A stretch of DNA of 64,000 bases from Candidatus Saccharimonadia bacterium (GTDB taxonomy: Bacteria > Patescibacteriota > SICC01), in the NCBI GenBank assembly GCA_025449535.1, contig JANWJF010000001.1, positions 138,847 to 202,846 on the forward strand, read 5' to 3'. Both the position numbers and the translations under genes were made by a program. The notes under the pieces were generated by a model. That model had not been told where the DNA came from. It ran no database searches and saw only the letters and a program-made list of their open reading frames with translations. Of the stretch, positions 1 to 64,000 are shown in pieces; positions within the stretch are counted from its first letter, which is position 1; the number at the start of each line of letters is the position of its first letter.

Positions 1-239
1 GGGGCCTGCTGCGCCCGGGCGCGTGCGTTCCGATGACGCAGTTCGTCCAATTTCCGCTGTTCCTCGTCGGACAGCCGCCGCTGTTTCGACTGGGCCGCCT
101 GGGACAGGTCCTGCCCGCGTTGCTGCGCCTGGGCGCCGGCCGCCTGCGAGGACGGCTTCTGCGCCTGGGCGCCGAACAGCTGCGACTGATGCCGCTGCTG
201 GGCCTGCCTGAGCTTCGCCTTTTTGCTTGGTTCGTTCAT
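1..239 (-). CDS. hypothetical Gln/Ala-rich protein, 5' part only (continues past window start)
   Basis: ATG near 239 on minus strand, stop-free frame to position 1 (MNEPSKKAKLRQAQQRHQSQ...); consensus promoter immediately upstream; absent from ORF track because partial; competing + strand ORF 33..299 judged less likely. Confidence 0.3.
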   Translation of the reverse strand, partial: MNEPSKKAKLRQAQQRHQSQLFGAQAQKPSSQAAGAQAQQRGQDLSQAAQSKQRRLSDEEQRKLDELRHRNARARAQQA

Positions 240-278
240 GCGTGGGGAATATCGATACGTTTTACTGAAATTCGAAAA

Positions 279-307
279 ATTATAGCACTATTATGCTAAA
301 AAGTCAA
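279..307 (-). promoter_or_regulatory. sigma70-type promoter, TTGACT-17 bp-TATAAT read on minus strand
   Basis: + strand agtcaa (302-307) and attata (279-284) with 17-nt spacer in an AT-rich gap, about 40 nt upstream of the minus-strand ATG at 239. Confidence 0.4.
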
Positions 308-362
308 CACCAAAGGACCTTCCAGCGTAGCAATGGAGGGGCATCGGCTTCAAGCGAGCGGC

Positions 363-752
363 TTAGGCCTGGGAGTCCCAGTACCCGTCGATCAGCGCCA
401 CGTCCGTCTTATCCTTGTCCCGGCCCTTGCGGACCTTCCATTCCCGCACGCGGCGCAGCCCGGCGTATGGGATACCTTCGATCACCTGCTCCCGCTCTTT
501 GAGGGCAGGCAGGTTCGGCCGGAAGTCCGGCTCGTCCCAAGTCAGGAACGCCTCCACCGGGCCGTGCGTCAGCATCGGGATGTCCAGGTCCGGATGGCGT
601 CCCTCCTGCCAATCGCCCATCCCCTGCAGATGCTCGAACAACGCCTCGCTGACGACCAGGTCGATGTCGTTCGCCGGGCGGAGGCCGAGCGCATCCAGGA
701 TGCCGCCGGCCACCACGACGTACTCCTCGGGCGGCAGCTCGAGGTCGGTCAA
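363..752 (-). CDS. nucleotidyltransferase-fold hypothetical protein
   Basis: ORF track; motif VVVAGGILDALGLRPANDIDLVV resembles the hG[GS]...DhD signature of minimal nucleotidyltransferases. Confidence 0.5.
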   Translation of the reverse strand: MTDLELPPEEYVVVAGGILDALGLRPANDIDLVVSEALFEHLQGMGDWQEGRHPDLDIPMLTHGPVEAFLTWDEPDFRPNLPALKEREQVIEGIPYAGLRRVREWKVRKGRDKDKTDVALIDGYWDSQA

Positions 753-771
753 CGTGGCGCGGATGTCGATC

Positions 772-2817
772 TTATTGGTAATACCAGACCTTTTTCCCGT
801 CCCGATCGATATAGTAGTACGGATACTTGCCGTTCACCGGCGGCGGGGCCTCCTCCTGCTCGATCGTCCCTTCCGGCACCTGCTGGCCCTGGCTGGCGGT
901 GCCGCGGATGAACCACTCCACCACGCCGCCGCCCAGCGCCCCCACTCCGGCGCCCGACTGGTAGACGTTATCGGGCCGCTTGAAGTCCTCCACCGGCAGG
1001 CCCTCGGAGACGTCCTGCAGGAGCGTGTTCCAGATCGGCGCGGCGCCCTGGACGCCGGAGATGCCCGTCATCGGGGTACCGTCCGAGTTACCCACCCAGA
1101 CGCCGACCACCCGCTGGGGCGTGTAGCCGATCGTCCAGTTGTCCTTGTAGTTGTTGGTGGTCCCGGTCTTCACCGCCGCCGGGCGCGTGAAGTTCAATAC
1201 CGATCCGGACCCGAAGCCCGGGGTGCGCGCCCGGTTATCGGACAGCCATTCGGTGATGATGAACGCGTGGCCCGGGTCGACTACCTTCTTCTTCTCCGGC
1301 TTCCGCTGGTAGAGTACCTCGCCTTTCGGACCCTCGACCTTGGTGACCGTCGCCCGGCCCGGCGTCGACCCGCCGGCCGCCAACACCGAGTACGCGCTGG
1401 TCAGATCGAGTAGCTTCACCTCGCCGCCGCCGAGCACCAGGGAGAGGCCATAGCGGCTCGGGTCATTCAAGGTGCTGATGCCCATCTGGTGCGCCAGGTC
1501 CAGCGTCGGCTCGATTCCCACTTGTTCCATCAGCTCGACCGCCGGCAGGTTCAACGAGCTGGCCAAGGCGTACCGCATGGTGACGTTGCCGCGGAACCGC
1601 CCGTCGTAGTTGCGCGGCGTGAAGTTGCCACCGTAGGTCTTCGGCCGGTCGTGCAGGACATGGTTGGGCGGCTTGCCTTGCCGGAGCGCTTCCAGGTAGA
1701 CGATCGGCTTGAAGGACGAGCCCGGCTGGCGCGGCGAGGTGGCCACGTTGACCTTGCCTTGGATCGACTCGTCCGCGAAGTCGACGCTGCCGACCATCGC
1801 CAGGACCTCCCCGCTCTGCGGGTTCATCACCACCGCCGCCCCGTTGGTGGCGCCGAATCCCCGCACCGCCGCTACCCCGCGGCGGACCTCCTCTTCGGCC
1901 TTGCGCTGCGTGTCCAGGTCCAGTGTGGTGTGGACCTTGAGCCCGCCGGAGTCGACCGTGTTCTCACCGTAGTACTGCGCAAGCTGCTGCTTCACGAAGA
2001 AGACGAAGTGCGGCGCGTCGAAGACCTCCTCTTCCTGGACGTAGGCTAGTTTCTGGGCATAGGCTTCCTTGGCCTGCCCGGCCGTGACGTACCCGAGCTC
2101 CTCCATCCGGTCGAGTACGTACTTCTGGCGCTGCTTAGCCAGGTCCGCGCGGCCACCGAGCGGTGAGTAGACCGACGGCGCGCTTGGCAACCCCGCCAGC
2201 ATCGCCGCCTCACCCAGCGTCAGCTCCTCCACGTCCTTGCCGAAGTACGTCCGGGCCGCATCCCCGATGCCATAGCTCTGCTGGCCGTAGTAGACCTCGT
2301 TGAGGTACCGCTCCAGGATCTCGTCCTTGCTGAACCGGTTCTCCAGGATGATCGCGTAGGTCATCTCCCGGAGCTTCCGGCTCGGGGTCCGCTCCGGCGA
2401 CAGGTACGTGTTCTTGATCAGCTGCTGGGTGATCGTCGAGCCGCCCTGTGGCTCCTTGGAGACGTAGGTCTTGTAGAGCGCCCGCCCGAGCGAGTTCGGG
2501 TCGATGCCGCGGTGCTCGTAGAAGTCCGCGTCCTCGGAGGCCAGCGTCGCCAGCACCACGCTGCGCGACACCTCGGGAAGCTTCAGCGGCACCGGCTGAT
2601 GCGCCCCGGCGGTCTGGTACAGCTTCTGGCCGTGCCGGTCATAGAAGACGGTCTGGGTCGGATGGAAGTTCTCCTTGCTGGGCAACTTGAACAGCGGTCC
2701 CGCCGCGTCCGCGAACGCCGCGAACGTCAGGATCGGCGTCAGGAAGCAAAATGCGACGAAGCCGAGGATCAACTTCCACCGGCCGGCCTGTTTGTGGTAC
2801 GAGACGACTTTCTGCAT
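772..2817 (-). CDS. class A penicillin-binding protein (transglycosylase + transpeptidase)
   Basis: N-terminal TM; GT51 motif GGSTITQQLIKN; transpeptidase SSFK, SLN and KTGT motifs. Confidence 0.9.
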   Translation of the reverse strand: MQKVVSYHKQAGRWKLILGFVAFCFLTPILTFAAFADAAGPLFKLPSKENFHPTQTVFYDRHGQKLYQTAGAHQPVPLKLPEVSRSVVLATLASEDADFYEHRGIDPNSLGRALYKTYVSKEPQGGSTITQQLIKNTYLSPERTPSRKLREMTYAIILENRFSKDEILERYLNEVYYGQQSYGIGDAARTYFGKDVEELTLGEAAMLAGLPSAPSVYSPLGGRADLAKQRQKYVLDRMEELGYVTAGQAKEAYAQKLAYVQEEEVFDAPHFVFFVKQQLAQYYGENTVDSGGLKVHTTLDLDTQRKAEEEVRRGVAAVRGFGATNGAAVVMNPQSGEVLAMVGSVDFADESIQGKVNVATSPRQPGSSFKPIVYLEALRQGKPPNHVLHDRPKTYGGNFTPRNYDGRFRGNVTMRYALASSLNLPAVELMEQVGIEPTLDLAHQMGISTLNDPSRYGLSLVLGGGEVKLLDLTSAYSVLAAGGSTPGRATVTKVEGPKGEVLYQRKPEKKKVVDPGHAFIITEWLSDNRARTPGFGSGSVLNFTRPAAVKTGTTNNYKDNWTIGYTPQRVVGVWVGNSDGTPMTGISGVQGAAPIWNTLLQDVSEGLPVEDFKRPDNVYQSGAGVGALGGGVVEWFIRGTASQGQQVPEGTIEQEEAPPPVNGKYPYYYIDRDGKKVWYYQ

Positions 2818-2866
2818 GCCCGTCTATCATAACGGGCCGTGACTTCGTTAGTCTCCCTCAAAGAGT

Positions 2867-3568
2867 TCAGGTCCCTGCTTCGATCGGCACCATTTCGAAT
2901 TCCCCATTGGCCTGGTTATCCACGACCCACCGAACTTGCTTCTCCACGAACGGCACCATGTTCCGAAGTTCCGGAAGTTCCCGTTCCTGTTCAAGACAAT
3001 ATTCCCTGACTAAGTATAAGAACTCGCTGGCGAAAGCGTTGCTGACGTTCGTCACGCCTTCAAAGTCTATAACTGTGAGCGGCAGTTCGCCGGCTCGTTC
3101 ATAGTCGGTGAACACCACCCGGGCACGCTCCCGGGTCGAGAAGATCCGGTTCTTCTCCGCAAGCCGGACATGACCGCGCGGCGGCGGCTCCGCTTCCGGA
3201 TCCCTCTGCAACTCCTGGAGCAGTTCCGTCGTCAGGTCGGAGCAGCCGATCAGTAGCGAGCGTTCTGGGTCGTCGCGACATTCGAATACCAGGGCGACCT
3301 GCTGTCCCCGCACCTCCAGGATGGTCAACCGGTCGGCGACTGGCGGCAGAACGATGCCTTGCTCCGCCAGGTCGCGTGAACGGATAACAGGCTCCACTGT
3401 ACCCATCCGCTCACCGTATCCGAGATAATTCAGGACGGTTTTGAAGAAAATCTCCGTCTCCTCCGACACTTTCGACCGCTCCACGACGCAGACAAGGTTC
3501 AAGGTCGGGGCCGCTTCCTTGTCCACCGCCTGGATCTCGCGGACATTCCTGAATTCTCTTTCCCACAT
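2867..3568 (-). CDS. hypothetical protein, possible STAS-like C-terminal domain
   Basis: ORF track; C-terminal segment LTVIDFEGVTNVSNAFASEFL resembles STAS-like domains; no catalytic motif recognised. Confidence 0.4.
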   Translation of the reverse strand: MWEREFRNVREIQAVDKEAAPTLNLVCVVERSKVSEETEIFFKTVLNYLGYGERMGTVEPVIRSRDLAEQGIVLPPVADRLTILEVRGQQVALVFECRDDPERSLLIGCSDLTTELLQELQRDPEAEPPPRGHVRLAEKNRIFSTRERARVVFTDYERAGELPLTVIDFEGVTNVSNAFASEFLYLVREYCLEQERELPELRNMVPFVEKQVRWVVDNQANGEFEMVPIEAGT

Positions 3569-3598
3569 AACCAGCCACTATAGCACTTAGGGGAGCGC

Positions 3599-5902
3599 TC
3601 AGACCGTCGCTTCTTCGGTGACCGGCTCGCCGGTCCAGCCGCACTCGACGCAGGTCGGGATCTGGTCACGACCTTTGATCACTACCAGCTTGCCGCATTC
3701 CTTGCAGGGTTCCTTGATCGGCTTCTGGCCGACCAGGAACTTGCAATCCGGGTACTTGGTGCAGCCGTAGAACGTCCGGCCCTGCTTGGACTTCCGTTCG
3801 GCCAGCTCACCCTTGCCGCACTCCGGGCACTTCACGCCGGTCGACTTCACGAACGGCTTGGTGCCCTTGCAGTCCGGATACTTGGTGCAGCCGAAGAAGA
3901 CGCCGAACCGGCCGCGCTTCACCGCCATCGGCGAACCGCATTTGTCGCACTGCTCGTCCTTGGCCTGTTCCTCGGCCGCCTTGGTCTCGGCCTGCTCCTC
4001 TTCGAGCGGCGCCGTGTGCTTGCACTCCGGGTACCGGCTACAGGCGTAGAACTGTCCGCCGAACCGGGAAAGCTTCTTCATCAGGTGTCCGCCGTGCTCC
4101 TTGCCGCACTCCGGGCACAGCTTGTCGGTCTTCTCGTGCGCGACGTCCTCCTTCTTGAGCTCGCCGTCCTTCTTGTCGACCAACGCCTTGAACGGACCCC
4201 ACCACTGCTTGAGCAGCGGGACGCGCTCTTCCTTCCCTTCCGCGACCTCGTCGAGCTCGTCCTCAAGCTCCGAGGTGAACTGGTAGTCCACGTACTTGGA
4301 GAAGTGGTTCGTGAGCAGGTCGCTGACGATCATGCCGACCGCCTCCGGAAAGAACCGGCGCTGCTCGACCCGGGCGTACTTCCGGTCCTGCAGCGTCGAG
4401 ATGATGCTGGCATAGGTGGACGGTCGGCCGATGCCGTATTCCTCGAGCGTCTTCACGAGCGTCGCCTCGGTGAAGCGCGGCGGCGGCTGAGTCTCGTGCC
4501 GTTCCGAGCCCGCCTTCAGCAGTTCCAGCAGATCGCCTTCGGCCAGCTTCGGCAGCAGGTTCTCGGTGTCCTCACCTACGCCGTCGTCGGTACCCTCGAG
4601 ATAAAGCTTGATGAACCCCGGAAACTTTACCTGCGAGCCGGTCGCCTTGAGGACCGCCTCGCCGTCCTGGCCGGCCTTCATCCGGGCGGACGTCTGCAGG
4701 AAGATCGCCTCCTCCATCTGCGAGGCCATCGCCCGTTTGTAGACCAGGCTGTAGAGCTTAAGTTGGTCGGCCGTCAGCTTCTTGGCCATCGAATCCGGCG
4801 TCCGCACGAAGCTGGTCGGCCGGACCGCCTCGTGCGCCTCCTGGGCGCCCTTAGACTTCACCTTGTAGCGGCGCGGCTCCGGCGGCAGGTATTCCTTGCC
4901 GTAGTTCTTCCCGATGACCTCGCGCGCCTCGGCCAGGGCGCTGTTGGCCATGTTCACGGAGTCGGTACGCATGTAGGTGATCAATCCGGTGCGGTCGCCG
5001 CCGCCGGTGTCGATGCCCTCGTAGAGCTGCTGGGCGGTGCGCATCGTGCGCCGGGCCGCGAAGCCGAGCTTCCGCGACGCCTCCTGCTGGAGCGTCGAGG
5101 TCGTGAACGGCGGCGCCGGGCGGCGCTTGCGCTCCTTCTCCTCGACCGACTCCACCATGACCGGATGCTTGAGCAGCTCTTCGGCCAGTTCCTTAGCCCG
5201 CTCGTCCGTCAGATCGAACTGCTTGAGCTTGTTACCGCGGTCCTCGGCCAGCTGCGCCTTGAACGTCGCGAGCTTCTCGTCCGGTTCCTTGGGCTGCTTG
5301 AGTTCGGCGTCCAGCGTCCAGTACGGCTTCGGCTTGAACGCGTCAATCTCCCGCTCGCGCTCGACGATCAGCCGCAGCGCCACGGATTGCACGCGTCCGG
5401 CGGAGAGGCCGTAGCGGATCTTCCGCCAGAGTAGCGGCGAAAGCGTGAAGCCGTACAGGTAATCGAGGCTCTGGCGCGCTTCCTGGGCGGAGACCAGCTG
5501 GCGGTCGACCTGCTGGGGATCCTTGATCGCGTCCTGGATCGCGCCCTTGGTGATCTCACCGAACGTGATCCGTCCGACCTGCTTGTCACCCAAGTCCTTC
5601 CCGATCAACTCGGTGAGATGCCAGGCGATCGACTCCCCTTCGCGGTCAAGGTCGGTGGCGAGCAGAAGCGAGTCCGCGCCCTTGAGCGCCTTCTTGATCG
5701 CGGCGATGTGCTTCTTGCTGTCCGGGATCGCCTCGTACTTGGGCTCGAAATCGTTGTCGACATCGACCGAGCCGTCTTTGCGCGGAAGTTGGCGGACGTG
5801 TCCGTAACTTGCCAGCACGGTATACCCTGGGCCGAGGTACCGCTCGATGGTCCGGGCCTTGGCCGGCGACTCGACGATGACTAACGTTTTCGCGTTCGGC
5901 AT
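3599..5902 (-). CDS. topA: DNA topoisomerase I
   Basis: N-terminal TOPRIM (LVIVESPAKA), type IA core, C-terminal CxxC zinc-ribbon repeats (CPECGK, CTKYPDCK). Confidence 0.95.
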   Translation of the reverse strand: MPNAKTLVIVESPAKARTIERYLGPGYTVLASYGHVRQLPRKDGSVDVDNDFEPKYEAIPDSKKHIAAIKKALKGADSLLLATDLDREGESIAWHLTELIGKDLGDKQVGRITFGEITKGAIQDAIKDPQQVDRQLVSAQEARQSLDYLYGFTLSPLLWRKIRYGLSAGRVQSVALRLIVEREREIDAFKPKPYWTLDAELKQPKEPDEKLATFKAQLAEDRGNKLKQFDLTDERAKELAEELLKHPVMVESVEEKERKRRPAPPFTTSTLQQEASRKLGFAARRTMRTAQQLYEGIDTGGGDRTGLITYMRTDSVNMANSALAEAREVIGKNYGKEYLPPEPRRYKVKSKGAQEAHEAVRPTSFVRTPDSMAKKLTADQLKLYSLVYKRAMASQMEEAIFLQTSARMKAGQDGEAVLKATGSQVKFPGFIKLYLEGTDDGVGEDTENLLPKLAEGDLLELLKAGSERHETQPPPRFTEATLVKTLEEYGIGRPSTYASIISTLQDRKYARVEQRRFFPEAVGMIVSDLLTNHFSKYVDYQFTSELEDELDEVAEGKEERVPLLKQWWGPFKALVDKKDGELKKEDVAHEKTDKLCPECGKEHGGHLMKKLSRFGGQFYACSRYPECKHTAPLEEEQAETKAAEEQAKDEQCDKCGSPMAVKRGRFGVFFGCTKYPDCKGTKPFVKSTGVKCPECGKGELAERKSKQGRTFYGCTKYPDCKFLVGQKPIKEPCKECGKLVVIKGRDQIPTCVECGWTGEPVTEEATV

Positions 5903-6093
5903 ACGTTGCCTAGGTATACGCTACCGAAGCAAGGTTTGGCAAGTCATGGAGCCGGCCTTAGTCATTTTGAAATTGCATAAAAATAGCTTTACAAAGGCAT
6001 TTTTTGTGTTATTATTGACCTCCTTAACATCTCATTCTTCTGGTTTCTCGTTTTCAACCGCAGTTACCTGTCTCCCGACCGAAGGAGTAAAGG

Positions 6094-6819
6094 ATGCGCA
6101 CGAGTACCATAGTTGCCCTAGTTGCAGCCGTCGTGCTTTTCTTCACTGGCCTTGCGCTGATGAAGAACGGCGACAAGCCGACGGAGCCCAATCAACAACA
6201 ACCGCAAAGCGGTAAGGAGCACGAACTGAGGCCTCACGCCATTAAGTTCACCCGCTGCCATGCGACCAAGCTCCGTCCGTGCGGTAGTACGTACCCGCTC
6301 GAAACCTCCGGATGGCTAGAGGTCTCTACCGAGTACCGCTGTCCGGACCACGCCAAGCCATGCGTCTACGCGATCGGTCCGTACTACACCATGTCGACCG
6401 CGGAACGGCACCGGTTCGACCGAAATCCGTGCGCCGTGGTCGCCAACGCAGCCCGGGTCGGCTTCGAACGGAACGGGTTCACGGTCCGGATTCCTAAGTG
6501 CGTCAACGCCCGCGGGCATGCGTTCATGAATGCCACGAACGGCCTGACGCGTAGCCAAGAACCAGCACCCACCCCGTGGGCCGTACCCGCACCCCCGCCG
6601 CTCCGGATTGAACCGGGCTACCGCTTTGGACCGCTCACCGTGGTTCGACGCTGTAAACCGCACCCTGACAGCAAGCTCTGCTTGGTACTCAGGATTGTTG
6701 AGCCAGTGGCTTCAGCCAAAGAGCTCAGCAATTTCGACCGGAATCCGTGCAACGTCGTATTCGAACATGTCGGGGGAGCTTGTCGCTCGTACGAGCGCCT
6801 CGCCGTCCTGAACATGTAA
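6094..6819 (+). CDS. secreted Cys-containing hypothetical protein with duplicated FDRNPC motif
   Basis: signal peptide/TM (MRTSTIVALVAAVVLFFTGLALM); AGGAG Shine-Dalgarno 7 nt upstream of ATG; internal repeat HRFDRNPCAVV / SNFDRNPCNVV. Confidence 0.6.
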   Translation: MRTSTIVALVAAVVLFFTGLALMKNGDKPTEPNQQQPQSGKEHELRPHAIKFTRCHATKLRPCGSTYPLETSGWLEVSTEYRCPDHAKPCVYAIGPYYTMSTAERHRFDRNPCAVVANAARVGFERNGFTVRIPKCVNARGHAFMNATNGLTRSQEPAPTPWAVPAPPPLRIEPGYRFGPLTVVRRCKPHPDSKLCLVLRIVEPVASAKELSNFDRNPCNVVFEHVGGACRSYERLAVLNM

Positions 6820-6946
6820 TCCACCGACCATCCTTTGCTTCACCACCCCACACCTTGCCTGGTCAGCAAGCCCCTCCGAAAGGAGTCGGGAAAAGTGTGG
6901 GGTGTTAGTTTTGGAAAACGCTTTAGTTAAGGAAGAATATAGCTAG

Positions 6947-6973
6947 TTGACAACATGTATACATATGTATACT
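6947..6973 (+). promoter_or_regulatory. candidate lexA promoter (TTGACA ... TATACT) with overlapping perfect 16-bp palindrome GTATACATATGTATAC (6957-6972)
   Basis: palindrome verified as its own reverse complement; lies between -35-like and -10-like hexamers about 90 bp upstream of lexA ATG. Confidence 0.45.
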
Positions 6974-7062
6974 ATCTAACTGCGCTCCCTCCTCCCAGCC
7001 CTTTCCAGGCTCGAAAACGAAAATGAGAAAGGGCTGGGCGCGCTCCCTAACCAAAGGACATT

Positions 7063-7695
7063 ATGAGCAACGAAGAACTTTCACCACGTCAACGTCAGAC
7101 GTTCGACGTGATCCAGAAACATATCAAGGACCACGGCCTGCCGCCCACGATCCGCGAGATCATGGCGGAACTTAAGGTTAACTACCCGCGCGGCGTGCAG
7201 CGGCACCTCGAAGCGCTCGAGAAGAAAGGGTATATTACCCGCGACTCGCGCAGCCGCGGCATCACCATCGCGGACAAGTTCCGCCAGGTGGCCGCGGACC
7301 TATCGGACGCCATCGTGAAGATTCCCCTGCTCGGCCGGATCCCGGCCGGCGGGCCGATGCTGGCCGAGGAAAACGTCGAGGACTGGGTGACGCTCCCGAC
7401 CGACCTCACCAAGGGCAAGCGGGACGTCTTCATCCTGCGTGCCCAGGGCGAATCGATGATTGGCGCCGGCATCTTCGACGGCGACCTCCTGATCTGTCAG
7501 CCCGTCGACCAAGCTGAGAATGGCGATATCGTGGCTGCGCTGATCGGTGAAGACGCCACGGTCAAACGGTTGGTAAAGCGCCGTGACGCGACGTACCTGA
7601 AGCCTGAGAATCCCAAGTACGAGAACATCTACCCCGATCAGGAGTGGAAGGTCCAAGGCAAGGTAATGGCGGTCGTCAGGTCGAACGTGCGCTGA
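7063..7695 (+). CDS. lexA: LexA repressor (S24 peptidase)
   Basis: N-terminal winged-helix region, C-terminal S24 domain with Ser (GESM) and Lys (VKR) in the expected spacing. Confidence 0.95.
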   Translation: MSNEELSPRQRQTFDVIQKHIKDHGLPPTIREIMAELKVNYPRGVQRHLEALEKKGYITRDSRSRGITIADKFRQVAADLSDAIVKIPLLGRIPAGGPMLAEENVEDWVTLPTDLTKGKRDVFILRAQGESMIGAGIFDGDLLICQPVDQAENGDIVAALIGEDATVKRLVKRRDATYLKPENPKYENIYPDQEWKVQGKVMAVVRSNVR

Positions 7696-7696
7696 G

Positions 7697-7858
7697 ATGA
7701 TGCGCTACGCCCCGGTACCGATCGACGAACGCGCGGCCCGGACCGCCCAACGTCGGATGGCCTATCGAGCCCCTGTCCGGAACGTCGACTCCACGCTCTG
7801 GGCCGGCATCTTGTTCTGGTTCGGATTCGCCGCGCTGGCGGTCATCGCCGGCCTTTAG
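7697..7858 (+). CDS. 53-aa small membrane protein, translationally coupled to lexA
   Basis: ATG one nt after lexA TGA (TGAgATG); translated by hand MMRYAPVPIDERAARTAQRRMAYRAPVRNVDSTLWAGILFWFGFAALAVIAGL; Arg-rich N-terminus plus one C-terminal TM; below ORF-track size cutoff. Confidence 0.35.
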   Translation: MMRYAPVPIDERAARTAQRRMAYRAPVRNVDSTLWAGILFWFGFAALAVIAGL

Positions 7859-8670
7859 CCGAGCACGTAATACCGGTCGCCGAGGTGTCGCACGGCGCCG
7901 GCCAGTTCCAGTTTGACCAGTTCCGCCTCGACCTCGTGCGGAGTCTTGCCTGATCGCACGACGAGTTCATCGAAGTGCGTCGCAGCGTCGGACAACAAGG
8001 CGGCCAGTCCGCTCCGGGCGGAAGCCGGGCTCCGGATGCCGTACGTCTCCAGGAACCGCTCGATGGAGACTAATGGCGTCGCGCCGTCTTCGAGCAGCCA
8101 GTTCGTCCCGAGGCTTTGCGGCGAGTCGATCGGACCGGGTACGGCCCAGATATCCCGGCCCTGCTCGCCGGCATGCCGGGCGGTAATCAGCGTGCCGGAC
8201 GGACGCGAGGCTTCGACCACCACGACCGCCCGAGCCAGGCCGGAGATCAGGCGGTTCCGGGCCTCGTAGTGATACCGCCGGGATGGCGTTCCCATAGGGT
8301 ACTCGGACAGCAAAGCGCCTTGCTTCGCGATTCGGTTCGCCAGTCGTACGTTGCTGCGAGGCGAGATGTCCTCGTCGGACAGGCCGGTCGGCAGCACGGC
8401 CACGCACCGTCCGCCAGCATCCAAGGCGGCGGTGTGGGCGACCGTGTCCACGCCGAAGGCCAAGCCGGAGATTACCGGTACACCGGCGGAGGCGACCCGC
8501 CCAGCCAGCTGGGAAGCGATGCGACGGCCATAGGAGGTCGGCCGGCGACTACCGACGATGGCGATTCCCTCGCCGGGAGGCGGCGTTCCGCGTACCCATA
8601 GCCTGCCCGGCGGCACCGGTATATCCCGAAGCACGGTCGGTATCGGCCATTCCTTTGTGGTAGCTTGCAT
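7855..8670 (-). CDS. dprA: DNA processing protein DprA/Smf
   Basis: Rossmann-like DprA core (IVGSRRPTSYG, GLAFGVDTVAH). Confidence 0.85.
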   Translation of the reverse strand: MQATTKEWPIPTVLRDIPVPPGRLWVRGTPPPGEGIAIVGSRRPTSYGRRIASQLAGRVASAGVPVISGLAFGVDTVAHTAALDAGGRCVAVLPTGLSDEDISPRSNVRLANRIAKQGALLSEYPMGTPSRRYHYEARNRLISGLARAVVVVEASRPSGTLITARHAGEQGRDIWAVPGPIDSPQSLGTNWLLEDGATPLVSIERFLETYGIRSPASARSGLAALLSDAATHFDELVVRSGKTPHEVEAELVKLELAGAVRHLGDRYYVLG

Positions 8671-8701
8671 ACTTCATAGTATAGCAAGCAACTGCTCGGA
8701 T

Positions 8702-11700
8702 TTAGACGGAAGCCTTCTGTACCGACAGTCCGACCACCAGCGCTTCGACAGCCTCGAGCATCTCCGGCACCTCCAGCGCCTTGCTCAAACGGTTACCGGA
8801 CGCCTGCCACCCGAGCTCGGTGGCCTTGTCCGCCTGCCAATCCCGCGGCTGATGCGCCATCTCCGCGACCACCACTTTGGCGCTGCGGTTGGTACCGGGT
8901 AACGACGTGTATCGCAGGGCGATGATTCCCGCCCGCGCACCGTCCAACCGAATCGCTTGGAGCCTGAAAAGGTGATTGACCTCATCAGGCCACTGTCCGC
9001 CCAGCTTCTGCTTGAGCCGCGCGGCGAGGTCGTCGAGCTCCTTCTTGTTGGCAGCATTGCTGACTGATTGATAGACCTGGAGTCGCTCGGTCTCTTCTTC
9101 CATCACCTCGGTCGGCACGGACGCGACCAGCGGCAGGTCGACCTCCGTCTCCAGGAACCGTTCCCCGCTCTCCAGCTCCTCGACCGCCCGGGACAGCACT
9201 TTGGAATACAACGTCAATCCGATCGCCCGGACGTTGCCGGACTGCTCCTTGCCCACCACATTGCCCGCGCCGCGGAGTTCCAGGTCCGCCAAGGCCACCT
9301 GGAACCCCGACCCGAGATCCTTGGCTTCCTTGAGACTGCGCAAACGCTCGCGGGCCATCGCGGAGAGCGAGCCGGGTTTGTAAAAGAAGAAGGCCCTGCC
9401 TTGGCGGCTGCCCCGACCGATCCGTCCACGCAGCTGGTAGCTCTGGGCCAGCCCCAGCGCCGAGACGTCGTCGACGATCATCGTGTTCGCGTTCGGCAGG
9501 TCCAGGCCGTTCTCGACGATCGTCGTGCTGACCAGGATGTCGATGTCGCCGGCCGCGAACCGGGCCATCACGTCGGCCAGGTCCTCTTCCGTCATCTGGC
9601 CGTGGCCGACGTCGACGCTCACGCCGGGATGCCGGGCCTGCAGCTCCTTGGCCGCCGCCTTGATCGTGGCCACCCGGTTATGCAGGAAGTAGACCTGTCC
9701 GCCGCGTCCCAGCTCCTCCTTGATCACGGTGTCGATCAACTGCGGGTTGTATTCCCCGATGGTCGTCTCTACGGCCCGCCGTCCGGACGGCGGCGTCTGG
9801 ATCGTCGATATCTCCCGTAGTCCGGACAACGCCAGGTTGAGCGTCCGCGGGATCGGTGTCGCCGAAAGACTCAGGACGTCCACCTGGGAACGCAGCTTCT
9901 TGAGCTGCTCCTTGTGCCGGACGCCGAAGCGTTGCTCCTCGTCGACGATCAGCATACCGAGATCGTGGAACTGCACGTCCGGACTGAGTAACCGGTGCGT
10001 GCCGATGACGATGTCGACCTTGCTTTCGCTCAGGCCCTTCAAGGTCTGGCCCTGCTCCCGCTGACTCTTGAAGCGGGACAAGCCGCCGAGCCGGAAGCCG
10101 AACTCCTTGAGCCGCTTGCCGAACGTCGCCAGATGCTGCTCCGCGAGGATCGTCGTAGGGGCCAGGACCGCGACCTGTTTGCCGGAGGCGGCCGCCTTGG
10201 CGGCGGCCCGGACCGCAACCTCGGTCTTCCCAAAGCCCACGTCTCCGGAGACTAGCCGGTCCATCGGCCGGGTGTCCTCCATGTCCGCGTAGACGTGGCT
10301 GATCGCCCGCTCCTGGTCTTCCGTCTCGTCGTAGTTGAAGGATGCCTGGAGCCGCCGTTCGACGTCCGGCTGCTTGGGGAACGAGATACCGGTGACGATC
10401 TCCCGCCGGGCGGAGACCGTCAGTAGCTCCCGCGCGAGCTTCTCCGCGGACTCCTTGACCTTGTCGCGGACGTGCTCCCAGCTCGCCGAGGACAGCCGGG
10501 TCAGCGTCACTTCTTTCGGACCCACGTACAGGTCGACCTTGTCGGCCTCGGCGACCGGCACATACAGCTTGTCTCCCTTGGCGTATTCCAGGAAGAGGTA
10601 CTCCCGCTCTACGTCACCGACCTTGCGCCGGACCAACCCGCGGAACTTACCGATGCCGTGGTCGCGGTGCGTGATCAGTTGCCCGGACTCCAGCCGGAGG
10701 TTGAGCTTGTCGGAATGCCGCTTCTTCGGCTTGGCCTTCTCGTGGATGATCTCCGCCGGCGTGAAGACGATCCACTTCATCTCCGGCACGGAGATGCCTT
10801 CGGTGATCGGCAGACGCACGTCCTCTACCCCGTCGGGCAGGTCCGCCGGGGGGCCTTCCCAACGCGCCAGTCCTACGTGCCAGCCCTCTTTCTGATACCG
10901 CTCGATCGTCCCGTGCAGCTCGCTCCGGTTGTGCGTCACGTCCGCACGCTTCCATGGCAATTGCACGACCGACTCCTCACGTTTGAATGAGAACGAGACC
11001 TGGGGCAGTCCCTGCAGATCCTCCGCCGCGTCCAGCAGGTACTCCTCACCGGCGATGTACGCCCCCGCCAGCTTTACGTAGTCGCGTAGACGGGCGACGC
11101 CCTTCGGGTCCGCGACCGACGCCGGGAAGAGCCGGAGGTGCGGCAGGTCGACCGTATGGGATGACTCGATGCGCTTGATGGACTCGATCGAGTCCCCGAA
11201 CCACTCGACCTGGTGCGGGTACCGATCCCCAACCCCCCAGACCTTCACCGTGCCGCCGACCCGGTGGAACGTGCCGATCCGTTCCAGATCGGGATCGCTG
11301 TCATAGCCCGCATCGACCAGGGCCTTCGCCACCTCGTCCGGGCTGGCATCCTGACCCTTGCTGTACGTCTTGGTGAGCGTGTCGTACCGACGGACACCGA
11401 TCAACGGGACGGACAGCAGGTCCGGCGGCACCAGATGCAGACCGGACTTGTTACCGAGGATCTGGGCGACCCCCGCCGCGACCTCGAGCGAGTCGCCGGA
11501 GACCTCGCGCGGCCACGGGACCGCGATGCCGGGAGCGAAGAGGTGCTCGGACGTGATCACTACGAACGGCTTGCCGACCTTGCGTGCCAGGGCCAGGAGC
11601 AGGAACTCCCGGACGCCCCGGCTGGTATCCGACACGCGCAACCTGCCCTCGGTCAGGCGCCTGGCGTATTCCTCGATCTCCGGCTGCTCGAGCGCCTTCG

Positions 11701-11722
11701 CGAAGAAGCTCCCGTTAGACAT
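8702..11722 (-). CDS. mfd: transcription-repair coupling factor
   Basis: 1006 aa; UvrB-like N-terminus, RNAP-interaction region, superfamily 2 helicase motifs (GDVGFGKTEVA, DEEQRFG), TRG motif. Confidence 0.95.
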   Translation of the reverse strand: MSNGSFFAKALEQPEIEEYARRLTEGRLRVSDTSRGVREFLLLALARKVGKPFVVITSEHLFAPGIAVPWPREVSGDSLEVAAGVAQILGNKSGLHLVPPDLLSVPLIGVRRYDTLTKTYSKGQDASPDEVAKALVDAGYDSDPDLERIGTFHRVGGTVKVWGVGDRYPHQVEWFGDSIESIKRIESSHTVDLPHLRLFPASVADPKGVARLRDYVKLAGAYIAGEEYLLDAAEDLQGLPQVSFSFKREESVVQLPWKRADVTHNRSELHGTIERYQKEGWHVGLARWEGPPADLPDGVEDVRLPITEGISVPEMKWIVFTPAEIIHEKAKPKKRHSDKLNLRLESGQLITHRDHGIGKFRGLVRRKVGDVEREYLFLEYAKGDKLYVPVAEADKVDLYVGPKEVTLTRLSSASWEHVRDKVKESAEKLARELLTVSARREIVTGISFPKQPDVERRLQASFNYDETEDQERAISHVYADMEDTRPMDRLVSGDVGFGKTEVAVRAAAKAAASGKQVAVLAPTTILAEQHLATFGKRLKEFGFRLGGLSRFKSQREQGQTLKGLSESKVDIVIGTHRLLSPDVQFHDLGMLIVDEEQRFGVRHKEQLKKLRSQVDVLSLSATPIPRTLNLALSGLREISTIQTPPSGRRAVETTIGEYNPQLIDTVIKEELGRGGQVYFLHNRVATIKAAAKELQARHPGVSVDVGHGQMTEEDLADVMARFAAGDIDILVSTTIVENGLDLPNANTMIVDDVSALGLAQSYQLRGRIGRGSRQGRAFFFYKPGSLSAMARERLRSLKEAKDLGSGFQVALADLELRGAGNVVGKEQSGNVRAIGLTLYSKVLSRAVEELESGERFLETEVDLPLVASVPTEVMEEETERLQVYQSVSNAANKKELDDLAARLKQKLGGQWPDEVNHLFRLQAIRLDGARAGIIALRYTSLPGTNRSAKVVVAEMAHQPRDWQADKATELGWQASGNRLSKALEVPEMLEAVEALVVGLSVQKASV

Positions 11723-12251
11723 CGAGCCATTCCTTGGCCTGGTCGGCCGCGTCGGTCACCACCCTGGGCAGGTCGTCCGCCTGGTCGGGGTCGAACGGCG
11801 ACAGCACGAAGTCCGTGGCATCCCGGCCTTCCGGCGGTCGCCCGATGCCGACCCGCAGGCGAGCGAAGTCCTCCGTCCCCATGGCGGTGATGACGCTATC
11901 CATACCTTTGTGGCCGGCCGACCCGCCGCCCGGGCGGAGCTTCACCGTGCCGAACGGCAGGTCCAGCTCGTCCGTGACGACGAGCAGCCGGTCGATCGGG
12001 ATCTTGTAGTAGTCCATGACCCGGCGGACCTCCGGTCCCGACCCGTTCATGAACGTGGTCGGTTTGACGAACAGGATGTCGTCGCTGCGCCACTGGTCCG
12101 AAGGCCTGCGGTCATCAGCCTCGTGCACCTGCTCCGCTCCGAGCGACCGGACCAGGGCGTCGACCACCTGCCAGCCCGCGTTGTGCCTCGTGCGCTCGTA
12201 CTTCGAACCCGGGTTACCCAGGCCGACGACCAGCGTCCAAGCGGCGCTCAT
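11715..12251 (-). CDS. pth: peptidyl-tRNA hydrolase
   Basis: VVGLGNPGSKYERTRHNAGW N-terminal signature; overlaps mfd start and der stop. Confidence 0.9.
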   Translation of the reverse strand: MSAAWTLVVGLGNPGSKYERTRHNAGWQVVDALVRSLGAEQVHEADDRRPSDQWRSDDILFVKPTTFMNGSGPEVRRVMDYYKIPIDRLLVVTDELDLPFGTVKLRPGGGSAGHKGMDSVITAMGTEDFARLRVGIGRPPEGRDATDFVLSPFDPDQADDLPRVVTDAADQAKEWLDV

Positions 12252-13555
12252 ACCCGCTCCTTCGATTCACTCTTGCGGAACTCCAGCTTCGGCGCCACGC
12301 CGTACAGCTCGAACTCGTCGCGCAGCACGCCGGCCAGGTGGCGCCGCTGGTCCTCGCCCCATAGCGCAGGTTGGTTCACGAACACGACGAAGGTCGGCGG
12401 CAACGTACCTACCTGGGTCAGATAGTAGAGCCGGGCCTTCCGCCGCCCCCCCACGTACTCCTCGAGCTTGGTGCGAATCAGCTTATTGAGCTGCGGCGTA
12501 CCCACGCGGGTCCCCGCGGCGGCATAGACGTCTTCCACCGCCCGCAGGATCCGGTCGGTCTTCTCGCCGGTCAGGGCGGAGACGAACACGACCGGCGGCG
12601 AGGGCAGGAACGGCAGCCTCTTTCGCAGCTTCGCGAAGAAGCGCTCCTGGATATCCGGCGCCTTCTCGACCAGGTCCCATTTATTGACGGCGATCACCAG
12701 TCCGGTGCCGGAATCCAGGATGTGCGCCGCGATGTGCGCATCCTGCAGGGTCGGACCTTCCTCCGCGTCCACCAGCAGCACCGCCACCTCCGAGTTGGCG
12801 ATCGCTCGCAGTGTGCGGAGCAGGCTCCAATAGGGAATGCCCGAACTGCGCGCACCGCGCCGGGCCATCCCGGCGGTATCGATCAGGCGCCAGGCGCGTT
12901 GCGGGGTCTTGAGCAAGCGTTCCGTGGTATCGCGGGTCGTATGCGGTTCCGCGCTGGTCACCGCGACGTCGCCGCTCAGCCGGTTCACGAGCGTCGATTT
13001 ACCTGCGTTCGGTCGACCGACGACCGTGAACGCAGGCGGGCGGGCCGCCTCAGGACGGCCGCCACGACCGATCGTCCCGACGATGCGGTCCAGCAGGTCG
13101 CCGGTACCCTTGCCATGCAAGGCGGATATCGCGATCGAATCGAAACCGAGCCGGTCGAACTCGCCGGCCGGAGCCACACCTTGGTCCGCCTTGTTGACCA
13201 CCAGGAGGACCCGCTTCGAGCGCTTACGGACCGCGGCGGCGACCTCGCGATCCTCGCCGGTCAGGCCGTCCCGGGCGGAGACGGCCAACAGGACCAAGTC
13301 GGCCTCCGTGATGGCCGCGTGTACCTGTTCGTTGACGGCGCGTTCCAACCGCCCGTCGTCCGCGGTCAGGCCGCCGGTGTCGATGACCGTGAAAGCGTCG
13401 CCCTGCCATTCCGCCTCGCCGTACACCCGGTCGCGGGTGGTGCCGGGCACATCGGCCGTGATCGCCCGCCGCTGGCCCACCAGACGGTTGAACAGCGTCG
13501 ATTTACCGACGTTAGGTCGGCCGACGATCGCGACGATTGACTGTGACGTGGACAT
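12248..13555 (-). CDS. der: ribosome-associated GTPase Der/EngA
   Basis: two tandem GTPase domains (GRPNVGKSTLFN, GRPNAGKSTLVN) plus KH-like C-terminus; start trimmed to internal ATG (MSTSQSIVAIVG), 33 codons inside the track ORF. Confidence 0.9.
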   Translation of the reverse strand: MSTSQSIVAIVGRPNVGKSTLFNRLVGQRRAITADVPGTTRDRVYGEAEWQGDAFTVIDTGGLTADDGRLERAVNEQVHAAITEADLVLLAVSARDGLTGEDREVAAAVRKRSKRVLLVVNKADQGVAPAGEFDRLGFDSIAISALHGKGTGDLLDRIVGTIGRGGRPEAARPPAFTVVGRPNAGKSTLVNRLSGDVAVTSAEPHTTRDTTERLLKTPQRAWRLIDTAGMARRGARSSGIPYWSLLRTLRAIANSEVAVLLVDAEEGPTLQDAHIAAHILDSGTGLVIAVNKWDLVEKAPDIQERFFAKLRKRLPFLPSPPVVFVSALTGEKTDRILRAVEDVYAAAGTRVGTPQLNKLIRTKLEEYVGGRRKARLYYLTQVGTLPPTFVVFVNQPALWGEDQRRHLAGVLRDEFELYGVAPKLEFRKSESKERV

Positions 13556-13694
13556 CTGGATACGGGTTGTACGGACAGTACGAGCGGGGCCATGGCGGCC
13601 CGCTGGTGCGTACGATCTGAGGCGTCGGTCGGCTTTCAGTACCGTCTGACCCAATCATTCTACGGGCGGATAGTCCCGTAAGCAAGGCTTTTTC

Positions 13695-14624
13695 TTACCA
13701 CCGAAAGGATCGTAACGACCAGTCCAGCATCGCCTTGTTCTCCTGGAACCGGTCCGGCGAGTTCAGTACCACCGCGACCAGGCGGCGCCTGCCGTCATCA
13801 AGCACGCTGACCAGGGACGGTCCGGCGGCGTCGGAGGTCCCGGTCTTCAGACCGGCGATCGGCAGGTATGAATCCAGCAGCAGGTCGGTCGTGAAGAGCC
13901 GGTACTCGGTCCGTTCCGGATCGGGGTTCTCCGGCGAGGGCTTCCGCGCATTCAGCGCCTTGACCGTCCGTTCAGGGTCCTTTGCCAGGCTGCGGATCTC
14001 GGGCCGCTGGAGGGCCGCCCGGGTCAAGATCACCAGGTCCCGCGCGGAGCTGACGTTCTCTCCGTTGCCGTACCCGCTGGCGTTCTCGAAACGGGTGTCG
14101 CGCATGCCGAGCTCCTCGGCCCGCCGGTTCATGAGCTCTACGAACTTCTTCTCGGAGCCGGCGGCGGCGATGGCCAGGGTCTCGGCGGCGTCGTTGCCAG
14201 AGACGATCATCGCCCCGGCCAGGAGGTCGACCGCGTACAGCCGGTCCCCTTCCTGCAGCCCCATCAGCGACTCCTCGGGACCGTTGTCGAGCTTCGGCAC
14301 GACCACCTCCTGCTCCGGACGCAGCTCTTCCGTAGCCAGCAACGCGGTCATCAGCTTCGTGATGCTGGCGATCGGACGTTTCGCCGCGGCGTCCTTCTCG
14401 AATAGCTCCGCACCGCTTTCCAGGTCGGTCACCAACGCGCTCTTAGCCTGGACGACGGGAGAGACCGCCGAATGGCGCTTTTCGGGGAATGGATACGCCG
14501 GAGGCGCCTCGATGTCCCGGTCGGGGGCGGCCACCGCCGGAGGACGGTCCGGCACTACACCCGGTACGACGCTGCCTGTGAGAATCAGGGTCGCCAAGGC
14601 GGCCTGGGCCAACCAATCCATCAT
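13695..14624 (-). CDS. D-alanyl-D-alanine carboxypeptidase (S11, PBP5/6-like)
   Basis: signal peptide; SITK (SxxK), SGN and KTG motifs. Confidence 0.85.
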   Translation of the reverse strand: MMDWLAQAALATLILTGSVVPGVVPDRPPAVAAPDRDIEAPPAYPFPEKRHSAVSPVVQAKSALVTDLESGAELFEKDAAAKRPIASITKLMTALLATEELRPEQEVVVPKLDNGPEESLMGLQEGDRLYAVDLLAGAMIVSGNDAAETLAIAAAGSEKKFVELMNRRAEELGMRDTRFENASGYGNGENVSSARDLVILTRAALQRPEIRSLAKDPERTVKALNARKPSPENPDPERTEYRLFTTDLLLDSYLPIAGLKTGTSDAAGPSLVSVLDDGRRRLVAVVLNSPDRFQENKAMLDWSLRSFRW

Positions 14625-15160
14625 TCCTCCCGGGTGGCGGTCAGACGCGCCTCAAGCTCCTCGGGCACCGGCGGCAAATCCTCCTTGCTACTGACTCCCA
14701 GATGCTTGAGCAGCTCGATCGTGGTGTCATAGAGGATCGGACGACCCGGTTCCTGCTTGCGCCCCACCTCTCCGATCAGGCCGCGGACTGCCAGGGTTCG
14801 GAGCGGCGCCGACGACTGTACGCCACGGATCGAGTCCACTTCCGGCCGGGTCACCGGGCCTCGATACGCGATGATCGCGAGGGTCTCCAGGGCGCCCTTG
14901 GATAACCGGCCACGTAACTCCTGCTTGAGGAACCGTCCCACGAGCGCGTCGGTCTCCGGCGCCGTGACCAGTTGCGCCTCCTGCTCTCCGATGACCAGGC
15001 GAATTCCGCGGCCCGCATAGGCGGCGCGTATCTCGACCAGCAGCTTCTTCACCCGGGGACGCGGCAAGTCGACGAGCGTCGCGAGGTCGGAGAACCGCAC
15101 CGGCTCGCCGGCCGCGAACAGGATGCTTTCGATGGCGTGCTGGGGATTCAGGCCGGACAC
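14621..15160 (-). CDS. scpB: segregation and condensation protein B
   Basis: tandem winged-helix ScpB signature (ESILFAAGEPV...ETLAIIAYRGPVTRPEVDSIRGV); track ORF N-terminus overlaps scpA in another frame, so start moved to the GTG at VSGLNPQ (approximate). Confidence 0.8.
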   Translation of the reverse strand: MSGLNPQHAIESILFAAGEPVRFSDLATLVDLPRPRVKKLLVEIRAAYAGRGIRLVIGEQEAQLVTAPETDALVGRFLKQELRGRLSKGALETLAIIAYRGPVTRPEVDSIRGVQSSAPLRTLAVRGLIGEVGRKQEPGRPILYDTTIELLKHLGVSSKEDLPPVPEELEARLTATREE

Positions 15161-15870
15161 AGCGTCAGCTCCTTTTCCTGCTTCACGGTCAACGCGCTTT
15201 GCTTGATCAGTTCCAGCACGGCCAGGAACGTCACGATCATGCGTACCCGGCTGCGGACGTCGCGGAACAACGACGCGAACCCGACCGGCCCAACGGTCAG
15301 TCGGTCCCGCACCTCCGCGATACACTCATCGATGGTGACCTTGTCGTCGAGCGTTTTCTCAGGCAATTGCTGCGACTTCGGAAGCGCCTCGAGTACTTGT
15401 CTGAAGGAATCCGTCAAAGCAGCCAACGTGACGCCGTCGGCGATCATCTCTTTGGGCGGGTCGATCGGGAACGGCGGTTTACCAACGCTTGCTCCCCGTT
15501 CCGCCATCTGGTCCTTCAGGGATCCGGCCAGCTCTTTGTATAGCTTGTACTCGGCCAACCGCGCGGCGAGATCGTCAGGCTCCTCTTCTTCCACTTCCTC
15601 TCCCGGCAGTAAGGCGCGGGACTTGAGCACCACCAGCCGGGCGGCGATCACCAGGTAGTCCGAGATTTCCGAGAGGTTCTCGCCTGTCAGCCCGCGGACC
15701 CGGGCCAGGTACTGGTCGGTCACTTCCGCCAGCGAGATGGAGGTTATCTCCAGCTGCCGTTCTTCGATCAGCTGTAGCAACAGGTCAAGCGGTCCCTCGA
15801 ACTCATGTTGCCTGATAGTGAAGCCGGATATCGGTTTTTGTGTATCTTCAGCCGAATTCATTGCCCTCAT
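15148..15870 (-). CDS. scpA: segregation and condensation protein A
   Basis: kleisin family signature (FEGPLDLLLQLIEERQLEITSISLAEVTDQYL). Confidence 0.85.
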   Translation of the reverse strand: MRAMNSAEDTQKPISGFTIRQHEFEGPLDLLLQLIEERQLEITSISLAEVTDQYLARVRGLTGENLSEISDYLVIAARLVVLKSRALLPGEEVEEEEPDDLAARLAEYKLYKELAGSLKDQMAERGASVGKPPFPIDPPKEMIADGVTLAALTDSFRQVLEALPKSQQLPEKTLDDKVTIDECIAEVRDRLTVGPVGFASLFRDVRSRVRMIVTFLAVLELIKQSALTVKQEKELTLCPA

Positions 15871-15876
15871 GATACC

Positions 15877-17211
15877 TCAGGCGACCAGGTCCTGGGCGGC
15901 CTCCAGGCGCGAGACCGTCTCGGACTTGCCGAGTACCTCGAACACGTCCCAGAGTGGCGGGGTGCGATCCGCGTCGGTGACCACGATCCGGAGCACGGGA
16001 AACAGCTGCTTCGGCTCTAGATCGAGTTCGTCACGGACGTCGTTCAGCGTCCGCTCGATCCGGTCCGACTTCCATTCCGCTTCCGGCAGCTTCGTCAGGT
16101 CCCGCAGTACCCGCTCCAGCCAGACGCCGACCGTCTCCGGGTTCTCCTTCCCGACCAGGCGATCCACCGCAACCTTCGGTGCCTCGTAGAAGTAGCCTGT
16201 CCGGATATCCCGCAGCTCGGCAAGCGTGCGAACGCGATCCGTGGCCAACCCGAGTACGCGCTCGTCGTACGCACGATCGCGGCCCGGCTCCCAGAACCCT
16301 CCGGTCGCCGCCCGCTCCAACAGGTCTCCGGGTGCCAACGCCTTGATGTGCTCCCCGTTCAGCCAAGCCAGCTTTTCGGGGTCGAACACGCCAGGTGAAC
16401 GCTGCACCTTTGACAGATCGAAGGCCTCCCGTAGCTCGTCGAGCGAAGCGAAGAACTCCCGATCGTCTCCGGGATTCCAACCGATCAGGGCGATGAAGTT
16501 CGCCAAGGCTTCCGGCAGGTACCCCTCGGCCCGGTAGTCCAGCACGTCCTGGGCGCCGTGGCGCTTGGAAAGCTTCGCCTTGTCCGACCCGAGGATCGGC
16601 GGCACGTGGTAGAAGCGCGGTAGCGCATCCGCCCTCCCGAGCGCCTGGTAGATCGCATAGTACTTGTGCAGGCTTGAGGTGAACTCATCCCCCCGGATCA
16701 CGTCCGTCACGCCGGTTTCCAGATCATCGATGATGTGCGCGAAATTATACGTCGGATAGCCGTCCGACTTGATCAAGACGAACTCTTCGAACGCCGAGGC
16801 GACGGTCTGCGGATCGACCATGATCTTCTGCCGCCCCTGGAACGGCTCGATAGCCACAGGCCGGAGTGGCTCCGGCCACTTGAACCGGATGACCGTACCT
16901 TCCTTTTCCGCGGATTCCCGGGCGAACCCGGCCTCGACCAGGCGCTTTGCCTGCTTGCGATACTCGTCGATCCGTTCCGACTGGCGCAAGACGGTATCGT
17001 GCCAATCCAAACCGAGCCACTCCAGCGACTCTTTGATCTGGTCTTCGGCATCTTCGACCAGCCGCTTGCGGTCGGTGTCCTCGATCCGCAAGCGGAACTC
17101 GCCGCCGTCCTTCTTCGCCCACAACCAGGCAAACAGCGCGGTGCGAGCCCCGCCAACGTGGAGGTACCCCGTCGGGGACGGGGCGAACCGTGTGATGACT
17201 TTCTCGGCCAT
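15877..17211 (-). CDS. gltX: glutamate--tRNA ligase
   Basis: class I HIGH motif (PSPTGYLHVGG) and KLSKR (KMSKS) motif. Confidence 0.95.
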   Translation of the reverse strand: MAEKVITRFAPSPTGYLHVGGARTALFAWLWAKKDGGEFRLRIEDTDRKRLVEDAEDQIKESLEWLGLDWHDTVLRQSERIDEYRKQAKRLVEAGFARESAEKEGTVIRFKWPEPLRPVAIEPFQGRQKIMVDPQTVASAFEEFVLIKSDGYPTYNFAHIIDDLETGVTDVIRGDEFTSSLHKYYAIYQALGRADALPRFYHVPPILGSDKAKLSKRHGAQDVLDYRAEGYLPEALANFIALIGWNPGDDREFFASLDELREAFDLSKVQRSPGVFDPEKLAWLNGEHIKALAPGDLLERAATGGFWEPGRDRAYDERVLGLATDRVRTLAELRDIRTGYFYEAPKVAVDRLVGKENPETVGVWLERVLRDLTKLPEAEWKSDRIERTLNDVRDELDLEPKQLFPVLRIVVTDADRTPPLWDVFEVLGKSETVSRLEAAQDLVA

Positions 17212-17247
17212 GCGTCCAGTATACGGACTCAGGCTGCCGGTCGAATA

Positions 17248-17925
17248 CTATTCATCATCACGGCCAGAGCCTGCTTCCTCTTTTTTTCTTGAAACCCCTC
17301 GGTGCGCTTCTATAACGGACTCCTGCAGTGTCACTTCCGGCCTCCGCCTTACGGGCCATTTGGCCGATGCAACATGGAGCTCTAATGACCGGCCCTTAAC
17401 GACTCGTTCGCTCGCTCGTTCCCGTAGCCGTTTGATTACCCCGTCATCCTCATCGTCGACGTCATCCGGATGGTCGTCGATCCTGACTACAACGAACTCG
17501 TCTCCACTAACCCTGACAATATAATCGCTACTACGTCGAAACGTTTCCTGAAGTTCCTCGACTACCGCCAGTATGGCCTCGTCGCCCACCTCATGGTCGT
17601 AACGGTCGTTGAACCACTTGAGCCCACGGATGTCGATCGAGTCTATGCGCAAAGGAATGAGACGACCGGAACGATCGAGCATCTCGTTCAATCGATCCGT
17701 GTATTCGGCAAATGCACGCAGATTCGGTAATCCAGTCAGGACATCCTCCCTGCTCTCTTCCTTCCATCGCTCAAGAAGTTCCACCCCTTCTTCCCGGGAA
17801 ATTTCCCCCGACAGGATACCGTCGACAACGTCCTCGGCCGTCGGCCGGGTAACCTCCGCCCTGACTTCCGAGAAGAACTCAGCATAGGGCTCTTCGGCAC
17901 TTCCATCTGGTAGCTTACTGGCCAT
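17248..17925 (-). CDS. stand-alone GGDEF-domain protein with SGDEF active-site variant
   Basis: LTGLPNLRAF ... FNDRYDHEVGDEAIL ... RVSGDEFVVV matches the diguanylate cyclase domain; no sensor domain. Confidence 0.7.
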   Translation of the reverse strand: MASKLPDGSAEEPYAEFFSEVRAEVTRPTAEDVVDGILSGEISREEGVELLERWKEESREDVLTGLPNLRAFAEYTDRLNEMLDRSGRLIPLRIDSIDIRGLKWFNDRYDHEVGDEAILAVVEELQETFRRSSDYIVRVSGDEFVVVRIDDHPDDVDDEDDGVIKRLRERASERVVKGRSLELHVASAKWPVRRRPEVTLQESVIEAHRGVSRKKEEAGSGRDDE

Positions 17926-17956
17926 AGTAAAATTGGCCTAGTATAGCTAAAAAAGA

Positions 17957-18817
17957 CTACTTTGTCAAGACGCGTTTGGCCTGAATCACCGCCCACACGA
18001 ACGCAGGCAACGCGGTCATGATCCGCCTCCACCGGGACGGCTGCGTGAGCAAGCGCCAGAGCCATTCGAGGCCGTGTCCGCGCACCGCCTTGGGCGGCGG
18101 CTTGGCGGTTTCCCCGCCCCCGGTGAGCGAGCTGCCACCGCCAAGGTAGTCGAGCGTGCCGCCGACCCCCATCGCGACCAATGGCTTCGGCAGCTTGGGC
18201 AGGTTCCGCTTGACCCATTCCTCCTGCGTCGGAGCGCCGTACGCCACGAGCAGTACTTGCGGACCGTCCCGCTTGATGCGCCGCCGGATGTCCGCCTCAT
18301 GTCGTCGGTGCGGATCGGCGTCGTCCGCCGTCACGCGCAACGCGGGAAACCGCTGCTTCAGCTCCGCGGCCGCGGCGGCCGCCACGCCGGGTGCTCCGCC
18401 AAGTAGGTACAGGCCGTAGCCGAACTCCTCGCACATGCCGGCCAGGTCGACGGAAAGTTCCGACCCCGGTATGACGTCCGGCAGCGTCCGCTTGACCGAC
18501 TGCGGCTGCACGAACGCCCACGAGCCGGTCCGCAACGCGCGAAGATAGACACGAATGCCCTTCAAAGGCCCTCGAAAGGACGCTCCCAGGAAGTACGCGC
18601 CCCAAGCAACGCCGATGGCGTCCGCGACGCGCCAGTCGGCGCCGTTGATCAATGCCCGATGCCTGGCGCTGCGGCGTGCGCTCATGACCATCTCCGTCGT
18701 CACGGTAACGACCTGCTGCCGCTTGCCCGCCTCGATCGCTTCCCGCAACGCGACCAGCAGTTCCGGCTCCGTCATCGGGTCGACTCGGACACCGAGTACG
18801 TCGACGGGGTCCTTCAT
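17957..18817 (-). CDS. WecB/TagA/CpsF-family glycosyltransferase
   Basis: family signature incl. GLEWLWRL; start trimmed to internal ATG giving a 4-nt ATGA overlap with the upstream GT4 stop. Confidence 0.8.
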   Translation of the reverse strand: MKDPVDVLGVRVDPMTEPELLVALREAIEAGKRQQVVTVTTEMVMSARRSARHRALINGADWRVADAIGVAWGAYFLGASFRGPLKGIRVYLRALRTGSWAFVQPQSVKRTLPDVIPGSELSVDLAGMCEEFGYGLYLLGGAPGVAAAAAAELKQRFPALRVTADDADPHRRHEADIRRRIKRDGPQVLLVAYGAPTQEEWVKRNLPKLPKPLVAMGVGGTLDYLGGGSSLTGGGETAKPPPKAVRGHGLEWLWRLLTQPSRWRRIMTALPAFVWAVIQAKRVLTK

Positions 18818-19914
18818 GCCGTCAGTGCCTTGAGGATCTCGCGGGCCGTCTTGTTCCACCCGAACTGCTTGGTTCGCTCCCGGCCGGCAGCGGTCAGCTT
18901 CCCGACCAGGGCTTCGTCGACCAGGACGCGTTCCATACCCTGGTGGATACTGGCGACGCTTTCCGGATCCACGAGCACCGCCGCGCCGCCAGCTACCTCC
19001 TTGGTGGCGCCGCGGCCCGCGGTCACGACGGGCGTATCCGCCGCGAAGGCCTCGAGGATCGGGATGCCGAACCCTTCGTGCAACGACGGGAACACCAGTG
19101 CCCGAGCGCCCTTTAACAGCGCGAAACGCTCTGTGTCATGGACGTACCCGGTATGCACCACATACTCCGGACTGGGCCGCTTGCCGATCATCCGGCGGAT
19201 GTCCTCGTACCCGACCCCCGGGTTGCCGACCAGCACTAGCTGCCCGCCAAACAAGCCCGAGTCCCGCAGGCGGTAGAACGCTTCGACCAGAGCGACCACG
19301 TTCTTCCTTGCCTCCAGCCGTCCGACGAACACCAGGTACGGATCCTTGGTCCGGTACTTCTTCATAACGGCCGCCACGTCGCGCGCGGTGAGCTTCCGAT
19401 ACGGGGAGGGGTCGAACCCGTTCGGGACGACCTGCATCTTGTTGGCGGGGACGTCGTATTCCTTTCCCACCTCCAGTGCAACGGCCCGGCTTGGCGTGAC
19501 GACCGTGCCGGCCCAGCGGACTGAGAGCTTGGTGCCCAGCGCCAGGCTGAGGTAGTGGTAGAAGCCATAGTTCTTGCGGAACCGCTTGAACCCGATGTCG
19601 TGCACCGTCACCACGGTCCGTTTGGGGTGGACCGGCGGCACCGTGTGCGACGGCACAAACAGCGCGTCGACCGGGTTCTTACGCAGTTCCCGGCTGAGCG
19701 CCCAGTACGTCCAGAGACGCCTGCCCGGCACGACGACCGACTGGAAGTTGCCGGGCAGCCCCTGTAGGTCCTTCGTCAGCGGTTCGCGCGTATACAACCG
19801 GTAATCGTTCTTCCGGTCCAGCCGCGCCAGCTCGCGGATCACGTGGTAGCCGTATTGCTCCACACCGGTGCGTTCGGTGATGTTGGCGCGGGACGCGTCT
19901 ATGCCGATGACCAT
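18814..19914 (-). CDS. GT4-family glycosyltransferase
   Basis: C-terminal GT-B signature (FPSLHEGFGIPILEAFAADTPVV); start trimmed to MVIGIDAS just after mreB stop. Confidence 0.8.
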   Translation of the reverse strand: MVIGIDASRANITERTGVEQYGYHVIRELARLDRKNDYRLYTREPLTKDLQGLPGNFQSVVVPGRRLWTYWALSRELRKNPVDALFVPSHTVPPVHPKRTVVTVHDIGFKRFRKNYGFYHYLSLALGTKLSVRWAGTVVTPSRAVALEVGKEYDVPANKMQVVPNGFDPSPYRKLTARDVAAVMKKYRTKDPYLVFVGRLEARKNVVALVEAFYRLRDSGLFGGQLVLVGNPGVGYEDIRRMIGKRPSPEYVVHTGYVHDTERFALLKGARALVFPSLHEGFGIPILEAFAADTPVVTAGRGATKEVAGGAAVLVDPESVASIHQGMERVLVDEALVGKLTAAGRERTKQFGWNKTAREILKALTA

Positions 19915-19940
19915 ACTGATAGCGTAGCTGCCTTGGGGGC

Positions 19941-20951
19941 TCAGCGCACGGCGACGGCGCGCTTGTAGGAGTCGAGGTTCTCGACAGCCACACCGGTGCC
20001 CCGGACCACGCAGAACAGCGGGTCCTCGGCAACGTGGCACGGCACACTGGTCGCGTGCGTGATCACGCGATCGATGTTCCGCAGCAGCGAGCCGCCGCCG
20101 GCCATCACCATGCCCCGGTCGATCACGTCGGCGGAGAGCTCCGGTGGGGTCTGCCGCAGCACGCCTTTCACTGAGTTGATCACCTCGGCCAGCTGGCCCT
20201 GGATCGCCTGGACGACCTCATTGGTCTTCAGGTTGATCGTCTTCGGCATCTCCGCGACCATGTCCCGGCCACGCACCTCCATGCCGAGCTCCTCGCCTTC
20301 CGGCAGCGCCATGGCGGAACCGATCTGGATCTTGATCTGCTCGGCCGTGACGTCCCCGATGGCCAGGTTGTGTCGGCGTCGCACGAAGGCGGAGATAGCC
20401 TGGTCGAACTTATCGCCGCCGACGCGGGCGGACTCCACCGCCACGATCCCGCCGAGCGAGATCACCGCGACCTCCGAAGTGCCGCCGCCGATGTCGATGA
20501 TCATGTTCCCGGACGGCGAACCGATCGGGATATCCGCGCCGATCGCGGCCGCCAAGGGTTCGCGGATGATGTAGGCGTTCTTGGCGCCGGCGGCCGTGGC
20601 CGCGTCGATCACCGCGCGCCGCTCGGTCGAGGTAACGCCGGCGGGCACGCAGACCATCACGTCCGGACGGAAGAATCGCACGCTGCCCACCGCCTTGTTG
20701 ATGAAATAGCGCAACATAGCCTCGGTCACCCGATAATCCGCGATCACGCCGTCCGCCAGGGGACGATGTGCAACGATTTGTTCAGGTGTCCGACCGACCA
20801 TCTCCTTGGCCTCCTTGCCTACCGCCATCACTCGGTTGTCCCCGGTCGAGACCGCGACTACGGATGGTTCATTGATAACCACGCCCTTATCCTCCACGTA
20901 CACGAGGACGTTGGAAGTGCCGAGATCAATGCCGATGCGTTTGCTGAACAA
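19941..20951 (-). CDS. mreB: rod shape-determining protein MreB
   Basis: actin-like ATPase; IGIDLGTSN phosphate-1 motif, DIGGGTSE. Confidence 0.95.
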   Translation of the reverse strand: MFSKRIGIDLGTSNVLVYVEDKGVVINEPSVVAVSTGDNRVMAVGKEAKEMVGRTPEQIVAHRPLADGVIADYRVTEAMLRYFINKAVGSVRFFRPDVMVCVPAGVTSTERRAVIDAATAAGAKNAYIIREPLAAAIGADIPIGSPSGNMIIDIGGGTSEVAVISLGGIVAVESARVGGDKFDQAISAFVRRRHNLAIGDVTAEQIKIQIGSAMALPEGEELGMEVRGRDMVAEMPKTINLKTNEVVQAIQGQLAEVINSVKGVLRQTPPELSADVIDRGMVMAGGGSLLRNIDRVITHATSVPCHVAEDPLFCVVRGTGVAVENLDSYKRAVAVR

Positions 20952-21037
20952 GTATTTGGACTAGTAAACCGATAATTTTGCGCACAACTGCAAATTGGAG
21001 CGCACCGCTTATGCTACCACGCCGGTTTCGCCCCAGG

Positions 21038-22294
21038 CTAGCTGCGCACGCGTCTGATCCGGGCGCCGAGCGCCCGCAAGCGCTGGTCGATCCGTTCGTA
21101 GGCGCGGTCGATGTGTTCCACGTGGTCGATGACCGTCCGCCCCTGAGCGGCCAGGCCGGCGATGACCATCGTGATGCCGGCTCGGATGTCCGGAGACTCG
21201 AGCTCACGACCCATCAGTGGCGTCGGCCCGAAGACGATGATCCGGTGAGGATCCGCCATGGTGATCTCCGCGCCCATGGTCGCCATCTTGTCGGTGTAGA
21301 AGAACCGCCCCTCGTACATGTGGTCGTGGATCAGGCTCATGCCCTTGGCCTGTGTCATCAGCACGGTGAACGGAGAGGTGAGGTCAGTCGGGAATCCCGG
21401 CCAGGTCTCGGTCTTGATGTCCGTGGCTTTCAGACGGTGCGGTCCCGTGACCGTGATCGCGTCCTCCTCGGCCGTGAACCGCACCCCGGCTTCTTTGAGC
21501 TTGATCAAGATCATGCCGAAGTTCCGTGGGTCGGCACCCTCGATCCGCACCTTTCCGCCCGTAATCGCGGCGGCGATTGCCAGCGTGCCCGCCTCGATCT
21601 CGTCCGGACGCACCCGGTGGCTGCCACCGCTGAGCGCTTCCACGCCCTCGATCGTGACCAGGTTGGTACCGGCACCGCTGATCCGGGCTCCCATCTCGTT
21701 CAGGAAATCAGCCAGGTCCTTCACGTGGAGTTCCGACGCGGCATTATGGATGACGGTCGTACCCTTGGCGAGCGAAGCCGCCATGATCAGGTTCTCGGTG
21801 GCAGTCACCGACGCTTCCTCTAGGAAGATCTCCGCCCCGCGGAGCCGCCGAGCGGCCAACCGGTACTGTAAGTCGTCCTTCGTCACCTTCGCCCCGAGCC
21901 GTACGAAGCCCTTCAGGTGCACGTCAAGCGGACGCTTGCCGATGATGTCCCCGCCGGGATGGCGCATGCTAACCTTGCCGAATCGCGCCAGCGCTGGTCC
22001 GAGCACCACTGCGGCGGAGCGCAGTCGCCGCGCCAGCCGGTCGGGCACGGCCGCCGAGCGAAGTTTGGTGGGATCCAACCGGACGGTCTTCCCGTTGCGC
22101 TTAACCCGCATGCCGAACGCCTCGAGGATCTCGATCAAGGACGTCACGTCCGCGATGTCGGGCACGTTGGTCAGCGTGACCGGTTCCCGGGCGAGGAGCG
22201 TCGCGGCCAGCAGCTTGGGGGCGGCGTTCTTACTGCCGTTGACCCGTACGGTCCCGTTCAGCTTGGTCGGACCGTCAATGACGAACTTGCTCAT
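21038..22294 (-). CDS. murA: UDP-N-acetylglucosamine 1-carboxyvinyltransferase
   Basis: 419 aa from MSKFVIDGPTKLNGTVRVNGSKNAA; the 96-codon N-terminal extension in the track ORF rejected. Confidence 0.9.
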   Translation of the reverse strand: MSKFVIDGPTKLNGTVRVNGSKNAAPKLLAATLLAREPVTLTNVPDIADVTSLIEILEAFGMRVKRNGKTVRLDPTKLRSAAVPDRLARRLRSAAVVLGPALARFGKVSMRHPGGDIIGKRPLDVHLKGFVRLGAKVTKDDLQYRLAARRLRGAEIFLEEASVTATENLIMAASLAKGTTVIHNAASELHVKDLADFLNEMGARISGAGTNLVTIEGVEALSGGSHRVRPDEIEAGTLAIAAAITGGKVRIEGADPRNFGMILIKLKEAGVRFTAEEDAITVTGPHRLKATDIKTETWPGFPTDLTSPFTVLMTQAKGMSLIHDHMYEGRFFYTDKMATMGAEITMADPHRIIVFGPTPLMGRELESPDIRAGITMVIAGLAAQGRTVIDHVEHIDRAYERIDQRLRALGARIRRVRS

Positions 22295-22364
22295 CCCGTC
22301 ATCCCTCGCGAAGCGGTCGGCGCTTCGTCGACAAATTCGGAACGAATTTCGAGAGAGGGCGGGA

Positions 22365-22808
22365 TCACGGGTTACCTCGCCTTGAGCGACGACGGGTGCC
22401 AGCCAGTTCCACGGCCCGCAGCCGGGCCAGGTGCTTCTGGAGCTCGGCCTGCGCTTCCGCCAGTTCCTCACGCTCGAGCTTCCCGGCCACCGCCTGTTCG
22501 GCGCGCTTGCGGGCCTGCTCGGCGCGTTGTTTGTCGATGTCATCGGCCCGTTCGGCCGTATCGGCCAGCACCGACACGGCATCGCCGGCGACCTTCAGGA
22601 ATCCGCCCGAGACGGCCAGGTGCCGTTCCTCCTTGTCCGTGCGGAAGGTGATCACGCCGGGCCGGATCACCGAGACCAGCGGCACGTGGTCCGGCAATAC
22701 CGTGATCTCGCCGTCCGTGGTCGGCACGGTGACCGAGCGCACCGGCCCTTCCGAGACGGTGCCGGTCGCGGTGACGACGCTGAGTTCGGTGGTCTTGGCG
22801 TCTGCCAT
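22365..22808 (-). CDS. atpC: F0F1 ATP synthase epsilon subunit
   Basis: N-terminal beta-sandwich and C-terminal helices typical of epsilon; directly downstream of atpD. Confidence 0.9.
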   Translation of the reverse strand: MADAKTTELSVVTATGTVSEGPVRSVTVPTTDGEITVLPDHVPLVSVIRPGVITFRTDKEERHLAVSGGFLKVAGDAVSVLADTAERADDIDKQRAEQARKRAEQAVAGKLEREELAEAQAELQKHLARLRAVELAGTRRRSRRGNP

Positions 22809-22817
22809 GCCTCTACC

Positions 22818-24248
<1,431 letters not shown>

Positions 24249-24273
24249 CTACACATGCAGTATCCTGTAAGCC

Positions 24274-25530
24274 ATGCCCCCCAAACCCCGTAACCGCGAC
24301 CGGCTTTCGGTCTACTTCCTATCGGCCGGACTGTTCCTTGCCGGGGCCTTGTTGGCGCTCCTGGTGACGCGAGGCTACGCGATCGATATCGATTCGCTCA
24401 CGCTGCAGAAGCGCGGCGTGATCGTGCTGCATTCCGAACCGGATTCCGCGGAGGTCACGCTGGACGGCAAGCGCCTCGGCAAGCGGACGGACGCCCGGCT
24501 GTCCCTGGCCCCGGACACGTACCGGCTGAAGGTGGAGACCCCGGGCCGGATCCCTTGGGAACGGGAAGTCAGGTTGGCTCCCGGCGAGGCGGTCATCGAG
24601 GAGATAGTCCTCTTTCCCGACGCGCCAGGGCGCACCGACCTGACCGAGCGGCCGGTCGAACGGTACGCCGTGTCTCCGAACGGCCGCCGGATCGCCGCAG
24701 TCACCTCGCGCCGTGGCGACGCCCTGCTCCACCTACTGGACAGTGAGGGTCAGGAACGGTACGCCGCGCGATTGGACGCCGCCCCAGGCTCCGTGGCTGT
24801 CGACGACGGCGAGTTCGCGTTGGCGGAGTCGGCCGGCCGAATCGCCGTCTACGACCCGACCGGTAAACGGGTCGGCAACATCCCCGGCGGCAAGGCCGCG
24901 TTCGTCGGTGGTAGAGTCGTGTTCCAGCGAGGACCACGGCTGCTATCGACGGACCGGAACGGCGCGGAGGGCCAAGTTTTAGCTACTTCCCCCCGCGGTT
25001 GGGCAGCCACGGCCGGGAACGTCTACATCCTGGGTCGCGACGGCGCGCTCGCCGACGTCACGCCGGGAACCGCACGCGAAGCCGTCCCGGACGTCGCACC
25101 GGTCCGGACGATCGCTTCCGCCGGCCCGGAAGCAGTCCAGGTGACGCAGACGGGCGGTTCGTTCGGTATCATCCGGAATGGCTCGTACGTGCCGATCGGA
25201 CAAGGTGCCGCCCGCGTCTTCCTCTCTCCAGACGGTAAGTTCGTCGCCTACCGGACCAGCCGGGAAATCCGCTTGTTCGACCTGGAGACCGGCCGGGACC
25301 GCCTGGTGACCAGCCTGACCGATCCGCCGGAGCGGATCACACCGCTGCCCGGCGGATACTACCTGCTTTTCCGCCGGAGCGACGGACTGCACGCCATCGC
25401 CCGGGACGGCAGTAACGACCGGGTCGTCGCCAGATTGGTAGGCGGTGAACCGACGGTGCTCGGCCTGGATCGTATCCTGACTACGGACACTCGGACCGGA
25501 CGCCTGGTGCGGATCGACCTCAAGGACTAG
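24274..25530 (+). CDS. membrane-anchored protein with PEGA-like domain and beta-propeller-like repeats
   Basis: N-terminal TM; PEGA-like segment (IVLHSEPDSAEVTLDGKRLG...YRLKVETPG); repeat-rich C-terminus. Confidence 0.55.
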   Translation: MPPKPRNRDRLSVYFLSAGLFLAGALLALLVTRGYAIDIDSLTLQKRGVIVLHSEPDSAEVTLDGKRLGKRTDARLSLAPDTYRLKVETPGRIPWEREVRLAPGEAVIEEIVLFPDAPGRTDLTERPVERYAVSPNGRRIAAVTSRRGDALLHLLDSEGQERYAARLDAAPGSVAVDDGEFALAESAGRIAVYDPTGKRVGNIPGGKAAFVGGRVVFQRGPRLLSTDRNGAEGQVLATSPRGWAATAGNVYILGRDGALADVTPGTAREAVPDVAPVRTIASAGPEAVQVTQTGGSFGIIRNGSYVPIGQGAARVFLSPDGKFVAYRTSREIRLFDLETGRDRLVTSLTDPPERITPLPGGYYLLFRRSDGLHAIARDGSNDRVVARLVGGEPTVLGLDRILTTDTRTGRLVRIDLKD

Positions 25531-26336
25531 CGGACGCCTGGCAGCCGATCGGGATTGGCGGCCTGGCCGCTGGTCGGGCGGGCATCGGCGGGATCAGGAC
25601 TGACTTGGCGCGCTTGGACGATCTTGCGTCGGGCGCTAGTCCCGACGGGCACGCAGGTAGACAATGTCACGGTAGCTACCGGCGTGGGCTTGAGGACTCC
25701 CGTCTGGGTCGGGTCTACCTCGAAGATGGCATGGACGCGGTAGGAGTATTTCCGACCCCGGGCGTATATGACGATCTCGTCGTTCTGACGGAGCTGGGGC
25801 ACCAACGCGAAGACGTTCCGATAGTCGGTCTTGACCCACCAGTAGTACGAGCTGTGCCCGGTCAGGAAGACGTTCCCTTGCTCGCCCGGCTCGGCGGTGC
25901 CGGGATACTTGATCACACCCTTGAGCAAAGCGTCGTTGATCACCGCCTCGGCCGTGGAGTCGGGACGCACGATCGGTGCGGCTACCCGGATGCGCGGGAT
26001 GTAGAGATAGTTGTCGCAGATGGCCCGGGGGCGGCCTTGGCCGTCGTACGGTATGTTCCCCTGGCACGGGACGCCGGCCGGACCGCCGTCAGGACTCTCC
26101 CCGGACGACCCGGAGGTACGTACCGTCTCGGGCAGCGTCGCGGCGGATCCGGTCTGAGGGTCGCTGAGCAGGAAGGTTAGCCGGGTCCAGAGCGCCGGGA
26201 AGTTGAATACCACGTAGACCGCCACGGCGATCAGAAGCACCGGCACGGCGCCCAGGAGCAGCCGCCAGAGCAAGCCGCGCTGGGGCTCTTCTTGATAGGA
26301 CGGCGTGGCTGGGTACGTGGTCGATGACGGTTCCAT
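25527..26336 (-). CDS. sortase (transpeptidase)
   Basis: N-terminal TM; catalytic His (LTGHS), TLSTC Cys motif and following Arg. Confidence 0.8.
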   Translation of the reverse strand: MEPSSTTYPATPSYQEEPQRGLLWRLLLGAVPVLLIAVAVYVVFNFPALWTRLTFLLSDPQTGSAATLPETVRTSGSSGESPDGGPAGVPCQGNIPYDGQGRPRAICDNYLYIPRIRVAAPIVRPDSTAEAVINDALLKGVIKYPGTAEPGEQGNVFLTGHSSYYWWVKTDYRNVFALVPQLRQNDEIVIYARGRKYSYRVHAIFEVDPTQTGVLKPTPVATVTLSTCVPVGTSARRKIVQARQVSPDPADARPTSGQAANPDRLPGVR

Positions 26337-26374
26337 ATGGCCTCAGTAGGGTTACAGTATCAGGCTTTTCGGTG

Positions 26375-26458
26375 TGCCGGGGGTGGGATTCGAACCCACA
26401 AGCCCTTGCGGGCAGCGGATTTTGAGTCCGCCGCGTATGCCAGTTCCGCCACCCCGGC
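26375..26458 (-). tRNA. tRNA-Leu (anticodon CAA)
   Basis: hand-folded cloverleaf: acceptor GCCGGGG/CCCCGGC, anticodon loop CUCAAAA, long variable arm, T-loop TTCGAAT; CCA not encoded. Confidence 0.85.
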
Positions 26459-26516
26459 GTACCCGCATTATCCCACAGACGGAGCGTCCGTTTCCCGGCG
26501 CTGGTAGACTGGTCGC

Positions 26517-27677
26517 GTGACCCTAACGTACGTCTTCGCCGCCGCCTTCCTCCTGACACTGGTCCTGCTGATCCGGTCGCTCTTCCGGCAGGCCGGCATC
26601 CAGGACGCCATCAAGCAGACCGCCGAAGAGGCGGCCGACCAGCTGCGTCTCTGGGAGGAGTTCGGCGAGCATCTGGACGAAGGTCTGGCGCTGGTTGGCC
26701 CGGACGGAACGATCCGGTACGTCAATCGCGCTTTCTCGGAACTGACCGGCTGGAAAGGGCGCTCGGCTAAGGGCCAGAAGCTCAAGGCGGTCCTCGCGGT
26801 GCTGGACGGCGACAAGCCGTTCGCACCGGACGAGAAGAAGCGCAAGGGCATCGTACGGTCTCGCGACGACGCACGGACCGCGGTGTACGTGACGAAGCGG
26901 AAACTCCACCAGCCGCAGGGGTTCGAGGTGGTCGTCCTGGTCGACGCTACCGCCGAGGACGCGGAGAAGGCGCTCCGGCGGCGGCTGGTGAACCTTTCTT
27001 CATTCGAGTTACGGGCGCCGATCACCGCGATGAAGGGCTACGCCGACATGCTGCTCTCCGGTGACGCCGGCAAGCTGGACAAGGAGGCGAAGACTAAGGT
27101 GAAGATCATCCTGGAAAGTTCGGACAAGCTGCTCCGGATCATCGACGACATGTCGCAGGTCCAGGCCTTGTCGGAGGCCAAGCCGGCGGCCGCCAGGAAG
27201 CGCACCAAGGCGACCGCTCTGGCCGAGGCATGCACCGGATCCTTGCAGCGGGTGACCGCCGAGTCGGGGCGCAGCTACGAGCTCGAGCCGATCAAGTCGG
27301 ACAGCGAGGTCGAGGTCGCCCCGGCGGACGTCGAACGGCTGCTCGGCATGGTCGCGAACACGGCGGCCCGGACGGGAAAACCGGGCAGCGTGGTGACGAT
27401 GCGGCTGGTGGAGAACGACGCTGAAATCGACTTCCGGATAGAGAACGAGGGCGCTCCCCTGGCCCGCGATCAGCAGAAGAACGTGTTCGATTACGTCGGC
27501 GCCCAGGGGTTCGACGAGGGCATCGGCTACTACGTCGCACAGCAGATCATCTCGGCCCACGGCGGCCGTTTCTCGGTCAGTCAGATCCCGGCCGGCAACG
27601 CGTTCACGCTAAGCCTGCCACGAGCCAAGGAGACCGTTGCCAAGAAACGTCCCAAGAAACTCGACATCTCCGAGTAG
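26517..27677 (+). CDS. histidine-kinase-like protein (PAS + DHp-like + degenerate ATPase) lacking the phospho-acceptor His
   Basis: GTG start; H-box position reads SFELRAPITA (F encoded by ttc where His is expected); N box and DEGIG present, G2 box weak. Confidence 0.7.
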   Translation: MTLTYVFAAAFLLTLVLLIRSLFRQAGIQDAIKQTAEEAADQLRLWEEFGEHLDEGLALVGPDGTIRYVNRAFSELTGWKGRSAKGQKLKAVLAVLDGDKPFAPDEKKRKGIVRSRDDARTAVYVTKRKLHQPQGFEVVVLVDATAEDAEKALRRRLVNLSSFELRAPITAMKGYADMLLSGDAGKLDKEAKTKVKIILESSDKLLRIIDDMSQVQALSEAKPAAARKRTKATALAEACTGSLQRVTAESGRSYELEPIKSDSEVEVAPADVERLLGMVANTAARTGKPGSVVTMRLVENDAEIDFRIENEGAPLARDQQKNVFDYVGAQGFDEGIGYYVAQQIISAHGGRFSVSQIPAGNAFTLSLPRAKETVAKKRPKKLDISE

Positions 27678-27680
27678 ACG

Positions 27681-29153
27681 TTACCCCAATACCGAGACGG
27701 GGGGCTTCGGGGCCACACCCTTGGTGGCGACCCGCGTCTGCTTGAGTGGCAAGCGGAAGCCGAAGGTACTTCCCTTTCCGAGCTCGCTCCGTAGGGTGAC
27801 CGAACCCTGGTGCTCGTCGATGATCCGCTTGGCGACATAGAGTCCGAGCCCCGTGCCCGAGGAAAGGACGTCCCGGGCATTGGCGGCCCGGAAGAACTTG
27901 GTGAACATCTTGTCCCGATCGGCCTCGCCGATCCCGATCCCCTGGTCCGTGACCTCGAGGACGGCGTCGTCCTCCTGTTCGCTGAGGCGTACCCGTACGG
28001 TGCCGCGCTTGCTGTACTTGATCGCATTGTCCACGAAGTTCACTACCGCTTGACGGATCCGCAGCGCATCGACGTTGAGGATCCCGATCGGGTGGTCCGG
28101 CAGCAGTAGCTCGATGTCGAGCCCCTGCTTGCGGGCCAACGACCGGAACTCGCCGACCACGTCCTGGGCGATGTCCTCCAGCCGGGCGATCCCCTTGGTA
28201 AGCTCGAACCGTTCCGCGTTGATCCGCGAGACGGAGAGCATGTCGTTCAGGATGTTGATGACTTCGTTGGTGCTCTCCGAGATTTGCTCGACGATCGGAC
28301 GCTGCCGCTTGGCCAACACCCCGAAGTCCTTGTCGAGCAACATCGCCAGGTAACCGCGGACCGCCGTCAGCGGCCCGCGCAGCTGGTGCGAGGCGATGGA
28401 GACGAACTCGTCCTTGCTGCGATCCGCCTTGCGGAGATCCTGGTTGACGTCGCTGAGCCGCCGGTTGGTCAAGTCGAGTTCGTCTAATAGCTCGGCATTG
28501 ACCATCGCCACGGCCAGGCCGTCCGCCAGGCCCTGTAACGTCTCCCTCTCGTCGTCCGAAAGATGTTCGTACGCCTTCCGAAGGTAGAACGTCACCACGC
28601 CGTGGACCTGCTCGTCGGCGATGACGGGATGCGCCACCAGCCCGGCGATACCCAGCTTCTTCTGGAGTCGCTTCGCCTGCTCGGCAGATACCGAATCCTC
28701 GAAGTCCTCCAATGCCCCGCCGGATACCACCTGGCGCTGGTTGAGCGCCTGGACGACGCGTGGCATCCCCCGGTTCGACTTCAGCATCTCCAGGGATGTG
28801 CTGGTAAGACGCCCTAAGCCCTTGCCGCCGTCACGAAGCGGCTCGGAGACCGCCAGGACGGTCAGGGACCCGTCGGACTTCGCCTGACGGATCGTCCCGC
28901 CGAGGACCATCCTTAGGTCGGGGATAACGTCCGCGATCTCCTGGGCGATATACCCGATCGAAAGATTGGCCAAGAGCATCCGATTGATCTGCCGACTGCG
29001 TGCCAGGCTGCGGTCCGCCAGCTCGCGGTTAGCCGCCACGCGGCGATGCACCAGTCGCAGACGGAACGACTGCCCGACCAGCGCGAGCAGTGCCAGGGCG
29101 AGAGCCGAACTGAATACGATGATAAGCATTTGAAAATTGCTTAACCATAACAC
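27681..29153 (-). CDS. sensor histidine kinase (TM + GAF-like sensor)
   Basis: intact H-box SHQLRGPLTAV; N, G1 (DQGIGIG) and G2 (GTGLGL) boxes. Confidence 0.85.
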   Translation of the reverse strand: MLWLSNFQMLIIVFSSALALALLALVGQSFRLRLVHRRVAANRELADRSLARSRQINRMLLANLSIGYIAQEIADVIPDLRMVLGGTIRQAKSDGSLTVLAVSEPLRDGGKGLGRLTSTSLEMLKSNRGMPRVVQALNQRQVVSGGALEDFEDSVSAEQAKRLQKKLGIAGLVAHPVIADEQVHGVVTFYLRKAYEHLSDDERETLQGLADGLAVAMVNAELLDELDLTNRRLSDVNQDLRKADRSKDEFVSIASHQLRGPLTAVRGYLAMLLDKDFGVLAKRQRPIVEQISESTNEVINILNDMLSVSRINAERFELTKGIARLEDIAQDVVGEFRSLARKQGLDIELLLPDHPIGILNVDALRIRQAVVNFVDNAIKYSKRGTVRVRLSEQEDDAVLEVTDQGIGIGEADRDKMFTKFFRAANARDVLSSGTGLGLYVAKRIIDEHQGSVTLRSELGKGSTFGFRLPLKQTRVATKGVAPKPPVSVLG

Positions 29154-29202
29154 TTTTTGTTCAGATTGTCAATGCGCAGGCAACCATGGGACAATGCGGA
29201 TA

Positions 29203-29583
29203 ATGGCAAAGATAAACATTATCCTGGTAGAAGACGACTCCGTATTGGCGGAGATGTACGTCCAGAAGTTCACGCGCGAAGGGTTCGACGTCAGGCATGC
29301 GCTGGACGGTGACGAAGGTATCCGACTGGTTAAGGAGAAGCGGCCGGACCTGGTCCTCTTGGACATCATGATGCCCAAGAAGAGCGGCATCGAGGTACTC
29401 GAGGAACTCCGGAGTTCTTCGGAGACCAAGGGCGTGGCCGTGGTATTGCTTTCCAACGTCGGCGACCAGGAATACATCGACAAGGGCATGGCGCTCGGTG
29501 CCGTGGGATACCTCCTCAAGTCGAACTACACGCCCAGCGAGGTCGTCAGTAAGGTCCGCGAGATCCTGGCCGAGCGAGCTTAG
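29203..29583 (+). CDS. single-domain CheY-like response regulator
   Basis: receiver motifs (ILVEDD, LVLLDIMMP, LLSNV); start trimmed to internal ATG (MAKINI); ATG 9 nt upstream is equally possible. Confidence 0.8.
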   Translation: MAKINIILVEDDSVLAEMYVQKFTREGFDVRHALDGDEGIRLVKEKRPDLVLLDIMMPKKSGIEVLEELRSSSETKGVAVVLLSNVGDQEYIDKGMALGAVGYLLKSNYTPSEVVSKVREILAERA

Positions 29584-30672
29584 CGTTTCAGGCGCAGTTC
29601 CGCTTCCACGAAGTCGTCCAGATCGCCGTCCAGCACGGCGTCCGGGTCCTTGCGTTCGATGCCGGTCCGGAGGTCCTTCACCTGCTTGTACGGGTGCAGG
29701 ACGTACGAACGGATCTGGTTGCCCCACGCGGCGGTATCCCCTTTCTCGAGTTTCCGGAGGTCCGCCTTCTGCCGGGTCTCCGCCAGGGCGAGCAGCTTGC
29801 CATAGAGGATCTTCTTCGCGATCACCTTGTTCTGCATCTGGGATCGCTCGTTTTGCGATTGGGCGGTCAAGCCCGTCGGTACATGCGTCACCCGGACCGC
29901 GGAATCCGTCTTATTGACATGCTGTCCGCCGGCCCCTGACGCCCGGTACGTATCTATCCGCAGGTCCTTGTCGTCGAGTTCCACGTCCGTCTCCGGGAGG
30001 TCCGGTAGGACCTCGACCCGCGCGAACGAGGTCTGGCGCAAGCTTTTTGCGTTGAACGGGGATTGGCGCACCAACCGGTGCACCCCGGATTCGCCCCGAA
30101 GGTAACCGTAGGCGTACGGGCCGTCGACCCGGATCGTCACGCTCTTGATGCCGGCTTCCTCGCCCGTCGAACGTTCTTCGATCTCTGTGTGCCAGCCGCG
30201 CTGCTCGGCATACCGCAGGAACATCCGCTCCAGCTTCTCCGCCCAATCCTGGGCATCCGTGCCGCCGACGCCGGCCTGGATCGTGAGGTGGGCCGATTTC
30301 GGATCGTGTTCGCCGGCAAGCAGCGCTTTCGACTCGTGTTCGGTAAACGTTTCCTCGGCCTGCTCGAGACTGTCCGTGAGCTCTTGCTGGATGGATTCGT
30401 CCTGCTCCGCGAGCTGGAACAGCTCCGACAGGTCCTGGAGCTCGTGCTCGAAACGCTGCCAGAAAGCCACTTCTTCTTCCAAGGCGTTCAGGCGCTGCAT
30501 TACCGCGCGCGCCTCTTCCTGGTCCTTCCAGATGTCTTCCCGTTCGGACTGCTTCCTTAGGGTCGCAAGCTCGGCTTCTTTCTCCTCGAGGTCAAAGAAA
30601 CTCCTTCACCTGCGCGAAGCGCTTCGCCAGGCCGTCGATTCGTCCCTGTGACTCGTGCCAGTTTTCCACCAT
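29580..30672 (-). CDS. prfB: peptide chain release factor 2, with programmed +1 frameshift near 30592-30597
   Basis: frame 0 MVENWHESQGRIDGLAKRFAQVKEFL then in-frame TGA within AGGAG-TTT-CTT-TGA-C; +1 frame continues DLEEKEAELATL... into the track ORF carrying SGAGGQHVNKTDSAVR. Confidence 0.9.
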
Positions 30673-30730
30673 GGCCGCATTATACGCCAGCGGCACGCGC
30701 CTTTCGCGATGCGGATCGCGTCCCCATTTG

Positions 30731-30758
30731 AAAAAGGCCCCCTTTCGGGGACCTTTTT
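30731..30758 (-). terminator. intrinsic-terminator-like hairpin flanked by A/T runs
   Basis: aaaaaGGCCCCCtttcGGGGaCCttttt immediately downstream of the LPXTG-protein gene stop. Confidence 0.4.
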
Positions 30759-30781
30759 CGTTTACCGGCAAGCGGGTGGCC

Positions 30782-32503
30782 TTAGCCCTCTACCGATTGG
30801 CGACGGACCGCCTTCTTGAGCGCGTTCCGTTCCCGACGATACAGGTAGGTGCTGCCCGCGACGGCGGCCAGCGCCAGCGCCGCGGCGGCCGGAGTACCGG
30901 TCATCGGCAGCGCGCCCTTCACTTGGGCCTGCGGCGGGATCGGCTTCGGCGGAACCTTCTTCTGGATCCGCTGGTTACCGAACTTCAGCACGGCGGTACC
31001 GTTTTCCACCACTTCGGTCTGTTGGACCGTCTGGGTGGTCGGGTTGAATCCGCCCGGGACCTGTTCCTCGGCACGGTACGTGCCGGGTTGGAGGTCGCTC
31101 ATCAGGATCTCGCCGTTGCCGTCGGTCGAGTGCTGCGTGGCAGCTCCTGCGCCGTCCTGGTCGTCATCGGCGGATGCCGTGGCGATCGGGCTCGGTTCCG
31201 GGCTGTCGCTCGACTCCGGCGCCGGGGTGTCTTCGGTGAATTCCACGCCGACCGGGCCGACGAAGAACGTCACGTTACCCAGTCGCGGCTCGCCCGGATC
31301 TTCCGTACCGTTCCCGTTCAAGTCCTCGAACTTGACGATGAGGAGCTGGCCCTTCTTCGGCTTTACCGGAGGGGTGGGCGTTGGGGTCGGCGTCGGAGTC
31401 GGGGTCAGGGTCGGAGTCGGGGTGGGCGTAGGGGTCGGACTGGGGGTGGGCAGGCACGACTCGACCGTATCCCATAGCGGGTGGGTCTGGTCCGAGTCGA
31501 TGGAAGCCACGTTCTTCAGACACCCGACGCTGGCCGGCGTGTCGTCCTTGACCTTCACCTTGATCAGGATGTAGCCGACGCCGTTCGGCGCGACGTTCCC
31601 GAACTTGAGGCCGCCGTTGACGACGTTGTCATCGCACGGCTTCGGAGCCGTGTCCGCGCCAAGCAGCATCTTACAGCTGCCGGCGACGTACTGGGCTACC
31701 GGGGGCAGTGAGTCTCGCACCACCGCGTTCGTCATCGGGGCCTTGCCCTCGTTGGCGAAACGGATTTGGTACTCAAGCTCCTGTCCGGCGACGACCTGGT
31801 TCTTCTCGACCCAGGTGGTCTCCCCTACCTTCCGGACCTGCTTGTTGATCCGGGCGTGGGGTGCCTGGTTGACGTCGGCCATGAAGATGATCCGCTTGGC
31901 ATCCTGGAAGGAGGCTGGCAGTTCACCGTTCTGGGTCGGCTGGACGGTGAACACGAACGCGTCCGCCGTGTGGGCCGTGGTAATCCGACTGTCCGGGATG
32001 TTCACGAGCGGCCCCCAGTTGAAGTTGGGCTGGTTCGTGGGGTTCACCTTGTTGTCCTGGTATTGGACGTTCCGGACGTTGTTAATGTTGAACACGTTGC
32101 CGTTGGCCGAGACCAACGTCGTTGGATCGGTGGTCTTGTACGGGGCCCGGGACACGCCGTTGGCGGCGGTCACTTTGGCCGTGGCGGTCACGCTGGTGGC
32201 CGCTTTCTTAGGAATGGTGAACGTGATTTTGAAGTTCCGGGCCTTGTCTCCGGTCCGGTAGTCCTCGGTGTTATGCACCAGGGCCGCGAACTGGACCACG
32301 TTACCGTGCTGCACGTTGGTCGTGCCAGCGAAGTCGGTCGGGCTGCCGGGGCCGGTCACCAGACGCGAGCCATAGGCTACGTCCAGGGCCACGCCCGCTC
32401 CCGAGACCGCTTGGATCAGCGGCGTCAGCAGCAGCGCTGCGAGCATGAACGCGCCCGCGAAGAGTCGTTTCCTGCGCATGCGCAGGTTGAAAAGGTTCTG
32501 CAT
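30782..32503 (-). CDS. LPXTG-type cell-wall-anchored surface protein (PT-repeat linker, Cna-B/SpaA-like domain)
   Basis: signal peptide; PTPSPTPTPTPTPTLTPTPTPTPTPTPP linker; C-terminal LPMTG + hydrophobic stretch + basic tail. Confidence 0.8.
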   Translation of the reverse strand: MQNLFNLRMRRKRLFAGAFMLAALLLTPLIQAVSGAGVALDVAYGSRLVTGPGSPTDFAGTTNVQHGNVVQFAALVHNTEDYRTGDKARNFKITFTIPKKAATSVTATAKVTAANGVSRAPYKTTDPTTLVSANGNVFNINNVRNVQYQDNKVNPTNQPNFNWGPLVNIPDSRITTAHTADAFVFTVQPTQNGELPASFQDAKRIIFMADVNQAPHARINKQVRKVGETTWVEKNQVVAGQELEYQIRFANEGKAPMTNAVVRDSLPPVAQYVAGSCKMLLGADTAPKPCDDNVVNGGLKFGNVAPNGVGYILIKVKVKDDTPASVGCLKNVASIDSDQTHPLWDTVESCLPTPSPTPTPTPTPTLTPTPTPTPTPTPPVKPKKGQLLIVKFEDLNGNGTEDPGEPRLGNVTFFVGPVGVEFTEDTPAPESSDSPEPSPIATASADDDQDGAGAATQHSTDGNGEILMSDLQPGTYRAEEQVPGGFNPTTQTVQQTEVVENGTAVLKFGNQRIQKKVPPKPIPPQAQVKGALPMTGTPAAAALALAAVAGSTYLYRRERNALKKAVRRQSVEG

Positions 32504-32772
32504 AAGCTTCTCCTCTTAATTATTCGATTGATTGATACATCTAATGGTGAAAATCCGTCGTATCGTGTTGTTAAGCTTCGCAACCCGACCAATCAACCAG
32601 CATCAAGGGATGGGGCGGAGAGGAAGAACTGCTGTCGAGTGCGTGTGCACAAGGCATCTTCCTCTCCGCGTGACCATCATTCCCATTCCCTATTCCCTAC
32701 CGATCGACTCGTTGCCCGGAGGCGCGGAAGTGTATCGGGGGAGTACGGCAGCGACCTTCGGAGGAAGGGTTC

Positions 32773-33801
32773 TTAGAACCCGCCTGAGTCGCCTTCTCCT
32801 ACGTCACCGCTTTCGGTGGGCGGTTGTGAGGGAGGTGCCGCTTCGCCGCAGCCGCCGGTGCATGAGCCTGCCGGTGGTACTGCGCCTTCAGTGCCGCCTC
32901 CGCCGGTTCCCGGCTCGGGGGTGGCTTCGCCGGCAGGTGGGGGGTTGCCTCCTCCGCCCTCGATCTGGCGATGCGTGTTGCCGTGTTCGGAACCTTCCTG
33001 TTCCGGATGCGGGTCATCCTTGCCGATGTCGTCGTCGGTGACGACCGGATGGCGTTCTTCGGTTGGCGGGCCTTCGCGAGGCGGACCTTCGGACGGCGGG
33101 CCTTCGCGAGGCGGACCTTCGGACGGCGGTGAACCGACCGGGACCAGAACGGTGTTGGGATTTCCGCAACCGCCGCGAGTACTTGCCTCCTCCTTGACTT
33201 TCCGCTTGGTCTGTTCCTGCCCGTTCGGCATGGTGACTTTCCGCTCGCTCACGAACATGAACGAGATGTCGCCGGCGTCGACCTTGCGGCCTTCGTCGGT
33301 AAACGTCACCTGCCCGTTGGGCGCGGTATAGGAGGTGCCGAGCTGTTCCGCCGGGACCTTCATCTGGACCCGGACGAACCCTTCGCCGCGTTTGATGCGG
33401 TTCAGGTCGTGCTTGGAAACGTGTTCACCTACTGCGGCGAGATACGCCTGGGCGTCTTTCTCGCCGGACTGCAGCCAGGTCCGCAGCTCACCGACGGAGC
33501 GGATCGCTTCGTCGCTGACCGCGTTGCTGCCGGCCGTGAGGTTGGGCTTGATGCAGAGTCGGAAGCAATACTCCTTCCGCTGCCAACCCTGTTTCTTGAG
33601 CCAGGTCTGGGTGACCTTGCGCTCGGCCTTGCTGCTCCCGTCGTGGCCCTTGGGCACATCGGCGAGGCTCGTGGTTGCTTGGGTCTGTTCTGCCTTGGTG
33701 TCGTCGTCGGAGCCGCCTGCCTGCGTGAATGCCAGGACGGCGAGTGCCGCGACGGCAGCCAAGGCCAGAAGCGCCAAAAGGCGGTTCCGGTTGCGTGCCA
33801 T
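32773..33801 (-). CDS. secreted low-complexity protein with PPSEGPPREG repeats
   Basis: signal peptide (MARNRNRLLALLALAAVAALAVLAF); Gly/Pro/Glu-rich C-terminus. Confidence 0.6.
   Translation of the reverse strand: MARNRNRLLALLALAAVAALAVLAFTQAGGSDDDTKAEQTQATTSLADVPKGHDGSSKAERKVTQTWLKKQGWQRKEYCFRLCIKPNLTAGSNAVSDEAIRSVGELRTWLQSGEKDAQAYLAAVGEHVSKHDLNRIKRGEGFVRVQMKVPAEQLGTSYTAPNGQVTFTDEGRKVDAGDISFMFVSERKVTMPNGQEQTKRKVKEEASTRGGCGNPNTVLVPVGSPPSEGPPREGPPSEGPPREGPPTEERHPVVTDDDIGKDDPHPEQEGSEHGNTHRQIEGGGGNPPPAGEATPEPGTGGGGTEGAVPPAGSCTGGCGEAAPPSQPPTESGDVGEGDSGGF
33065..33124. repeat. perfect 2 x 30-bp tandem direct repeat inside the CDS
   Basis: ggcgggccttcgcgaggcggaccttcggac twice, encoding the PPSEGPPREG duplication. 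Confidence 0.8.
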
Positions 33802-33894
33802 CTTGATCGTCTCCTTAGTCGCTCCCTACGGGACTATCCCGTGCGGGACCTCGGCCGTGAACTCTTCACGGACGCGATCCCGCACTGGATAAAT

Positions 33895-33940
33895 AAAAAA
33901 CCAACCGTGCACACGAGTGCGTTTTTGGTTGGTTTGTTTT
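33895..33940 (-). terminator. terminator-like hairpin (CCAACC...GGTTGG) with A/T runs on both sides
   Basis: located in the 450-nt gap downstream of the 34250..34702 gene. Confidence 0.4.
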
Positions 33941-34249
33941 ATGCGATCGGAGTCACCGGGTTACCGGGATGGGTAATGATGGTTGATTGACCGGGTTGTT
34001 AACGTACCGCTTCGAATCTCTCCAAAGCCTGCCACCATATAGCACAATCTTCGCTTTGTCAAGCGTTTTTTGCCACTTCTTGCCTGCTCCGGGATGGGCA
34101 GGCAAGGGTTCATACTACCAAGCGTGCGTGCGTGCACAACAGCCAACGTCCCAAATGCGAACCGGGCCGCCATGAGAGTGATCTCAATAGCGGCCCGGCG
34201 TGGGCGTTCCTTGGATTTAACGTGAGCGGATGCCCGTGGCTCACGGCCG

Positions 34250-34702
34250 TCAACAGCCTCGCGATCCCCTGCGGGTGAACGTTCGGATGATGTCCCCATA
34301 GAGGACCTGCACGTACACGGCGCGGAAGAATCCGCAGCGATACTGACTGGTCCGGACGACCCGCACGAAGCGGCGGGCGGGGGTCCATGCGGTCCAGCGT
34401 GACGTCCGGAACGCTTCCTGCGTCCCTGCCCGGCGGTCGAAGACCGCAATCCGGGCCTGCCTGGTCCCGCATTCGCGCTCCACGAAGCCGAGTACCCCGA
34501 TGATCCGGAAGCGCGTCAGCGAACCGGGCGGTTCGGAGCGGAAGCCGCTGCCGAGCACGTTGAACGCCTGACGTTCGCACTCGGGCGAGGTCGGCACTGG
34601 TTCCGGAAAGGGCTCGGAAGCCGATCGGTGGGCGGAAGCCGTCGCGGCCAAGGCCAGGACGGAGACTGCGGTGATGAGCATCGTGATCCCAATCCGGCGC
34701 AT
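34250..34702 (-). CDS. small secreted hypothetical protein
   Basis: ORF track; signal peptide (MRRIGITMLITAVSVLALAATASA). Confidence 0.4.
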   Translation of the reverse strand: MRRIGITMLITAVSVLALAATASAHRSASEPFPEPVPTSPECERQAFNVLGSGFRSEPPGSLTRFRIIGVLGFVERECGTRQARIAVFDRRAGTQEAFRTSRWTAWTPARRFVRVVRTSQYRCGFFRAVYVQVLYGDIIRTFTRRGSRGC

Positions 34703-34910
34703 GGCGCGCCTCCCTTCGGGTCGTGTAACGGGTTGAAAAGGTCTGGAAACGTTGACGGTCTACAACCGTAACGCAGTCGGGCGGTGATAAAAAGGGTACT
34801 TTGCCGCAAACCGGCTTTCCAACGGTGGTGGGGTGCGGAGACGAACGATGTGTCAGCCAGAGGCTATCGTCGTCCGTCTCCGCGTATCCACCACTATCTG
34901 CTCAATCTCC

Positions 34911-35519
34911 TCAGAAAGGCGAGGGGTCGGGTTCTTGCAGTTGTTCTCGGAATGCCGGATCCCGCAGAGTCGAGTTGAGCCGTGCGACTGCACCGTGGTT
35001 CGAGCAGCCGGGGTATTCGAGAACCGGCTCGGAAGCCGAAGGCTGCGTCGGCACTGATTCGATCATGTCCAGCATGCGGTCGAAGATCTTCCGCAATTCG
35101 CGGCACGGATGCTCGTCGACTCCCCGGATGGTGATCGGGTAGTAGCACGAGGTCCGCACGTCGACGCACTGCCTCAGCTTAACCCGCAGGCGCGGGTCGG
35201 TCGCTCCTTCCATGAGGAAGTCGTTGACTTCCGGAAGGATCGCGAACATCGGTACGCGGATCCGGCTGCAAAACGGGTCGAACGTGTCGTCCCGGAACGT
35301 GAAGCAGCGGGACTTCTGACGGGGCGTCAGGTCCGAGTAGTCGATGCAATCGGGGCCGAAGCCCTCGCAGTTTCCCGTGATGATGGTCCCCGATTTGTAT
35401 TCGGAAAGCACCTGGGGAGTCGGGTACTTCTTCTCGTCTTTCTCCAGGACGACAGAGGCCCCCAAGGCCGCGATGAGGAGCAAAGCGAGTACTACTAGGG
35501 TCTTGTCCATTCGGGACAT
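34911..35519 (-). CDS. secreted/membrane-anchored Cys-rich hypothetical protein
   Basis: ORF track; N-terminal hydrophobic segment; ten Cys. Confidence 0.55.
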   Translation of the reverse strand: MSRMDKTLVVLALLLIAALGASVVLEKDEKKYPTPQVLSEYKSGTIITGNCEGFGPDCIDYSDLTPRQKSRCFTFRDDTFDPFCSRIRVPMFAILPEVNDFLMEGATDPRLRVKLRQCVDVRTSCYYPITIRGVDEHPCRELRKIFDRMLDMIESVPTQPSASEPVLEYPGCSNHGAVARLNSTLRDPAFREQLQEPDPSPF

Positions 35520-35620
35520 GCCATTCCCTTCGTTCGGATTTCAGAAACGGACCGCGGTACCGCGGACAGATAGTGGTGGTTGGAAAACCGGGTTGTCAAA
35601 GAGCTCGCCATCATAACACG

Positions 35621-35645
35621 AAAAACCCCTTGAAAAGGGGTTTTT
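35621..35645 (-). terminator. intrinsic terminator downstream of rplL (bidirectional hairpin)
   Basis: aaaaACCCCTTgaaaAGGGGTtttt about 20 nt after rplL stop. Confidence 0.5.
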
Positions 35646-35665
35646 CGCTTAGTAACGGCTATACG

Positions 35666-36181
35666 TTATTTCAGTTCGACGGTCGCGCCGGCGGCTTCGA
35701 GCTTCTTCTTGGCCTCTTCGGCGTCGTCCTTCGGCACGTCGGCCTTGACGTCCTTCGGGGCGCTTTCGACCAGCTCCTTGGCCTCGCCGAGGCCCAGGTC
35801 GGTCACCTCACGGACGGCCTTGATCACGTCGATCTTCTTGTCGCCCGTGGAAACCAGGTGGATCGTGTACGCGGACTTCTCGTCATCCCCGCCGCCGTCA
35901 CCACCGTCGCCGGCGGCCGGAGCGGCTCCCGCCACGGCGACCGGAGCCGCCGAGACGCCGAACTTGTCCTCGATCGCGGAGACCAGGTCGGCCACTTCCA
36001 ACACGGTCATCTTCTCGACTTGCTCGACGATCGCGTTGACCTCCTTGGAGTATTCCTTAGACGGCTTGTCGTCGGCCTTTGCTTCGGGTTTGTCGCCCTC
36101 GGCCGGCTTGTTATCGTCCTTCTTCTCTTCCGCAGCGTCTCCCTGCTGCTGATCGTCCTTCTTGGCATCTTCGTCCGCCAT
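35666..36181 (-). CDS. rplL: 50S ribosomal protein L7/L12 with ~45-aa acidic/Lys-rich N-terminal extension
   Basis: canonical L7/L12 core ([22 protein letters not shown]...[13 protein letters not shown]); GGAGG Shine-Dalgarno ~6 nt upstream of the extended ATG. Confidence 0.9.
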
Positions 36182-36250
36182 GTGAACCTCCGTGGTTAGT
36201 TCGTTAGTAATTCCTCACGCGGCCCCACCAGAGGCCTCCTGAGCAAGTAC

Positions 36251-36766
36251 TTACGCCTTCTGCTCCTTTACCGCGGTCAGCGCGTATACCAGGTTGCGGG
36301 ATACGCCGGACAGGCCGCTCGCCAGGTTCCGGACCGGCGCGCTGATGCTGCCCATGAGCTTGGCCAGGAGTTCGTCGCGGCTCGGCAGGCTGGCCAGCTT
36401 GTCGATCACGCTGACTTCCACCGCTTCCCCGTCCACGAACCCGCCGGTGACCTCGAGCGCCTCGTGGTCCTTGGCGAACGTGTGCACGGCCTTGGCGACC
36501 GCCACCGGGTCCTCGAACCCGAACGCCACCGCCACCGGTCCGGTCGGTCGTTCCAGCTTCAGTCCGGCATCCTTCGCAGCCAGGGTGAACAACGTGTTCT
36601 TGACGACCTCGAACCGCATGCCGTTCTCCCGCAGGTTGCCCTGCAGTTCCTGTTGTTCACGCACGCCCAGGCCTTGGTAGTCGGCGAAGACGACCGCCTT
36701 CGCGTCCTTCAGCGCCTCGGTGAGGGCCTTGAGTACGACTTCCTTCTGATCGCGTGTCTTGGGCAT
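36251..36766 (-). CDS. rplJ: 50S ribosomal protein L10
   Basis: L10 signature (VVFADYQGLGVREQQELQGNLRENG). Confidence 0.9.
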   Translation of the reverse strand: MPKTRDQKEVVLKALTEALKDAKAVVFADYQGLGVREQQELQGNLRENGMRFEVVKNTLFTLAAKDAGLKLERPTGPVAVAFGFEDPVAVAKAVHTFAKDHEALEVTGGFVDGEAVEVSVIDKLASLPSRDELLAKLMGSISAPVRNLASGLSGVSRNLVYALTAVKEQKA

Positions 36767-36979
36767 ATAAAAATCCTTCGGTCGTCACCGAAGGTATACG
36801 TGAACACGAAGTGTCTCAGTATCTCCTGCGCAGCGGATTAAAGCGGTGCAAGCCTCCGGCTCGACTGACGCTGGCTGCGGTCTTCGGCGACAGATTTAAG
36901 TCTACGGAGCAAGTGGCAGTGTGGTCAAGTCCTAATTAATGGACGTACCGAGAATATGGTCCCGCGCCTGATTATCGAC

Positions 36980-37327
36980 CTAACCCTTCTGGCTGAATGG
37001 TTCAGCCCGCAGAACTTCAAGTCCGCGATGCTCGATTAACATCCCCGCCACGATGTGGCGCGACATGCTGTCACCCGCCAGAATGCGAACCTCGTACGTT
37101 CCATCTGGCTCTTGGACGGGTATTCCATCCGGAGCCACAAATACCGCACCCACAGTTTGTACCAGTTGGTCTGCGTGCCGCATCGCTTGAGGGGTATTTC
37201 GAATCGGCTCTGGCGATCGTACATAGAACGAGTAGCCGAGTAAATCATCCGGCAAAGATTTAATTTGGTCCAAGGTTAGGGGCGATCCTGGTTCACGTTC
37301 TTGGTCTTCACCATCAACTGAATGCAT
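36980..37327 (-). CDS. hypothetical protein
   Basis: ORF track only; sits in a locally lower-GC stretch between folA and rplJ. Confidence 0.35.
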   Translation of the reverse strand: MHSVDGEDQEREPGSPLTLDQIKSLPDDLLGYSFYVRSPEPIRNTPQAMRHADQLVQTVGAVFVAPDGIPVQEPDGTYEVRILAGDSMSRHIVAGMLIEHRGLEVLRAEPFSQKG

Positions 37328-37397
37328 ATTTACTCTCCGAGATTAGTAACCTGATAAATTAGCCTCAACTGAAAGCAAAGTCAAAAAAATATATTCT

Positions 37398-37901
37398 CTA
37401 CGATCGCTCGTAATCCACGAATCGGACGGTTTTACCGTCAGCGTCGAGCGTTTCCGAGCGAACCTCATGGAAACTCTCCGCAAACGTAGGAAAGAAGGTG
37501 TCGGCCTCGAATTTGCCGGACACGTGAGTGAGATATATTCGTTCGGTCTGCGGCAGCGCCAAGGCGTAAATTTCCGCACCACCGATTATGAATATTTCGT
37601 CGGCACCGGGCGCATCGGCGGCTGCGACGATGGCACCGTCCAGCGAATGCGTCACGACGCACCCCTCCGCCGTAAACTTCGAATCGCGCGTTATCACGAT
37701 GTTCGTCCGCTCCGGCAGCGGCCTCCCGATCGATTCCCAGGTCTTCCGGCCCATCACGATCGGGTGACCCGTCGTCAACGCCTTGAAGCGCTTGAGGTCG
37801 GCCGGGATATGCCAAGGGATCGCGCCGTCCTTGCCGATGCCGCGGTCATCGTCCATGGCCACGATCAAGCTGATCCTCGGATTGTTTGGCTGCCCGATCA
37901 C
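37398..37901 (-). CDS. folA: dihydrofolate reductase
   Basis: ISLIVAMDDDRGIGKDGAIPWHIPADLKRFKALT, MGRKTWESIG. Confidence 0.9.
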   Translation of the reverse strand: MIGQPNNPRISLIVAMDDDRGIGKDGAIPWHIPADLKRFKALTTGHPIVMGRKTWESIGRPLPERTNIVITRDSKFTAEGCVVTHSLDGAIVAAADAPGADEIFIIGGAEIYALALPQTERIYLTHVSGKFEADTFFPTFAESFHEVRSETLDADGKTVRFVDYERS

Positions 37902-38884
37902 CGTTTCATGAAGGCGCGGCGGTCCTTCTCTTGGAAACCGCCGGCGACGGTCAGTTCGCCCTTGATCATCGGATGCGGGTCGTATCCCTCGATGGTGAAG
38001 TGTTCGGCTTTGACGTCATCGAGTTCCTTCAGCTTCGGGTCTATCTTGAGCTGCGGGAATGCCCGGGGCTTCCGGGATAGCTGTTCCTTCACTTGGCCTA
38101 CGTGGTTCAGGTAGATGTGCGCATCCCCGAACGTATGCACGAACTCCCCCGGCTGCAGCCCGGCCAAGTGGGCCATTACCTGCGTGAGCATCGCGTAACT
38201 GGCGATATTGAACGGCACCCCCAGGAACATGTCCGCGCTCCGCTGGTAGAGCTGGCAGGAAAGCTTGCCGTCGATGACCTGGAAGTGGAAGAAAATGTGG
38301 CACAGTGGGAAACTGAGCGCCTCGCCGGGCAGCGCCATCGAGTACAGGTGTTCCGGGTTCCAGACGGTGACTACGGAATGCTTGCGCTGCGGGTAGTTCC
38401 GGATGTTATCGAGCGCCCAGGCGATCTGGTCGATCGAACCGCCCTTCGTTCGCGGCCAGCTACGCCATTGGGAACCGTAGATGTGCGGCAACTCACCGAA
38501 TCGCTTGGCGAACTTCGCGTCGTCCGCGATCCGCTGTATGAATTCTTCCTTGCTGAGTTTCGGCACCTTCCCCGCTTCGGCAAGCTTCACATAGTCCTTA
38601 TAGGGATAGTCGTCCCAAATGTGGACGTTGTTATCGACCAGGTACTTGATGTTGGACTGGCCCGTCAGGAACCAGACCAACTCGTGAAGCACGCCGTTCC
38701 AGTAGACCTTCTTGGTGGTCAACAAGGGGAAGCCCTGGCCGAGGTCGAACCGAATCTGCCGGCCGAATACGCTCGTCAACCCGTTGCCGGTATTGTGATC
38801 CTTCTTTTCGGACCCGTTCTCCAGGATGTCCTGCAGCAGGTCGAGGTACTGGTACTCGGTATGACGGAGGTTTTCTTTCGGCAT
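37898..38884 (-). CDS. thyA: thymidylate synthase (ThyA type)
   Basis: active-site region FPLCHIFFHFQV...LSCQLYQRSADMFLGVPFNIASYA; 328 aa, longer than the typical ~264 aa form. Confidence 0.9.
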   Translation of the reverse strand: MPKENLRHTEYQYLDLLQDILENGSEKKDHNTGNGLTSVFGRQIRFDLGQGFPLLTTKKVYWNGVLHELVWFLTGQSNIKYLVDNNVHIWDDYPYKDYVKLAEAGKVPKLSKEEFIQRIADDAKFAKRFGELPHIYGSQWRSWPRTKGGSIDQIAWALDNIRNYPQRKHSVVTVWNPEHLYSMALPGEALSFPLCHIFFHFQVIDGKLSCQLYQRSADMFLGVPFNIASYAMLTQVMAHLAGLQPGEFVHTFGDAHIYLNHVGQVKEQLSRKPRAFPQLKIDPKLKELDDVKAEHFTIEGYDPHPMIKGELTVAGGFQEKDRRAFMKR

Positions 38885-38886
38885 GA

Positions 38887-39576
38887 TTACTCAATCGTGA
38901 ACGTCTTCTCAGTTCGATAATATTCCGGCCAGTGCTCGTTGTAATGCTTAAACATCCGGCCGACGCGTTCCTGCGAGAGCTCCTCGAACCCGAGGGACAC
39001 CAGTTCCGCGAGGATGTCCCTCCGGGCCGTTTCCGCCTCCTTGGAACTCGGCACGACCTTCTCGATCTCGGCGACGTATCCGTATCCCGCGTTCCGGTCG
39101 ACGCATACGGTGTAGTCCTTGTAGGCGTACTCGACACGTTCGCGCGACCATTTGGACAGGAAATCGTAGCCGGCGGAACGGATCGCTTCGTCCAGCGTAT
39201 CGATGTCCGGCGCGGTGGCCCCATACTCCCCTTCCAGCCGCTCGAGGGCATGCTGGTCGTCGCCGTCACCTTTCGCCGCTTTGATTACCAGCAGGATTCG
39301 TCCGTCGGCGTCACGGGTCCGGAGCGCGTACGATTTCGCTTGGTCGAGTACCTGCTTGAATGCGGCCAAGTCGCCGTCGCTCAGGAACCCGCTCACGGCC
39401 CTGGCGACCTTGTCCTTGTCGCCGTTCGAATCGAAGTAATGGTTGAGCTGGTTCGACCGGGCCGCTTCCTTGAGGCCAGCGTCCGCTTGCTTTAGCTTGG
39501 CGACGAAATCATCCGCCGCACCCTTACTACCGAGCAGCGTCTTCACTTCGACTTCGTATTGGTTTGCGGTGGACAT
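38887..39576 (-). CDS. CYTH-like (triphosphate tunnel metalloenzyme) domain protein
   Basis: N-terminal YEVEVK (ExExK-like) and C-terminal GYGYVAEIEKVV; assignment tentative. Confidence 0.5.
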   Translation of the reverse strand: MSTANQYEVEVKTLLGSKGAADDFVAKLKQADAGLKEAARSNQLNHYFDSNGDKDKVARAVSGFLSDGDLAAFKQVLDQAKSYALRTRDADGRILLVIKAAKGDGDDQHALERLEGEYGATAPDIDTLDEAIRSAGYDFLSKWSRERVEYAYKDYTVCVDRNAGYGYVAEIEKVVPSSKEAETARRDILAELVSLGFEELSQERVGRMFKHYNEHWPEYYRTEKTFTIE

Positions 39577-40274
39577 CAGCGGACGGTGATTTTCTTAGGA
39601 GGCTTGGCCGGACTGAGCCTCTTCAGCTTTTCCTTTACGGCTTTCTTTTGCTTAGCGGACTTTGCCGTTTCCTCGAAGATCTTGCTGGCACCGGGCGCGG
39701 TGGTGCCGGCGTACTTGTTGGTCTTCTTCTTGAAATACGGGATCTCGGCCGGCGTGGTGAGCTGCTCGAAGCTGAGCTGGCAGAATCGCATCGTCGGGTA
39801 CAGCAGTACCGGAATCATCCCGATGTTCGTGATCTCCAAGGTGATGTTGCCCTTGTAGCCCGCGTCGATGTGCCCGGCCGTGGAGTGAATCACGATGCCG
39901 AGCCGGCCCAGCGAGGACTTTCCCTCGATCCGGGCACAGATGTCGTCCGGCAACTCGACGTACTCGTGCGTCAGGCCCAGGGCGAACTCGCCGGGGTGCA
40001 GGACGAAGGCCCTCGGCCCCTTCGGCAGGTGCGGCAGGAGCGGCTGTTCCTCGGCGGCCGCGGCGATGTCGGTCGGCTCGGTGATGCCGTCGAACGTGTT
40101 CGGATCGCGCGGGTCGATGTACGGCGTCGAGGCCTGCTTGAAGACACGGAACTTGGAGGACAGCCGCAGGTCGATGCTGCAGGAACCGAGGGCCTCGGCG
40201 TAGTCCGCCGCGGGTTCGATCTTTATCCGTCCGGCCGCGATCTGCTTCTTGATGTCTCGGTCGGAGAGAATCAT
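39576..40274 (-). CDS. dcd: dCTP deaminase with Lys-rich C-terminal tail
   Basis: MILSDRDIKKQIAAGRIKIEP N-terminus and dUTPase-like fold; roughly 45 extra Lys-rich residues at the C-terminus. Confidence 0.85.
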   Translation of the reverse strand: MILSDRDIKKQIAAGRIKIEPAADYAEALGSCSIDLRLSSKFRVFKQASTPYIDPRDPNTFDGITEPTDIAAAAEEQPLLPHLPKGPRAFVLHPGEFALGLTHEYVELPDDICARIEGKSSLGRLGIVIHSTAGHIDAGYKGNITLEITNIGMIPVLLYPTMRFCQLSFEQLTTPAEIPYFKKKTNKYAGTTAPGASKIFEETAKSAKQKKAVKEKLKRLSPAKPPKKITVR

Positions 40275-41125
40275 TTCGCCGCCGCGGTTATCGTGTCAGG
40301 ATTCACCCGGACGCCCGGCCCCATCGTCGAGGCCAGCGTGACGCTCCGGATATACGTCCCCTTGGCGTCGGACGGCTTGGCGGACCGGACGGCCTGGAAG
40401 TACGTCGCCACGTTCTTGGCGAGATCCTCCGGCTTGAACGAGGCCTTCCCGACCCCGGCGTGGATGGTCGCGTCCTTGGCGACCCGGAACTCGATGGTAC
40501 CGGCCTTCACCTTCTTGATCGCGTCCTCCACGTCCTCGGCGACGGTGCCGCTCTTCGGGTTCGGCATCAGGCCCTTCGGCCCCAGGATTTGGCCGAGCTT
40601 GCCGACCTCGGCCATCTGGTCCGGCGTGGCCACGGCCACGTCGAAACCGGCCCAGCCGTCCTTGAGCTTCTTAAGCGTCGCCTCGTCCGAGACGAAGTCC
40701 GCGCCGGCCTTCTTGGCGGCGGCGGCTTTGCCGGACGATACGAACGCCATCACCTTCACCGCCTTGCCGGTACCGGCCGGCAGCTGCACGGTCCCGCGGA
40801 CGCTCTGCTCCGCCTCACGGGCGTCGATGCCGAGCCGGATGTGCATCTCGACGGTCCCGTCGAACGCGGTCGTGCTGGTCTTCTGAACGAGCGCCACCGC
40901 CTCGTCGAGACCGTACTGCTTGCCGCTCTCGACCTGTTCCGCCGCGGCTCGGTAGCGCTTGCCGCGGAATTGTTCGCCGGGCTTATGCTGCGGCGCGCTC
41001 GCGGCCTTGCCGGAAGCCTTCACGGCCTTCTTGGGCGCGGGCTTGGCGACAGCTTTGGTCGCTGGCTGAGCTTTTTCCGAAGCCGCAAGCGGCTTCTTGT
41101 CTTCGGTTGTCTTGGCTTCTGTCAT
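40271..41125 (-). CDS. rplA: 50S ribosomal protein L1 with ~55-aa Lys/Ala/Pro-rich N-terminal extension
   Basis: L1 core from GKRYRAAAEQV...IDAREAEQSVRGTVQLPAGTG; no in-frame start codon near the canonical N-terminus. Confidence 0.9.
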   Translation of the reverse strand: MTEAKTTEDKKPLAASEKAQPATKAVAKPAPKKAVKASGKAASAPQHKPGEQFRGKRYRAAAEQVESGKQYGLDEAVALVQKTSTTAFDGTVEMHIRLGIDAREAEQSVRGTVQLPAGTGKAVKVMAFVSSGKAAAAKKAGADFVSDEATLKKLKDGWAGFDVAVATPDQMAEVGKLGQILGPKGLMPNPKSGTVAEDVEDAIKKVKAGTIEFRVAKDATIHAGVGKASFKPEDLAKNVATYFQAVRSAKPSDAKGTYIRSVTLASTMGPGVRVNPDTITAAAK

Positions 41126-41221
41126 GATCGGTTACGGTCCCAGCGCCCCTGGCGGAGCTCCCGCGGTTACTTCTAACAGTCTACCCGAATGCGCTCGTCG
41201 GGTTCTCCCCAGGTGGGGATG

Positions 41222-41647
41222 TTATTTCTCGACGGTAACGCCCATCGACCGGGCCGTCCCGGCGATGATCTTCTTGGCCGCCTCGAGGTCGTTCGCCGAG
41301 AGGTCTTCCATCTTCTCCTTGGCGATCTCCTCGAGCTGCGATTCCTTAATCTTGGCGACCTTGTTCTTGAGCGCGTTGTCGCTGCCCTTGCCGAGCCCGA
41401 TCGCCTTCTTGATCAGGATCGCGGCCGGCGGCGTCTTGGTGATGAACGTGAACGTCCGGTCCTCGAAGATCGTCATCTCCACCGGGACGATCGTGTCGCC
41501 CATCTGCTTGGTCTGGTCGTTGAACGCCTTGCAGAAGTCCATGATCTGGATGCCGTGCGGCCCCAGGGCGGTACCCACCGGCGGGGCAGGATTCGCCTTC
41601 CCGGCCGGGATCTGCAGTTTCACAACGGTCAGTACTTTCTTAGCCAT
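41222..41647 (-). CDS. rplK: 50S ribosomal protein L11
   Basis: [32 protein letters not shown]. Confidence 0.95.
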
Positions 41648-41930
41648 GGTTCCTCATTCCCTTATGCATACGGACCTCCCGGAGCGTAGTCGATGCCCGC
41701 GACCGTACTCAAGCCGTCGGGTTCATCGTAGTCATCTGACGATCCTTCGACCTCGTCGACCTCGGTCCCGACGGCTTCCGCGCCTTCCACCGGATCGGCA
41801 CCCGGTTCCACGGACTTCAACGGCGGTTGGCCGCCTTCGACCCGACGGCTGAGCGGTCCAAGTGTGCTACTAAGCAAGCCGTTCTCGACTTGATGGGCCA
41901 ACCCCTTGCTCAACCCTTCCCCGCCGTCGC

Positions 41931-42476
41931 TCATATCTTCCTCACTTGCAGGAAGTCGAGCTCGACCGGTGTCTCCCGGCCGAACATGTTCACCAGCACC
42001 TTGATCTTGCCCTTGGACTTGTCGACGTCGTCCACCTGGCCGTCGAAGTCCTTGAACGGCCCGTCGACGATGTTGACCGTCTCGCCCTTCTCCAGGTCGA
42101 CTTCGTAGGTCGGCTCCTCGACGCCCATGCGCTGCTTGATCGTCTTCACCTCTTCCTCGCTCATCGGGGTCGGCGTGGTGCCGCTGCCGATGAACCCGGT
42201 CACGTTGGGCGTGTTCCGCACCACGAACCAGGAATCGTCGGTGACGATCATGTTCACGAGGACGTAGCCCGGGAAGATCTTCTTGTCGACCGTCTTGCGC
42301 TTGCCGTGCTTGATCTCGATCTGCTTCTCGGTCGGCACGATCACGTCGAAGATCTTATCGGCCATGTCCATGGACTCAATCCGCTGGCGGAGGTTCTCCG
42401 CCACCCGGTCCTCGTACCCGGAGTAGGTATGGATCGCGTACCATTGGCGTTCGGTGGATGCGGTTTGTCGTGGCAT
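41931..42476 (-). CDS. nusG: transcription termination/antitermination factor NusG
   Basis: NGN domain (WYAIHTYSGYEDRV) and KOW (VNIVDGPFKDFDGQV). Confidence 0.95.
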   Translation of the reverse strand: MPRQTASTERQWYAIHTYSGYEDRVAENLRQRIESMDMADKIFDVIVPTEKQIEIKHGKRKTVDKKIFPGYVLVNMIVTDDSWFVVRNTPNVTGFIGSGTTPTPMSEEEVKTIKQRMGVEEPTYEVDLEKGETVNIVDGPFKDFDGQVDDVDKSKGKIKVLVNMFGRETPVELDFLQVRKI

Positions 42477-42492
42477 ATCGTTGGTTGATGGT

Positions 42493-42771
42493 TTACTTGG
42501 TCGGTTGCGGGACCTGCACCGGCGCGGCCTGTTCGCCGCCGGTCGGGGCCTGGATCGGCTGGGCGTCCTTGACGCCGCCGCCGTCGGTGGCGTCCAGCAC
42601 GGCCTGGAGTCCTTCGTTGAGGCCGTAGTCGACGACGCCCATGAACGCCCCGAACAGGATCGTCACGATCACGACGATCGTGGTGAGCCGGAGCGTCCGG
42701 CTACGCGAAGGCCAGGTGACCTTGCTGAGCTCGGCCCGGACTTCTTTAAGAAACGAAAAAATCTTTCGCAC
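42493..42771 (-). CDS. secE: preprotein translocase subunit SecE
   Basis: FLKEVRAELSKVTWPSR + single TM; GTG start chosen because the longer track ORF runs across murB in another frame. Confidence 0.75.
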   Translation of the reverse strand: MRKIFSFLKEVRAELSKVTWPSRSRTLRLTTIVVIVTILFGAFMGVVDYGLNEGLQAVLDATDGGGVKDAQPIQAPTGGEQAAPVQVPQPTK

Positions 42772-42809
42772 GGGGTAATCATACCCCGCGAAACGCCGCC
42801 GCGCCAAGC

Positions 42810-43703
42810 CTAGAATTCCCCGACGAAGCTGATCTCCGGCTGGAGCTCGTACCCCGTCTTCTCCTTCACCGTCCGCTGGATATGCTCGATCAGCTTCCGG
42901 ACATCCTCGGCGGTGGCATTCTCGACGTTCAGGATGTAGTTGGCGTGATGGTCCGAGACCTCCGCCCCGCCGACGCGATATCCCTTCAGGCCGCACTGGT
43001 CGATCAGGCGACCGGCGCCCACGTCCTTGACCTTCTGGAAGATACTGCCGGCGCTCATCTGGACCGCGTTCGGCGGGTGTACGCGTTTGCGCCAAGCCAG
43101 GTTGCCTTCGGAGATCTCCTCGATATCCTCCGGCGTCGACTCCTCGAGTGCGAACGTCACGTCCAGCACGACGTCGTCGTTCCGGTGCAGGACGCTGGTG
43201 TCGTACCCGAACTTGAAGTAGTCCTTCGTGACCTGCTTGGGTTCGCCGTCGACCAGGATCGTCGCCCCGTCCACGACCTCCTCGATGAACCGTGTCTTCT
43301 CGTGCGGATACGATAGGAAGTGCAGGTTCTGCCACATCGCCCCGCCGACGGTGCTCGGGATTCCCTTGTAGTGCTCAAGCCCGGACAGGCCGCGCTCGGT
43401 AGCGGCGTCGATCAGCTCGGCGATCGTGGCGCCGGACTCGGCCTTCAGGAGCCGGTCCTTGAACTCGAACCGCTTCGCCTCGTTCTTGATCACTAACCCG
43501 CGGAACCCCCCGTCGCCGAACAGGACGTTGGCACCGCTACCGAGCACGAACCAGTCGTACTCCTCGTCGTCGGCCCAGGCCACCGCCCGGGCCAGCTCGT
43601 CCGCCGACTGCGGCGCCGTGAAGTAATCAGCCGCCCCGCCGATCCCGAAAGTCGTGAAGCGAGCCAGGTGTACGTCGCGTTGGATCTTAGGTGTTTCTTC
43701 CAT
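42810..43703 (-). CDS. murB: UDP-N-acetylenolpyruvoylglucosamine reductase
   Basis: FAD-binding PCMH fold (FTTFGIGGAADYF, VLGSGANVLF). Confidence 0.9.
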   Translation of the reverse strand: MEETPKIQRDVHLARFTTFGIGGAADYFTAPQSADELARAVAWADDEEYDWFVLGSGANVLFGDGGFRGLVIKNEAKRFEFKDRLLKAESGATIAELIDAATERGLSGLEHYKGIPSTVGGAMWQNLHFLSYPHEKTRFIEEVVDGATILVDGEPKQVTKDYFKFGYDTSVLHRNDDVVLDVTFALEESTPEDIEEISEGNLAWRKRVHPPNAVQMSAGSIFQKVKDVGAGRLIDQCGLKGYRVGGAEVSDHHANYILNVENATAEDVRKLIEHIQRTVKEKTGYELQPEISFVGEF

Positions 43704-43741
43704 GGTCGTTCCGCCCGAGGACGTATCTCGATGGTACCGGA

Positions 43742-44434
43742 CTATACCTTCTCCAGCAGGAACGCGAACAGGAAACCGGTAGCCGTCGCGAAGGCGACCC
43801 AGGGGCCGCCCTCCTTGTACGCCATGGGTAGCAACGTATTCACCACCATGCCGATGACGGCCCCGGCGGCGAACGACTGCACCGGCGCCAGAATCCGGGC
43901 CGGGACCTCCCCGAGTGCCGCGCCGAGCAGGACGAACCCGGCCAAGGTCGCCGCGATCAGCGACCAGGCCGTTAGGCTGAACCAGGCCGGCTTGCCCGCG
44001 GATCGCAGGCGTCCCGCGCTGGCAAAGGACTCCGGGAAGTTCGAGACCATCACCGCGGCCAGCAGAGCCGGCGAACCGCCGATCGTCGCCAGCGCGCTAC
44101 CGAGCACTAGGCTTTCCGGGACGCCATCGATAAAGTCGCCGATCATCGGCGCGATACCGCCGGCCTCGCTGCGCCGGACCCGCTTCAGGACCAGCTGGCT
44201 GAGCAGGATGTAGACGACCACGCCGGCCAGCAGTCCCCCGCCGGCACTGCCCGCGCCTCCCGCTTCGAACGAGACGACGAACAGATCGTACGACAACGCG
44301 GAGATGAACGATCCCGCGCCGAACGCGAACAGGATCGCGAGCGTGTGCCTGGAGAGATTGATTCGCGAACCGGCGACGGCGCCGATGATCAATGGCAGGA
44401 CGCTGAGTATCGCGTAAAGCAGTACGTCTGACAT
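43742..44434 (-). CDS. ZIP-family metal cation transporter (ZupT-like)
   Basis: multi-TM protein with Gly-rich helices and the central DFIDG-containing loop seen in ZIP transporters. Confidence 0.7.
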   Translation of the reverse strand: MSDVLLYAILSVLPLIIGAVAGSRINLSRHTLAILFAFGAGSFISALSYDLFVVSFEAGGAGSAGGGLLAGVVVYILLSQLVLKRVRRSEAGGIAPMIGDFIDGVPESLVLGSALATIGGSPALLAAVMVSNFPESFASAGRLRSAGKPAWFSLTAWSLIAATLAGFVLLGAALGEVPARILAPVQSFAAGAVIGMVVNTLLPMAYKEGGPWVAFATATGFLFAFLLEKV

Positions 44435-44481
44435 ACGCCCATGGTAGCCCGCTCAAAAATGATTCGCACAGCGGAACGGGA

Positions 44482-45528
44482 TTATGCCGCCTGCAGCAAG
44501 GCTTCCTTGGCACCTTGAAGCTGCGCGCGCCTGCCATCCGGCATCGACGGCGCATGACGCTCCAGCGTCTCGTGGACCGCGGTCAACCGGTCGCGTTCTT
44601 CCTCGGACAGCCGGGCGAGCTCGACGCGGTCGATTGCGTCGAGCGCCTCCTCTTGCTCCGTATAGGCTTCCGAGCGGAACATCCGTTCCGCCCGTATCAC
44701 GCAGCCTTCGGCCAGCGCCAGATATGCCTGTGTCTCGAGCGTCGCCAGCTGCTCCTCTTCCTCGACGGTCAACGGCGTGTCGAAGCCGCTCGCCGACCAT
44801 CGCCGTACGAACGCGACCGCCTCGAGGGCCCGCCCGGCGAAACGCTTGGGAGTATCCTTGCCGCGATTCCAGTCGAGATTCCTCACGTCGGGGCCCCGTA
44901 GCCGTTCTACTTCCTCAAGATGGAATCGGGCGGCTTCGGCGGTCTCGAGTTCTATCCGCGCCTGGAATACCGCGATCGGCACCATCTCCCGGTAGAGTTC
45001 GGCGCGGCGCTCCCCTGGCAGTCCCGTGTAGTCGTCCAAATGCTTACCGCCTTCCGGACGCTCCGCCGTCGCGTAGTTCGCGAACGCACCCGCATAGTCG
45101 CCGGCTGCATAGCCAAGCTGACGGACCCGGGCTTCCAGATGACCGAGATACCGGTCGTTTTGATACCTGGTAAAGGTGCGTGCAAGCCGCTCCTGCAATT
45201 CTTTGGGATACCGTTTCCTCACGTCCGCCGGTATCTCCGGCAGATCCATGGCCCGGTCGTTCGGAGCCAGTTCCCCGTACACGGAGGCAAGCTCCCGGTG
45301 CAACGCGCCGGACAACGCCCTAAGGCCGGCCCAGTCCCGGGCCTCGTCATATCCCGGCCTGCCTTCACGATCCTTCAGGTTATGGAGCAACCCTGCGAAC
45401 GTCTTGATCGCGCCTTCGTAATCACCGGTAGCTGAAAGCTCCCGACCCGATTCAAGGGCCGATCCGACATCATGCCAATTGGCTTCCGAATCCCAGTCCC
45501 CCTTCGGACTGTCTACTGATTTCGCCAT
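44482..45528 (-). CDS. hypothetical protein
   Basis: ORF track; ordinary soluble-protein composition; no recognised motif. Confidence 0.45.
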
Positions 45529-45648
45529 ACGGACCTCTTGCTCAAACTATACCAGCGTTGCCGTCCCTTCGGACCCCTTTGTATGTTCGTACGAAGCTAC
45601 GGCATCAGTCGGGCGTATGATGAAGAACGATTAAGCCGAAGGAGGCAC

Positions 45649-46038
45649 ATGTTCAAAGACTCACACGCGTTCAGCAGTTTCTCGACCGATGACATCAAGC
45701 AGGCCGAGGAATTCTACGGTAAGACGCTTGGCCTGGATGCCAGCATGAATAAGGAGATGGGCATCCTGCAGGTGAAGCTCGCCGGCGGCGGCCAGGTGAT
45801 GATCTACCCCAAGGACGACCACGCGCCAGCCACGTTCACCGTGCTCAACTTCCCCGTCGACGACATCGAGCAGGCAGTCGACGCGCTCAGCGGGAAAGGC
45901 GTCACGTTCGAGCAGTACGGCAAGGAGTACATCAAGACGGACGAGAAAGGCATTGCCGGCGAACCGGGCAAAGGGCCGCGGATGGCCTGGTTCAAGGACC
46001 CGGCGGGCAACATCCTGTCCGTGCTGAGCGAGAAGTAA
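45649..46038 (+). CDS. VOC-family (glyoxalase/bleomycin-resistance fold) protein
   Basis: start trimmed to ATG preceded by AAGGAGG; betaalphabetabetabeta pattern ([10 protein letters not shown]...[13 protein letters not shown]). Confidence 0.75.
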
Positions 46039-47274
46039 CTAGCCTACCTGTACGGTCTCGCCCTCGCGGAGTTCCCCTTGGGCGACAGGCCGTTCGTCGC
46101 CACGGCCTTCCAGCAACTCGCGCCCTTCCTCGACGATCTCGGAGATGTGGCCTTCGTGGATGCTGGTGCCTTCCAGCTCCGCCAGATGGGCGATGGAGTT
46201 GAACAGGCGTAAGTGACGGTCCCGCAGGTTCCGGTCCACCGTCTTGACGTCCGCTTCGAGCCGGGCACGGGCCCGTTCGAGTTCTGACGGCTCCGCGACC
46301 AGGCTCATGAAGTCGTCGAGTGGCTGTTGCTCTGCTTCGTCACCGCCGATCGTTTCTTTGTATCCCTTCACGCGCGCCCGGATTTCGTTTGTCGCCATCA
46401 TGGTCTTCTCATGCCTCAAGTAGCAGGTCGTCAGCCGGATGAGCTCGGTCCGATGGAGATCCACGGCGTCTTCCGGCTTGCCGGCCTTCAGCCCAGCCCA
46501 TTCCTTGACGGTCGCCGACGCCCGTCCGATCTCCACGGCGACACTGAATGGCAGGATGCGCTCCTCGCTCAGCTGACGGATCTCACGGGGTAGCTCGACG
46601 TAGTGGAGAGCGTCACTAAGCGTCTTCATACTGACCCGGTGTCCTTTGGCGAATTCCTTTTTGGTCACCCGGTCGGCGCCCTCGGCTTCCCGTCGTTTCT
46701 GAAGTAGCCAGGATTCGGCGATCGCCTTGGCGACGTTCTGGGGCGGCGAGGCCGAGTGGATGTTCTCCCGGACCTGGCAGGCGACGATCTCATCCACCGT
46801 CCGGAGATCCTTGACCCGGACATAGGTGGGATACTGCTCCGGCTCGACGCCCAGGTGTGCTGCATGGACCTCGCAACCCGTGAGCCGGGAATGGCCGGCG
46901 ACTAGCAACACGAACGTACCCTGCGCTTCGTCGTACGGCACACAGTCATCTATGTCGACTTCCCCGCCCCAGGTGTCGTTCGTGAATTCGATGTACTCCT
47001 CAAGTAGCCGCCGGTCCGCGATGGTGGTGAGAATGGGGCTGTCCACACCATGTTCGGCTATGGATGAATTCAACTCCTGTTGGATGGGGTTCGAACCATC
47101 CCGGTGCTGGGCGCAGACGTTGAGCCGGTCGATCGGCATGAGCTCCAAACGATACTCCGGCGGTTGATACGCGAATTCCGGCGTATCGACCCCGGGACGG
47201 ATCGTCACACCTACGCCAACGGCGTCAACGACACCCTCTGAACGATCGATGGAGGGTGCTTTTGATGGGCTCAT
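46039..47274 (-). CDS. ParB/Srx-like nuclease-domain protein
   Basis: ELNSSIAEHGVDSPIL and LLVAGHSRLTG match ParB N-terminal-domain positions; C-terminal 250 aa unassigned. Confidence 0.55.
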   Translation of the reverse strand: MSPSKAPSIDRSEGVVDAVGVGVTIRPGVDTPEFAYQPPEYRLELMPIDRLNVCAQHRDGSNPIQQELNSSIAEHGVDSPILTTIADRRLLEEYIEFTNDTWGGEVDIDDCVPYDEAQGTFVLLVAGHSRLTGCEVHAAHLGVEPEQYPTYVRVKDLRTVDEIVACQVRENIHSASPPQNVAKAIAESWLLQKRREAEGADRVTKKEFAKGHRVSMKTLSDALHYVELPREIRQLSEERILPFSVAVEIGRASATVKEWAGLKAGKPEDAVDLHRTELIRLTTCYLRHEKTMMATNEIRARVKGYKETIGGDEAEQQPLDDFMSLVAEPSELERARARLEADVKTVDRNLRDRHLRLFNSIAHLAELEGTSIHEGHISEIVEEGRELLEGRGDERPVAQGELREGETVQVG

Positions 47275-47495
47275 GTTTGCTCTTGGTGTTACGCGGCTGG
47301 TCTGTCCTTATGATACACCCGGCCGCAACCCGGACGGCAGTCCATCATCACCCTTTCGACCTGAACTTCCCAGGTCTCATCAGACGCTATGCGTAAGGGC
47401 GGGGCGGCACGGAATGAGATGGGTATCTCGTCTCCATGCCGGAATCCCCTGACATCTGTTTTCCAGGCCACCCGTAGGGTTAGATTATGAGGCCG

Positions 47496-48161
47496 TTAGC
47501 GACGTTTGCGCTTCCGCTTCTTCCGTTGCGATTTCGCCTTCGCGCGATCGCGGCGTTTCCGCTTGACCTCCTCCCGGCGTTCTTCCTCTTCTTCCTTGAT
47601 GCCAGTCGACATGGCCCAGTGCATGAGCGCTATCGGCACGATGGCGAAGCAGAATCCGACGACGTAGAAGACGTAGTCGAGCGGGTCGCCCCATGCCAAC
47701 TTGTCGCCCGGTTTGACTTCCGAGAGGTCGATGTTGGCGTTGAATAGGAGCAACTGGACGGTCTCCGCCGCGAACGCGAGCAGCAGCACCCCCACGCAGC
47801 ACTTCATCATCACGCTCATGGCGTGCTTGAGCGCCGCGTTCGTGTAACGCACGGTGCCATCTGCAAAGAAATGCCAGATGTACTGGAAACACAGCGTGGC
47901 TCCGAACGGCACGAATCCCAGGTCCCCGCCCCAAAAGCGGATGACCTCGGGTCCGAATTCTCCCATCTGGAGAACCTTGGCGTACGGGTACAGCAGTGCC
48001 AGTGTCGCGGTCGGGGCGATCAAGAACCTGAACAAGGGATTCCTCCACGTATTCAGGAACGCGAACGTCACGAAGACCGCGATTATCGATGCGGCTATCA
48101 ACGGTACGTTCACTACGCACCCCTCCTTGTGAAGGTAGCTTGGGTCAGGGACCGCCTGCAC
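47496..48161 (-). CDS. membrane protein with highly basic KR-rich C-terminal tail
   Basis: ORF track; several TM segments; tail EEEEERREEVKRKRRDRAKAKSQRKKRKRKRR. Confidence 0.5.
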   Translation of the reverse strand: MQAVPDPSYLHKEGCVVNVPLIAASIIAVFVTFAFLNTWRNPLFRFLIAPTATLALLYPYAKVLQMGEFGPEVIRFWGGDLGFVPFGATLCFQYIWHFFADGTVRYTNAALKHAMSVMMKCCVGVLLLAFAAETVQLLLFNANIDLSEVKPGDKLAWGDPLDYVFYVVGFCFAIVPIALMHWAMSTGIKEEEEERREEVKRKRRDRAKAKSQRKKRKRKRR

Positions 48162-48227
48162 GGGCTACTGCGAATGCAGAGCCATGAAAAATAACATGAT
48201 TAAGTTACTTTCTCAACAAGCGCGTCA

Positions 48228-48539
48228 CTATCGTTTGCATAGATACGAGTCGGCCGCCGCAGGCACCGCCGCCTCGAACCCTTCGGGTAGATCCAACTCA
48301 GACAAGGGCGGGTATCCGTCGTGTATCAGCGATTCGACCATCACCTCGCGGCCGCGGATCTCCAGGGCCTCTAGATAAGCCGGTCCGTCCCCGAACCGGT
48401 TGAAACGAAGTCGGACGTCCTCGCCGATCTCCATCCTGATCTTCAGACACTCACCTTCGTCTACGACGGTAATCGGGGGTAATCCTTCGGGACCCTCTAC
48501 TTCGACACGCTCACCGAGTTCTACGGCTTCTTCAGCCAT
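48228..48539 (-). CDS. hypothetical small protein
   Basis: ORF track; start overlaps methyltransferase stop. Confidence 0.35.
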   Translation of the reverse strand: MAEEAVELGERVEVEGPEGLPPITVVDEGECLKIRMEIGEDVRLRFNRFGDGPAYLEALEIRGREVMVESLIHDGYPPLSELDLPEGFEAAVPAAADSYLCKR

Positions 48540-56999: not shown

Positions 57000-57689
57000 T
57001 CAAACAGGCGTGAGAACGATCTTCTCCTCGTCTTGGTGCATGTAAAGGAAGTGGTACAGGCGCTCGCGCACGCCTGGCTGGGCGAGCCAAAACCGCATGA
57101 AAGCTTCGCACCACTCCTCGATCCAGCCGCCCCGCCCTTCCTGGAGCTGCAGGCGGACCAGCGCCATCTGGTCGTCCGTGGTTTCGTCCGGCAGGAAGGT
57201 ATGCGCCACCTCGTGACCGACGTCCTCGGTGTGTGCCATCGGTGACTTTCGTTCCGGCAGCAGTATGCCGTACCCGTCGAGCAGGTCATGGCTCCCGAAG
57301 ACGGTTTCTTCGCCCTCGTATACTCCGCAGATCATGGCTGTGCGATAATCGCCCTTTCTGATGAAGAGGATCCGGCGCGCACTCAGCTGAGCTTCGATTG
57401 AAGTATCCGCCGCCGTCTCGACAAACCGCATCGCGCCGCCGTGCCGCCTGGGATCGGGTGGGCATTCCGCGAACCAGTCGTCGAGGTGCAGTTCCCGCAT
57501 GTTGATCCCGTCCACGTCTAGGTACCCCTGGCGCGGATCGCCGGAGACGATGGATTCGAAGAGGCCGCCCGGCAAGTAGCGTCTGTTCGGCAGCCTGACC
57601 AGTTCGGCGGGTGAAAAGTCACGCGCGCCACCGGCCGCGGCGAGCAGCTCGGGAATATCGAACCGGTAATAATCCTCAGGTTTCTTCAT
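57000..57689 (-). CDS. HExxH-motif hypothetical protein (possible zinc metallopeptidase)
   Basis: ORF track; VGHEVAHTF. Confidence 0.5.
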   Translation of the reverse strand: MKKPEDYYRFDIPELLAAAGGARDFSPAELVRLPNRRYLPGGLFESIVSGDPRQGYLDVDGINMRELHLDDWFAECPPDPRRHGGAMRFVETAADTSIEAQLSARRILFIRKGDYRTAMICGVYEGEETVFGSHDLLDGYGILLPERKSPMAHTEDVGHEVAHTFLPDETTDDQMALVRLQLQEGRGGWIEEWCEAFMRFWLAQPGVRERLYHFLYMHQDEEKIVLTPV

Positions 57690-57734
57690 GTCCTGGTGAC
57701 CACGGACGGACCACCCATGGTATCACCCGGCGGC

Positions 57735-58775
57735 TCAGGATTTCTTCGCCGGCTCGACTTCCGAGACCGGTTCCTCGGGCAGTTCCGTGAACCGTTCCAA
57801 CTTCTCCGCCACCTTGGCCTGCTTGCCGCTCAGCGAGCCGGCCTTGTCGATCTTCCCTTTCATCCGGTCGTAGTCCTTCTCGATGGACGGGATCGTCTTC
57901 TGGGCGTTGCCGAGGTGCTTGAACAGCAATCCCAGGTTCGCGCCCAGCTTGCCGGAGTCCTGCTGGATCGCTCGCAGCTCGTTGAGGACCTCCTTGGCCC
58001 GCGCCTCGATCTGCTCGCCCTCGAAGCTCTTCAGGACTAGCTGCAGGAACAGGTAGAAGTTGTTGGGCGAGACCAGGATCACGTGCTTCTCGGACGCGAA
58101 GTCGAAGAGGTCGGTATTGTTGTAGATCTCCTGGAACACCGCCTCGCCAGGCACGTACATGAACGCGTAATCGACGGTCTGCTCGCCCGGCAGGATGTAC
58201 TTCTTGGCGATGTCCGTGACGTGCTTCTTCACCTGCTGGCGGAACTCCCGCAGCAACGGCTCGCGGCCCTCGCCCTTCACCTTCTGGGCCGCCAGCCACT
58301 TCTCCAGCGGGAACTTCGAGTCGATCGGAATCATGCCGCTCGAGGTCAGCACCACCGCGTCCACCTTCTCCCCACTCTTGAACGTATGTTGCAGCTTGAA
58401 CTTCGTCTTCGGCAGGCATTCGGAGAGGATGTCCTTCATCAACGACTCGCCGACATTGCCGCGCAGCTTCGGCGAGCGGAACACGTCGCGCATCTCCTCG
58501 ATCGACTGGCCCATCTTCTGGATCCGGCCGACCTCCTTGTTGAGCTCGGCGATCACGCCGGCCGCCTTGTCCAGCCGCTGGCTGATCTCCTTGCTGGCCT
58601 CCTGCGATCCCCGGCTGGCGTGACGTTGGTCCTCCTTGAAGTCCTTCAACCACTGCATCAGGGCGGAATCACCATCGTCGGACTCACGCGCCTTCCGCTG
58701 CTTGAGCAACTCATAATAGACGGCGCCGATCATCACGATCAGCACGGCGGCAGCGATGACGAGGATAGTAGTCAT
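57735..58775 (-). CDS. rmuC: DNA recombination protein RmuC
   Basis: N-terminal TM + coiled coil, C-terminal RmuC nuclease-like region (YAFMYVPGEAVF, HVILVSPNNFY). Confidence 0.85.
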   Translation of the reverse strand: MTTILVIAAAVLIVMIGAVYYELLKQRKARESDDGDSALMQWLKDFKEDQRHASRGSQEASKEISQRLDKAAGVIAELNKEVGRIQKMGQSIEEMRDVFRSPKLRGNVGESLMKDILSECLPKTKFKLQHTFKSGEKVDAVVLTSSGMIPIDSKFPLEKWLAAQKVKGEGREPLLREFRQQVKKHVTDIAKKYILPGEQTVDYAFMYVPGEAVFQEIYNNTDLFDFASEKHVILVSPNNFYLFLQLVLKSFEGEQIEARAKEVLNELRAIQQDSGKLGANLGLLFKHLGNAQKTIPSIEKDYDRMKGKIDKAGSLSGKQAKVAEKLERFTELPEEPVSEVEPAKKS

Positions 58776-58881
58776 ATGTATACGGTACTCCGTTTTTTCT
58801 ACTGCTTCCAGCGTATACCAAACGGAAGAGAGCGAGCGCCTATGATGGTGGGCGCTCGCCCGTTGCTTCCGTCACTGCTGG

Positions 58882-59373
58882 TCAGTCTGCCTTCTGGTCG
58901 GCGGTCCAGGACCTCACCGGCTCCATTTTCCCTTCCCGCAGCAAGTTGAAGTACTCGCGGACACGGATGAACGTCGGTCCTTCGACCCGGATGAACCACT
59001 GGGTGGTCTTGGTTTTCTTGTCGTAGCTGACCTCGACCGTGGCGTAGCAAGCCAGTTGTGGGTCATTTTCGTAAATGCCCTCGGTGGGCGGATTCGCGAC
59101 CCCAGTGGCCTGGATCACGATTTTTGAGAACTCGACGTCCTTCAGGCCTCCCGGCAACCTGCGGGGCAGATGATTCAGCGTCAGGTGCTGGCCCTCCTCG
59201 CCCTCGAAGACGCGGAAGCCACCGACCGTCGACCGCTCCGTCTTGCGGCCGACGACTCGCGCCGCGACGGGCTTTTTCAGAAACAGGTGGACGAACATGT
59301 CCACTCCTTCCTTCTGCTGATGTGTAGTGGTAGTGATGCCTCGTCCGCAGCAGTAACGGAGAGCCGGTCGCAA
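58882..59373 (-). CDS. hypothetical protein
   Basis: ORF track; true start may be the internal MFVHLFLKK. Confidence 0.35.
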   Translation of the reverse strand: MRPALRYCCGRGITTTTHQQKEGVDMFVHLFLKKPVAARVVGRKTERSTVGGFRVFEGEEGQHLTLNHLPRRLPGGLKDVEFSKIVIQATGVANPPTEGIYENDPQLACYATVEVSYDKKTKTTQWFIRVEGPTFIRVREYFNLLREGKMEPVRSWTADQKAD

Positions 59374-59461
59374 GCGAAGTATCGCTTGCGATCGGCTCTC
59401 CGCTGCGGTATGTAAAAGGACAAAAGCCCTTTAGTGTAGGACTTTTTGACCAGTCATACAA

Positions 59462-60208
59462 TCACAGCACGTCGTCCGGCGAACCGACGATCCGCGGCTC
59501 AGAGAGGTCGTAGACCACGTCCTTACGCTCGACCAATACTCGCCAACCAGCCCGCTTCGCTTTATCCAGGAGCTTTCGGTTCGGGTTGAAGGCGATCGGA
59601 TTCTCGACCATCTCCAGGAAACCGATGTCCGTCTCCGTGTCGCCGACGCCGACGGAGCCGTCCAGCGTCACCTCGGCGTGCTCGGAGAGAAAGTACTTCA
59701 CAACCTTCTCCTTGCCGTCCATCGGGTGCTGGCCGACGGACTTCCCGGTGAACTTCCCGCCTTGGACCTCCTGCTGCCAGCCGTAGATGTAGTCGAACTT
59801 CAGGGACCGGTTGTACGTCTTGAGCGCGCCTTGCAGCATGCCGGAGACGGCCATCAGTACGTAGCCCTTGGCCCGGAGCCGTTCCAGCAGGTTGTGCGTG
59901 AACTGATACTGGCGGTCCTTGAGCTCGTCGATCACCGCGGCGGCGAACCGGTTGAACTCACGTTCATCCAGGCCGATGAAATGCTTCTCGATGAAACTGA
60001 CCAACTGTTGGTTGTATTCCTCGAAGCTTCCCTGCCGGTCCTTCCAGGCGTTCTTGGCTGCCACCAGTTCCTGGTAGACGGATTCGGGGATCCGGTCGGT
60101 CGCGATCATCCGATCGACGATCTCGATCATCACCGCGCTGCGGAACAGCGTGCCGTCGATGTCGAAGACGGCCAAAGGACGCTGTTCGTGCGTGTGTTTC
60201 GGTGTCAC
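59462..60208 (-). CDS. HAD-superfamily hydrolase (HAD-IB-like)
   Basis: motif I FDIDGTLF and motif IV GVGDTETD; start trimmed to GTG to avoid overlap with the upstream helicase gene. Confidence 0.7.
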   Translation of the reverse strand: MTPKHTHEQRPLAVFDIDGTLFRSAVMIEIVDRMIATDRIPESVYQELVAAKNAWKDRQGSFEEYNQQLVSFIEKHFIGLDEREFNRFAAAVIDELKDRQYQFTHNLLERLRAKGYVLMAVSGMLQGALKTYNRSLKFDYIYGWQQEVQGGKFTGKSVGQHPMDGKEKVVKYFLSEHAEVTLDGSVGVGDTETDIGFLEMVENPIAFNPNRKLLDKAKRAGWRVLVERKDVVYDLSEPRIVGSPDDVL

Positions 60209-60258
60209 GGACCTAGTGTAACGCGGGTTGGCATTGCCGGGGTCGCGTCCCCGTGACG

Positions 60259-63201
<2,943 letters not shown>

Positions 63202-63242
63202 GGGTCCATTGTACCGTGCCGGCCTTGCAATAAGGTAAGGCC

Positions 63243-63542
63243 ATGGAGCGGGAACACAGCGAGGAAGAGCGCCAGAACAAGTTCCGCAAGGCGTTGGCCA
63301 GCGCCATCGAGATCGACGACCAGGAGTTCGCCACGCAGCTACTGGAAGGCCGCGACGTGGATCCCTCGAAGATGGTCGGCTGGCTCGAACGGCAGGCCCA
63401 GGCCGCGGAACCCGAGGTGGCGATTCACTGGTACCGGACGATCCAGAGCTACGCCCAGCGCCACATCAACGAGCGGCACATGTACGGCGACACGACGGTG
63501 CTCGAAGCGGCCCGCGACCGGGCCTTGTGGAAGGCCTTCTAG
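63243..63542 (+). CDS. hypothetical protein
   Basis: ORF track only. Confidence 0.4.
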   Translation: MEREHSEEERQNKFRKALASAIEIDDQEFATQLLEGRDVDPSKMVGWLERQAQAAEPEVAIHWYRTIQSYAQRHINERHMYGDTTVLEAARDRALWKAF

Positions 63543-63980
63543 CTACTCGAACAACCCGCCGCCCTTGTCCTTGCGCAATCGACCAGACACCCGTCTGCGG
63601 GAGGGCTTTCGCGGCGCGGGCGTGGACCCCTGGGTCACGTAGGTCACGCCCTGCCGCGTCGTCCGCTGGAGCACGGCGTAGGCCGCCGCCGCGGCCGCGG
63701 TCAGCGTGGCTAGGACGATCAGGCTGAAGAGCACCAGGCCACGGATCCGTTCGAACTCGGTCCCGAGCAGTGCGTCGAAGTAGTCAGACGCCAACGGCAG
63801 CAACGCGCCCAGCCCGATGATCGTGCAAATCACGACGAACGCCGCCAACCCCGCCCGGAGGTCCTGCATGCTTGGGGCCATCGCCGCGGTGACACTCGAG
63901 GCCAGGTACGCGAACGCCAGGAACTGCCAGCTCGAGATCTCCAGTTCCCCGAGTCCGACGAATCCTGGCACTAGCAGCAC
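63543..63980 (-). CDS. membrane protein (may extend past window end)
   Basis: ORF track; several hydrophobic helices. Confidence 0.4.
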   Translation of the reverse strand: MLLVPGFVGLGELEISSWQFLAFAYLASSVTAAMAPSMQDLRAGLAAFVVICTIIGLGALLPLASDYFDALLGTEFERIRGLVLFSLIVLATLTAAAAAAYAVLQRTTRQGVTYVTQGSTPAPRKPSRRRVSGRLRKDKGGGLFE

Positions 63981-64000
63981 CGCCAGGAGGTAGACCGCGA

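What the first reader, a model, noticed from the sequence alone, without database searches (positions are those of the whole stretch)
6947..6973. Perfect 16-bp palindrome GTATACATATGTATAC within the lexA promoter: candidate SOS operator of an unfamiliar type
The palindrome (6957-6972) sits between a -35-like TTGACA (6947-6952) and a -10-like TATACT (6968-6973), about 90 bp upstream of the lexA ATG, which is where an autoregulatory LexA box would be expected. It does not match the operator classes I know (CTGT-N8-ACAG; GAAC-N4-GTTC; TCGAAC-N4-GTTCGA; GTTC-N7-GTTC). A 12-bp inverted repeat (CCCAGCCCTTTC at 6995-7006 / GAAAGGGCTGGG at 7027-7038) flanked by direct GCGCTCCCT copies follows in the leader.
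Basis: partly seen in the sequence, partly recalled or inferred. Interest (0 to 1): 0.5.

Follow-up and report, generated by a model that had tools for sequence, protein, structure and literature searches.

The report
Variant LexA (SOS) operator in lexA promoter
A perfect 16-bp palindrome inside the promoter of the DNA-damage repressor gene lexA of an uncultured Patescibacteria bacterium is very probably LexA's own binding site, and it is a modified version (ATAC half-sites in place of GAAC) of the classical Gram-positive SOS box.

Summary
GTATACATATGTATAC (6957-6972) lies inside a near-consensus promoter, TTGACA-17-TACTAT (6947-6975), 90 bp upstream of a bona fide lexA gene (7063-7695).

TTGACA-N4-GTATACAT[A/T]TGT[A/C]TAC-TAT is almost invariant upstream of lexA in nine lineages (the window plus eight relatives, LexA 64-91% identical), while the flanking DNA diverges.

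A sister clade (49% identical) carries GTGAACGAATGTTTAC at exactly the same promoter position. The site is therefore an ATAC-N4-GTAT derivative of the GAAC-N4-GTTC box, and the recognition helix has changed with it (YPRGVQRH versus SKNAVAKL).

The only other near-match in the 64 kb overlaps the start codon of rmuC, an SOS gene in E. coli and Vibrio. A site is present at rmuC in 5 of 7 lineages examined.

A blind metagenome scan for the 16-mer hit four lexA promoters among 120 loci. Three belong to unrelated LexA lineages (two Nitrospirota lexA loci, one next to dinB, and one lineage of unknown affiliation).

LexA binding, damage induction and sites at recA or uvrA could not be tested. The one prior paper on the Patescibacteria SOS system was not readable.

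The inverted repeat in the leader is a conserved RNA hairpin supported by compensatory changes.

Verdict: new variant of a known kind, moderate interest.

The parts
6947..6952 (+). -35 hexamer TTGACA of the lexA promoter
   Evidence: It is invariant in all orthologous promoters examined.
6957..6972 (.). Perfect 16-bp palindrome GTATACATATGTATAC, the proposed LexA operator (half-site core ATAC / GTAT, 4-bp spacer)
   Evidence: It is conserved with 0-1 changes in L001-L005, L081, L083 and L084. It occupies the same promoter position as GTGAACGAATGTTTAC in sister-clade locus L086.
6970..6975 (+). -10 hexamer TACTAT with a 17-bp spacer; its first three bases are the last three of the palindrome
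   Evidence: One search gives 10 of 12 consensus matches. TACTAT is invariant in the orthologues.
6982..7048 (+). lexA 5' leader element: GCGCTCCCT (6982-6990), a 12-bp stem (6994-7005 pairing with 7027-7038) around a 21-nt loop, then a second GCGCTCCCT (7040-7048)
   Evidence: A stem of 9-14 bp is present in 9 of 9 orthologues, with compensatory changes. There is no credible Rfam match: only two far-sub-threshold hits to eukaryotic lncRNA models on the opposite strand, 20.9 bits against a gathering score of 70 and 11.8 against 48.
7053..7058 (+). Shine-Dalgarno-like AAAGGA, 4 nt upstream of the lexA ATG
   Evidence: read from the sequence. The role is inferred.
7063..7695 (+). lexA (210 aa)
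   Evidence: Pfam LexA_DNA_bind (1.2e-20) and Peptidase_S24 (1.5e-30). Ala95-Gly96, Ser131 and Lys168 are invariant in alignment A3. The protein is identical to P0001, named LexA by NCBI and JGI.
7697..7858 (+). Small ORF (53 aa, hydrophobic C-terminal helix) starting 2 nt after the lexA stop; probably co-transcribed with lexA
   Evidence: Genes of 41-52 aa are called at the same position in L081, L083 and L084. Sequence conservation is weak.
58768..58783 (-). Second site, GTATACATATGACTAC on the minus strand (2 mismatches), overlapping the rmuC start codon
   Evidence: The identical site is found in L207, L209 and L334, and a shifted site in L210.
57735..58775 (-). rmuC (346 aa), candidate second regulon member
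   Evidence: Pfam RmuC, 1e-47. rmuC/yigN is an SOS gene in E. coli and V. cholerae (PMC6590174, PMC5963079).

Best explanation
The palindrome is the autoregulatory operator of LexA in a high-GC, Saccharibacteria-like lineage of Patescibacteria.

Proposed mechanism. A LexA dimer binds the 16-bp dyad GTATAC-N4-GTATAC, one winged-helix domain per half-site. The half-site core is ATAC/GTAT, in register with the GAAC/GTTC of the Gram-positive box. The dyad covers the promoter spacer and the first three bases of the -10 hexamer (TTGACA-N4-[16-mer]; -10 = TACTAT), so bound LexA blocks RNA polymerase. After DNA damage, RecA-stimulated self-cleavage at Ala95-Gly96 (catalytic Ser131/Lys168) would remove the repressor. 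That would induce lexA, the small ORF behind it and at least rmuC.

Shown here: the anatomy of the site, its conservation, its positional homology with a GAAC-type box, the co-variation of the recognition helix, and the recurrence of the same palindrome at other lexA genes.

Inferred only: binding by LexA, repression, and damage induction.
For: 1. The gene is a complete LexA.
2. The promoter is TTGACA-17-TACTAT, and the palindrome lies inside it.
3. The string TTGACA-N4-GTATACAT[A/T]TGT[A/C]TAC-TAT is kept in the window and in L001-L005, L081, L083 and L084, whose LexA proteins are 64-91% identical. Upstream DNA and the leader diverge.
4. In each 6-21 kb relative locus around lexA, the promoter site is the only hit with up to 1 mismatch.
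5. The sister clade (P0057, 49% identical, named Doudnabacteria) has TTGACA-TTGG-GTGAACGAATGTTTAC in the same register.
6. The recognition helix tracks the operator type. It reads YP[RK]G[VI]Q[RG]HL in 41 of 47 clade members, SKNA[VI]AKLL in the sister group, and SSSTVH.HL in loci that carry a perfect CGAAC-N4-GTTCG.
7. The only other near-match in the window overlaps the rmuC start codon. The same site recurs in L207, L334 and L209, and a shifted site in L210. It is absent only where rmuC directly abuts the upstream HAD-hydrolase gene (L208, L333). rmuC is LexA-regulated in E. coli and Vibrio.
8. A blind metagenome scan for the 16-mer gave 4 lexA promoters among 120 loci. Roughly 0.04 would be expected if hits fell at random among gene promoters (my estimate, assuming one lexA per about 3000 genes). 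Three of the four have LexA only 35-37% identical to the window protein: L114, next to dinB, and L203, whose relatives are named Nitrospirota, plus L174 of unknown affiliation.
9. Two further Nitrospirota loci retrieved through L203's LexA homologues (L331, L332) carry the same box at lexA and have dinB a few genes downstream of lexA.
Against: - There is no binding or expression data.
- The classical core SOS genes of this clade (recA, uvrA, dinB) could not be reached, so the regulon test rests on rmuC alone.
- The right half of the rmuC site lies in coding sequence (ATG ACT AC), so part of its conservation is due to the protein. Two of seven rmuC orthologues lack a site.
- Unrelated regulators also use GTATAC-N4-GTATAC palindromes. 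Examples are upstream of a BlaI-like gene in L168, upstream of a short ORF of unidentified function in L148/L202, and in multi-copy phage arrays. The sequence alone does not identify the binding protein.
Confidence: 0.8

Rival explanations
1. The palindrome is a genuine LexA box, but it serves only lexA autoregulation. The rmuC match is a by-product of coding sequence and shared ancestry, so no wider regulon uses this motif in the clade.
For: Only two sites occur in 64 kb. The right half of the rmuC site is codons 1-3 of the gene. L208 and L333 lack a site. No further site was found in about 213 kb of clade DNA.
Against: The non-coding left half, GTATACAT, is kept in L209 and L334 although the upstream DNA cannot be aligned. 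L210 has a separate site 21 bp upstream of the ATG. A site is present whenever rmuC has its own intergenic region. rmuC is an SOS gene elsewhere.
Confidence: 0.2
2. The palindrome is the operator of a different transcription factor that controls the topA-lexA intergenic region, and not of LexA itself.
For: In L081, L083 and L084 topA is transcribed divergently from the same intergenic region. Other regulators use the same palindrome in other organisms.
Against: In the window an extra 241-aa ORF puts topA about 1 kb away, yet the site stays with lexA. The sister clade has a canonical LexA-type GAAC box in the same position. The palindrome recurs at lexA genes in Nitrospirota and one other lineage, in different genomic contexts. 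No candidate alternative regulator is conserved nearby.
Confidence: 0.07
3. The conserved string is promoter architecture only (-35, an AT-rich spacer, -10) and binds no repressor. Its dyad symmetry is incidental.
For: The conserved block coincides with the core promoter, and AT-rich spacers can aid DNA melting in a GC-rich genome.
Against: Promoter spacers are not normally conserved base for base. Here the conserved bases form a perfect dyad, and the only substitutions seen are in the 4-bp centre or at a single half-site base. The same dyad occurs at rmuC without the TTGACA/TACTAT context. In Nitrospirota it lies downstream of the -10.
Confidence: 0.04

Closest known systems
Gram-positive / Actinobacteria LexA box (Cheo box), GAAC-N4-GTTC, consensus CGAACRNRYGTTCG (PMC4951493)
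   Same: Dyad symmetry, 4-bp spacer, an AT-rich centre (ATAT) and the invariant AC...GT inner bases. The site sits over the core promoter of lexA. The GAAC-type box of the sister Patescibacteria clade occupies the same promoter register.
   Different: Two of the four core bases differ in each half-site (GAAC to ATAC, GTTC to GTAT). The recognition helix is YPRGVQRH, whereas loci with a perfect CGAAC-N4-GTTCG have SSSTVHGH.
Cyanobacterial LexA box RGTAC-N3-DGTWCB (Mazon et al. 2004; quoted from memory, and cited as a variation of the GAAC motif)
   Same: TAC-N4-GTA core and the same spacing. It differs from ATAC by one base per half-site.
   Different: The outer core base is G in cyanobacteria and A here. 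The protein lineage is different. No cross-binding test was possible.
Verrucomicrobia LexA box TGTTC-N4-GAACA (PMC4951493)
   Same: It is another published case in which a 14-bp dyad with a 4-bp spacer diverged from the GAAC motif through changes in helix 3 of the helix-turn-helix.
   Different: The half-sites are inverted relative to GAAC, and the sequence is different.
Patescibacteria LexA motif of Sanchez-Osuna, Barbe and Erill 2017 (Environ Microbiol 19:3465, PMID 28618189)
   Same: Same superphylum and the same question. It is cited among studies in which LexA recognises a direct-repeat motif. GTATAC-N4-GTATAC can also be read as a direct repeat.
   Different: Unknown. The paper is not held, and no held paper quotes its motif. 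The genome assemblies that carry this clade's lexA have recent-looking accessions, which suggests they post-date that study; this is my inference and was not checked.
LexA-regulated rmuC (yigN) of E. coli and V. cholerae (PMC6590174, PMC5963079)
   Same: A LexA-type site lies at rmuC.
   Different: The box sequence differs (CTGT-N8-ACAG there), and here the site overlaps the start codon.

Membership tests
LexA autoregulatory (SOS) operator | The adjacent gene encodes a canonical LexA: winged-helix DNA-binding domain, S24 peptidase domain, Ala-Gly cleavage site and Ser/Lys catalytic pair | tested here: met
   Pfam PF01726 and PF00717. A95-G96, S131 and K168 are invariant in alignment A3.
LexA autoregulatory (SOS) operator | A dyad-symmetric site overlaps the core promoter of lexA | tested here: met
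   The palindrome (6957-6972) lies inside TTGACA-17-TACTAT at 6947-6975.
LexA autoregulatory (SOS) operator | The site is conserved upstream of lexA orthologues | tested here: met
   It carries 0-1 changes in eight relative lineages with LexA 64-91% identical, while the flanks diverge.
LexA autoregulatory (SOS) operator | The same motif lies upstream of other DNA-damage genes (recA, uvrA, dinB, ...) | tested here: inconclusive
   A site is present at rmuC in 5 of 7 lineages. No recA, uvrA or dinB gene occurs in the roughly 213 kb of clade DNA that could be fetched.
LexA autoregulatory (SOS) operator | Sequence-specific binding by LexA and induction by DNA damage | not testable with these tools
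   This needs EMSA or footprinting and expression data.
GAAC-N4-GTTC (Cheo box) class | Half-site core GAAC / GTTC | tested here: not met
   The core here is ATAC / GTAT. The best GAAC-type match in the clade's lexA upstream regions has 3-4 mismatches.
GAAC-N4-GTTC (Cheo box) class | Inverted repeat with a 4-bp spacer, positioned over the promoter | tested here: met
   The register is the same as that of the GAAC-type box in L086.
GAAC-N4-GTTC (Cheo box) class | Recognition helix of the SSSTVH.HL type | tested here: not met
   The helix here is YPRGVQRHL.
Cyanobacterial RGTAC-N3-DGTWCB box | Half-site GTAC / GTWC | tested here: not met
   The site has ATAC, one base different per half-site. 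The cyanobacterial consensus is quoted from memory.
Published Patescibacteria LexA motif (PMID 28618189) | Match to the motif reported in that paper | not testable with these tools
   The paper is not held, and the citing papers that are held do not give the motif.
Known RNA families (for the leader hairpin) | A match to an Rfam covariance model | tested here: not met
   Only two chance-level hits to eukaryotic lncRNA models on the opposite strand, far below their gathering scores.

The most novel reading that the evidence does not exclude
GTATAC-N4-GTATAC is a LexA-box class that has not been described. It is used by at least three unrelated LexA lineages whose recognition helices differ: YPRGVQRH in this Saccharibacteria-like Patescibacteria clade, FLW[AT]AAR.H in Nitrospirota, which have lexA loci with dinB nearby, and LPRAAANH in the lineage of L174. 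That would be convergent evolution onto a single operator sequence. In the Patescibacteria clade lexA would also carry a new structured 5'-leader RNA, adding post-transcriptional control of the SOS repressor.
Probability: 0.4. Interest if true: 0.6.

Novelty: new variant of a known kind. Interest (0 to 1): 0.48.

Why it matters
LexA is the standard example of a conserved regulator whose binding motif keeps changing; a 2021 review of the field counts 17 motifs. This site appears to capture one such step. Two sister clades of Patescibacteria keep the same promoter, the same 16-bp frame and the same AC-N4-GT core, but have exchanged GA for AT in each half-site and rewritten the first turn of the recognition helix. 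That gives a clean pair for mapping which residues read which bases.

With the motif in hand, the SOS regulon of these uncultured, reduced-genome bacteria could be predicted from sequence alone. The same palindrome at Nitrospirota lexA loci suggests the motif is more widespread than this one clade, or arose more than once.

Practical impact is modest. This is one more variant of a well-understood system.

Tried and rejected
- Metagenome scan for GTATACATWTGTATAC. It stopped at 120 loci. Most hits were AT-rich or microsatellite-like DNA, or operators of unrelated regulators. It never reached the window's own genome, so it could not define the regulon. It was useful only for the unexpected lexA hits.
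- The same scan in viral contigs. No lexA gene was found, only phage contigs with multi-copy arrays of the palindrome.
- Signature searches for recA, uvrA, uvrB, ruvB and dinB in all clade loci found nothing.
- A 3-mismatch hit at 53336, over a possible holB start codon, was rejected. About 4.8 such hits are expected per window, and it is not conserved in L207-L210.
- A conserved GGCATAACGGAGTATAGTATA string upstream of the PMT (glycosyltransferase) gene that begins a run of same-strand genes ending in rmuC in L207-L209 and L333 was rejected as a LexA site. It reads as the -10 and start region of the divergent 781-aa gene and has no dyad.
- The GTATAC hexamers next to the topA start (5914) and upstream of rmuC (58813) are single half-sites. 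About 7 GTATAC hexamers are expected in a window of this length and composition (my estimate); 11 are observed.
- Rfam search of the leader gave no family.
- Literature searches for the motif, or for the Patescibacteria or Nitrospirota SOS box, found nothing that quotes such a motif.

Full report
**1. The observation**

The sequence is as described. TTGACA is at 6947-6952, the perfect palindrome GTATACATATGTATAC at 6957-6972, TATACT at 6968-6973, and the lexA ATG at 7063. The leader holds a 12-bp inverted repeat and two GCGCTCCCT copies (6982-6990 and 7040-7048).

Two corrections are needed. The 5' arm CCCAGCCCTTTC is at 6994-7005, one base left of what was stated. The consensus scan prefers TACTAT (6970-6975) as the -10, giving TTGACA-17-TACTAT with 10 of 12 matches.

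Perfect 16-bp palindromes are not rare in themselves. The window has four against about two expected, and the other three are GC-rich. This AT-rich 16-mer in a roughly 64% GC genome is far beyond chance. Matches with up to 3 mismatches number 0.00 expected and 2 observed. Over the 12 half-site positions, hits with up to 2 mismatches number 0.28 expected and 2 observed.

**2. The gene and the organism**

ORF 7063-7695 is a complete LexA. It has the Pfam LexA_DNA_bind and Peptidase_S24 domains, and the Ala95-Gly96 cleavage site, Ser131 and Lys168 are invariant in alignment A3. The identical protein (P0001) is recorded on an 812,893-bp contig and is named 'Patescibacteria group bacterium' LexA. 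The closest genomes are metagenome-assembled genomes labelled Patescibacteria or Candidatus Saccharibacteria.

The neighbourhood is topA, lexA plus a small ORF, dprA, then mfd. This order is conserved in relatives.

**3. Conservation**

Upstream regions were read from eight further lineages, L001-L005, L081, L083 and L084, whose LexA proteins are 64-91% identical to the window's. All of them keep TTGACA-N4-GTATACAT[A/T]TGT[A/C]TAC-TAT, while the DNA on either side diverges. The only substitutions are in the 4-bp centre (ATAT to ATTT) and, in one lineage, at one half-site base. In each relative locus around lexA this is the only hit with up to 1 mismatch.

**4. What kind of operator it is**

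The next LexA clade is 44-50% identical and is named Doudnabacteria. Its locus L086 has TTGACA-TTGG-GTGAACGAATGTTTAC upstream of lexA. That is a GAAC-N4-GTTT box in exactly the same register as the window's TTGACA-ACAT-GTATACATATGTATAC.

The window's site is therefore a derivative of the Firmicutes/Actinobacteria GAAC-N4-GTTC box (PMC4951493). Each half-site has changed from GAAC to ATAC, while the outer GT...AC, the inner AC...GT and the spacing are unchanged.

The protein changed in parallel. The start of the recognition helix reads YP[RK]G[VI]Q[RG]HL in 41 of 47 clade members and SKNA[VI]AKLL in the sister group. It reads SSSTVH.HL in the Firmicutes and Actinobacteria loci that carry a perfect CGAAC-N4-GTTCG.

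**5. A second site**

The only other near-match in the window is at 58768-58783. On the gene strand it reads GTATACATATGACTAC and overlaps the ATG of rmuC (Pfam RmuC).

The same 16-mer is present at rmuC in L207, L334 and L209, whose RmuC proteins are 90, 84 and 71% identical, although their upstream DNA cannot be aligned. L210 (61%) instead has GTATTCAAATGTATAG 21 bp upstream of the ATG. L208 and L333 have no site; in both, rmuC directly abuts the preceding HAD-hydrolase gene, with a gap of only a few bases.

rmuC (yigN) belongs to the SOS regulons of E. coli and V. cholerae (PMC6590174, PMC5963079).

One caveat applies. The right half of this site is codons 1-3 of the gene, so only the left half is free of coding constraint.

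**6. Independent support from unrelated lineages**

The metagenome scan for the 16-mer returned mostly AT-rich noise and operators of other regulators. Four of the 120 loci nevertheless have the palindrome directly in front of a lexA gene. I estimate about 0.04 would be expected if hits fell at random among gene promoters, assuming one lexA per about 3000 genes.

One of the four (L160) belongs to the window's clade. The other three (L114, L174, L203) have LexA proteins only 35-37% identical to the window's and different recognition helices.

Relatives of the L203 protein are named Nitrospirota. Two further Nitrospirota loci retrieved through those homologues (L331, L332) also carry GTATACA[AT][AT]TGTATA[CT] just downstream of a TTGACA promoter. 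In L332 lexA, a 79-aa ORF and dinB lie one after another; in L331 dinB is a few genes further downstream. In L174 the arrangement is TTGACA-A-GTATACAAATGTATAC-TATACT.

The palindrome is thus repeatedly tied to lexA whatever the surrounding genes. This is hard to explain unless LexA reads it.

**7. Mechanism**

The best-supported reading is classical SOS autoregulation. A LexA dimer on the dyad occludes the -10 and spacer. RecA-stimulated self-cleavage then de-represses lexA, the small ORF behind it and rmuC.

Binding, repression and induction are inferences.

**8. The leader**

All nine orthologues have a perfect stem of 9-14 bp that starts 14-20 nt after the -10. Five of the eight outermost pairs vary while pairing is kept; four of these show full double compensatory changes. 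RNAalifold finds double compensatory changes at 9 of its 10 predicted pairs.

The stem is flanked by C/U-rich stretches: GCGCTCCCT on both sides, or GCTCTCTC on the 3' side in some lineages. There is no U-tract, so it is not an intrinsic terminator, and it matches no Rfam family.

Pairing is conserved while the sequence is not. This argues for an RNA-level role, such as stabilising the 5' end of the mRNA or controlling translation, and against a second protein operator. That role is inference.

**9. Novelty**

No held paper mentions a GTATAC-type LexA box. The one directly relevant study (Sanchez-Osuna et al. 2017, on Patescibacteria) could not be read. It is cited for a direct-repeat motif, and GTATAC-N4-GTATAC can formally be read that way too. 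I therefore rate the finding a new variant of a known kind, with a real chance, perhaps 30%, that the motif or something close to it is already published.

**10. Verdict**

The site is a LexA operator of the GAAC-N4-GTTC lineage with altered half-sites. It is of moderate interest, mainly for studying how LexA specificity evolves and for predicting SOS regulons in uncultured Patescibacteria and Nitrospirota.

Noticed in passing
window 6982-7048: The lexA 5' leader has a 12-bp stem (6994-7005 pairing with 7027-7038) between two GCGCTCCCT copies. All nine orthologues keep a 9-14 bp stem through compensatory changes, with C/U-rich flanks. It has no credible Rfam match and no U-tract. It may be a new cis-regulatory or mRNA-stabilising RNA element.
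   Followed up: partly
window 7697-7858: A 53-aa ORF with a basic N-terminus and a hydrophobic C-terminal helix starts 2 nt after the lexA stop. Genes of 41-52 aa are called at the same position in L081, L083 and L084, with weak sequence similarity. By analogy with small membrane-bound SOS cell-division inhibitors, it could be one; that is inference only.
   Followed up: partly
L114 2090-2105; L203 5745-5760; L331 9864-9879; L332 9985-10000: Nitrospirota lexA genes carry the same GTATAC-N4-GTATA[CT] palindrome between a TTGACA promoter and the lexA ATG. dinB follows lexA directly in L114, follows a 79-aa ORF in L332, and lies a few genes downstream in L331. Their LexA recognition helix (FLW[AT]AAR.HL) differs from that of the window.
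   Followed up: partly
L174 1439-1454: A third LexA lineage of unknown taxon (37% identical to the window protein, helix LPRAAANHV) has TTGACA-A-GTATACAAATGTATAC-TATACT. The palindrome exactly fills the promoter spacer.
   Followed up: no
L220, L222, L251, L256, L267, L273, L281, L282 (IMG/VR) and L164 (metagenome): Phage contigs with GC 0.46-0.49 carry 3-5 perfect copies of (T)GTATACATATGTATAC(A) within 5-14 kb, each with similar short flanks. This looks like a multi-copy phage regulatory operator. No lexA gene is present in these stretches.
   Followed up: no
window 6094-6819: A 241-aa ORF has a signal-peptide-like N-terminus and two 'FDRNPC.VV' repeats, and no Pfam match. It lies between topA and lexA in the window, whereas in L081, L083 and L084 topA and lexA are directly divergent, 190-285 bp apart.
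   Followed up: no
L207 1825-1915, L208 3960-4095, L209 3080-3212, L333 1165-1356: The string GGCATAACGGA(G/C)TATAGTATA is conserved at the start of a 781-aa gene of unknown function that diverges from the PMT (glycosyltransferase) gene. It reads as a TATACT-type -10 about 10 nt before the ATG, which would mean a very short leader.
   Followed up: no
L094 9447-9485: Two copies of the palindrome lie 7 bp apart (GTATACATTTGTATAC-gccccct-GTATACAAATGTATAC) upstream of a 355-aa ORF of unidentified function, on a 1.3-Mb contig with GC 0.57. This is an unrelated tandem operator.
   Followed up: no

Follow-up and report, generated by a model that had tools for sequence, protein, structure and literature searches.

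The question raised by this locus is whether the small open reading frame of 53 codons that follows lexA in the window (the whole stretch of 64,000 nucleotides that was analysed) is a gene, hereafter gene X, and whether its product takes part in the SOS response. An earlier note on this DNA had placed the frame on the forward strand, with its ATG one nucleotide past the lexA stop, and had proposed that the product (MMRYAPVPIDERAARTAQRRMAYRAPVRNVDSTLWAGILFWFGFAALAVIAGL) is a small membrane effector induced by DNA damage; the coordinates, the translation and the junction were all found as described (Table 1). The same note had X ending head-to-tail against dprA, which had to be corrected: they meet tail-to-tail, with overlapping stop codons (TAG at 7856-7858 on the forward strand, TAA at 7855-7857 on the reverse strand), and an overlap of 4 nt between X and dprA recurs in many loci. 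It had also called X unannotated, which is true of the open reading frame track used there and not beyond it, as homologues in related MAGs are already called 'hypothetical protein' by gene callers including the NCBI annotation.

Table 1. Features of the lexA-X locus in positions of the window
Feature	Position	Strand	Description
Promoter	6947..6975	+	Sigma-70-type; TTGACA, 17-nt spacer, TACTAT; 10/12 match
Probable LexA operator	6957..6972		16-bp perfect palindrome GTATACATATGTATAC, core TATAC-N4-GTATA
Hairpin in lexA 5' leader	6982..7043	+	Closed by GCGC/GCGC; flanking direct repeat GCGCTCCC
lexA	7063..7695	+	First gene of the operon; Pfam LexA_DNA_bind (1.2e-20) and Peptidase_S24 (1.5e-30)
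Putative coupling junction	7693..7702	+	TGA-g-ATGATG: lexA stop, single base, double ATG
Gene X	7697..7858	+	Second gene of the lexA operon; 53-aa tail-anchored membrane protein
N-terminal motif of X	7697..7732	+	Residues 1-12, MM[RK]xxP[VI][PR][IVF]D[DE]R; from alignments; assigned cytoplasmic
C-terminal transmembrane helix of X	7796..7855	+	Residues 34-53, LWAGILFWFGFAALAVIAGL; from hydrophobicity and AlphaFold2
dprA	7855..8670	-	Pfam DNA_processg_A (4.7e-63) and DprA_WH; convergent neighbour outside the operon

Because frames as long as this often stay open in DNA of 63% GC (about 22% chance per frame for 53 stop-free codons, estimated from base composition; 63 ORFs of at least 30 aa within 6 kb), the frame is insignificant by itself, and it is its conservation that makes X real. 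A single-sequence word-index search returned just the identical protein, while an exhaustive phmmer search and a profile search revealed a family of homologues of 41-65 aa in 17 protein clusters. Pairwise dN/dS values were 0.16-0.42, well below 1, with synonymous sites near saturation (pS ~0.6). The length differences among the homologues are due to indels of 3 to 39 nt, all of which keep the frame, and several synonymous codons are used at nine of the 13 near-invariant residues. Variability at the first, second and third codon positions was 0.35, 0.18 and 0.49, respectively, the second position varying least, and the GC3 of X (0.83) is similar to that of lexA (0.81). When stops were checked in all six frames, the frame of X was open in all seven loci and the frame antisense to it in six of them. 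These comparisons, which include the check on conservation and dN/dS downstream of lexA that the earlier note had asked for, indicate that X truly encodes a protein and has been kept by purifying selection. That the frame is untranslated, being either open by chance in GC-rich intergenic DNA or part of a conserved RNA or DNA element, would agree with the commonness of such frame lengths and with the open antisense frame but is effectively refuted by the comparative data, to which are added the lack of an RNA structure signal in the region (z = -0.34) and of an Rfam match. Rfam gave nothing relevant in 6800..8000 or in the loci L005 and L084, and the fold of the 3' end of X showed no terminator-like structure towards dprA.

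The X family is confined to one narrow high-GC Patescibacteria/Saccharibacteria-like lineage. Searches of Pfam (E <= 1) and NCBIfam with the family matched nothing, the SulA family (PF03846) and LysM included for Pfam; the sole match in PHROGs was phrog_8552 (E 0.039, from one family member), and tblastn of X against a phage collection gave no match. A PDB profile match to a plant multicystatin (E 1.4e-4, 27 residues) was judged spurious, as it covers a hydrophobic stretch and has no biological link. Scanning metagenomes with the X alignment and the pattern [LM]WAG[IVM]LFW gave 102 pattern matches, none of which was confirmed, and scanning with LexA added only two loci of the clade (L084 and L085). 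X lies directly downstream of lexA in 14 of the 14 clusters looked up. The gene order topA-lexA-X-dprA-mfd is kept across much of the clade, and the genes upstream of lexA vary (topA, DUF3800, NYN) while lexA and X stay joined. A sister clade, whose LexA is 69-75% identical and has the same operator, is devoid of X and carries downstream of lexA an unrelated basic ORF of 41 aa, hereafter Y (charge +9, soluble). The possibility that Y is a frame-shifted, antisense or diverged form of X was rejected, as no significant match was obtained with blastn or with tblastn.

Alignment of the X homologues revealed a common layout: a conserved motif at the N-terminus is followed by a variable linker and then by a transmembrane helix at the C-terminus. 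The motif, MMRxxPVPIDER in the protein of the window, contains an invariant Asp and a near-invariant Arg and Pro, each encoded by several synonymous codons, and was modelled by AlphaFold2 with low confidence (pLDDT ~60). The description of the N-terminus as Arg-rich fits part of the family, the net N-terminal charge ranging from -1 to +4 among the homologues. The single hydrophobic helix described earlier was recovered: the Kyte-Doolittle mean of residues 34-53 is 2.05 over 19 residues (1.85-2.16 across seven homologues), and AlphaFold2 modelled residues 27-51 as helical with a pLDDT of 94-98. These values support the assignment of X as a single-pass membrane protein. The single transmembrane segment closes the protein, no more than 0-4 residues following it in the homologues, and neither a signal nor a transmembrane segment is present at the N-terminus, so that X is a tail-anchored membrane protein. 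In the window, as in most homologues, residues 34-53 are free of charged residues; P0004/L004 has a single Arg, near the C-terminal end. Since almost no residues follow the helix and the N-terminus is basic in most members, the N-terminus is probably located inside the cell. The best-conserved part of X is the first half of the helix, L[WG]AGxLFW, in which all 17 sequences share G37, L39, F40 and W41; that conservation is highest in the membrane-embedded part suggests that this segment makes a specific contact within the membrane and is more than a passive anchor. The tail-anchored proteins ElaB, YqjD and YgaM of E. coli, which are of about 100 aa, expressed in stationary phase, ribosome-associated and not linked to lexA, have the same topology as X, with a cytoplasmic N-terminal part and a transmembrane segment at the C-terminus, and no sequence similarity to it.

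The product of lexA aligns over its full length to solved LexA structures (E 1e-33) and contains the Ala-Gly cleavage site (IPAGGP), the Ser (GESM) and the Lys (VKRL); judged by these residues it is a canonical self-cleaving SOS repressor. The distance from the lexA stop to the X start is +1 in the window and in five related loci (L001, L002, L083, L173 and L085), and elsewhere -4 (L165 and L175), -1 (L082), +4 (L003, L004 and L168), +5 (L174), +10 (L166) or +16 (L164). The X start reads ATGATG in each of the 14 complete loci as well as in L085, and GGAG is present in the 10-nt and 16-nt spacers between lexA and X and absent from the 5-nt one. No SD-like tetramer was found within 25 nt upstream of the X start in the window, which is not special because only about half of the window's genes have one at that distance from the start. 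The tight junction (-4 to +16 nt) and the double ATG kept in every homologous locus examined point to translational coupling of X to lexA, as had been proposed, with reinitiation as its presumptive means.

A single promoter-like site was detected in 6700..8100, upstream of lexA, and its sequence is identical across six related loci. The palindrome listed in Table 1 overlaps the spacer and the -10 box of this promoter, and in 10 of the 11 loci TTGACA is located 11 nt before the palindrome. Zero chance matches to the palindrome are expected in the window; each related locus has a single copy, in all cases upstream of lexA, and the palindrome is found in every locus that covers the lexA upstream region. 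Its arms are fixed while its centre is variable (ATAT, ATTT, ACCT, GTAT, GCCT or GCAT), and 754 kb of loci from other phyla contained only 17 matches at one mismatch or fewer. The operator of LexA is thus very probably TATAC-N4-GTATA. In the 64-kb window a perfect site is present at lexA alone, none being found there at other canonical SOS genes, and lexA autoregulation is the sole basis of the operator assignment. Relaxed matches in the 64-kb window were at chance level (five found versus 2.7 expected), with the exception of a site with two mismatches on the rmuC start codon. The hairpin in the lexA leader was predicted by RNAalifold with 18 pairs (window and L001-L004), five of which show compensatory double changes. 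No terminator-like site on the forward strand and no second promoter were found between the operator and X. LexA/SOS control of X is a sound inference since a conserved promoter and operator precede lexA and neither a terminator nor a promoter intervenes, and the claim that X is under SOS control through co-transcription gains further from the tight junction. We regard it as highly likely that X is a real gene that is translated and shares its transcript with lexA, and as likely, on the sequence of the control region, that X is induced in the SOS response. The SOS network of the Patescibacteria is reportedly the subject of a study by Sanchez-Osuna, Barbe and Erill published in 2017.

If X is part of the SOS response, the locus might work as follows. 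LexA would bind TATAC-N4-GTATA over the -10 region of the single promoter and repress lexA and X together. Upon DNA damage, RecA-stimulated self-cleavage of LexA, expected from its conserved cleavage site and catalytic residues, would derepress the operon. Ribosomes that end lexA at UGA would restart at the AUGAUG one nucleotide on, and X would be made in step with new LexA. By analogy with known systems, X would be inserted with its N-terminus in, its L[WG]AGxLFW face and its N-terminal motif would bind a membrane protein partner, the likeliest being a late component of cell division or septal wall synthesis such as FtsW, and division would be delayed until LexA re-accumulates and turns the operon off. 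This whole chain, in which X is a lexA-coupled and SOS-induced inhibitor of division, is put forward tentatively.

The analogy is drawn from non-homologous single-TM proteins next to lexA that are SOS division inhibitors in Bacillus, Listeria, Staphylococcus, Mycobacterium and Corynebacterium; they are small, mutually dissimilar in sequence, LexA-controlled and recognised mainly by their adjacency to lexA (PMC6851548). X is like YneA of Bacillus subtilis, SosA of Staphylococcus aureus, ChiZ/Rv2719c of Mycobacterium tuberculosis and DivS of Corynebacterium glutamicum in size class, in its single TM, in its linkage to lexA and in its probable LexA operator. The hosts of those proteins are Bacillota or Actinomycetota while that of X is Patescibacteria-like, and their genes are divergent from lexA whereas X is downstream on the same strand and apparently coupled. 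They have an N-terminal TM, and their C-terminal part, which is functional and extracellular (a LysM domain or a conserved juxtamembrane segment), is cleaved by extracellular proteases during recovery; X, on the contrary, has a C-terminal TM, nothing extracellular, a conserved motif assigned to the cytoplasm and no LysM match. The TM of the Gram-positive inhibitors is needed for activity and has been modelled to contact FtsW, YneA works by such a contact, and the same is predicted for SidA, SosA and ChiZ (PMC13396833). SidA of Caulobacter crescentus is a LexA-regulated inner-membrane inhibitor of 29 aa with little beyond one TM, which binds FtsW and acts late in division (PMC13396833, PMC4211646). 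SidA is also without an extracellular domain, and an extracellular part is hence not class-defining. X has no sequence similarity to SidA and adds to such a layout the 12-residue N-terminal motif and the variable linker. The sidA gene is a stand-alone SOS gene and is not known to belong to the lexA operon. The same placement as that of X is found in the lexA-sulA operon of Pseudomonas aeruginosa (PA3007-PA3008), where the division-inhibitor gene directly follows lexA, is co-transcribed with it and is induced and shut off together with it. SulA, which is soluble and about 160 aa long, has a RecA-like fold and binds FtsZ, while X is a membrane protein of 53 aa without a match to the SulA family of Pfam. 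By analogy, X could be a division inhibitor of the YneA/SosA/SidA kind, a reading that we prefer to the others but hold tentatively. The linkage to lexA is of limited weight as an argument for a shared function because it has been seen in one narrow clade that keeps the whole order lexA-X-dprA and whose compact genomes have gene ends that overlap. Coupling to lexA would further mean that undamaged cells make a basal amount of X, which does not sit easily with an inhibitor of division.

The same circumstances agree with X being a real small membrane protein unrelated to DNA damage that came to lie behind lexA through tight gene packing in these reduced genomes, which puts unrelated genes on one transcript, with any SOS-dependence incidental. 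Gene ends abut or overlap on both sides of X, the widely conserved topA-lexA-X-dprA-mfd order means that the linkage does not discriminate between the readings, and the lack of an SD before X is unremarkable. The neighbours upstream of lexA change, however, while X stays within -4 to +16 nt of it, and the invariant ATGATG together with the GGAG of the 10-nt and 16-nt spacers indicates that selection maintains the expression of X from the lexA transcript. The sister clade has another conserved small gene at the same spot, which suggests that the position matters. An incidental place behind lexA appears to us somewhat unlikely on this evidence.

A fixed proportion of X to LexA, as coupling would ensure, raises the further possibility that X, instead of being a downstream effector, works with LexA or RecA or modulates them, for instance as a membrane tether or a tuner of the cleavage, stability or localisation of LexA. 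Tight coupling of translation is typically seen with proteins working together in fixed ratios, X was never apart from lexA in the 14 clusters, its N-terminal motif would face the compartment of LexA and RecA, and the arrangement would resemble that of recX behind recA or of antitoxin-toxin pairs. The sister clade, however, has a similar LexA and the same operator without X, so that LexA does not need X, and the best-conserved part of X is inside the membrane and out of reach of LexA and RecA. We know of no precedent for a membrane-anchored partner of LexA, and consider a role of this kind improbable.

TisB and DinQ are LexA-controlled in E. coli. Like X they are small hydrophobic helical peptides, and X is probably under LexA control as well; unlike X, they have their own promoters, long structured leaders, antisense RNAs and charged residues in the helix. 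The earlier note had compared X with SidA and with TisB (discussed in PMC11575346) alike; the comparison with SidA, YneA and SosA fits better, with differences in topology and gene arrangement, and that with TisB fits poorly. An SOS-induced membrane-damaging toxin of the TisB, DinQ or Hok kind, which by depolarisation would cause growth arrest or persistence, would also be a small hydrophobic single-helix peptide made from an SOS promoter. The helix of X, however, is devoid of the charged or polar residues of the TisB type, and X lacks a separate promoter, a long leader and an antisense partner. Translation of lexA would always bring that of X with it, a costly arrangement if X were a toxin, and its conserved 12-residue cytoplasmic motif is lacking in such toxins. 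The outcome of the PHROGs and phage searches, the one match to phrog_8552 aside, also counts against a toxin, which we judge very improbable.

A wider proposal than that of X as a division inhibitor, and one that we consider unlikely, is that the slot after lexA is dedicated to fast-evolving small SOS effectors and was filled at least twice by unrelated genes, X and Y. X would then be the first DNA-damage checkpoint protein of the CPR, acting from the cytoplasmic side through its N-terminal motif and its intramembrane face, a topology that would be new among SOS division inhibitors.

Cell-cycle control and stress responses of the Patescibacteria (CPR) are almost unexplored, most of these bacteria being uncultured episymbionts with tiny genomes, and X provides a concrete, testable candidate for a DNA-damage checkpoint in them. 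The TATAC-N4-GTATA palindrome, as the probable LexA operator of the lineage, can be used for mapping its SOS regulon. Should X be a mere passenger on the lexA transcript, the result would be a modest one, namely a lineage-restricted family of small proteins that is easily missed by ORF length cut-offs. Should X be a division inhibitor, the rule that a small single-TM gene next to lexA is an SOS division inhibitor would reach beyond Bacillota, Actinomycetota and Caulobacter, with a new topology, tail-anchored and without an extracellular part, and a new wiring in which the inhibitor is coupled to its repressor and shut off automatically.

Analysis of the nucleotide sequence downstream of lexA showed an ORF of 53 aa, here called X (MMRYAPVPIDERAARTAQRRMAYRAPVRNVDSTLWAGILFWFGFAALAVIAGL). 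The DNA at this locus has a GC content of 63%, at which approximately one frame in five is estimated from base composition to be open over 53 codons by chance (63 ORFs of at least 30 aa overlap one 6-kb stretch); an open frame of this length is thus unremarkable, and its reality was decided by comparison with relatives. Homologues were found right behind lexA in the related MAG loci L001 (65 aa), L002 (62 aa), L003 (50 aa) and L004 (51 aa), and a copy truncated at the contig end in L085. An exhaustive phmmer search of 1.84 billion representatives gave three further members, and a profile search of 5.8 billion clusters defined a family of 17 clusters of 41-65 aa, all unnamed or annotated 'hypothetical protein' and two with NCBI locus tags.

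Pairwise dN/dS of X was 0.16-0.42, synonymous differences being almost saturated (pS about 0.6), against 0.07-0.15 for lexA in the same pairs. Pairwise comparison of 11 loci gave mean differences of 0.35, 0.18 and 0.49 at the first, second and third codon positions, several synonymous codons occurred at 9 of 13 near-invariant residues, and all length differences were in-frame; GC3 was 0.83 for X and 0.81 for lexA. The homologues, dN/dS, codon-position pattern, in-frame indels and GC3 rule out a chance ORF and, as far as comparison of sequences can tell, X is a real gene with purifying pressure on the protein itself. The earlier note, which had proposed looking at conservation and dN/dS downstream of lexA, is borne out on this point and on the ATG one nucleotide after the lexA stop (the junction reads TGA-g-ATGATG). 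Four loci also carry ORFs of 211-315 aa antisense across lexA into X; these are not genes but shadow frames of the kind usual in high-GC3 coding DNA, and automatic ORF tracks could be misled by them.

The preceding gene is lexA (Pfam LexA_DNA_bind 1.2e-20, Peptidase_S24 1.5e-30). Its product aligns full-length to solved LexA structures, has Ala-Gly at the cleavage site as well as both catalytic residues (Ser and Lys), and is a canonical LexA. The nearest LexA genes in the genome collection, 69-91% identical, belong to MAGs labelled Patescibacteria group bacterium or Candidatus Saccharibacteria, while the next-best, from other phyla, reach no more than 47% identity, which places the window in a narrow, high-GC, Saccharibacteria-like lineage. 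In all 14 clusters whose contigs were examined, X is flanked by lexA and convergent dprA (DNA_processg_A 4.7e-63), and this order holds despite a changing gene upstream of lexA (topA or a hypothetical gene in most loci, DUF3800 in L166 and L167, NYN in L174). X and dprA were described earlier as head-to-tail but are convergent with overlapping stop codons; in the window and in L003, L004, L082, L165 and L168 the two genes overlap in this way or lie 0-34 nt apart. Between topA and lexA the window carries a 241-aa ORF with a hydrophobic N-terminal segment, a good Shine-Dalgarno sequence (AAGGAG), a GC3 of 0.71 and no Pfam match; L081 has a gene of the same length there, L082 and L164 have genes of 138 and 125 aa instead, and the interval appears variable in content.

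Coordinates of the features in the window and in the related loci
Sequence	Feature	Position	Strand
Window	topA start	5902	
Window	241-aa ORF	6094..6819	+
Window	promoter TTGACA-17-TACTAT	6947..6975	
Window	16-bp palindrome	6957..6972	
Window	leader hairpin	6982..7043	
Window	lexA, ATG	7063	
Window	lexA, end	7695	
Window	X	7697..7858	+
Window	X/dprA stop overlap	7855..7858	
Window	X stop TAG	7856-7858	+
Window	dprA stop TAA	7855-7857	-
Window	dprA (start 8670)	7855..8670	-
Window	gene start with -10-like box	17211	
Window	RmuC-family gene	57735..58775	-
Window	operator near-match	58768..58783	
L166	extra TATAC-N4-GTATA	1195..1208	
L167	extra TATAC-N4-GTATA	1370..1383	
L001	antisense ORF	2914..3768	-
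L002	antisense ORF	3184..3819	-
L003	antisense ORF	2857..3771	-
L004	antisense ORF	2827..3774	-
L005	sister-clade 41-aa ORF	3655..3780	
L084	sister-clade 41-aa ORF	3169..3294	
L170	sister-clade 41-aa ORF	3001..3126	
L171	sister-clade 41-aa ORF	1981..2106	
L172	sister-clade 41-aa ORF	303..428	

The distance from the lexA stop to the X start was -4 nt in L165 and L175, -1 nt in L082, +1 nt in the window, L001, L002, L083, L173 and L085, +4 nt in L003, L004 and L168, +5 nt in L174, +10 nt in L166 and +16 nt in L164. The double start ATGATG was invariant across loci, and two of the three spacers of at least 5 nt contained GGAG (the 10-nt and 16-nt spacers; none in that of 5 nt), a pattern expected if translation of X from the lexA transcript were under selection. 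X would be translated by reinitiation at tight junctions, with Shine-Dalgarno help where space allows. An SD-like tetramer lies no more than 25 nt from the start in only about half of 24 checked window genes, so that its lack before X is uninformative by itself. Several window genes, dprA and topA among them, carry a TATACT/TATACC -10-like box 6-13 nt ahead of the ATG and no SD-like tetramer, which suggests that leaderless or short-leader mRNAs are frequent in this organism.

The only promoter-like site in 6700..8100 lies upstream of lexA, and a perfect 16-bp palindrome, GTATACATATGTATAC, for which no chance match is expected in the window, overlaps its spacer and -10 box; the block does not vary in L001-L004. 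Each of the 17 clade loci that include this region has the core TATAC-N4-GTATA once upstream of lexA, with fixed arms and a variable centre (ATAT, ATTT, ACCT, GTAT, GCCT, GCAT), the pattern expected of a dimeric repressor's operator, while 754 kb of other-phyla loci gave 17 matches at ≤1 mismatch. Its architecture resembles the Gram-positive LexA box CGAAC-N4-GTTCG, and it is the probable LexA operator of this lineage. No second perfect site was found within the 64-kb window, and so none on other SOS genes there; the sole other near-match, GTAGTCATATGTATAC (2 mismatches, one perfect half-site), coincides with the ATG start codon of a DNA recombination gene of the RmuC family (Pfam RmuC 1e-47) and could be a weak LexA site or chance. 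In L166 and L167 one extra perfect core precedes, by about 150 nt, a 76-aa gene with a DUF2204 (nucleotidyltransferase-like) gene behind it, and the two genes may form an additional LexA-controlled operon.

No terminator-like site was found on the + strand from the promoter to dprA, nor any unusual structure at the 3' end of X. We infer that lexA and X form one LexA-autoregulated transcript; with a single promoter overlapped by the palindrome, the proposed co-transcription with lexA, and hence SOS control, is probable. Induced transcription would, lacking a terminator, probably continue into dprA as antisense RNA, and SOS induction could in this way be linked to expression of a DNA-uptake gene. 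The lexA 5' leader contains a stable, conserved hairpin closed by GCGC/GCGC, with a GCGCTCCC direct repeat on its flanks; RNAalifold on the window and L001-L004 gave 18 pairs, five with compensatory double changes. It has no Rfam match and could act on stability or translation of the lexA-X mRNA.

Alignment of 17 X sequences revealed an N-terminal motif with an invariant start, MM[RK]x[IV]P[VI][PR][IVF]D[DE]R, a variable linker of 0 to about 25 residues, and a conserved Asp 2 or 3 residues ahead of a C-terminal hydrophobic helix. Conservation across the whole protein peaks in the first half of this helix, L[WG]AG[VIM]LFW, with G37, L39, F40 and W41 invariant, and the helix is followed by only 0-4 residues. 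The Arg-rich N-terminus reported earlier holds for the linker of the window's subgroup and not family-wide, where net N-terminal charge ranges from -1 to +4. The single membrane helix agrees with AlphaFold2 run with the family alignment, which placed it at 27-51 (pLDDT 94-98), with the N-terminal part at low confidence (about 60). X is thus tail-anchored, and its conserved motif would be cytoplasmic, with essentially nothing outside the cell. Pfam, NCBIfam and tblastn of phages gave no match at or below the thresholds used, PHROGs gave one (phrog_8552, E 0.039, single member), and the sole PDB hit, a multicystatin, was judged spurious; none of the curated libraries searched contains this family, which is uncharacterised.

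X was absent in a sister clade with LexA 69-75% identical (L005, L084, L170-L172), where the slot between lexA and convergent dprA holds another conserved ORF of exactly 41 aa, MQLALS..SRRR.RA.YRRLAFKAFPRLTSF. This ORF has a net charge of +9, no hydrophobic helix (best Kyte-Doolittle 19-residue mean ≤0.67), its own Shine-Dalgarno AGGAG/GGAGG, no Rfam match and no detectable DNA or protein similarity to X in any frame; its family comprises 9 clusters, all unnamed. Two unrelated small genes in the same slot are suggestive, though no proof, of a lineage-specific effector position.

Encoded in the lexA operon, X is a conserved membrane protein with a tail anchor; DNA damage presumably induces it, and its synthesis presumably keeps pace with that of LexA. 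Our best, still tentative proposal, which is possible and argued from analogy, is a DNA-damage checkpoint protein that would bind a membrane component of the septal machinery and so delay division; coupling to lexA would shut X off automatically once LexA re-accumulates. Such co-transcription and shut-off wiring has a precedent in the lexA-sulA operon of Pseudomonas aeruginosa. SOS division inhibitors of Bacillus, Listeria, Staphylococcus, Mycobacterium and Corynebacterium are single-TM proteins without homology to one another, recognised precisely through their lexA-adjacent genes (PMC6851548), and YneA works by TM-FtsW contact, with SidA, SosA and ChiZ modelled likewise (PMC13396833). The conservation of the membrane-embedded segment points to a specific intramembrane contact and not a passive anchor. 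Counting against this reading, X lacks an extracellular part and would be synthesised basally whenever lexA is expressed; YneA, SosA and ChiZ have the opposite topology.

That X is an unrelated passenger in a compact genome is rather unlikely. Linkage alone is weak evidence, with overlapping gene ends on either side of X and a local order conserved clade-wide, but selection appears to act on the junction features, and in the sister clade another small gene occupies this position. A partner or modulator of LexA or RecA, suggested by a coupling that would fix the ratio of X to LexA, is improbable, since a similar LexA and operator exist in the sister clade, which lacks X, and X is most conserved inside the membrane. 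The TisB-type (TisB/DinQ-like) membrane toxin of the earlier note is more doubtful still: charged residues are missing from the helix, X lacks its own promoter, leader and antisense RNA, and constitutive co-translation with LexA would be costly for a toxin. That X is untranslated is hardly credible and is refuted by the comparative data.

A small membrane protein tied to lexA is a well-established idea, and each odd feature of X has a partial precedent, the minimal size in SidA and the co-transcription in lexA-sulA. Besides a probable LexA operator for this lineage, the analysis yields, in the division-delaying protein proposed here, a good candidate, and one that can be tested, for what would be the first DNA-damage checkpoint factor of Patescibacteria.

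What the first reader, a model, noticed from the sequence alone, without database searches (positions are those of the whole stretch)
26517..27677. Histidine-kinase-like protein with Phe in place of the phospho-acceptor His, adjacent to an intact kinase and a CheY-like regulator
The protein has PAS, DHp-like and ATPase-like regions, but the H-box reads SFELRAPITAMKGY (codon ttc), so autophosphorylation on the canonical His is impossible; the G2 box is also degraded. It is divergent from an intact kinase (27681-29153, SHQLRGPL) and next to a single-domain response regulator (29203-29583). This could be a pseudokinase that modulates the neighbouring pair.
Basis: seen in the sequence. Interest (0 to 1): 0.45.

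Follow-up and report, generated by a model that had tools for sequence, protein, structure and literature searches.

The report
Conserved His-to-Phe histidine pseudokinase
A membrane-anchored protein built like a bacterial sensor histidine kinase has permanently swapped its phosphorylatable histidine for phenylalanine and lost key ATP-site residues, yet it is strictly conserved beside a working kinase and a small response regulator in one Saccharibacteria-type lineage, so it is most likely a non-catalytic signalling partner rather than an enzyme.

Summary
ORF 26517-27677(+) encodes a TM-PAS-DHp-CA protein, and Phe163 (TTC, 27003-27005) sits exactly where HisKA kinases carry the phospho-His. 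No His lies anywhere in the DHp helices. All 30 orthologue clusters (45-72% identity) carry Phe.

The damage goes beyond His and G2:
- The phosphatase Thr/Asn is Ala.
- The G1 box DxGxG reads NxGxP.
- The ATP lid is about 7 residues short.

The gene is under purifying selection (dN/dS 0.10-0.26, like the intact kinase). Its best-conserved parts are DHp helix 1, which is the regulator-docking face, and the TM/juxtamembrane segment.

One correction: the pseudokinase and the intact GAF-kinase are convergent (stops 3 nt apart), not divergent. The kinase and the regulator are the divergent pair.

All 17 orthologous loci that extend past the pseudokinase carry the regulator in the block. Fifteen also carry the GAF-kinase. 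One lineage has pseudokinase followed directly by regulator, with no kinase.

The most likely role is a DivL-like, catalytically dead receptor or sink for the phosphorylated single-domain regulator. This is inferred, not shown. It is a new, independently evolved member of a known but sparsely populated kind. Interest is moderate.

The parts
26517..27677 (+). Pseudo-histidine kinase gene (pHK), 386 aa: N-terminal TM anchor, one PAS, DHp, degenerate CA
   Evidence: ORF; Pfam; 30 orthologues; AF2 model with pLDDT 80 and the expected TM helix, PAS, helical hairpin and alpha/beta CA; Foldseek top hits WalK, YF1 and VicK.
26526..26666 (+). TM helix plus juxtamembrane helix (residues about 4-50), unusually well conserved (LLIRSLFRQAGIQDA..T...LWEEFG)
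   Evidence: Mean column conservation is 0.73-0.77, against 0.41 for the N-terminus of the intact kinase.
26667..26948 (+). PAS domain (residues 51-144), ending in the conserved PAS-to-helix junction DATAE
   Evidence: Pfam PAS_8, PAS_4 and PAS; model strands and helices; alignment.
26949..27176 (+). DHp helical hairpin (residues 145-220). Helix 1 and the GDAGKL hairpin loop are the most conserved parts of the protein.
   Evidence: HisKA 2e-9; conservation 0.85 and 0.84; no His anywhere in this stretch.
27003..27005 (+). Codon TTC = Phe163 at the phospho-acceptor position. A167 at +4 replaces the phosphatase Thr/Asn.
   Evidence: F163 and A167 invariant.
27198..27623 (+). Degenerate CA (HATPase_c) domain. 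N-box Asn281 is kept. G1 reads NEGAP (N310, P314) instead of DxGxG. The ATP lid is about 7 residues shorter. G2 reads DEGIGY.
   Evidence: HATPase_c 1e-8; residue-level alignments to VicK, SrrB and DivL and to the neighbouring kinase; lid residues 327-334 have pLDDT below 50.
27681..29153 (-). Intact TM-GAF-HisKA-HATPase_c sensor kinase, convergent with pHK. The probable start is ATG at 29129. The phospho-His is H256, at about 28386-28388.
   Evidence: Pfam HATPase_c 6e-30, HisKA 6e-15 and GAF_2 2e-7; His and the N, G1, F and G2 boxes conserved in 12 distinct orthologues; the database entry P0204 is 482 aa.
29203..29583 (+). Single-domain response regulator (126 aa) with an intact active site (D12, D13, D55, S85, K107), divergent from the intact kinase
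   Evidence: Response_reg 8e-24; alignment of 14 orthologues.
29144..29195 (.). Short divergent intergenic region with one promoter-like site on each strand, for the kinase and the regulator
   Evidence: These are consensus matches only.

Best explanation
The gene encodes a catalytically dead, membrane-anchored histidine-kinase-fold protein, that is, a histidine pseudokinase. It forms a clade-specific three-gene signalling module with the GAF sensor kinase and the single-domain response regulator.

Proposed mechanism:
1. The GAF kinase autophosphorylates on His256 and phosphorylates the regulator on Asp55.
2. The regulator has no output domain, so it must act by binding another protein.
3. The pseudokinase keeps an intact, highly conserved regulator-docking face on DHp helix 1 (R166, T170, Y175 around Phe163). 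It can neither donate nor remove a phosphoryl group.
4. It therefore acts as the receptor or sink for the phosphorylated regulator.
5. Binding is passed backwards through the conserved PAS junction to the conserved TM/juxtamembrane segment. This is DivL-style reversed signalling. The output goes to the neighbouring kinase or to another membrane partner.

What is shown: the loss of catalytic residues, the conservation pattern, purifying selection, and gene linkage. What is inferred: regulator binding, the direction of signal flow, and the downstream target. The confidence given is for the whole mechanism; for pseudokinase status alone it would be about 0.9.
For: Register of Phe163 with the phospho-His: alignments to VicK, SrrB, DivL and the neighbouring kinase.

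Invariance: 30/30 family members carry Phe, while nearly all H-box matches outside the family (240 in the first 203 proteins scanned) carry His.

Further catalytic lesions, all conserved across the family:
- A167 at the E/DxxT/N phosphatase position.
- N310 and P314 in G1.
- A shortened ATP lid.

Purifying selection: dN/dS is 0.10-0.26, against 0.14-0.33 for the intact kinase.

Conservation pattern: it peaks at DHp helix 1 (0.85), the hairpin loop (0.84) and the TM/juxtamembrane segment (0.73-0.77), not in the CA domain (0.62-0.63).

Docking residues: DivL residues R553, T557 and Y562, shown by mutagenesis to bind DivK (PMC4211667), align with the invariant or near-invariant R166, T170 and Y175. 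DivL Y550F still binds DivK~P specifically (PMC4211667).

Gene linkage: all 17 orthologous loci that extend past the pseudokinase carry the regulator in the block. L013 and L016 have pHK followed by the regulator 46 nt downstream on the same strand, without the kinase.

Co-distribution: the pHK and GAF-kinase orthologue sets have the same narrow distribution and lie on the same contigs.

No other kinase or regulator paralogue occurs in the 64-kb window.
Against: - No binding, phosphorylation or structural-complex data exist. Everything about partner choice rests on synteny and conservation.
- The whole neighbourhood (ATP synthase, PEGA protein, sortase, RF2) is syntenic in this clade, so adjacency alone is weak evidence.
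- The docking residues R166, T170 and Y175 are also generic HisKA consensus residues.
- N-box Asn281 and part of G2 are retained, so some nucleotide binding cannot be excluded.
- The output target is unknown.
- In the lineage lacking the adjacent kinase, the source of regulator phosphorylation is unknown.
Confidence: 0.5

Rival explanations
1. RetS/GacS-type mechanism. The pseudokinase acts directly on the GAF kinase by forming DHp heterodimers or another kinase-kinase complex. This blocks or tunes the kinase's autophosphorylation, and the regulator is not the pseudokinase's own ligand.
For: The two DHp domains have the same hairpin length and a shared GD.G.L loop. They are identical at positions +2, +3, +5, +7, +8, +11, +12, +15, +16 and +17 after the His/Phe. 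Both proteins are anchored by a single TM helix. The genes are tail-to-tail, and they are adjacent in 14 of the 17 loci that extend past the pseudokinase; one more locus has a methyltransferase gene between them. RetS appears among the weak PDB sequence hits.
Against: The P0026 lineage keeps pHK and the regulator but has no GAF kinase at the locus, in two independent assemblies. L017 has a methyltransferase gene inserted between the two. Overall identity between the two proteins is only 27%. The shared DHp residues are largely HisKA consensus.
Confidence: 0.22
2. A scaffold or anchor unrelated to the adjacent two-component pair, of the PsmA type. The dead kinase fold would recruit or organise envelope proteins, such as the sortase, LPxTG surface proteins or the cell-wall machinery encoded nearby.
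For: The locus lies between a sortase gene and LPxTG surface-protein genes, and near MreB, MurA and glycosyltransferase genes. The TM/juxtamembrane segment is very conserved. PsmA shows that histidine pseudokinases can act as structural modulators (PMC12963549).
Against: The most conserved surface is the regulator-docking helix of the DHp. The regulator gene never separates from the block in any locus. In PsmA the His position is variable, whereas here Phe is invariant.
Confidence: 0.12
3. The protein is still an enzyme. It would phosphorylate a non-His residue, act in trans on the neighbouring kinase's His, or act as a dedicated phosphatase for the regulator.
For: N-box Asn281, F-box residues and two G2 glycines are retained. 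S161 and S162 next to F163 are nearly invariant.
Against: The G1 Asp that contacts adenine is Asn, and the second G1 Gly is Pro. The lid is truncated. The Thr/Asn required for HisKA phosphatase activity is an invariant Ala (motif as cited in PMC12963549). Ser before the His is generic in HisKA H-boxes.
Confidence: 0.07
4. A decaying pseudogene, a strain-specific mutation or a sequencing error.
For: None beyond the missing His.
Against: Phe is invariant in 30 clusters and 19 loci from independent samples. TTC differs from a His codon at two positions. dN/dS is 0.10-0.26. The reading frame is intact everywhere.
Confidence: 0.01

Closest known systems
DivL of Caulobacter crescentus (PDB 4q20), the tyrosine-containing histidine pseudokinase
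   Same: - The phospho-His is replaced by an aromatic residue. DivL Y550F remains functional in binding DivK~P (PMC4211667).
- It has a TM anchor, PAS domains, a DHp and a CA domain.
- Its partner is a single-domain regulator and it works alongside a separate bona fide kinase.
- It has a short ATP lid. The alignment with the query has no indel there apart from one residue, and DivL is the third-best PDB sequence hit.
- A conserved patch surrounds the substituted residue on the regulator-docking face.
   Different: - No specific orthology: DivL scores no better than VicK or SrrB, and the family is confined to Saccharibacteria-type Patescibacteria.
- Phe, not Tyr.
- One PAS domain instead of several.
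- DivL keeps its N, G1, F and G2 boxes and the HExxT Thr. This family has lost the G1 Asp and Gly and the Thr.
- The partner kinase here is a simple GAF kinase, not a hybrid CckA-type kinase.
PsmA of Streptomyces (hybrid histidine pseudokinase; PMC12963549)
   Same: A clade-restricted, conserved HisKA-type protein without the phospho-His and without the E/DxxT/N phosphatase motif. It has PAS domains and a non-catalytic role.
   Different: PsmA is a hybrid with a receiver domain, and it binds DivIVA. Its His position varies among orthologues (E, D, Q, V, Y). Here Phe is invariant, and the protein sits in a kinase-regulator gene block.
RetS of Pseudomonas aeruginosa (PDB 6dk7/6dk8)
   Same: A kinase-fold protein whose role is to modulate another sensor kinase without conventional phosphotransfer. 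It is a weak sequence hit (E about 3e-4).
   Different: RetS is a large hybrid protein with a periplasmic sensor and two receiver domains. Those domain facts are from my own knowledge and were not tested here. The protein studied here has none of these domains.
Canonical HisKA sensor kinases of the WalK/VicK/PhoR type
   Same: Best profile matches are NCBIfam WalK, PnpS and PhoR at E about 1e-22, all far below their curated cut-offs. Best structural matches are WalK, VicK and YF1. The domain order is the same: TM, PAS, DHp, CA.
   Different: It lacks the phospho-His, the phosphatase Thr/Asn, the G1 Asp, the second G1 Gly and a full-length ATP lid.

Membership tests
Functional HisKA-family sensor histidine kinase | Phospho-acceptor His in the H-box of DHp helix 1 | tested here: not met
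   Phe163 is in register with the His of VicK, SrrB and the neighbouring kinase. There is no His anywhere in residues 145-220. Phe is present in 30/30 orthologues.
Functional HisKA-family sensor histidine kinase | DHp (HisKA) and CA (HATPase_c) folds | tested here: met
   HisKA 37.7 bits (cut-off 26.9) and HATPase_c 35.9 bits (cut-off 26.4); AF2 model; Foldseek probability 1.00 to WalK, VicK, HK853 and CpxA.
Functional HisKA-family sensor histidine kinase | ATP-binding motifs: N-box Asn, G1 DxGxG, F box, G2 GxGxGL and a full ATP lid | tested here: not met
   N-box Asn281 is present. G1 reads N-E-G-A-P (D->N, G->P). The lid is about 7 residues shorter than in the neighbouring kinase. G2 reads DEGIGY.
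Functional HisKA-family sensor histidine kinase | E/DxxT/N phosphatase motif directly after the His | tested here: not met
   The motif reads F-E-L-R-A, and A167 is invariant. The motif definition is as cited in PMC12963549.
Histidine pseudokinase (functional class: DivL, PsmA) | Kinase fold retained, catalytic His absent, gene maintained by selection | tested here: met
   (dN/dS 0.10-0.26).
Histidine pseudokinase (functional class: DivL, PsmA) | No autokinase activity in vitro | not testable with these tools
   This requires a [gamma-32P]ATP autophosphorylation assay.
DivL orthologue group | Specific sequence relationship to DivL, Tyr at the His position, multi-PAS sensor, alphaproteobacterial distribution | tested here: not met
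   DivL scores E=1e-11, no better than VicK (1e-13) or SrrB (7e-13). The residue here is Phe, there is a single PAS domain, and the lineage is Patescibacteria.
DivL-like mechanism (works like, not member of) | Phospho-specific binding of a single-domain regulator at the DHp docking face, with reversed signal flow to the sensor domain | not testable with these tools
   Support is indirect only: conserved R166, T170 and Y175, the conservation profile, and constant linkage with the regulator gene.
PsmA family | Hybrid architecture with a C-terminal receiver; variable residue at the His position | tested here: not met
   No receiver domain. Phe is invariant, in contrast.

The most novel reading that the evidence does not exclude
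In this reduced-genome, probably episymbiotic lineage the trio could be a complete, transcription-independent signalling circuit. The GAF kinase writes the phosphorylation state of a domain-less regulator. The Phe-pseudokinase is the dedicated membrane receptor that reads it. It then passes the signal in reverse, through its conserved PAS junction and TM/juxtamembrane helix, to envelope machinery such as the flanking sortase and LPxTG surface-protein system. The invariant Phe would be the element that senses the phospho-Asp. This would be an independently evolved, more radical second example of DivL-type reversed signalling. In the lineage lacking the adjacent kinase, it would operate without a dedicated kinase.
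Probability: 0.2. Interest if true: 0.7.

Novelty: new member of a known kind. Interest (0 to 1): 0.42.

Why it matters
Experimentally understood histidine pseudokinases are very few; DivL and PsmA are the main ones. About 1% of sequenced histidine kinases are reported to lack the phospho-His (PMC5361649).

This family is a clean natural case for three reasons:
- An invariant Phe sits at the acceptor site.
- Kinase, phosphatase and ATP-site residues have all been lost together.
- The partner genes are obvious from the gene block.

It occurs in Saccharibacteria-type Patescibacteria, whose signalling is essentially unstudied. No relevant paper was found.

It would allow a direct test of whether DivL-style reversed signalling is a general, convergently evolved solution. 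It would also show how a regulator without an output domain is read out in a minimal genome.

Tried and rejected
- **His-bearing relatives.** I looked for family members that would show a recent or strain-specific mutation. A word-indexed search of 5.8 billion proteins found none. A full HMMER profile search of 1.84 billion representatives also found none. Scores fall straight from family members (at least 276 bits, all with Phe where the H-box is present) to generic kinases (at most 200 bits, with His).
- **An alternative acceptor His in the DHp.** There is none. The window protein has only H52, H131 and H348. A His eight residues upstream of Phe occurs in some orthologues (LRHRLVN) but is Arg in the window's subclade.
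- **Other kinase or regulator paralogues in the window.** None found.
- **Specificity-residue comparison and clade-wise co-variation** between pHK, the kinase and the regulator. All three co-vary with phylogeny. There are too few distinct loci (about 12) to separate regulator binding from kinase binding.
- **Terminator scan between the convergent genes.** Nothing found.
- **Literature search on Saccharibacteria two-component systems.** Nothing relevant.

Full report
**1. What is at the coordinates**

ORF 26517-27677(+) is real: 386 aa with a GTG start. The start agrees with the N-termini of 29 orthologues.

Pfam detects PAS (PAS_8 7e-6, PAS_4 2e-5), HisKA (2.1e-9, 37.7 bits, above the 26.9 cut-off) and HATPase_c (1.1e-8, 35.9 bits, above 26.4). 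The HisKA match starts only at profile position 12, immediately after the His. NCBIfam gives only generic, far sub-threshold matches to WalK, PnpS and PhoR.

An AlphaFold2 model built on the orthologue alignment (mean pLDDT 80) shows four elements:
- an N-terminal TM helix running into a long helix;
- a PAS fold;
- a two-helix DHp hairpin (145-181 and 189-220);
- an alpha/beta CA domain whose lid (327-334) is the only low-confidence internal segment.

Foldseek places the model with WalK, YF1, VicK, CpxA and HK853.

**2. Register of the Phe**

phmmer against PDB sequences aligns query SSFELRAPIT with SHELRTPLT of VicK (4i5s) and SrrB (6paj). It also aligns with SYELRTPLT of DivL (4q20), which is the third-best hit. 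BLASTP against the neighbouring kinase puts F163 opposite the His of SHQLRGPL.

The codon is TTC at 27003-27005. It differs from a His codon at two positions.

The protein has only three His residues (H52, H131, H348), and none is in the DHp.

**3. Conservation**

A search of 5.8 billion proteins returned 30 clusters at 45-100% identity, annotated as Patescibacteria, and then a drop from 319 to 68 bits. A full profile search of 1.84 billion representatives found only the family itself (P0030 and the fragments P0029, P0056 and P0065). Below that come generic, often tandem, kinases at 200 bits or less.

F163 is invariant in 30/30 clusters. Nearly all H-box matches in proteins outside the family carry His. 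GTDB genome hits name some of the MAGs as uncultured Candidatus Saccharibacteria.

Nei-Gojobori dN/dS values:

| Gene | dN/dS |
|---|---|
| pHK | 0.10-0.26 |
| intact kinase | 0.14-0.33 |
| regulator | 0.05-0.16 |

This is a maintained gene, not a decaying one.

**4. Extent of catalytic loss**

The losses go beyond His to Phe:
- The +4 residue of the HisKA E/DxxT/N phosphatase motif is an invariant Ala: FELRA. The motif is as cited in PMC12963549.
- G1 DxGxG reads N-E-G-A-P, so both the Asp and the second Gly are lost.
- The segment between the F box and G2 is about 7 residues shorter than in the neighbouring kinase or VicK.
- G2 reads DEGIGY.
- N-box Asn281 is retained.

DivL, by contrast, keeps its N, G1, F and G2 boxes and still binds ATP poorly (PMC4211667).

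**5. Where selection acts**

Column conservation across the family:

| Region | Conservation |
|---|---|
| DHp helix 1 | 0.85 |
| GDAGKL hairpin loop | 0.84 |
| TM/juxtamembrane segment | 0.73 |
| DHp helix 2 | 0.69 |
| CA | 0.63 |
| PAS | 0.60 |

Recomputed over the loci fetched up to that point, the TM/juxtamembrane segment scores 0.77. The N-terminus of the intact kinase scores only 0.41.

Residues R166, T170 and Y175 are invariant or near-invariant. They align with DivL R553, T557 and Y562, whose mutation abolishes DivK binding. They are also HisKA consensus residues, so this is consistent with the model rather than diagnostic of it.

The PAS-to-helix junction (DATAE) is conserved. It corresponds to the D-(A/I/V)-(T/S)-E transmission motif discussed for DivL.

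**6. Neighbours and geometry**

The intact kinase at 27681-29153(-) has a TM helix, GAF, HisKA (6e-15) and HATPase_c (6e-30). Its probable start is at 29129, because the database entry is 482 aa. His and the N, G1, F and G2 boxes are conserved in its orthologues.

The intact kinase is convergent with pHK, with the stop codons 3 nt apart. The two genes overlap by 4-41 nt in other loci. No terminator-like site lies between them.

The regulator at 29203-29583(+) is a lone receiver domain with D12, D13, D55, S85 and K107 intact. It is divergent from the kinase across about 50-75 bp, a region that carries one promoter-like site on each strand.

tRNA-Leu(CAA) at 26374-26458(-) separates pHK from the sortase gene.

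**7. Comparative context**

Nineteen loci were fetched. The usual gene order is ATP synthase beta(-), PEGA protein(+), sortase(-), pHK(+), GAF kinase(-), regulator(+), RF2(-), then surface proteins(-).

- The regulator is present in the block in all 17 loci that extend past the pseudokinase. L015 (1.5 kb) and L018, whose pseudokinase gene is cut by the contig end, are incomplete.
- The GAF kinase is present in 15 of those 17.
- L017 has a methyltransferase gene inserted between pHK and the kinase.
- In the most divergent lineage (P0026; L013 from a GTDB MAG and L016 from an independent assembly) the kinase is absent. There pHK is followed 46 nt later by the regulator on the same strand.

The GAF-kinase orthologue set has 27 clusters and then drops from 336 to 231 bits. 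It has the same narrow distribution as the pHK set and lies on the same contigs.

The module is therefore specific to this clade, and the constant partner of pHK is the regulator. The flanking housekeeping genes are also syntenic, so adjacency on its own is modest evidence.

**8. Mechanism**

Best supported: a catalytically dead kinase-fold protein that docks the single-domain regulator at its DHp face, without adding or removing phosphate. It would act as a receptor or sink for the regulator, and it would relay the signal backwards through the PAS junction to the conserved TM/juxtamembrane region. This is how DivL works. DivL binds DivK~P, lengthens its half-life and controls CckA, and DivL Y550F still binds DivK~P (PMC4211667; bioRxiv 10.1101/812529).

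Rivals:
- direct heteromeric control of the GAF kinase, as in RetS;
- a PsmA-like scaffold for envelope proteins;
- residual cryptic catalysis;
- a pseudogene or sequencing artefact, which is refuted.

None of the binding steps can be tested with the tools available.

**9. Comparison and novelty**

The protein works most like DivL but is not a DivL orthologue:
- its sequence similarity to DivL is no greater than to VicK;
- it has Phe rather than Tyr;
- it has one PAS domain;
- its CA domain is degraded;
- it comes from a different phylum.

It differs from PsmA, which is a hybrid protein with a variable residue at the His site. About 1% of sequenced histidine kinases are reported to lack the His (PMC5361649). 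The phenomenon is therefore known, but characterised families are few, and none was found described for Patescibacteria.

Verdict: a new, independently evolved member of a known kind. Interest is moderate.

Noticed in passing
window 29580-30671 (-), shift site at about 30587-30602: The RF2 gene (prfB) appears in the ORF list only as a 306-aa ORF starting at 30500. An upstream ATG at 30671 followed by AAGGAGTTT CTT TGA C is the classical programmed +1 frameshift site, including the Shine-Dalgarno-like element. UGA is therefore read as a stop codon in this Patescibacterium.
   Followed up: partly
window 27677-27681; L004, L006, L019: The pseudokinase and the intact kinase are convergent with only 3 nt between their stop codons. 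They overlap by 4-41 nt in orthologous loci. No terminator-like structure is present, so the transcripts probably run into each other, which allows antisense or transcriptional interference.
   Followed up: partly
L013 5992-7657 and L016 1209-2874: In the most divergent lineage (45% identity, GC 0.50-0.53) the GAF kinase is missing from the locus. The pseudokinase is followed 46 nt later by the regulator on the same strand. Its H-box reads ATFQLRAPV. I could not check whether the kinase lies elsewhere in that genome.
   Followed up: partly
window 25527-26336 (-) and 30782-32503 (-): The signalling trio lies between a sortase gene and a 573-aa surface protein with DUF11 and SpaA domains, a Pro/Thr-rich linker and a C-terminal LPMTG sorting signal followed by a TM segment. 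A hairpin with a T-run at about 30722-30750 follows that gene. Upstream lie cell-envelope genes for a WecG/TagA-family and a GT4 glycosyltransferase, MreB and MurA.
   Followed up: partly
window 26374-26458 (-): tRNA-Leu(CAA) lies between the sortase and pseudokinase genes. That leaves only about 58 bp for the pseudokinase promoter.
   Followed up: no
proteins P0064, P0071, P0081, P0082, P0084, P0085, P0088, P0109, P0120, P0126, P0148 (not in the window): A set of tandem two-module kinases of about 1240-1300 aa turned up in the profile search. Their first HisKA module reads SSDLK.PL (Ser; Tyr in P0109; Phe in P0126; Ala in P0148) instead of SHDLR.PL, while the second module keeps His. This is another, unrelated family of His-less kinase modules.
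   Followed up: no
window 28386-28388 (-) and orthologues: The intact GAF kinase also lacks a canonical phosphatase Thr/Asn in the window's subclade (SHQLRGPL, Gly at +4). More distant orthologues have Ser or Thr there. In this subclade the kinase may therefore be a poor phosphatase for its regulator.
   Followed up: no
whole window: GC content is 56-70%, and the related loci are 50-66% GC. From my own knowledge, not tested here, this is high for Patescibacteria/Saccharibacteria.
   Followed up: no

What the first reader, a model, noticed from the sequence alone, without database searches (positions are those of the whole stretch)
36980..40274. Thymidylate-synthesis genes (dcd, CYTH-like, thyA, folA) sit between rplJL and rplKA
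Reading the minus strand, the order is nusG-secE ... rplK-rplA-dcd-CYTH-thyA-folA-hypothetical-rplJ-rplL, with 0-4 nt overlaps from rplA through folA (rplA/dcd, dcd/CYTH, thyA/folA), implying co-transcription of dTMP-synthesis genes with ribosomal proteins L11/L1. In many bacteria rplKAJL are contiguous; the short hypothetical gene next to rplJ is in a lower-GC stretch.
Basis: partly seen in the sequence, partly recalled or inferred. Interest (0 to 1): 0.45.

Follow-up and report, generated by a model that had tools for sequence, protein, structure and literature searches.

The report
Thymidylate genes chained to ribosomal-protein operon
In this tiny-genome (Patescibacteria) bacterium, four DNA-precursor genes, one of them an uncharacterised triphosphate-cleaving enzyme, sit inside the L11/L1–L10/L12 ribosomal-protein cluster; the layout is old and widespread in the group, not a local oddity.

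Summary
On the minus strand the order is secE-nusG-ORF90-rplK-rplA-dcd-CYTH-thyA-folA-ORF115-rplJ-rplL. The junctions are 4 nt overlap, 1 nt overlap, 2 nt gap and 4 nt overlap.

It is not specific to this genome. Four other members of its Patescibacteria clade share the order. In about 80 diverse CPR metagenome loci, the CYTH gene nearly always lies beside dcd, thyA and folA. That cluster usually follows nusG-rplK.

Co-transcription with rplKA is plausible in this clade: junctions are tight and I found no terminator or conserved promoter. A covarying L1-binding-type RNA motif sits just before rplA. rplJL is a separate unit, with its own conserved promoter and an L10-leader attenuator that scores below the Rfam threshold. 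ORF115 is a low-GC3 ORFan absent from relatives.

The most interesting part is the CYTH protein, a conserved, undescribed member of the CPR thymidylate module. Most partner Dcd enzymes carry Asn at the dUTPase catalytic Asp. Loci with a Dut-like gene plus dCMP deaminase lack CYTH. I therefore propose it hydrolyses dUTP, or a related deoxypyrimidine triphosphate. This is inferred, not shown (about 0.35).

The parts
42493..42771 (-). secE (92 aa), start of the conserved secE-nusG-rplK block
   Evidence: Called gene with PF00584 in the identical contigs L002/L003. Coordinates were mapped to the window.
41931..42476 (-). nusG
   Evidence: PF02357 at 108.6 bits.
41662..41934 (-). ORF90, a small variable ORF. 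Its ATG overlaps the nusG stop (ATGA). It may or may not be a real gene.
   Evidence: No Pfam or NCBIfam match. Every clade member has a different, non-alignable small ORF at this position. GC3 is 0.68.
41222..41647 (-). rplK (L11)
   Evidence: PF03946 plus PF00298.
41134..41164 (-). L1-binding-type mRNA motif, GCGG|GAG|hairpin|..GA|CCGU, ending 8 nt before the rplA ATG
   Evidence: Conserved before rplA in 9 loci. The stem pair covaries as CG:4, UA:4, GC:1, and GGGAG is invariant. Its position matches the L1-interacting RNA placed between rplK and rplA in PMC3616713. No Rfam model matched.
40271..41125 (-). rplA (L1), with an Ala/Lys/Pro-rich N-terminal extension of about 50 aa
   Evidence: TIGR01169 at 294.6 bits over residues 54-276.
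39576..40274 (-). dcd, a dCTP deaminase. Its start overlaps the rplA stop by 4 nt. It has a Lys-rich C-terminal tail.
   Evidence: TIGR02274 at 191.3 bits against a cut-off of 92.8. The best solved relative is M. tuberculosis Dcd:dut, 2qxx, at 148 bits. Ser/Arg/Asp/Glu are all present.
38887..39576 (-). CYTH / triphosphate-tunnel-metalloenzyme family protein (229 aa). It is the conserved but functionally unassigned member of the thymidylate module.
   Evidence: PF01928 at 55.6 bits. ExExK and the tunnel Arg/Lys/Glu residues are invariant in 22 homologues. The AF2 model has pLDDT 88.5. Foldseek top hits are SaTTM, Pfu 1yem and YpAC-IV.
37898..38884 (-). thyA (thymidylate synthase, 328 aa)
   Evidence: TIGR03284 at 383.5 bits.
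37398..37901 (-). folA (dihydrofolate reductase). Its GTG start overlaps the thyA stop.
   Evidence: PF00186 at 192.7 bits, residues 10-166.
37356..37384 (-). Promoter-like TTGACT-N17-TAATTT in a 30% GC spacer ahead of ORF115
   Evidence: Pattern scan; coordinates; spacer GC.
36980..37327 (-). ORF115, a species-specific ORFan insertion (or a spurious ORF)
   Evidence: Its only match among 5.8 billion proteins is itself. It is absent from L001, L007, L089 and L090. GC3 is 0.50.
36899..36928 (-). rplJ promoter-like site, TTGACC-N18-TAGACT
   Evidence: Promoter scan. Both hexamers are conserved at the same place in L001, L007, L089 and L090.
36759..36905 (-). L10 leader. The terminator / SD-sequestering hairpin lies at 36775-36794, followed by a U-run. 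The alternative antiterminator pairs 36874-36891 with the 5' arm.
   Evidence: RF00557 at 30.2 bits, E 0.0075, matching model positions 1-138. The antiterminator helix covaries as AU:3, GC:2. Compensatory changes in the terminator arms can be read.
36251..36766 (-). rplJ (L10)
   Evidence: PF00466 at 83.5 bits.
35666..36181 (-). rplL (L7/L12), with a charged N-terminal extension of about 45 aa. A terminator-like hairpin follows at 35626-35639.
   Evidence: PF16320 plus PF00542; terminator-like site.

Best explanation
This is a lineage-conserved Patescibacteria 'super-operon'. A thymidylate module (dcd, a CYTH-family triphosphate-tunnel enzyme, thyA, folA) was fixed long ago next to secE-nusG-rplK-rplA. 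In this clade it lies between rplA and rplJ.

**Shown.**
- Gene identities and the tight or overlapping junctions.
- Conservation of the order in the clade.
- CPR-wide linkage of CYTH with dcd, thyA and folA, and of that cluster with nusG-rplK.
- A covarying L1-site-like RNA directly before rplA.
- A conserved promoter plus L10-leader switch before rplJ.

**Inferred.**
- rplK-rplA-dcd-CYTH-thyA-folA are read from one transcript and translated in a chain. L1 feedback at the rplA start would then also damp dTMP-precursor synthesis, at least through dcd.
- rplJL is controlled separately. The L10(L12)4 complex would bind the leader and favour a hairpin that both terminates transcription and hides the Shine-Dalgarno sequence.

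**Pathway.** Dcd converts dCTP to dUTP (or to dUMP). The CYTH enzyme is proposed to hydrolyse dUTP, or a related deoxypyrimidine triphosphate, to feed ThyA. ThyA converts dUMP to dTMP. FolA recycles dihydrofolate.

ORF115 is a later, compositionally foreign insertion between folA and the rplJ promoter.
For: **Architecture.**
- Gene calls, junctions and signals.
- Clade conservation of the full order in L001, L007, L089 and L090.
- CPR-wide synteny from 80 CYTH-anchored loci, which fall into 45 clusters at 70% identity. thyA was near CYTH in 32/32 loci, dcd in 31/32, folA in 29/32. nusG-rplK lay upstream in 28/37.
- Further neighbours are SHMT, FolD, Tmk, RNR and Ham1.

**Regulatory RNAs.**
- L1 motif.
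- L10 leader.
- Native composition of the four genes, GC3 0.76-0.88.

**CYTH role.**
- It looks like an active enzyme. The catalytic ExExK and tunnel residues are invariant, and the fold is confidently TTM.
- In 50 of 65 CYTH-linked Dcd ORFs, the Asp equivalent to the Dut catalytic Asp is Asn, while the deaminase Ser/Arg/Glu residues are kept. All 50 are encoded immediately downstream of CYTH.
- The D->N change leaves Dut practically inactive (PMC5519681). Those clusters should therefore make dUTP and need a hydrolase.
- Syntenic or similar thymidylate clusters that carry a DCD-fold Dut-like gene (Asp kept, Glu->Pro), two of them (L092, L095) also with dCMP deaminase, have no CYTH. These are L092, L094, L095 and L096.
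Against: - No expression data exist, so co-transcription and coupling are inferred from spacing only.
- A weak promoter-like match, CTGACA-18-AATGAT, overlaps the rplA/dcd junction.
- The window's own Dcd keeps the Asp and is most similar to the bifunctional M. tuberculosis enzyme. It may make dUMP directly, which would make a separate dUTPase unnecessary here.
- Two loci, L089 (same clade) and L023, carry both CYTH and a Dut-like gene.
- Known TTM hydrolases usually cleave the gamma phosphate, which would give dUDP, not dUMP (own knowledge).
- Genome-wide presence or absence of dut could not be tested.
- In most Parcubacteria the cluster is not co-oriented with rplK. Linkage to ribosomal genes there cannot mean co-transcription.
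Confidence: 0.6

Rival explanations
1. The linkage is passive synteny in streamlined genomes. The thymidylate genes merely ended up packed against rplA. They are expressed from their own internal promoter and are not regulated with L11/L1.
For: - A 9/12 promoter-like match lies at 40299-40270, at the rplA/dcd junction.
- In most Parcubacteria loci the cluster is divergent from folA or separated from rplK by opposite-strand genes, so it must have its own promoter.
- Promoter consensus in CPR is poorly known.
Against: - The promoter-like match is at chance level: 4 found against 1.6 +/- 1.3 expected. It is not conserved as TTGAC-N17-19-TAnnnT, which in this 7-kb stretch occurs only before ORF115 and rplJ.
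- The overlapping or few-nt rplA/dcd junction is kept in L001, L090, L089 and L008.
- Adjacency to nusG-rplK persists across CYTH proteins only 40-46% identical. That is hard to explain without selection.
Confidence: 0.25
2. The CYTH gene is unrelated to thymidylate metabolism. It would be a class IV (CyaB-type) adenylate cyclase, or a generic inorganic triphosphatase that happens to be linked.
For: - Source annotations call it 'predicted adenylyl cyclase CyaB'.
- Foldseek hits include YpAC-IV, and also SaTTM bound to triphosphate.
- L089 and L023 already have a Dut-like gene.
Against: - TIGR00318 cyaB scores 32.3 bits against a cut-off of 57.95.
- Adjacency to thyA in 32/32 evaluable loci, across 45 clusters at 70% identity, is not expected for a housekeeping PPPase or a signalling cyclase. 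The pair persists in Gracilibacteria and Absconditicoccaceae, where dcd and the ribosomal genes are gone.
- A family-specific C-terminal extension rich in invariant aromatic residues suggests an organic substrate, not an inorganic one.
Confidence: 0.2
3. The four genes are a recent horizontally acquired island that split rplKAJL in this genome.
For: - ORF115 and its spacer are compositionally foreign.
- thyA, dcd and folA alleles are discordant with ribosomal-protein relatedness.
- thyA transfer into Patescibacteria has been reported (PMC12455944).
Against: - The order is shared by clade members whose L1 is only 65-67% identical to the window's, and the module is CPR-wide.
- GC3 of the four genes (0.76-0.88) matches neighbours.
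- Allele discordance indicates in-situ replacement within a fixed layout, not a new insertion.
Confidence: 0.03

Closest known systems
E. coli secE-nusG / rplKA / rplJL-rpoBC cluster with L1 and L10(L12)4 autogenous control
   Same: - Same gene backbone: secE-nusG-rplK-rplA ... rplJ-rplL.
- rplKA and rplJL are separate regulatory units.
- An L1-site-like RNA and an L10 leader are both present.
   Different: - Four thymidylate-pathway genes and an ORFan lie between rplA and rplJ.
- The L1 site lies before rplA, as in Actinobacteria, Cyanobacteria and Chloroflexi (PMC3616713), not before rplK.
- rpoBC does not follow rplL in the window.
Bacillus subtilis rplJL leader transcription attenuation (L10 leader, Rfam RF00557)
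   Same: The leader shows a full-length match to the model. It has an intrinsic-terminator hairpin plus U-run just before rplJ. An alternative antiterminator pairing is supported by covariation.
   Different: - It scores below Rfam's gathering threshold (30.2 against 44).
- Relatives were not detected by cmscan at all.
- The terminator 3' arm also contains the Shine-Dalgarno sequence and ends 8 nt before the ATG. Control may therefore be translational as well.
- The mechanism in B. subtilis is cited from my own knowledge (Yakhnin et al. 2015).
Ribosomal-protein operons that carry non-ribosomal genes (spc operon with secY-adk-map; alpha operon with rpoA)
   Same: Housekeeping non-ribosomal genes are embedded and co-oriented within a ribosomal-protein transcription unit. 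This comparison rests on my own knowledge.
   Different: Here the passengers are a complete dUMP-to-dTMP and folate-recycling module, chained to rplA by overlapping start and stop codons. I found no description of this arrangement.
Triphosphate tunnel metalloenzymes (CYTH): SaTTM, P. furiosus 1yem / PH1819, Y. pestis CyaB, mammalian ThTPase
   Same: ExExK motif, basic/acidic tunnel residues and beta-barrel fold.
   Different: - Only 15-21% identical to any solved member.
- Below the cyaB equivalog cut-off.
- Carries a helical insertion of about 60 residues and a conserved aromatic C-terminal extension.
- Forms a distinct family of about 130 clusters at E<=1e-30.
- Its genomic context (thymidylate synthesis) is not reported for any TTM in the literature searched.
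dUTPase-superfamily routes to dUMP: Dut, monofunctional Dcd, bifunctional Dcd:dut (M. tuberculosis, M. jannaschii)
   Same: The window Dcd has all conserved residues and is closest to Mtb Dcd:dut. The proposed CYTH role equals the Dut step.
   Different: - CYTH has an unrelated fold, so it would be a non-orthologous replacement, not a member.
- Most CYTH-linked Dcds carry Asn at the hydrolytic Asp.
- CPR also has a DCD-fold Dut-like family with Glu->Pro, annotated as 'dCTP deaminase'.

Membership tests
CYTH / triphosphate tunnel metalloenzyme superfamily (PF01928) | Profile match above the curated threshold | tested here: met
   55.6 bits against a gathering score of 23.2.
CYTH / triphosphate tunnel metalloenzyme superfamily (PF01928) | N-terminal ExExK motif, plus conserved Arg/Lys and Glu/Asp residues lining the tunnel | tested here: met
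   E8, E10, K12, R86, R88, K99, R113, E115, E170 and E172 are invariant in 22 homologues of 42-100% identity.
CYTH / triphosphate tunnel metalloenzyme superfamily (PF01928) | Eight-stranded beta-barrel tunnel fold | tested here: met
   AF2 model pLDDT 88.5, pTM 0.82. Foldseek probability is 1.00 to SaTTM 7nsd, 1yem, 2fjt and ThTPase.
Class IV adenylate cyclase CyaB (TIGR00318 equivalog) | Score at or above the equivalog cut-off | tested here: not met
   32.3 bits against a cut-off of 57.95.
dUTP diphosphatase (Dut, dUTPase superfamily), considered only as a functional analogue of the CYTH protein | dUTPase jelly-roll fold with motifs I-V | tested here: not met
   The CYTH protein has a TTM fold. 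Any dUTPase activity would be non-orthologous.
dUTP diphosphatase (Dut, dUTPase superfamily), considered only as a functional analogue of the CYTH protein | Hydrolysis of dUTP to dUMP + PPi | not testable with these tools
   Only context evidence is available: Dcd D->N variants next to CYTH, and absence of CYTH where a Dut-like gene is present.
dCTP deaminase (TIGR02274) | Equivalog score and the catalytic Ser/Arg/Glu residues | tested here: met
   191.3 bits against 92.8. Ser, Arg and Glu align with the E. coli and Mtb residues.
Bifunctional dCTP deaminase:dUTPase (Mtb / M. jannaschii type) | dUMP-forming activity. No agreed sequence signature was available here. | tested here: inconclusive
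   The best solved relative is Mtb Dcd:dut at 148 bits, against E. coli Dcd at 118 bits. The motif HSTAGHIDAGYKG resembles the Mtb and Mj enzymes. The monofunctional E. coli enzyme also keeps the Asp.
Thymidylate synthase ThyA (TIGR03284) | Equivalog score | tested here: met
   383.5 bits against 108.35.
Dihydrofolate reductase (PF00186) | Profile match over the full domain | tested here: met
   192.7 bits, profile positions 2-159 of 159.
L10 leader (Rfam RF00557) | Covariance-model score at or above the gathering threshold | tested here: not met
   30.2 bits against 44, E 0.0075 in a 901-nt search. Relatives were not detected.
L10 leader (Rfam RF00557) | Located in the rplJ 5' leader, with a conserved core and a terminator/antiterminator supported by covariation | tested here: met
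   Full-length model alignment 1-138. The core GUCGCCRAAGACCGCAGC...CUUAAUCCGCUGCGCAGGAG is conserved in 5 genomes. Helix pairs carry compensatory changes.
L10 leader (Rfam RF00557) | Binding of L10(L12)4 to a kink-turn mimic of 23S rRNA | not testable with these tools
   Needs binding assays.
L1-interacting autoregulatory mRNA (Fu et al. 2013, PMC3616713) | Directly precedes rplA (or rplK). Short stem interrupted by a conserved bulge. | tested here: met
   The motif lies 8 nt upstream of the rplA ATG. GGGAG is invariant. The stem covaries as CG:4, UA:4, GC:1 across 9 loci.
L1-interacting autoregulatory mRNA (Fu et al. 2013, PMC3616713) | nM binding of L1 and translational repression | not testable with these tools
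   Needs filter-binding, toeprint or reporter assays.

The most novel reading that the evidence does not exclude
The CPR-wide CYTH family is a previously unrecognised deoxyuridine (deoxypyrimidine) triphosphate hydrolase. It would be a triphosphate-tunnel enzyme that non-orthologously replaces Dut and supplies dUMP to ThyA. It would work with a Dcd lineage that has lost the hydrolytic Asp. In the window's clade, the whole dTMP module would additionally be slaved to ribosome assembly, through L1 autogenous translational control passed on by start/stop-overlap coupling.
Probability: 0.3. Interest if true: 0.65.

Novelty: new variant of a known kind. Interest (0 to 1): 0.45.

Why it matters
- Patescibacteria/CPR make up a large share of bacterial diversity, cannot make nucleotides de novo, and are mostly uncultured. 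Knowing how they make dTMP matters for understanding their dependence on hosts.
- The analysis assigns a pathway context to a conserved protein family that databases label 'CYTH domain protein' or 'predicted adenylyl cyclase'. It gives a directly testable activity: dUTP or deoxypyrimidine-triphosphate hydrolysis.
- It flags that many CPR genes annotated 'dCTP deaminase' fall into three functionally different classes:
  - Asp/Glu intact.
  - Asp->Asn, probably deaminase only.
  - Glu->Pro, probably dUTPase only.
- It extends two ribosomal autoregulatory RNAs (L1 site, L10 leader) into CPR, where the Rfam gathering-threshold scan of this window reported neither and no Rfam model matched the L1 site.
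- It offers a simple natural case in which DNA-precursor synthesis may be coupled to ribosomal-protein feedback.

Tried and rejected
- **Genome-collection scan with the single L1 protein.** It returned only one relative, because the exact-peptide patterns were too strict. An rplA-anchored census of the lineage was therefore not possible, and synteny statistics are CYTH-anchored.
- **cmscan of four relatives.** It missed the L10 leader, although the sequences plainly contain it.
- **Rfam scan of the nusG-rplK-rplA region.** It gave only noise hits.
- **Informative domain fusions of the CYTH family.** None were found.
- **ORF115.** No Pfam or NCBIfam family and no homologue.
- **Literature searches** for CYTH with thyA, dcd, CPR or dUTP. 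Nothing relevant was found.
- **Test for a separate Dut in the window's genome.** I searched with the clade's Dut-like protein. None of the top 120 hits carried the genome's contig signature. With 1227 hits and only 120 listed, this is inconclusive. The 64-kb window itself has no second dUTPase-superfamily gene.
- **Rejected: the module as a recent island** (native GC3, deep conservation).
- **Rejected: CYTH as CyaB** (below cut-off, wrong context).
- **Rejected: the shorter 154-aa folA start** used by NCBI, because the DHFR profile begins at residue 10 of the 167-aa form.

Full report
**1. The observation.**

| Gene | Coordinates | Note |
|---|---|---|
| nusG | 41931-42476 | |
| rplK | 41222-41647 | |
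| rplA | 40271-41125 | |
| dcd | 39576-40274 | TIGR02274, 191 bits |
| CYTH-domain gene | 38887-39576 | PF01928, 55.6 bits |
| thyA | 37898-38884 | TIGR03284, 383 bits |
| folA | 37398-37901 | DHFR_1, 193 bits |
| ORF115 | 36980-37327 | no family match |
| rplJ | 36251-36766 | |
| rplL | 35666-36181 | |

- The junctions read AAATGA (rplA/dcd, 4-nt overlap), TGATG (dcd/CYTH, 1 nt), TAA-TC-ATG (CYTH/thyA, 2-nt gap) and GTGA (thyA/folA, 4 nt).
- The low-GC stretch is real. ORF115 has GC3 0.50, against 0.76-0.91 for its neighbours.

**2. Source and relatives.**

- Exact look-up of the CYTH protein places the window in a Patescibacteria MAG. The records are GCA_036560925.1, a JGI contig of 681 kb and another assembly of 813 kb.
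- A related MAG, L001, has L1 at 93% identity and the same order, but lacks ORF115 and ORF90.
- Three more distant clade members (L007, L089, L090; CYTH 51-63% identical, L1 65-81%) also have murB-secE-nusG-rplK-rplA-dcd-CYTH-thyA-folA-rplJ-rplL.

**3. The wider lineage.**

- A profile of 22 CYTH homologues was scanned against metagenome contigs. It gave 526 relatives, and the best 80 loci were kept. Together with three CYTH loci fetched by exact look-up, they yielded 79 full-length CYTH ORFs in 45 clusters at 70% identity.
- The loci were annotated with the window's proteins. Among 32 loci with at least 2.5 kb on both sides, thyA lies within 2.5 kb in 32, a dcd-like gene in 31 and folA in 29.
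- nusG-rplK lies within about 4 kb upstream in 28 of 37 loci. rplA was found in only 8 of 37. Many Parcubacteria are known to lack L1 (own knowledge; Brown et al. 2015).
- rplJ follows the cluster in only 1 of 33 loci.
- The commonest pattern is nusG rplK | folA(-) | CYTH dcd thyA. SHMT often follows, and FolD, Tmk, RNR or Ham1 are sometimes nearby.
- In Gracilibacteria and Absconditicoccaceae the pair thyA-CYTH persists with folA, but without dcd and away from ribosomal genes.
- The placement of a thymidylate module next to nusG-rplK(-rplA) is therefore ancient and widespread. What is specific to the window's clade is that rplJL still follows directly and that the module is co-oriented and fused to rplA.

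**4. Transcription units.**

- On the coding strand between rplK and rplJ, the terminator scan finds only the hairpin just before rplJ. The only promoter-like match at rplA/dcd is a chance-level 9/12 hit.
- A stricter TTGAC-N17-19-TAnnnT pattern occurs twice in 7 kb, before ORF115 and before rplJ.
- The rplA/dcd junction is overlapping, or separated by 1-6 nt, in L001, L090, L089, L007 and L008.
- I infer that rplK through folA is one transcript with chained translation. This is not shown.

**5. An L1-type site before rplA.**

- The 96-nt rplK-rplA spacer contains GCGG-GAG-hairpin-..GA-CCGU at 41134-41164.
- The same motif precedes rplA in eight other loci, including distant Parcubacteria. GGGAG is invariant and the closing stem covaries as CG:4, UA:4, GC:1.
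- This matches the published description of the L1-interacting RNA, which lies between rplK and rplA in Actinobacteria, Cyanobacteria and Chloroflexi (PMC3616713). No Rfam model reports it.
- If L1 represses rplA initiation here, dcd, whose ATG overlaps the rplA stop, should fall with it. That is inference.

**6. The L10 leader.**

- A sensitive Rfam scan finds RF00557 at 36759-36905. It scores 30.2 bits (gathering score 44), E 0.0075, and matches the full-length model.
- The rplJ upstream regions of L001, L007, L089 and L090 share four elements with the window: the -35/-10 hexamers; the core GUCGCCRAAGACCGCAGC ... CUUAAUCCGCUGCGCAGGAG; a variable hairpin; and a GC-rich hairpin followed by U6.
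- RNAalifold pairs the 5' core with the 5' arm of that hairpin, forming an antiterminator. It shows compensatory AU/GC changes, and the CGCAGC/GCUGCG helix also covaries.
- The terminator arms change in step, CUUCGG/CCGAAG against CUUUGG/CCAAAG.
- The 3' arm contains the Shine-Dalgarno sequence. rplJL is thus an independently regulated unit, as in other bacteria.

**7. ORF115.** It has no family match and no homologue among 5.8 billion proteins. It is absent from all relatives. It has foreign composition and its own promoter-like element in a 30% GC spacer. It is a recent insertion or a spurious ORF.

**8. The CYTH protein.**

- It is a bona fide TTM. ExExK and the tunnel residues are invariant. 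The model is confident, and Foldseek top hits are SaTTM, 1yem, CyaB and ThTPase.
- It falls below the cyaB equivalog cut-off.
- It belongs to a compact family: 129 clusters at E<=1e-30 among 1.84 billion representatives. No fusions were found.
- No literature links it to thymidylate metabolism or to CPR.

**9. What it may do.**

- The only step missing from the cluster is dUTP -> dUMP.
- The Dcd-like partners fall into classes:
  - 50 of 65 have Asn in place of the Asp that aligns with the Dut catalytic Asp, and keep the deaminase Ser/Arg/Glu. All 50 are encoded just downstream of CYTH.
  - The window's clade keeps Asp.
- Asp->Asn leaves Dut practically inactive (PMC5519681).
- CPR also has a large DCD-fold family with Asp kept but Glu->Pro. 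It is probably a dUTPase, yet sits exactly at the TIGR02274 cut-off and is therefore named 'dCTP deaminase'.
- Thymidylate clusters containing this Dut-like gene have no CYTH-profile hit. Two of them also carry dCMP deaminase, and three carry Tmk. These are L092, L094, L095 and L096; L092 and L095 lie in the same SIMPL-nusG-rplK ... SHMT-ArgRS-IleRS neighbourhood as the CYTH locus L087.
- This either/or pattern supports CYTH(+Dcd) as an alternative dUMP-supply module.
- Counter-evidence:
  - L089 and L023 have both genes.
  - The window's Dcd resembles the bifunctional Mtb enzyme.
  - TTM hydrolases usually release orthophosphate (own knowledge).
- I put the dUTP or deoxypyrimidine-triphosphate hydrolase reading at about 0.35.

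**10. Verdict.**

- The arrangement is a conserved lineage trait, not a local rearrangement, so its surprise value is moderate.
- The added value lies in three things: the functional lead for an uncharacterised CPR enzyme family, the three-way split of 'dCTP deaminase' annotations, and two ribosomal regulatory RNAs that the Rfam gathering-threshold scan of this window did not report.

Noticed in passing
window 37898-38884 (thyA), also dcd and folA; loci L001, L090, L007, L008, L089: The alleles are discordant with genome relatedness. The window's ThyA is 80-83% identical to ThyA of distant clade members (L007/L008/L089). It is only 59-60% identical to that of its nearest relatives (L001, L090), which are 78% identical to each other. 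Yet rplK, rplA and rplJ are 93-96% identical to L001. CYTH is 83% to L001, but dcd and folA are only about 60%. This suggests repeated in-situ replacement of thymidylate genes within a fixed gene order.
   Followed up: partly
L089 5043-5705; L023 67-717; L092-L096: A large CPR family (>1200 hits) of DCD-fold proteins keeps the hydrolytic Asp but has Pro in place of the deaminase Glu (..GIIDAGYxG..LPI..). It scores exactly at the TIGR02274 cut-off and is annotated 'dCTP deaminase', but is more likely a dUTPase.
   Followed up: partly
window 30591-30597 (-), within prfB 29580-30771: Classical RF2 programmed +1 frameshift site, AGGAG-UUU-CUU-UGA-C. One gene caller splits the gene into 59-aa and 306-aa ORFs, and another joins them.
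   Followed up: yes
window 41662-41934 (-) and the same position in L001, L007, L089, L090: Every clade member has a small ORF whose ATG overlaps the nusG stop (ATGA). The ORFs are not alignable with one another: 90 aa and acidic here, 124 aa in L001, two lipoprotein-like 24-aa peptides in L089, and none in L008.
   Followed up: partly
window rplA 40976-41125, rplL 36047-36181, dcd 39576-39680: Low-complexity charged extensions occur on L1 (N-terminal, about 50 aa, Ala/Lys/Pro-rich), L7/L12 (N-terminal, about 45 aa, Asp/Lys/Glu-rich, with a good GGAGG Shine-Dalgarno) and Dcd (C-terminal, about 35 aa, Lys-rich). NCBI and JGI callers disagree on the rplL and folA starts.
   Followed up: no
window 29500-35660 (-): rpoB/rpoC do not follow rplL. 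A terminator-like hairpin (35626-35639) comes first, then four proteins with no family match or only adhesin-like domains (202, 150, 342 and 573 aa), then prfB. rpoBC was not among the largest ORFs of the window, the only ones I checked.
   Followed up: partly
L087 9448-10001 and many Parcubacteria loci: folA and CYTH are divergently transcribed, with only about 46 bp between their start codons. This implies a very compact bidirectional promoter region.
   Followed up: no
L090 7666-8363: In one clade member, a NUDIX hydrolase gene and a 76-aa ORF are inserted between rplK and rplA. The L1-type motif is retained directly before rplA.
   Followed up: no
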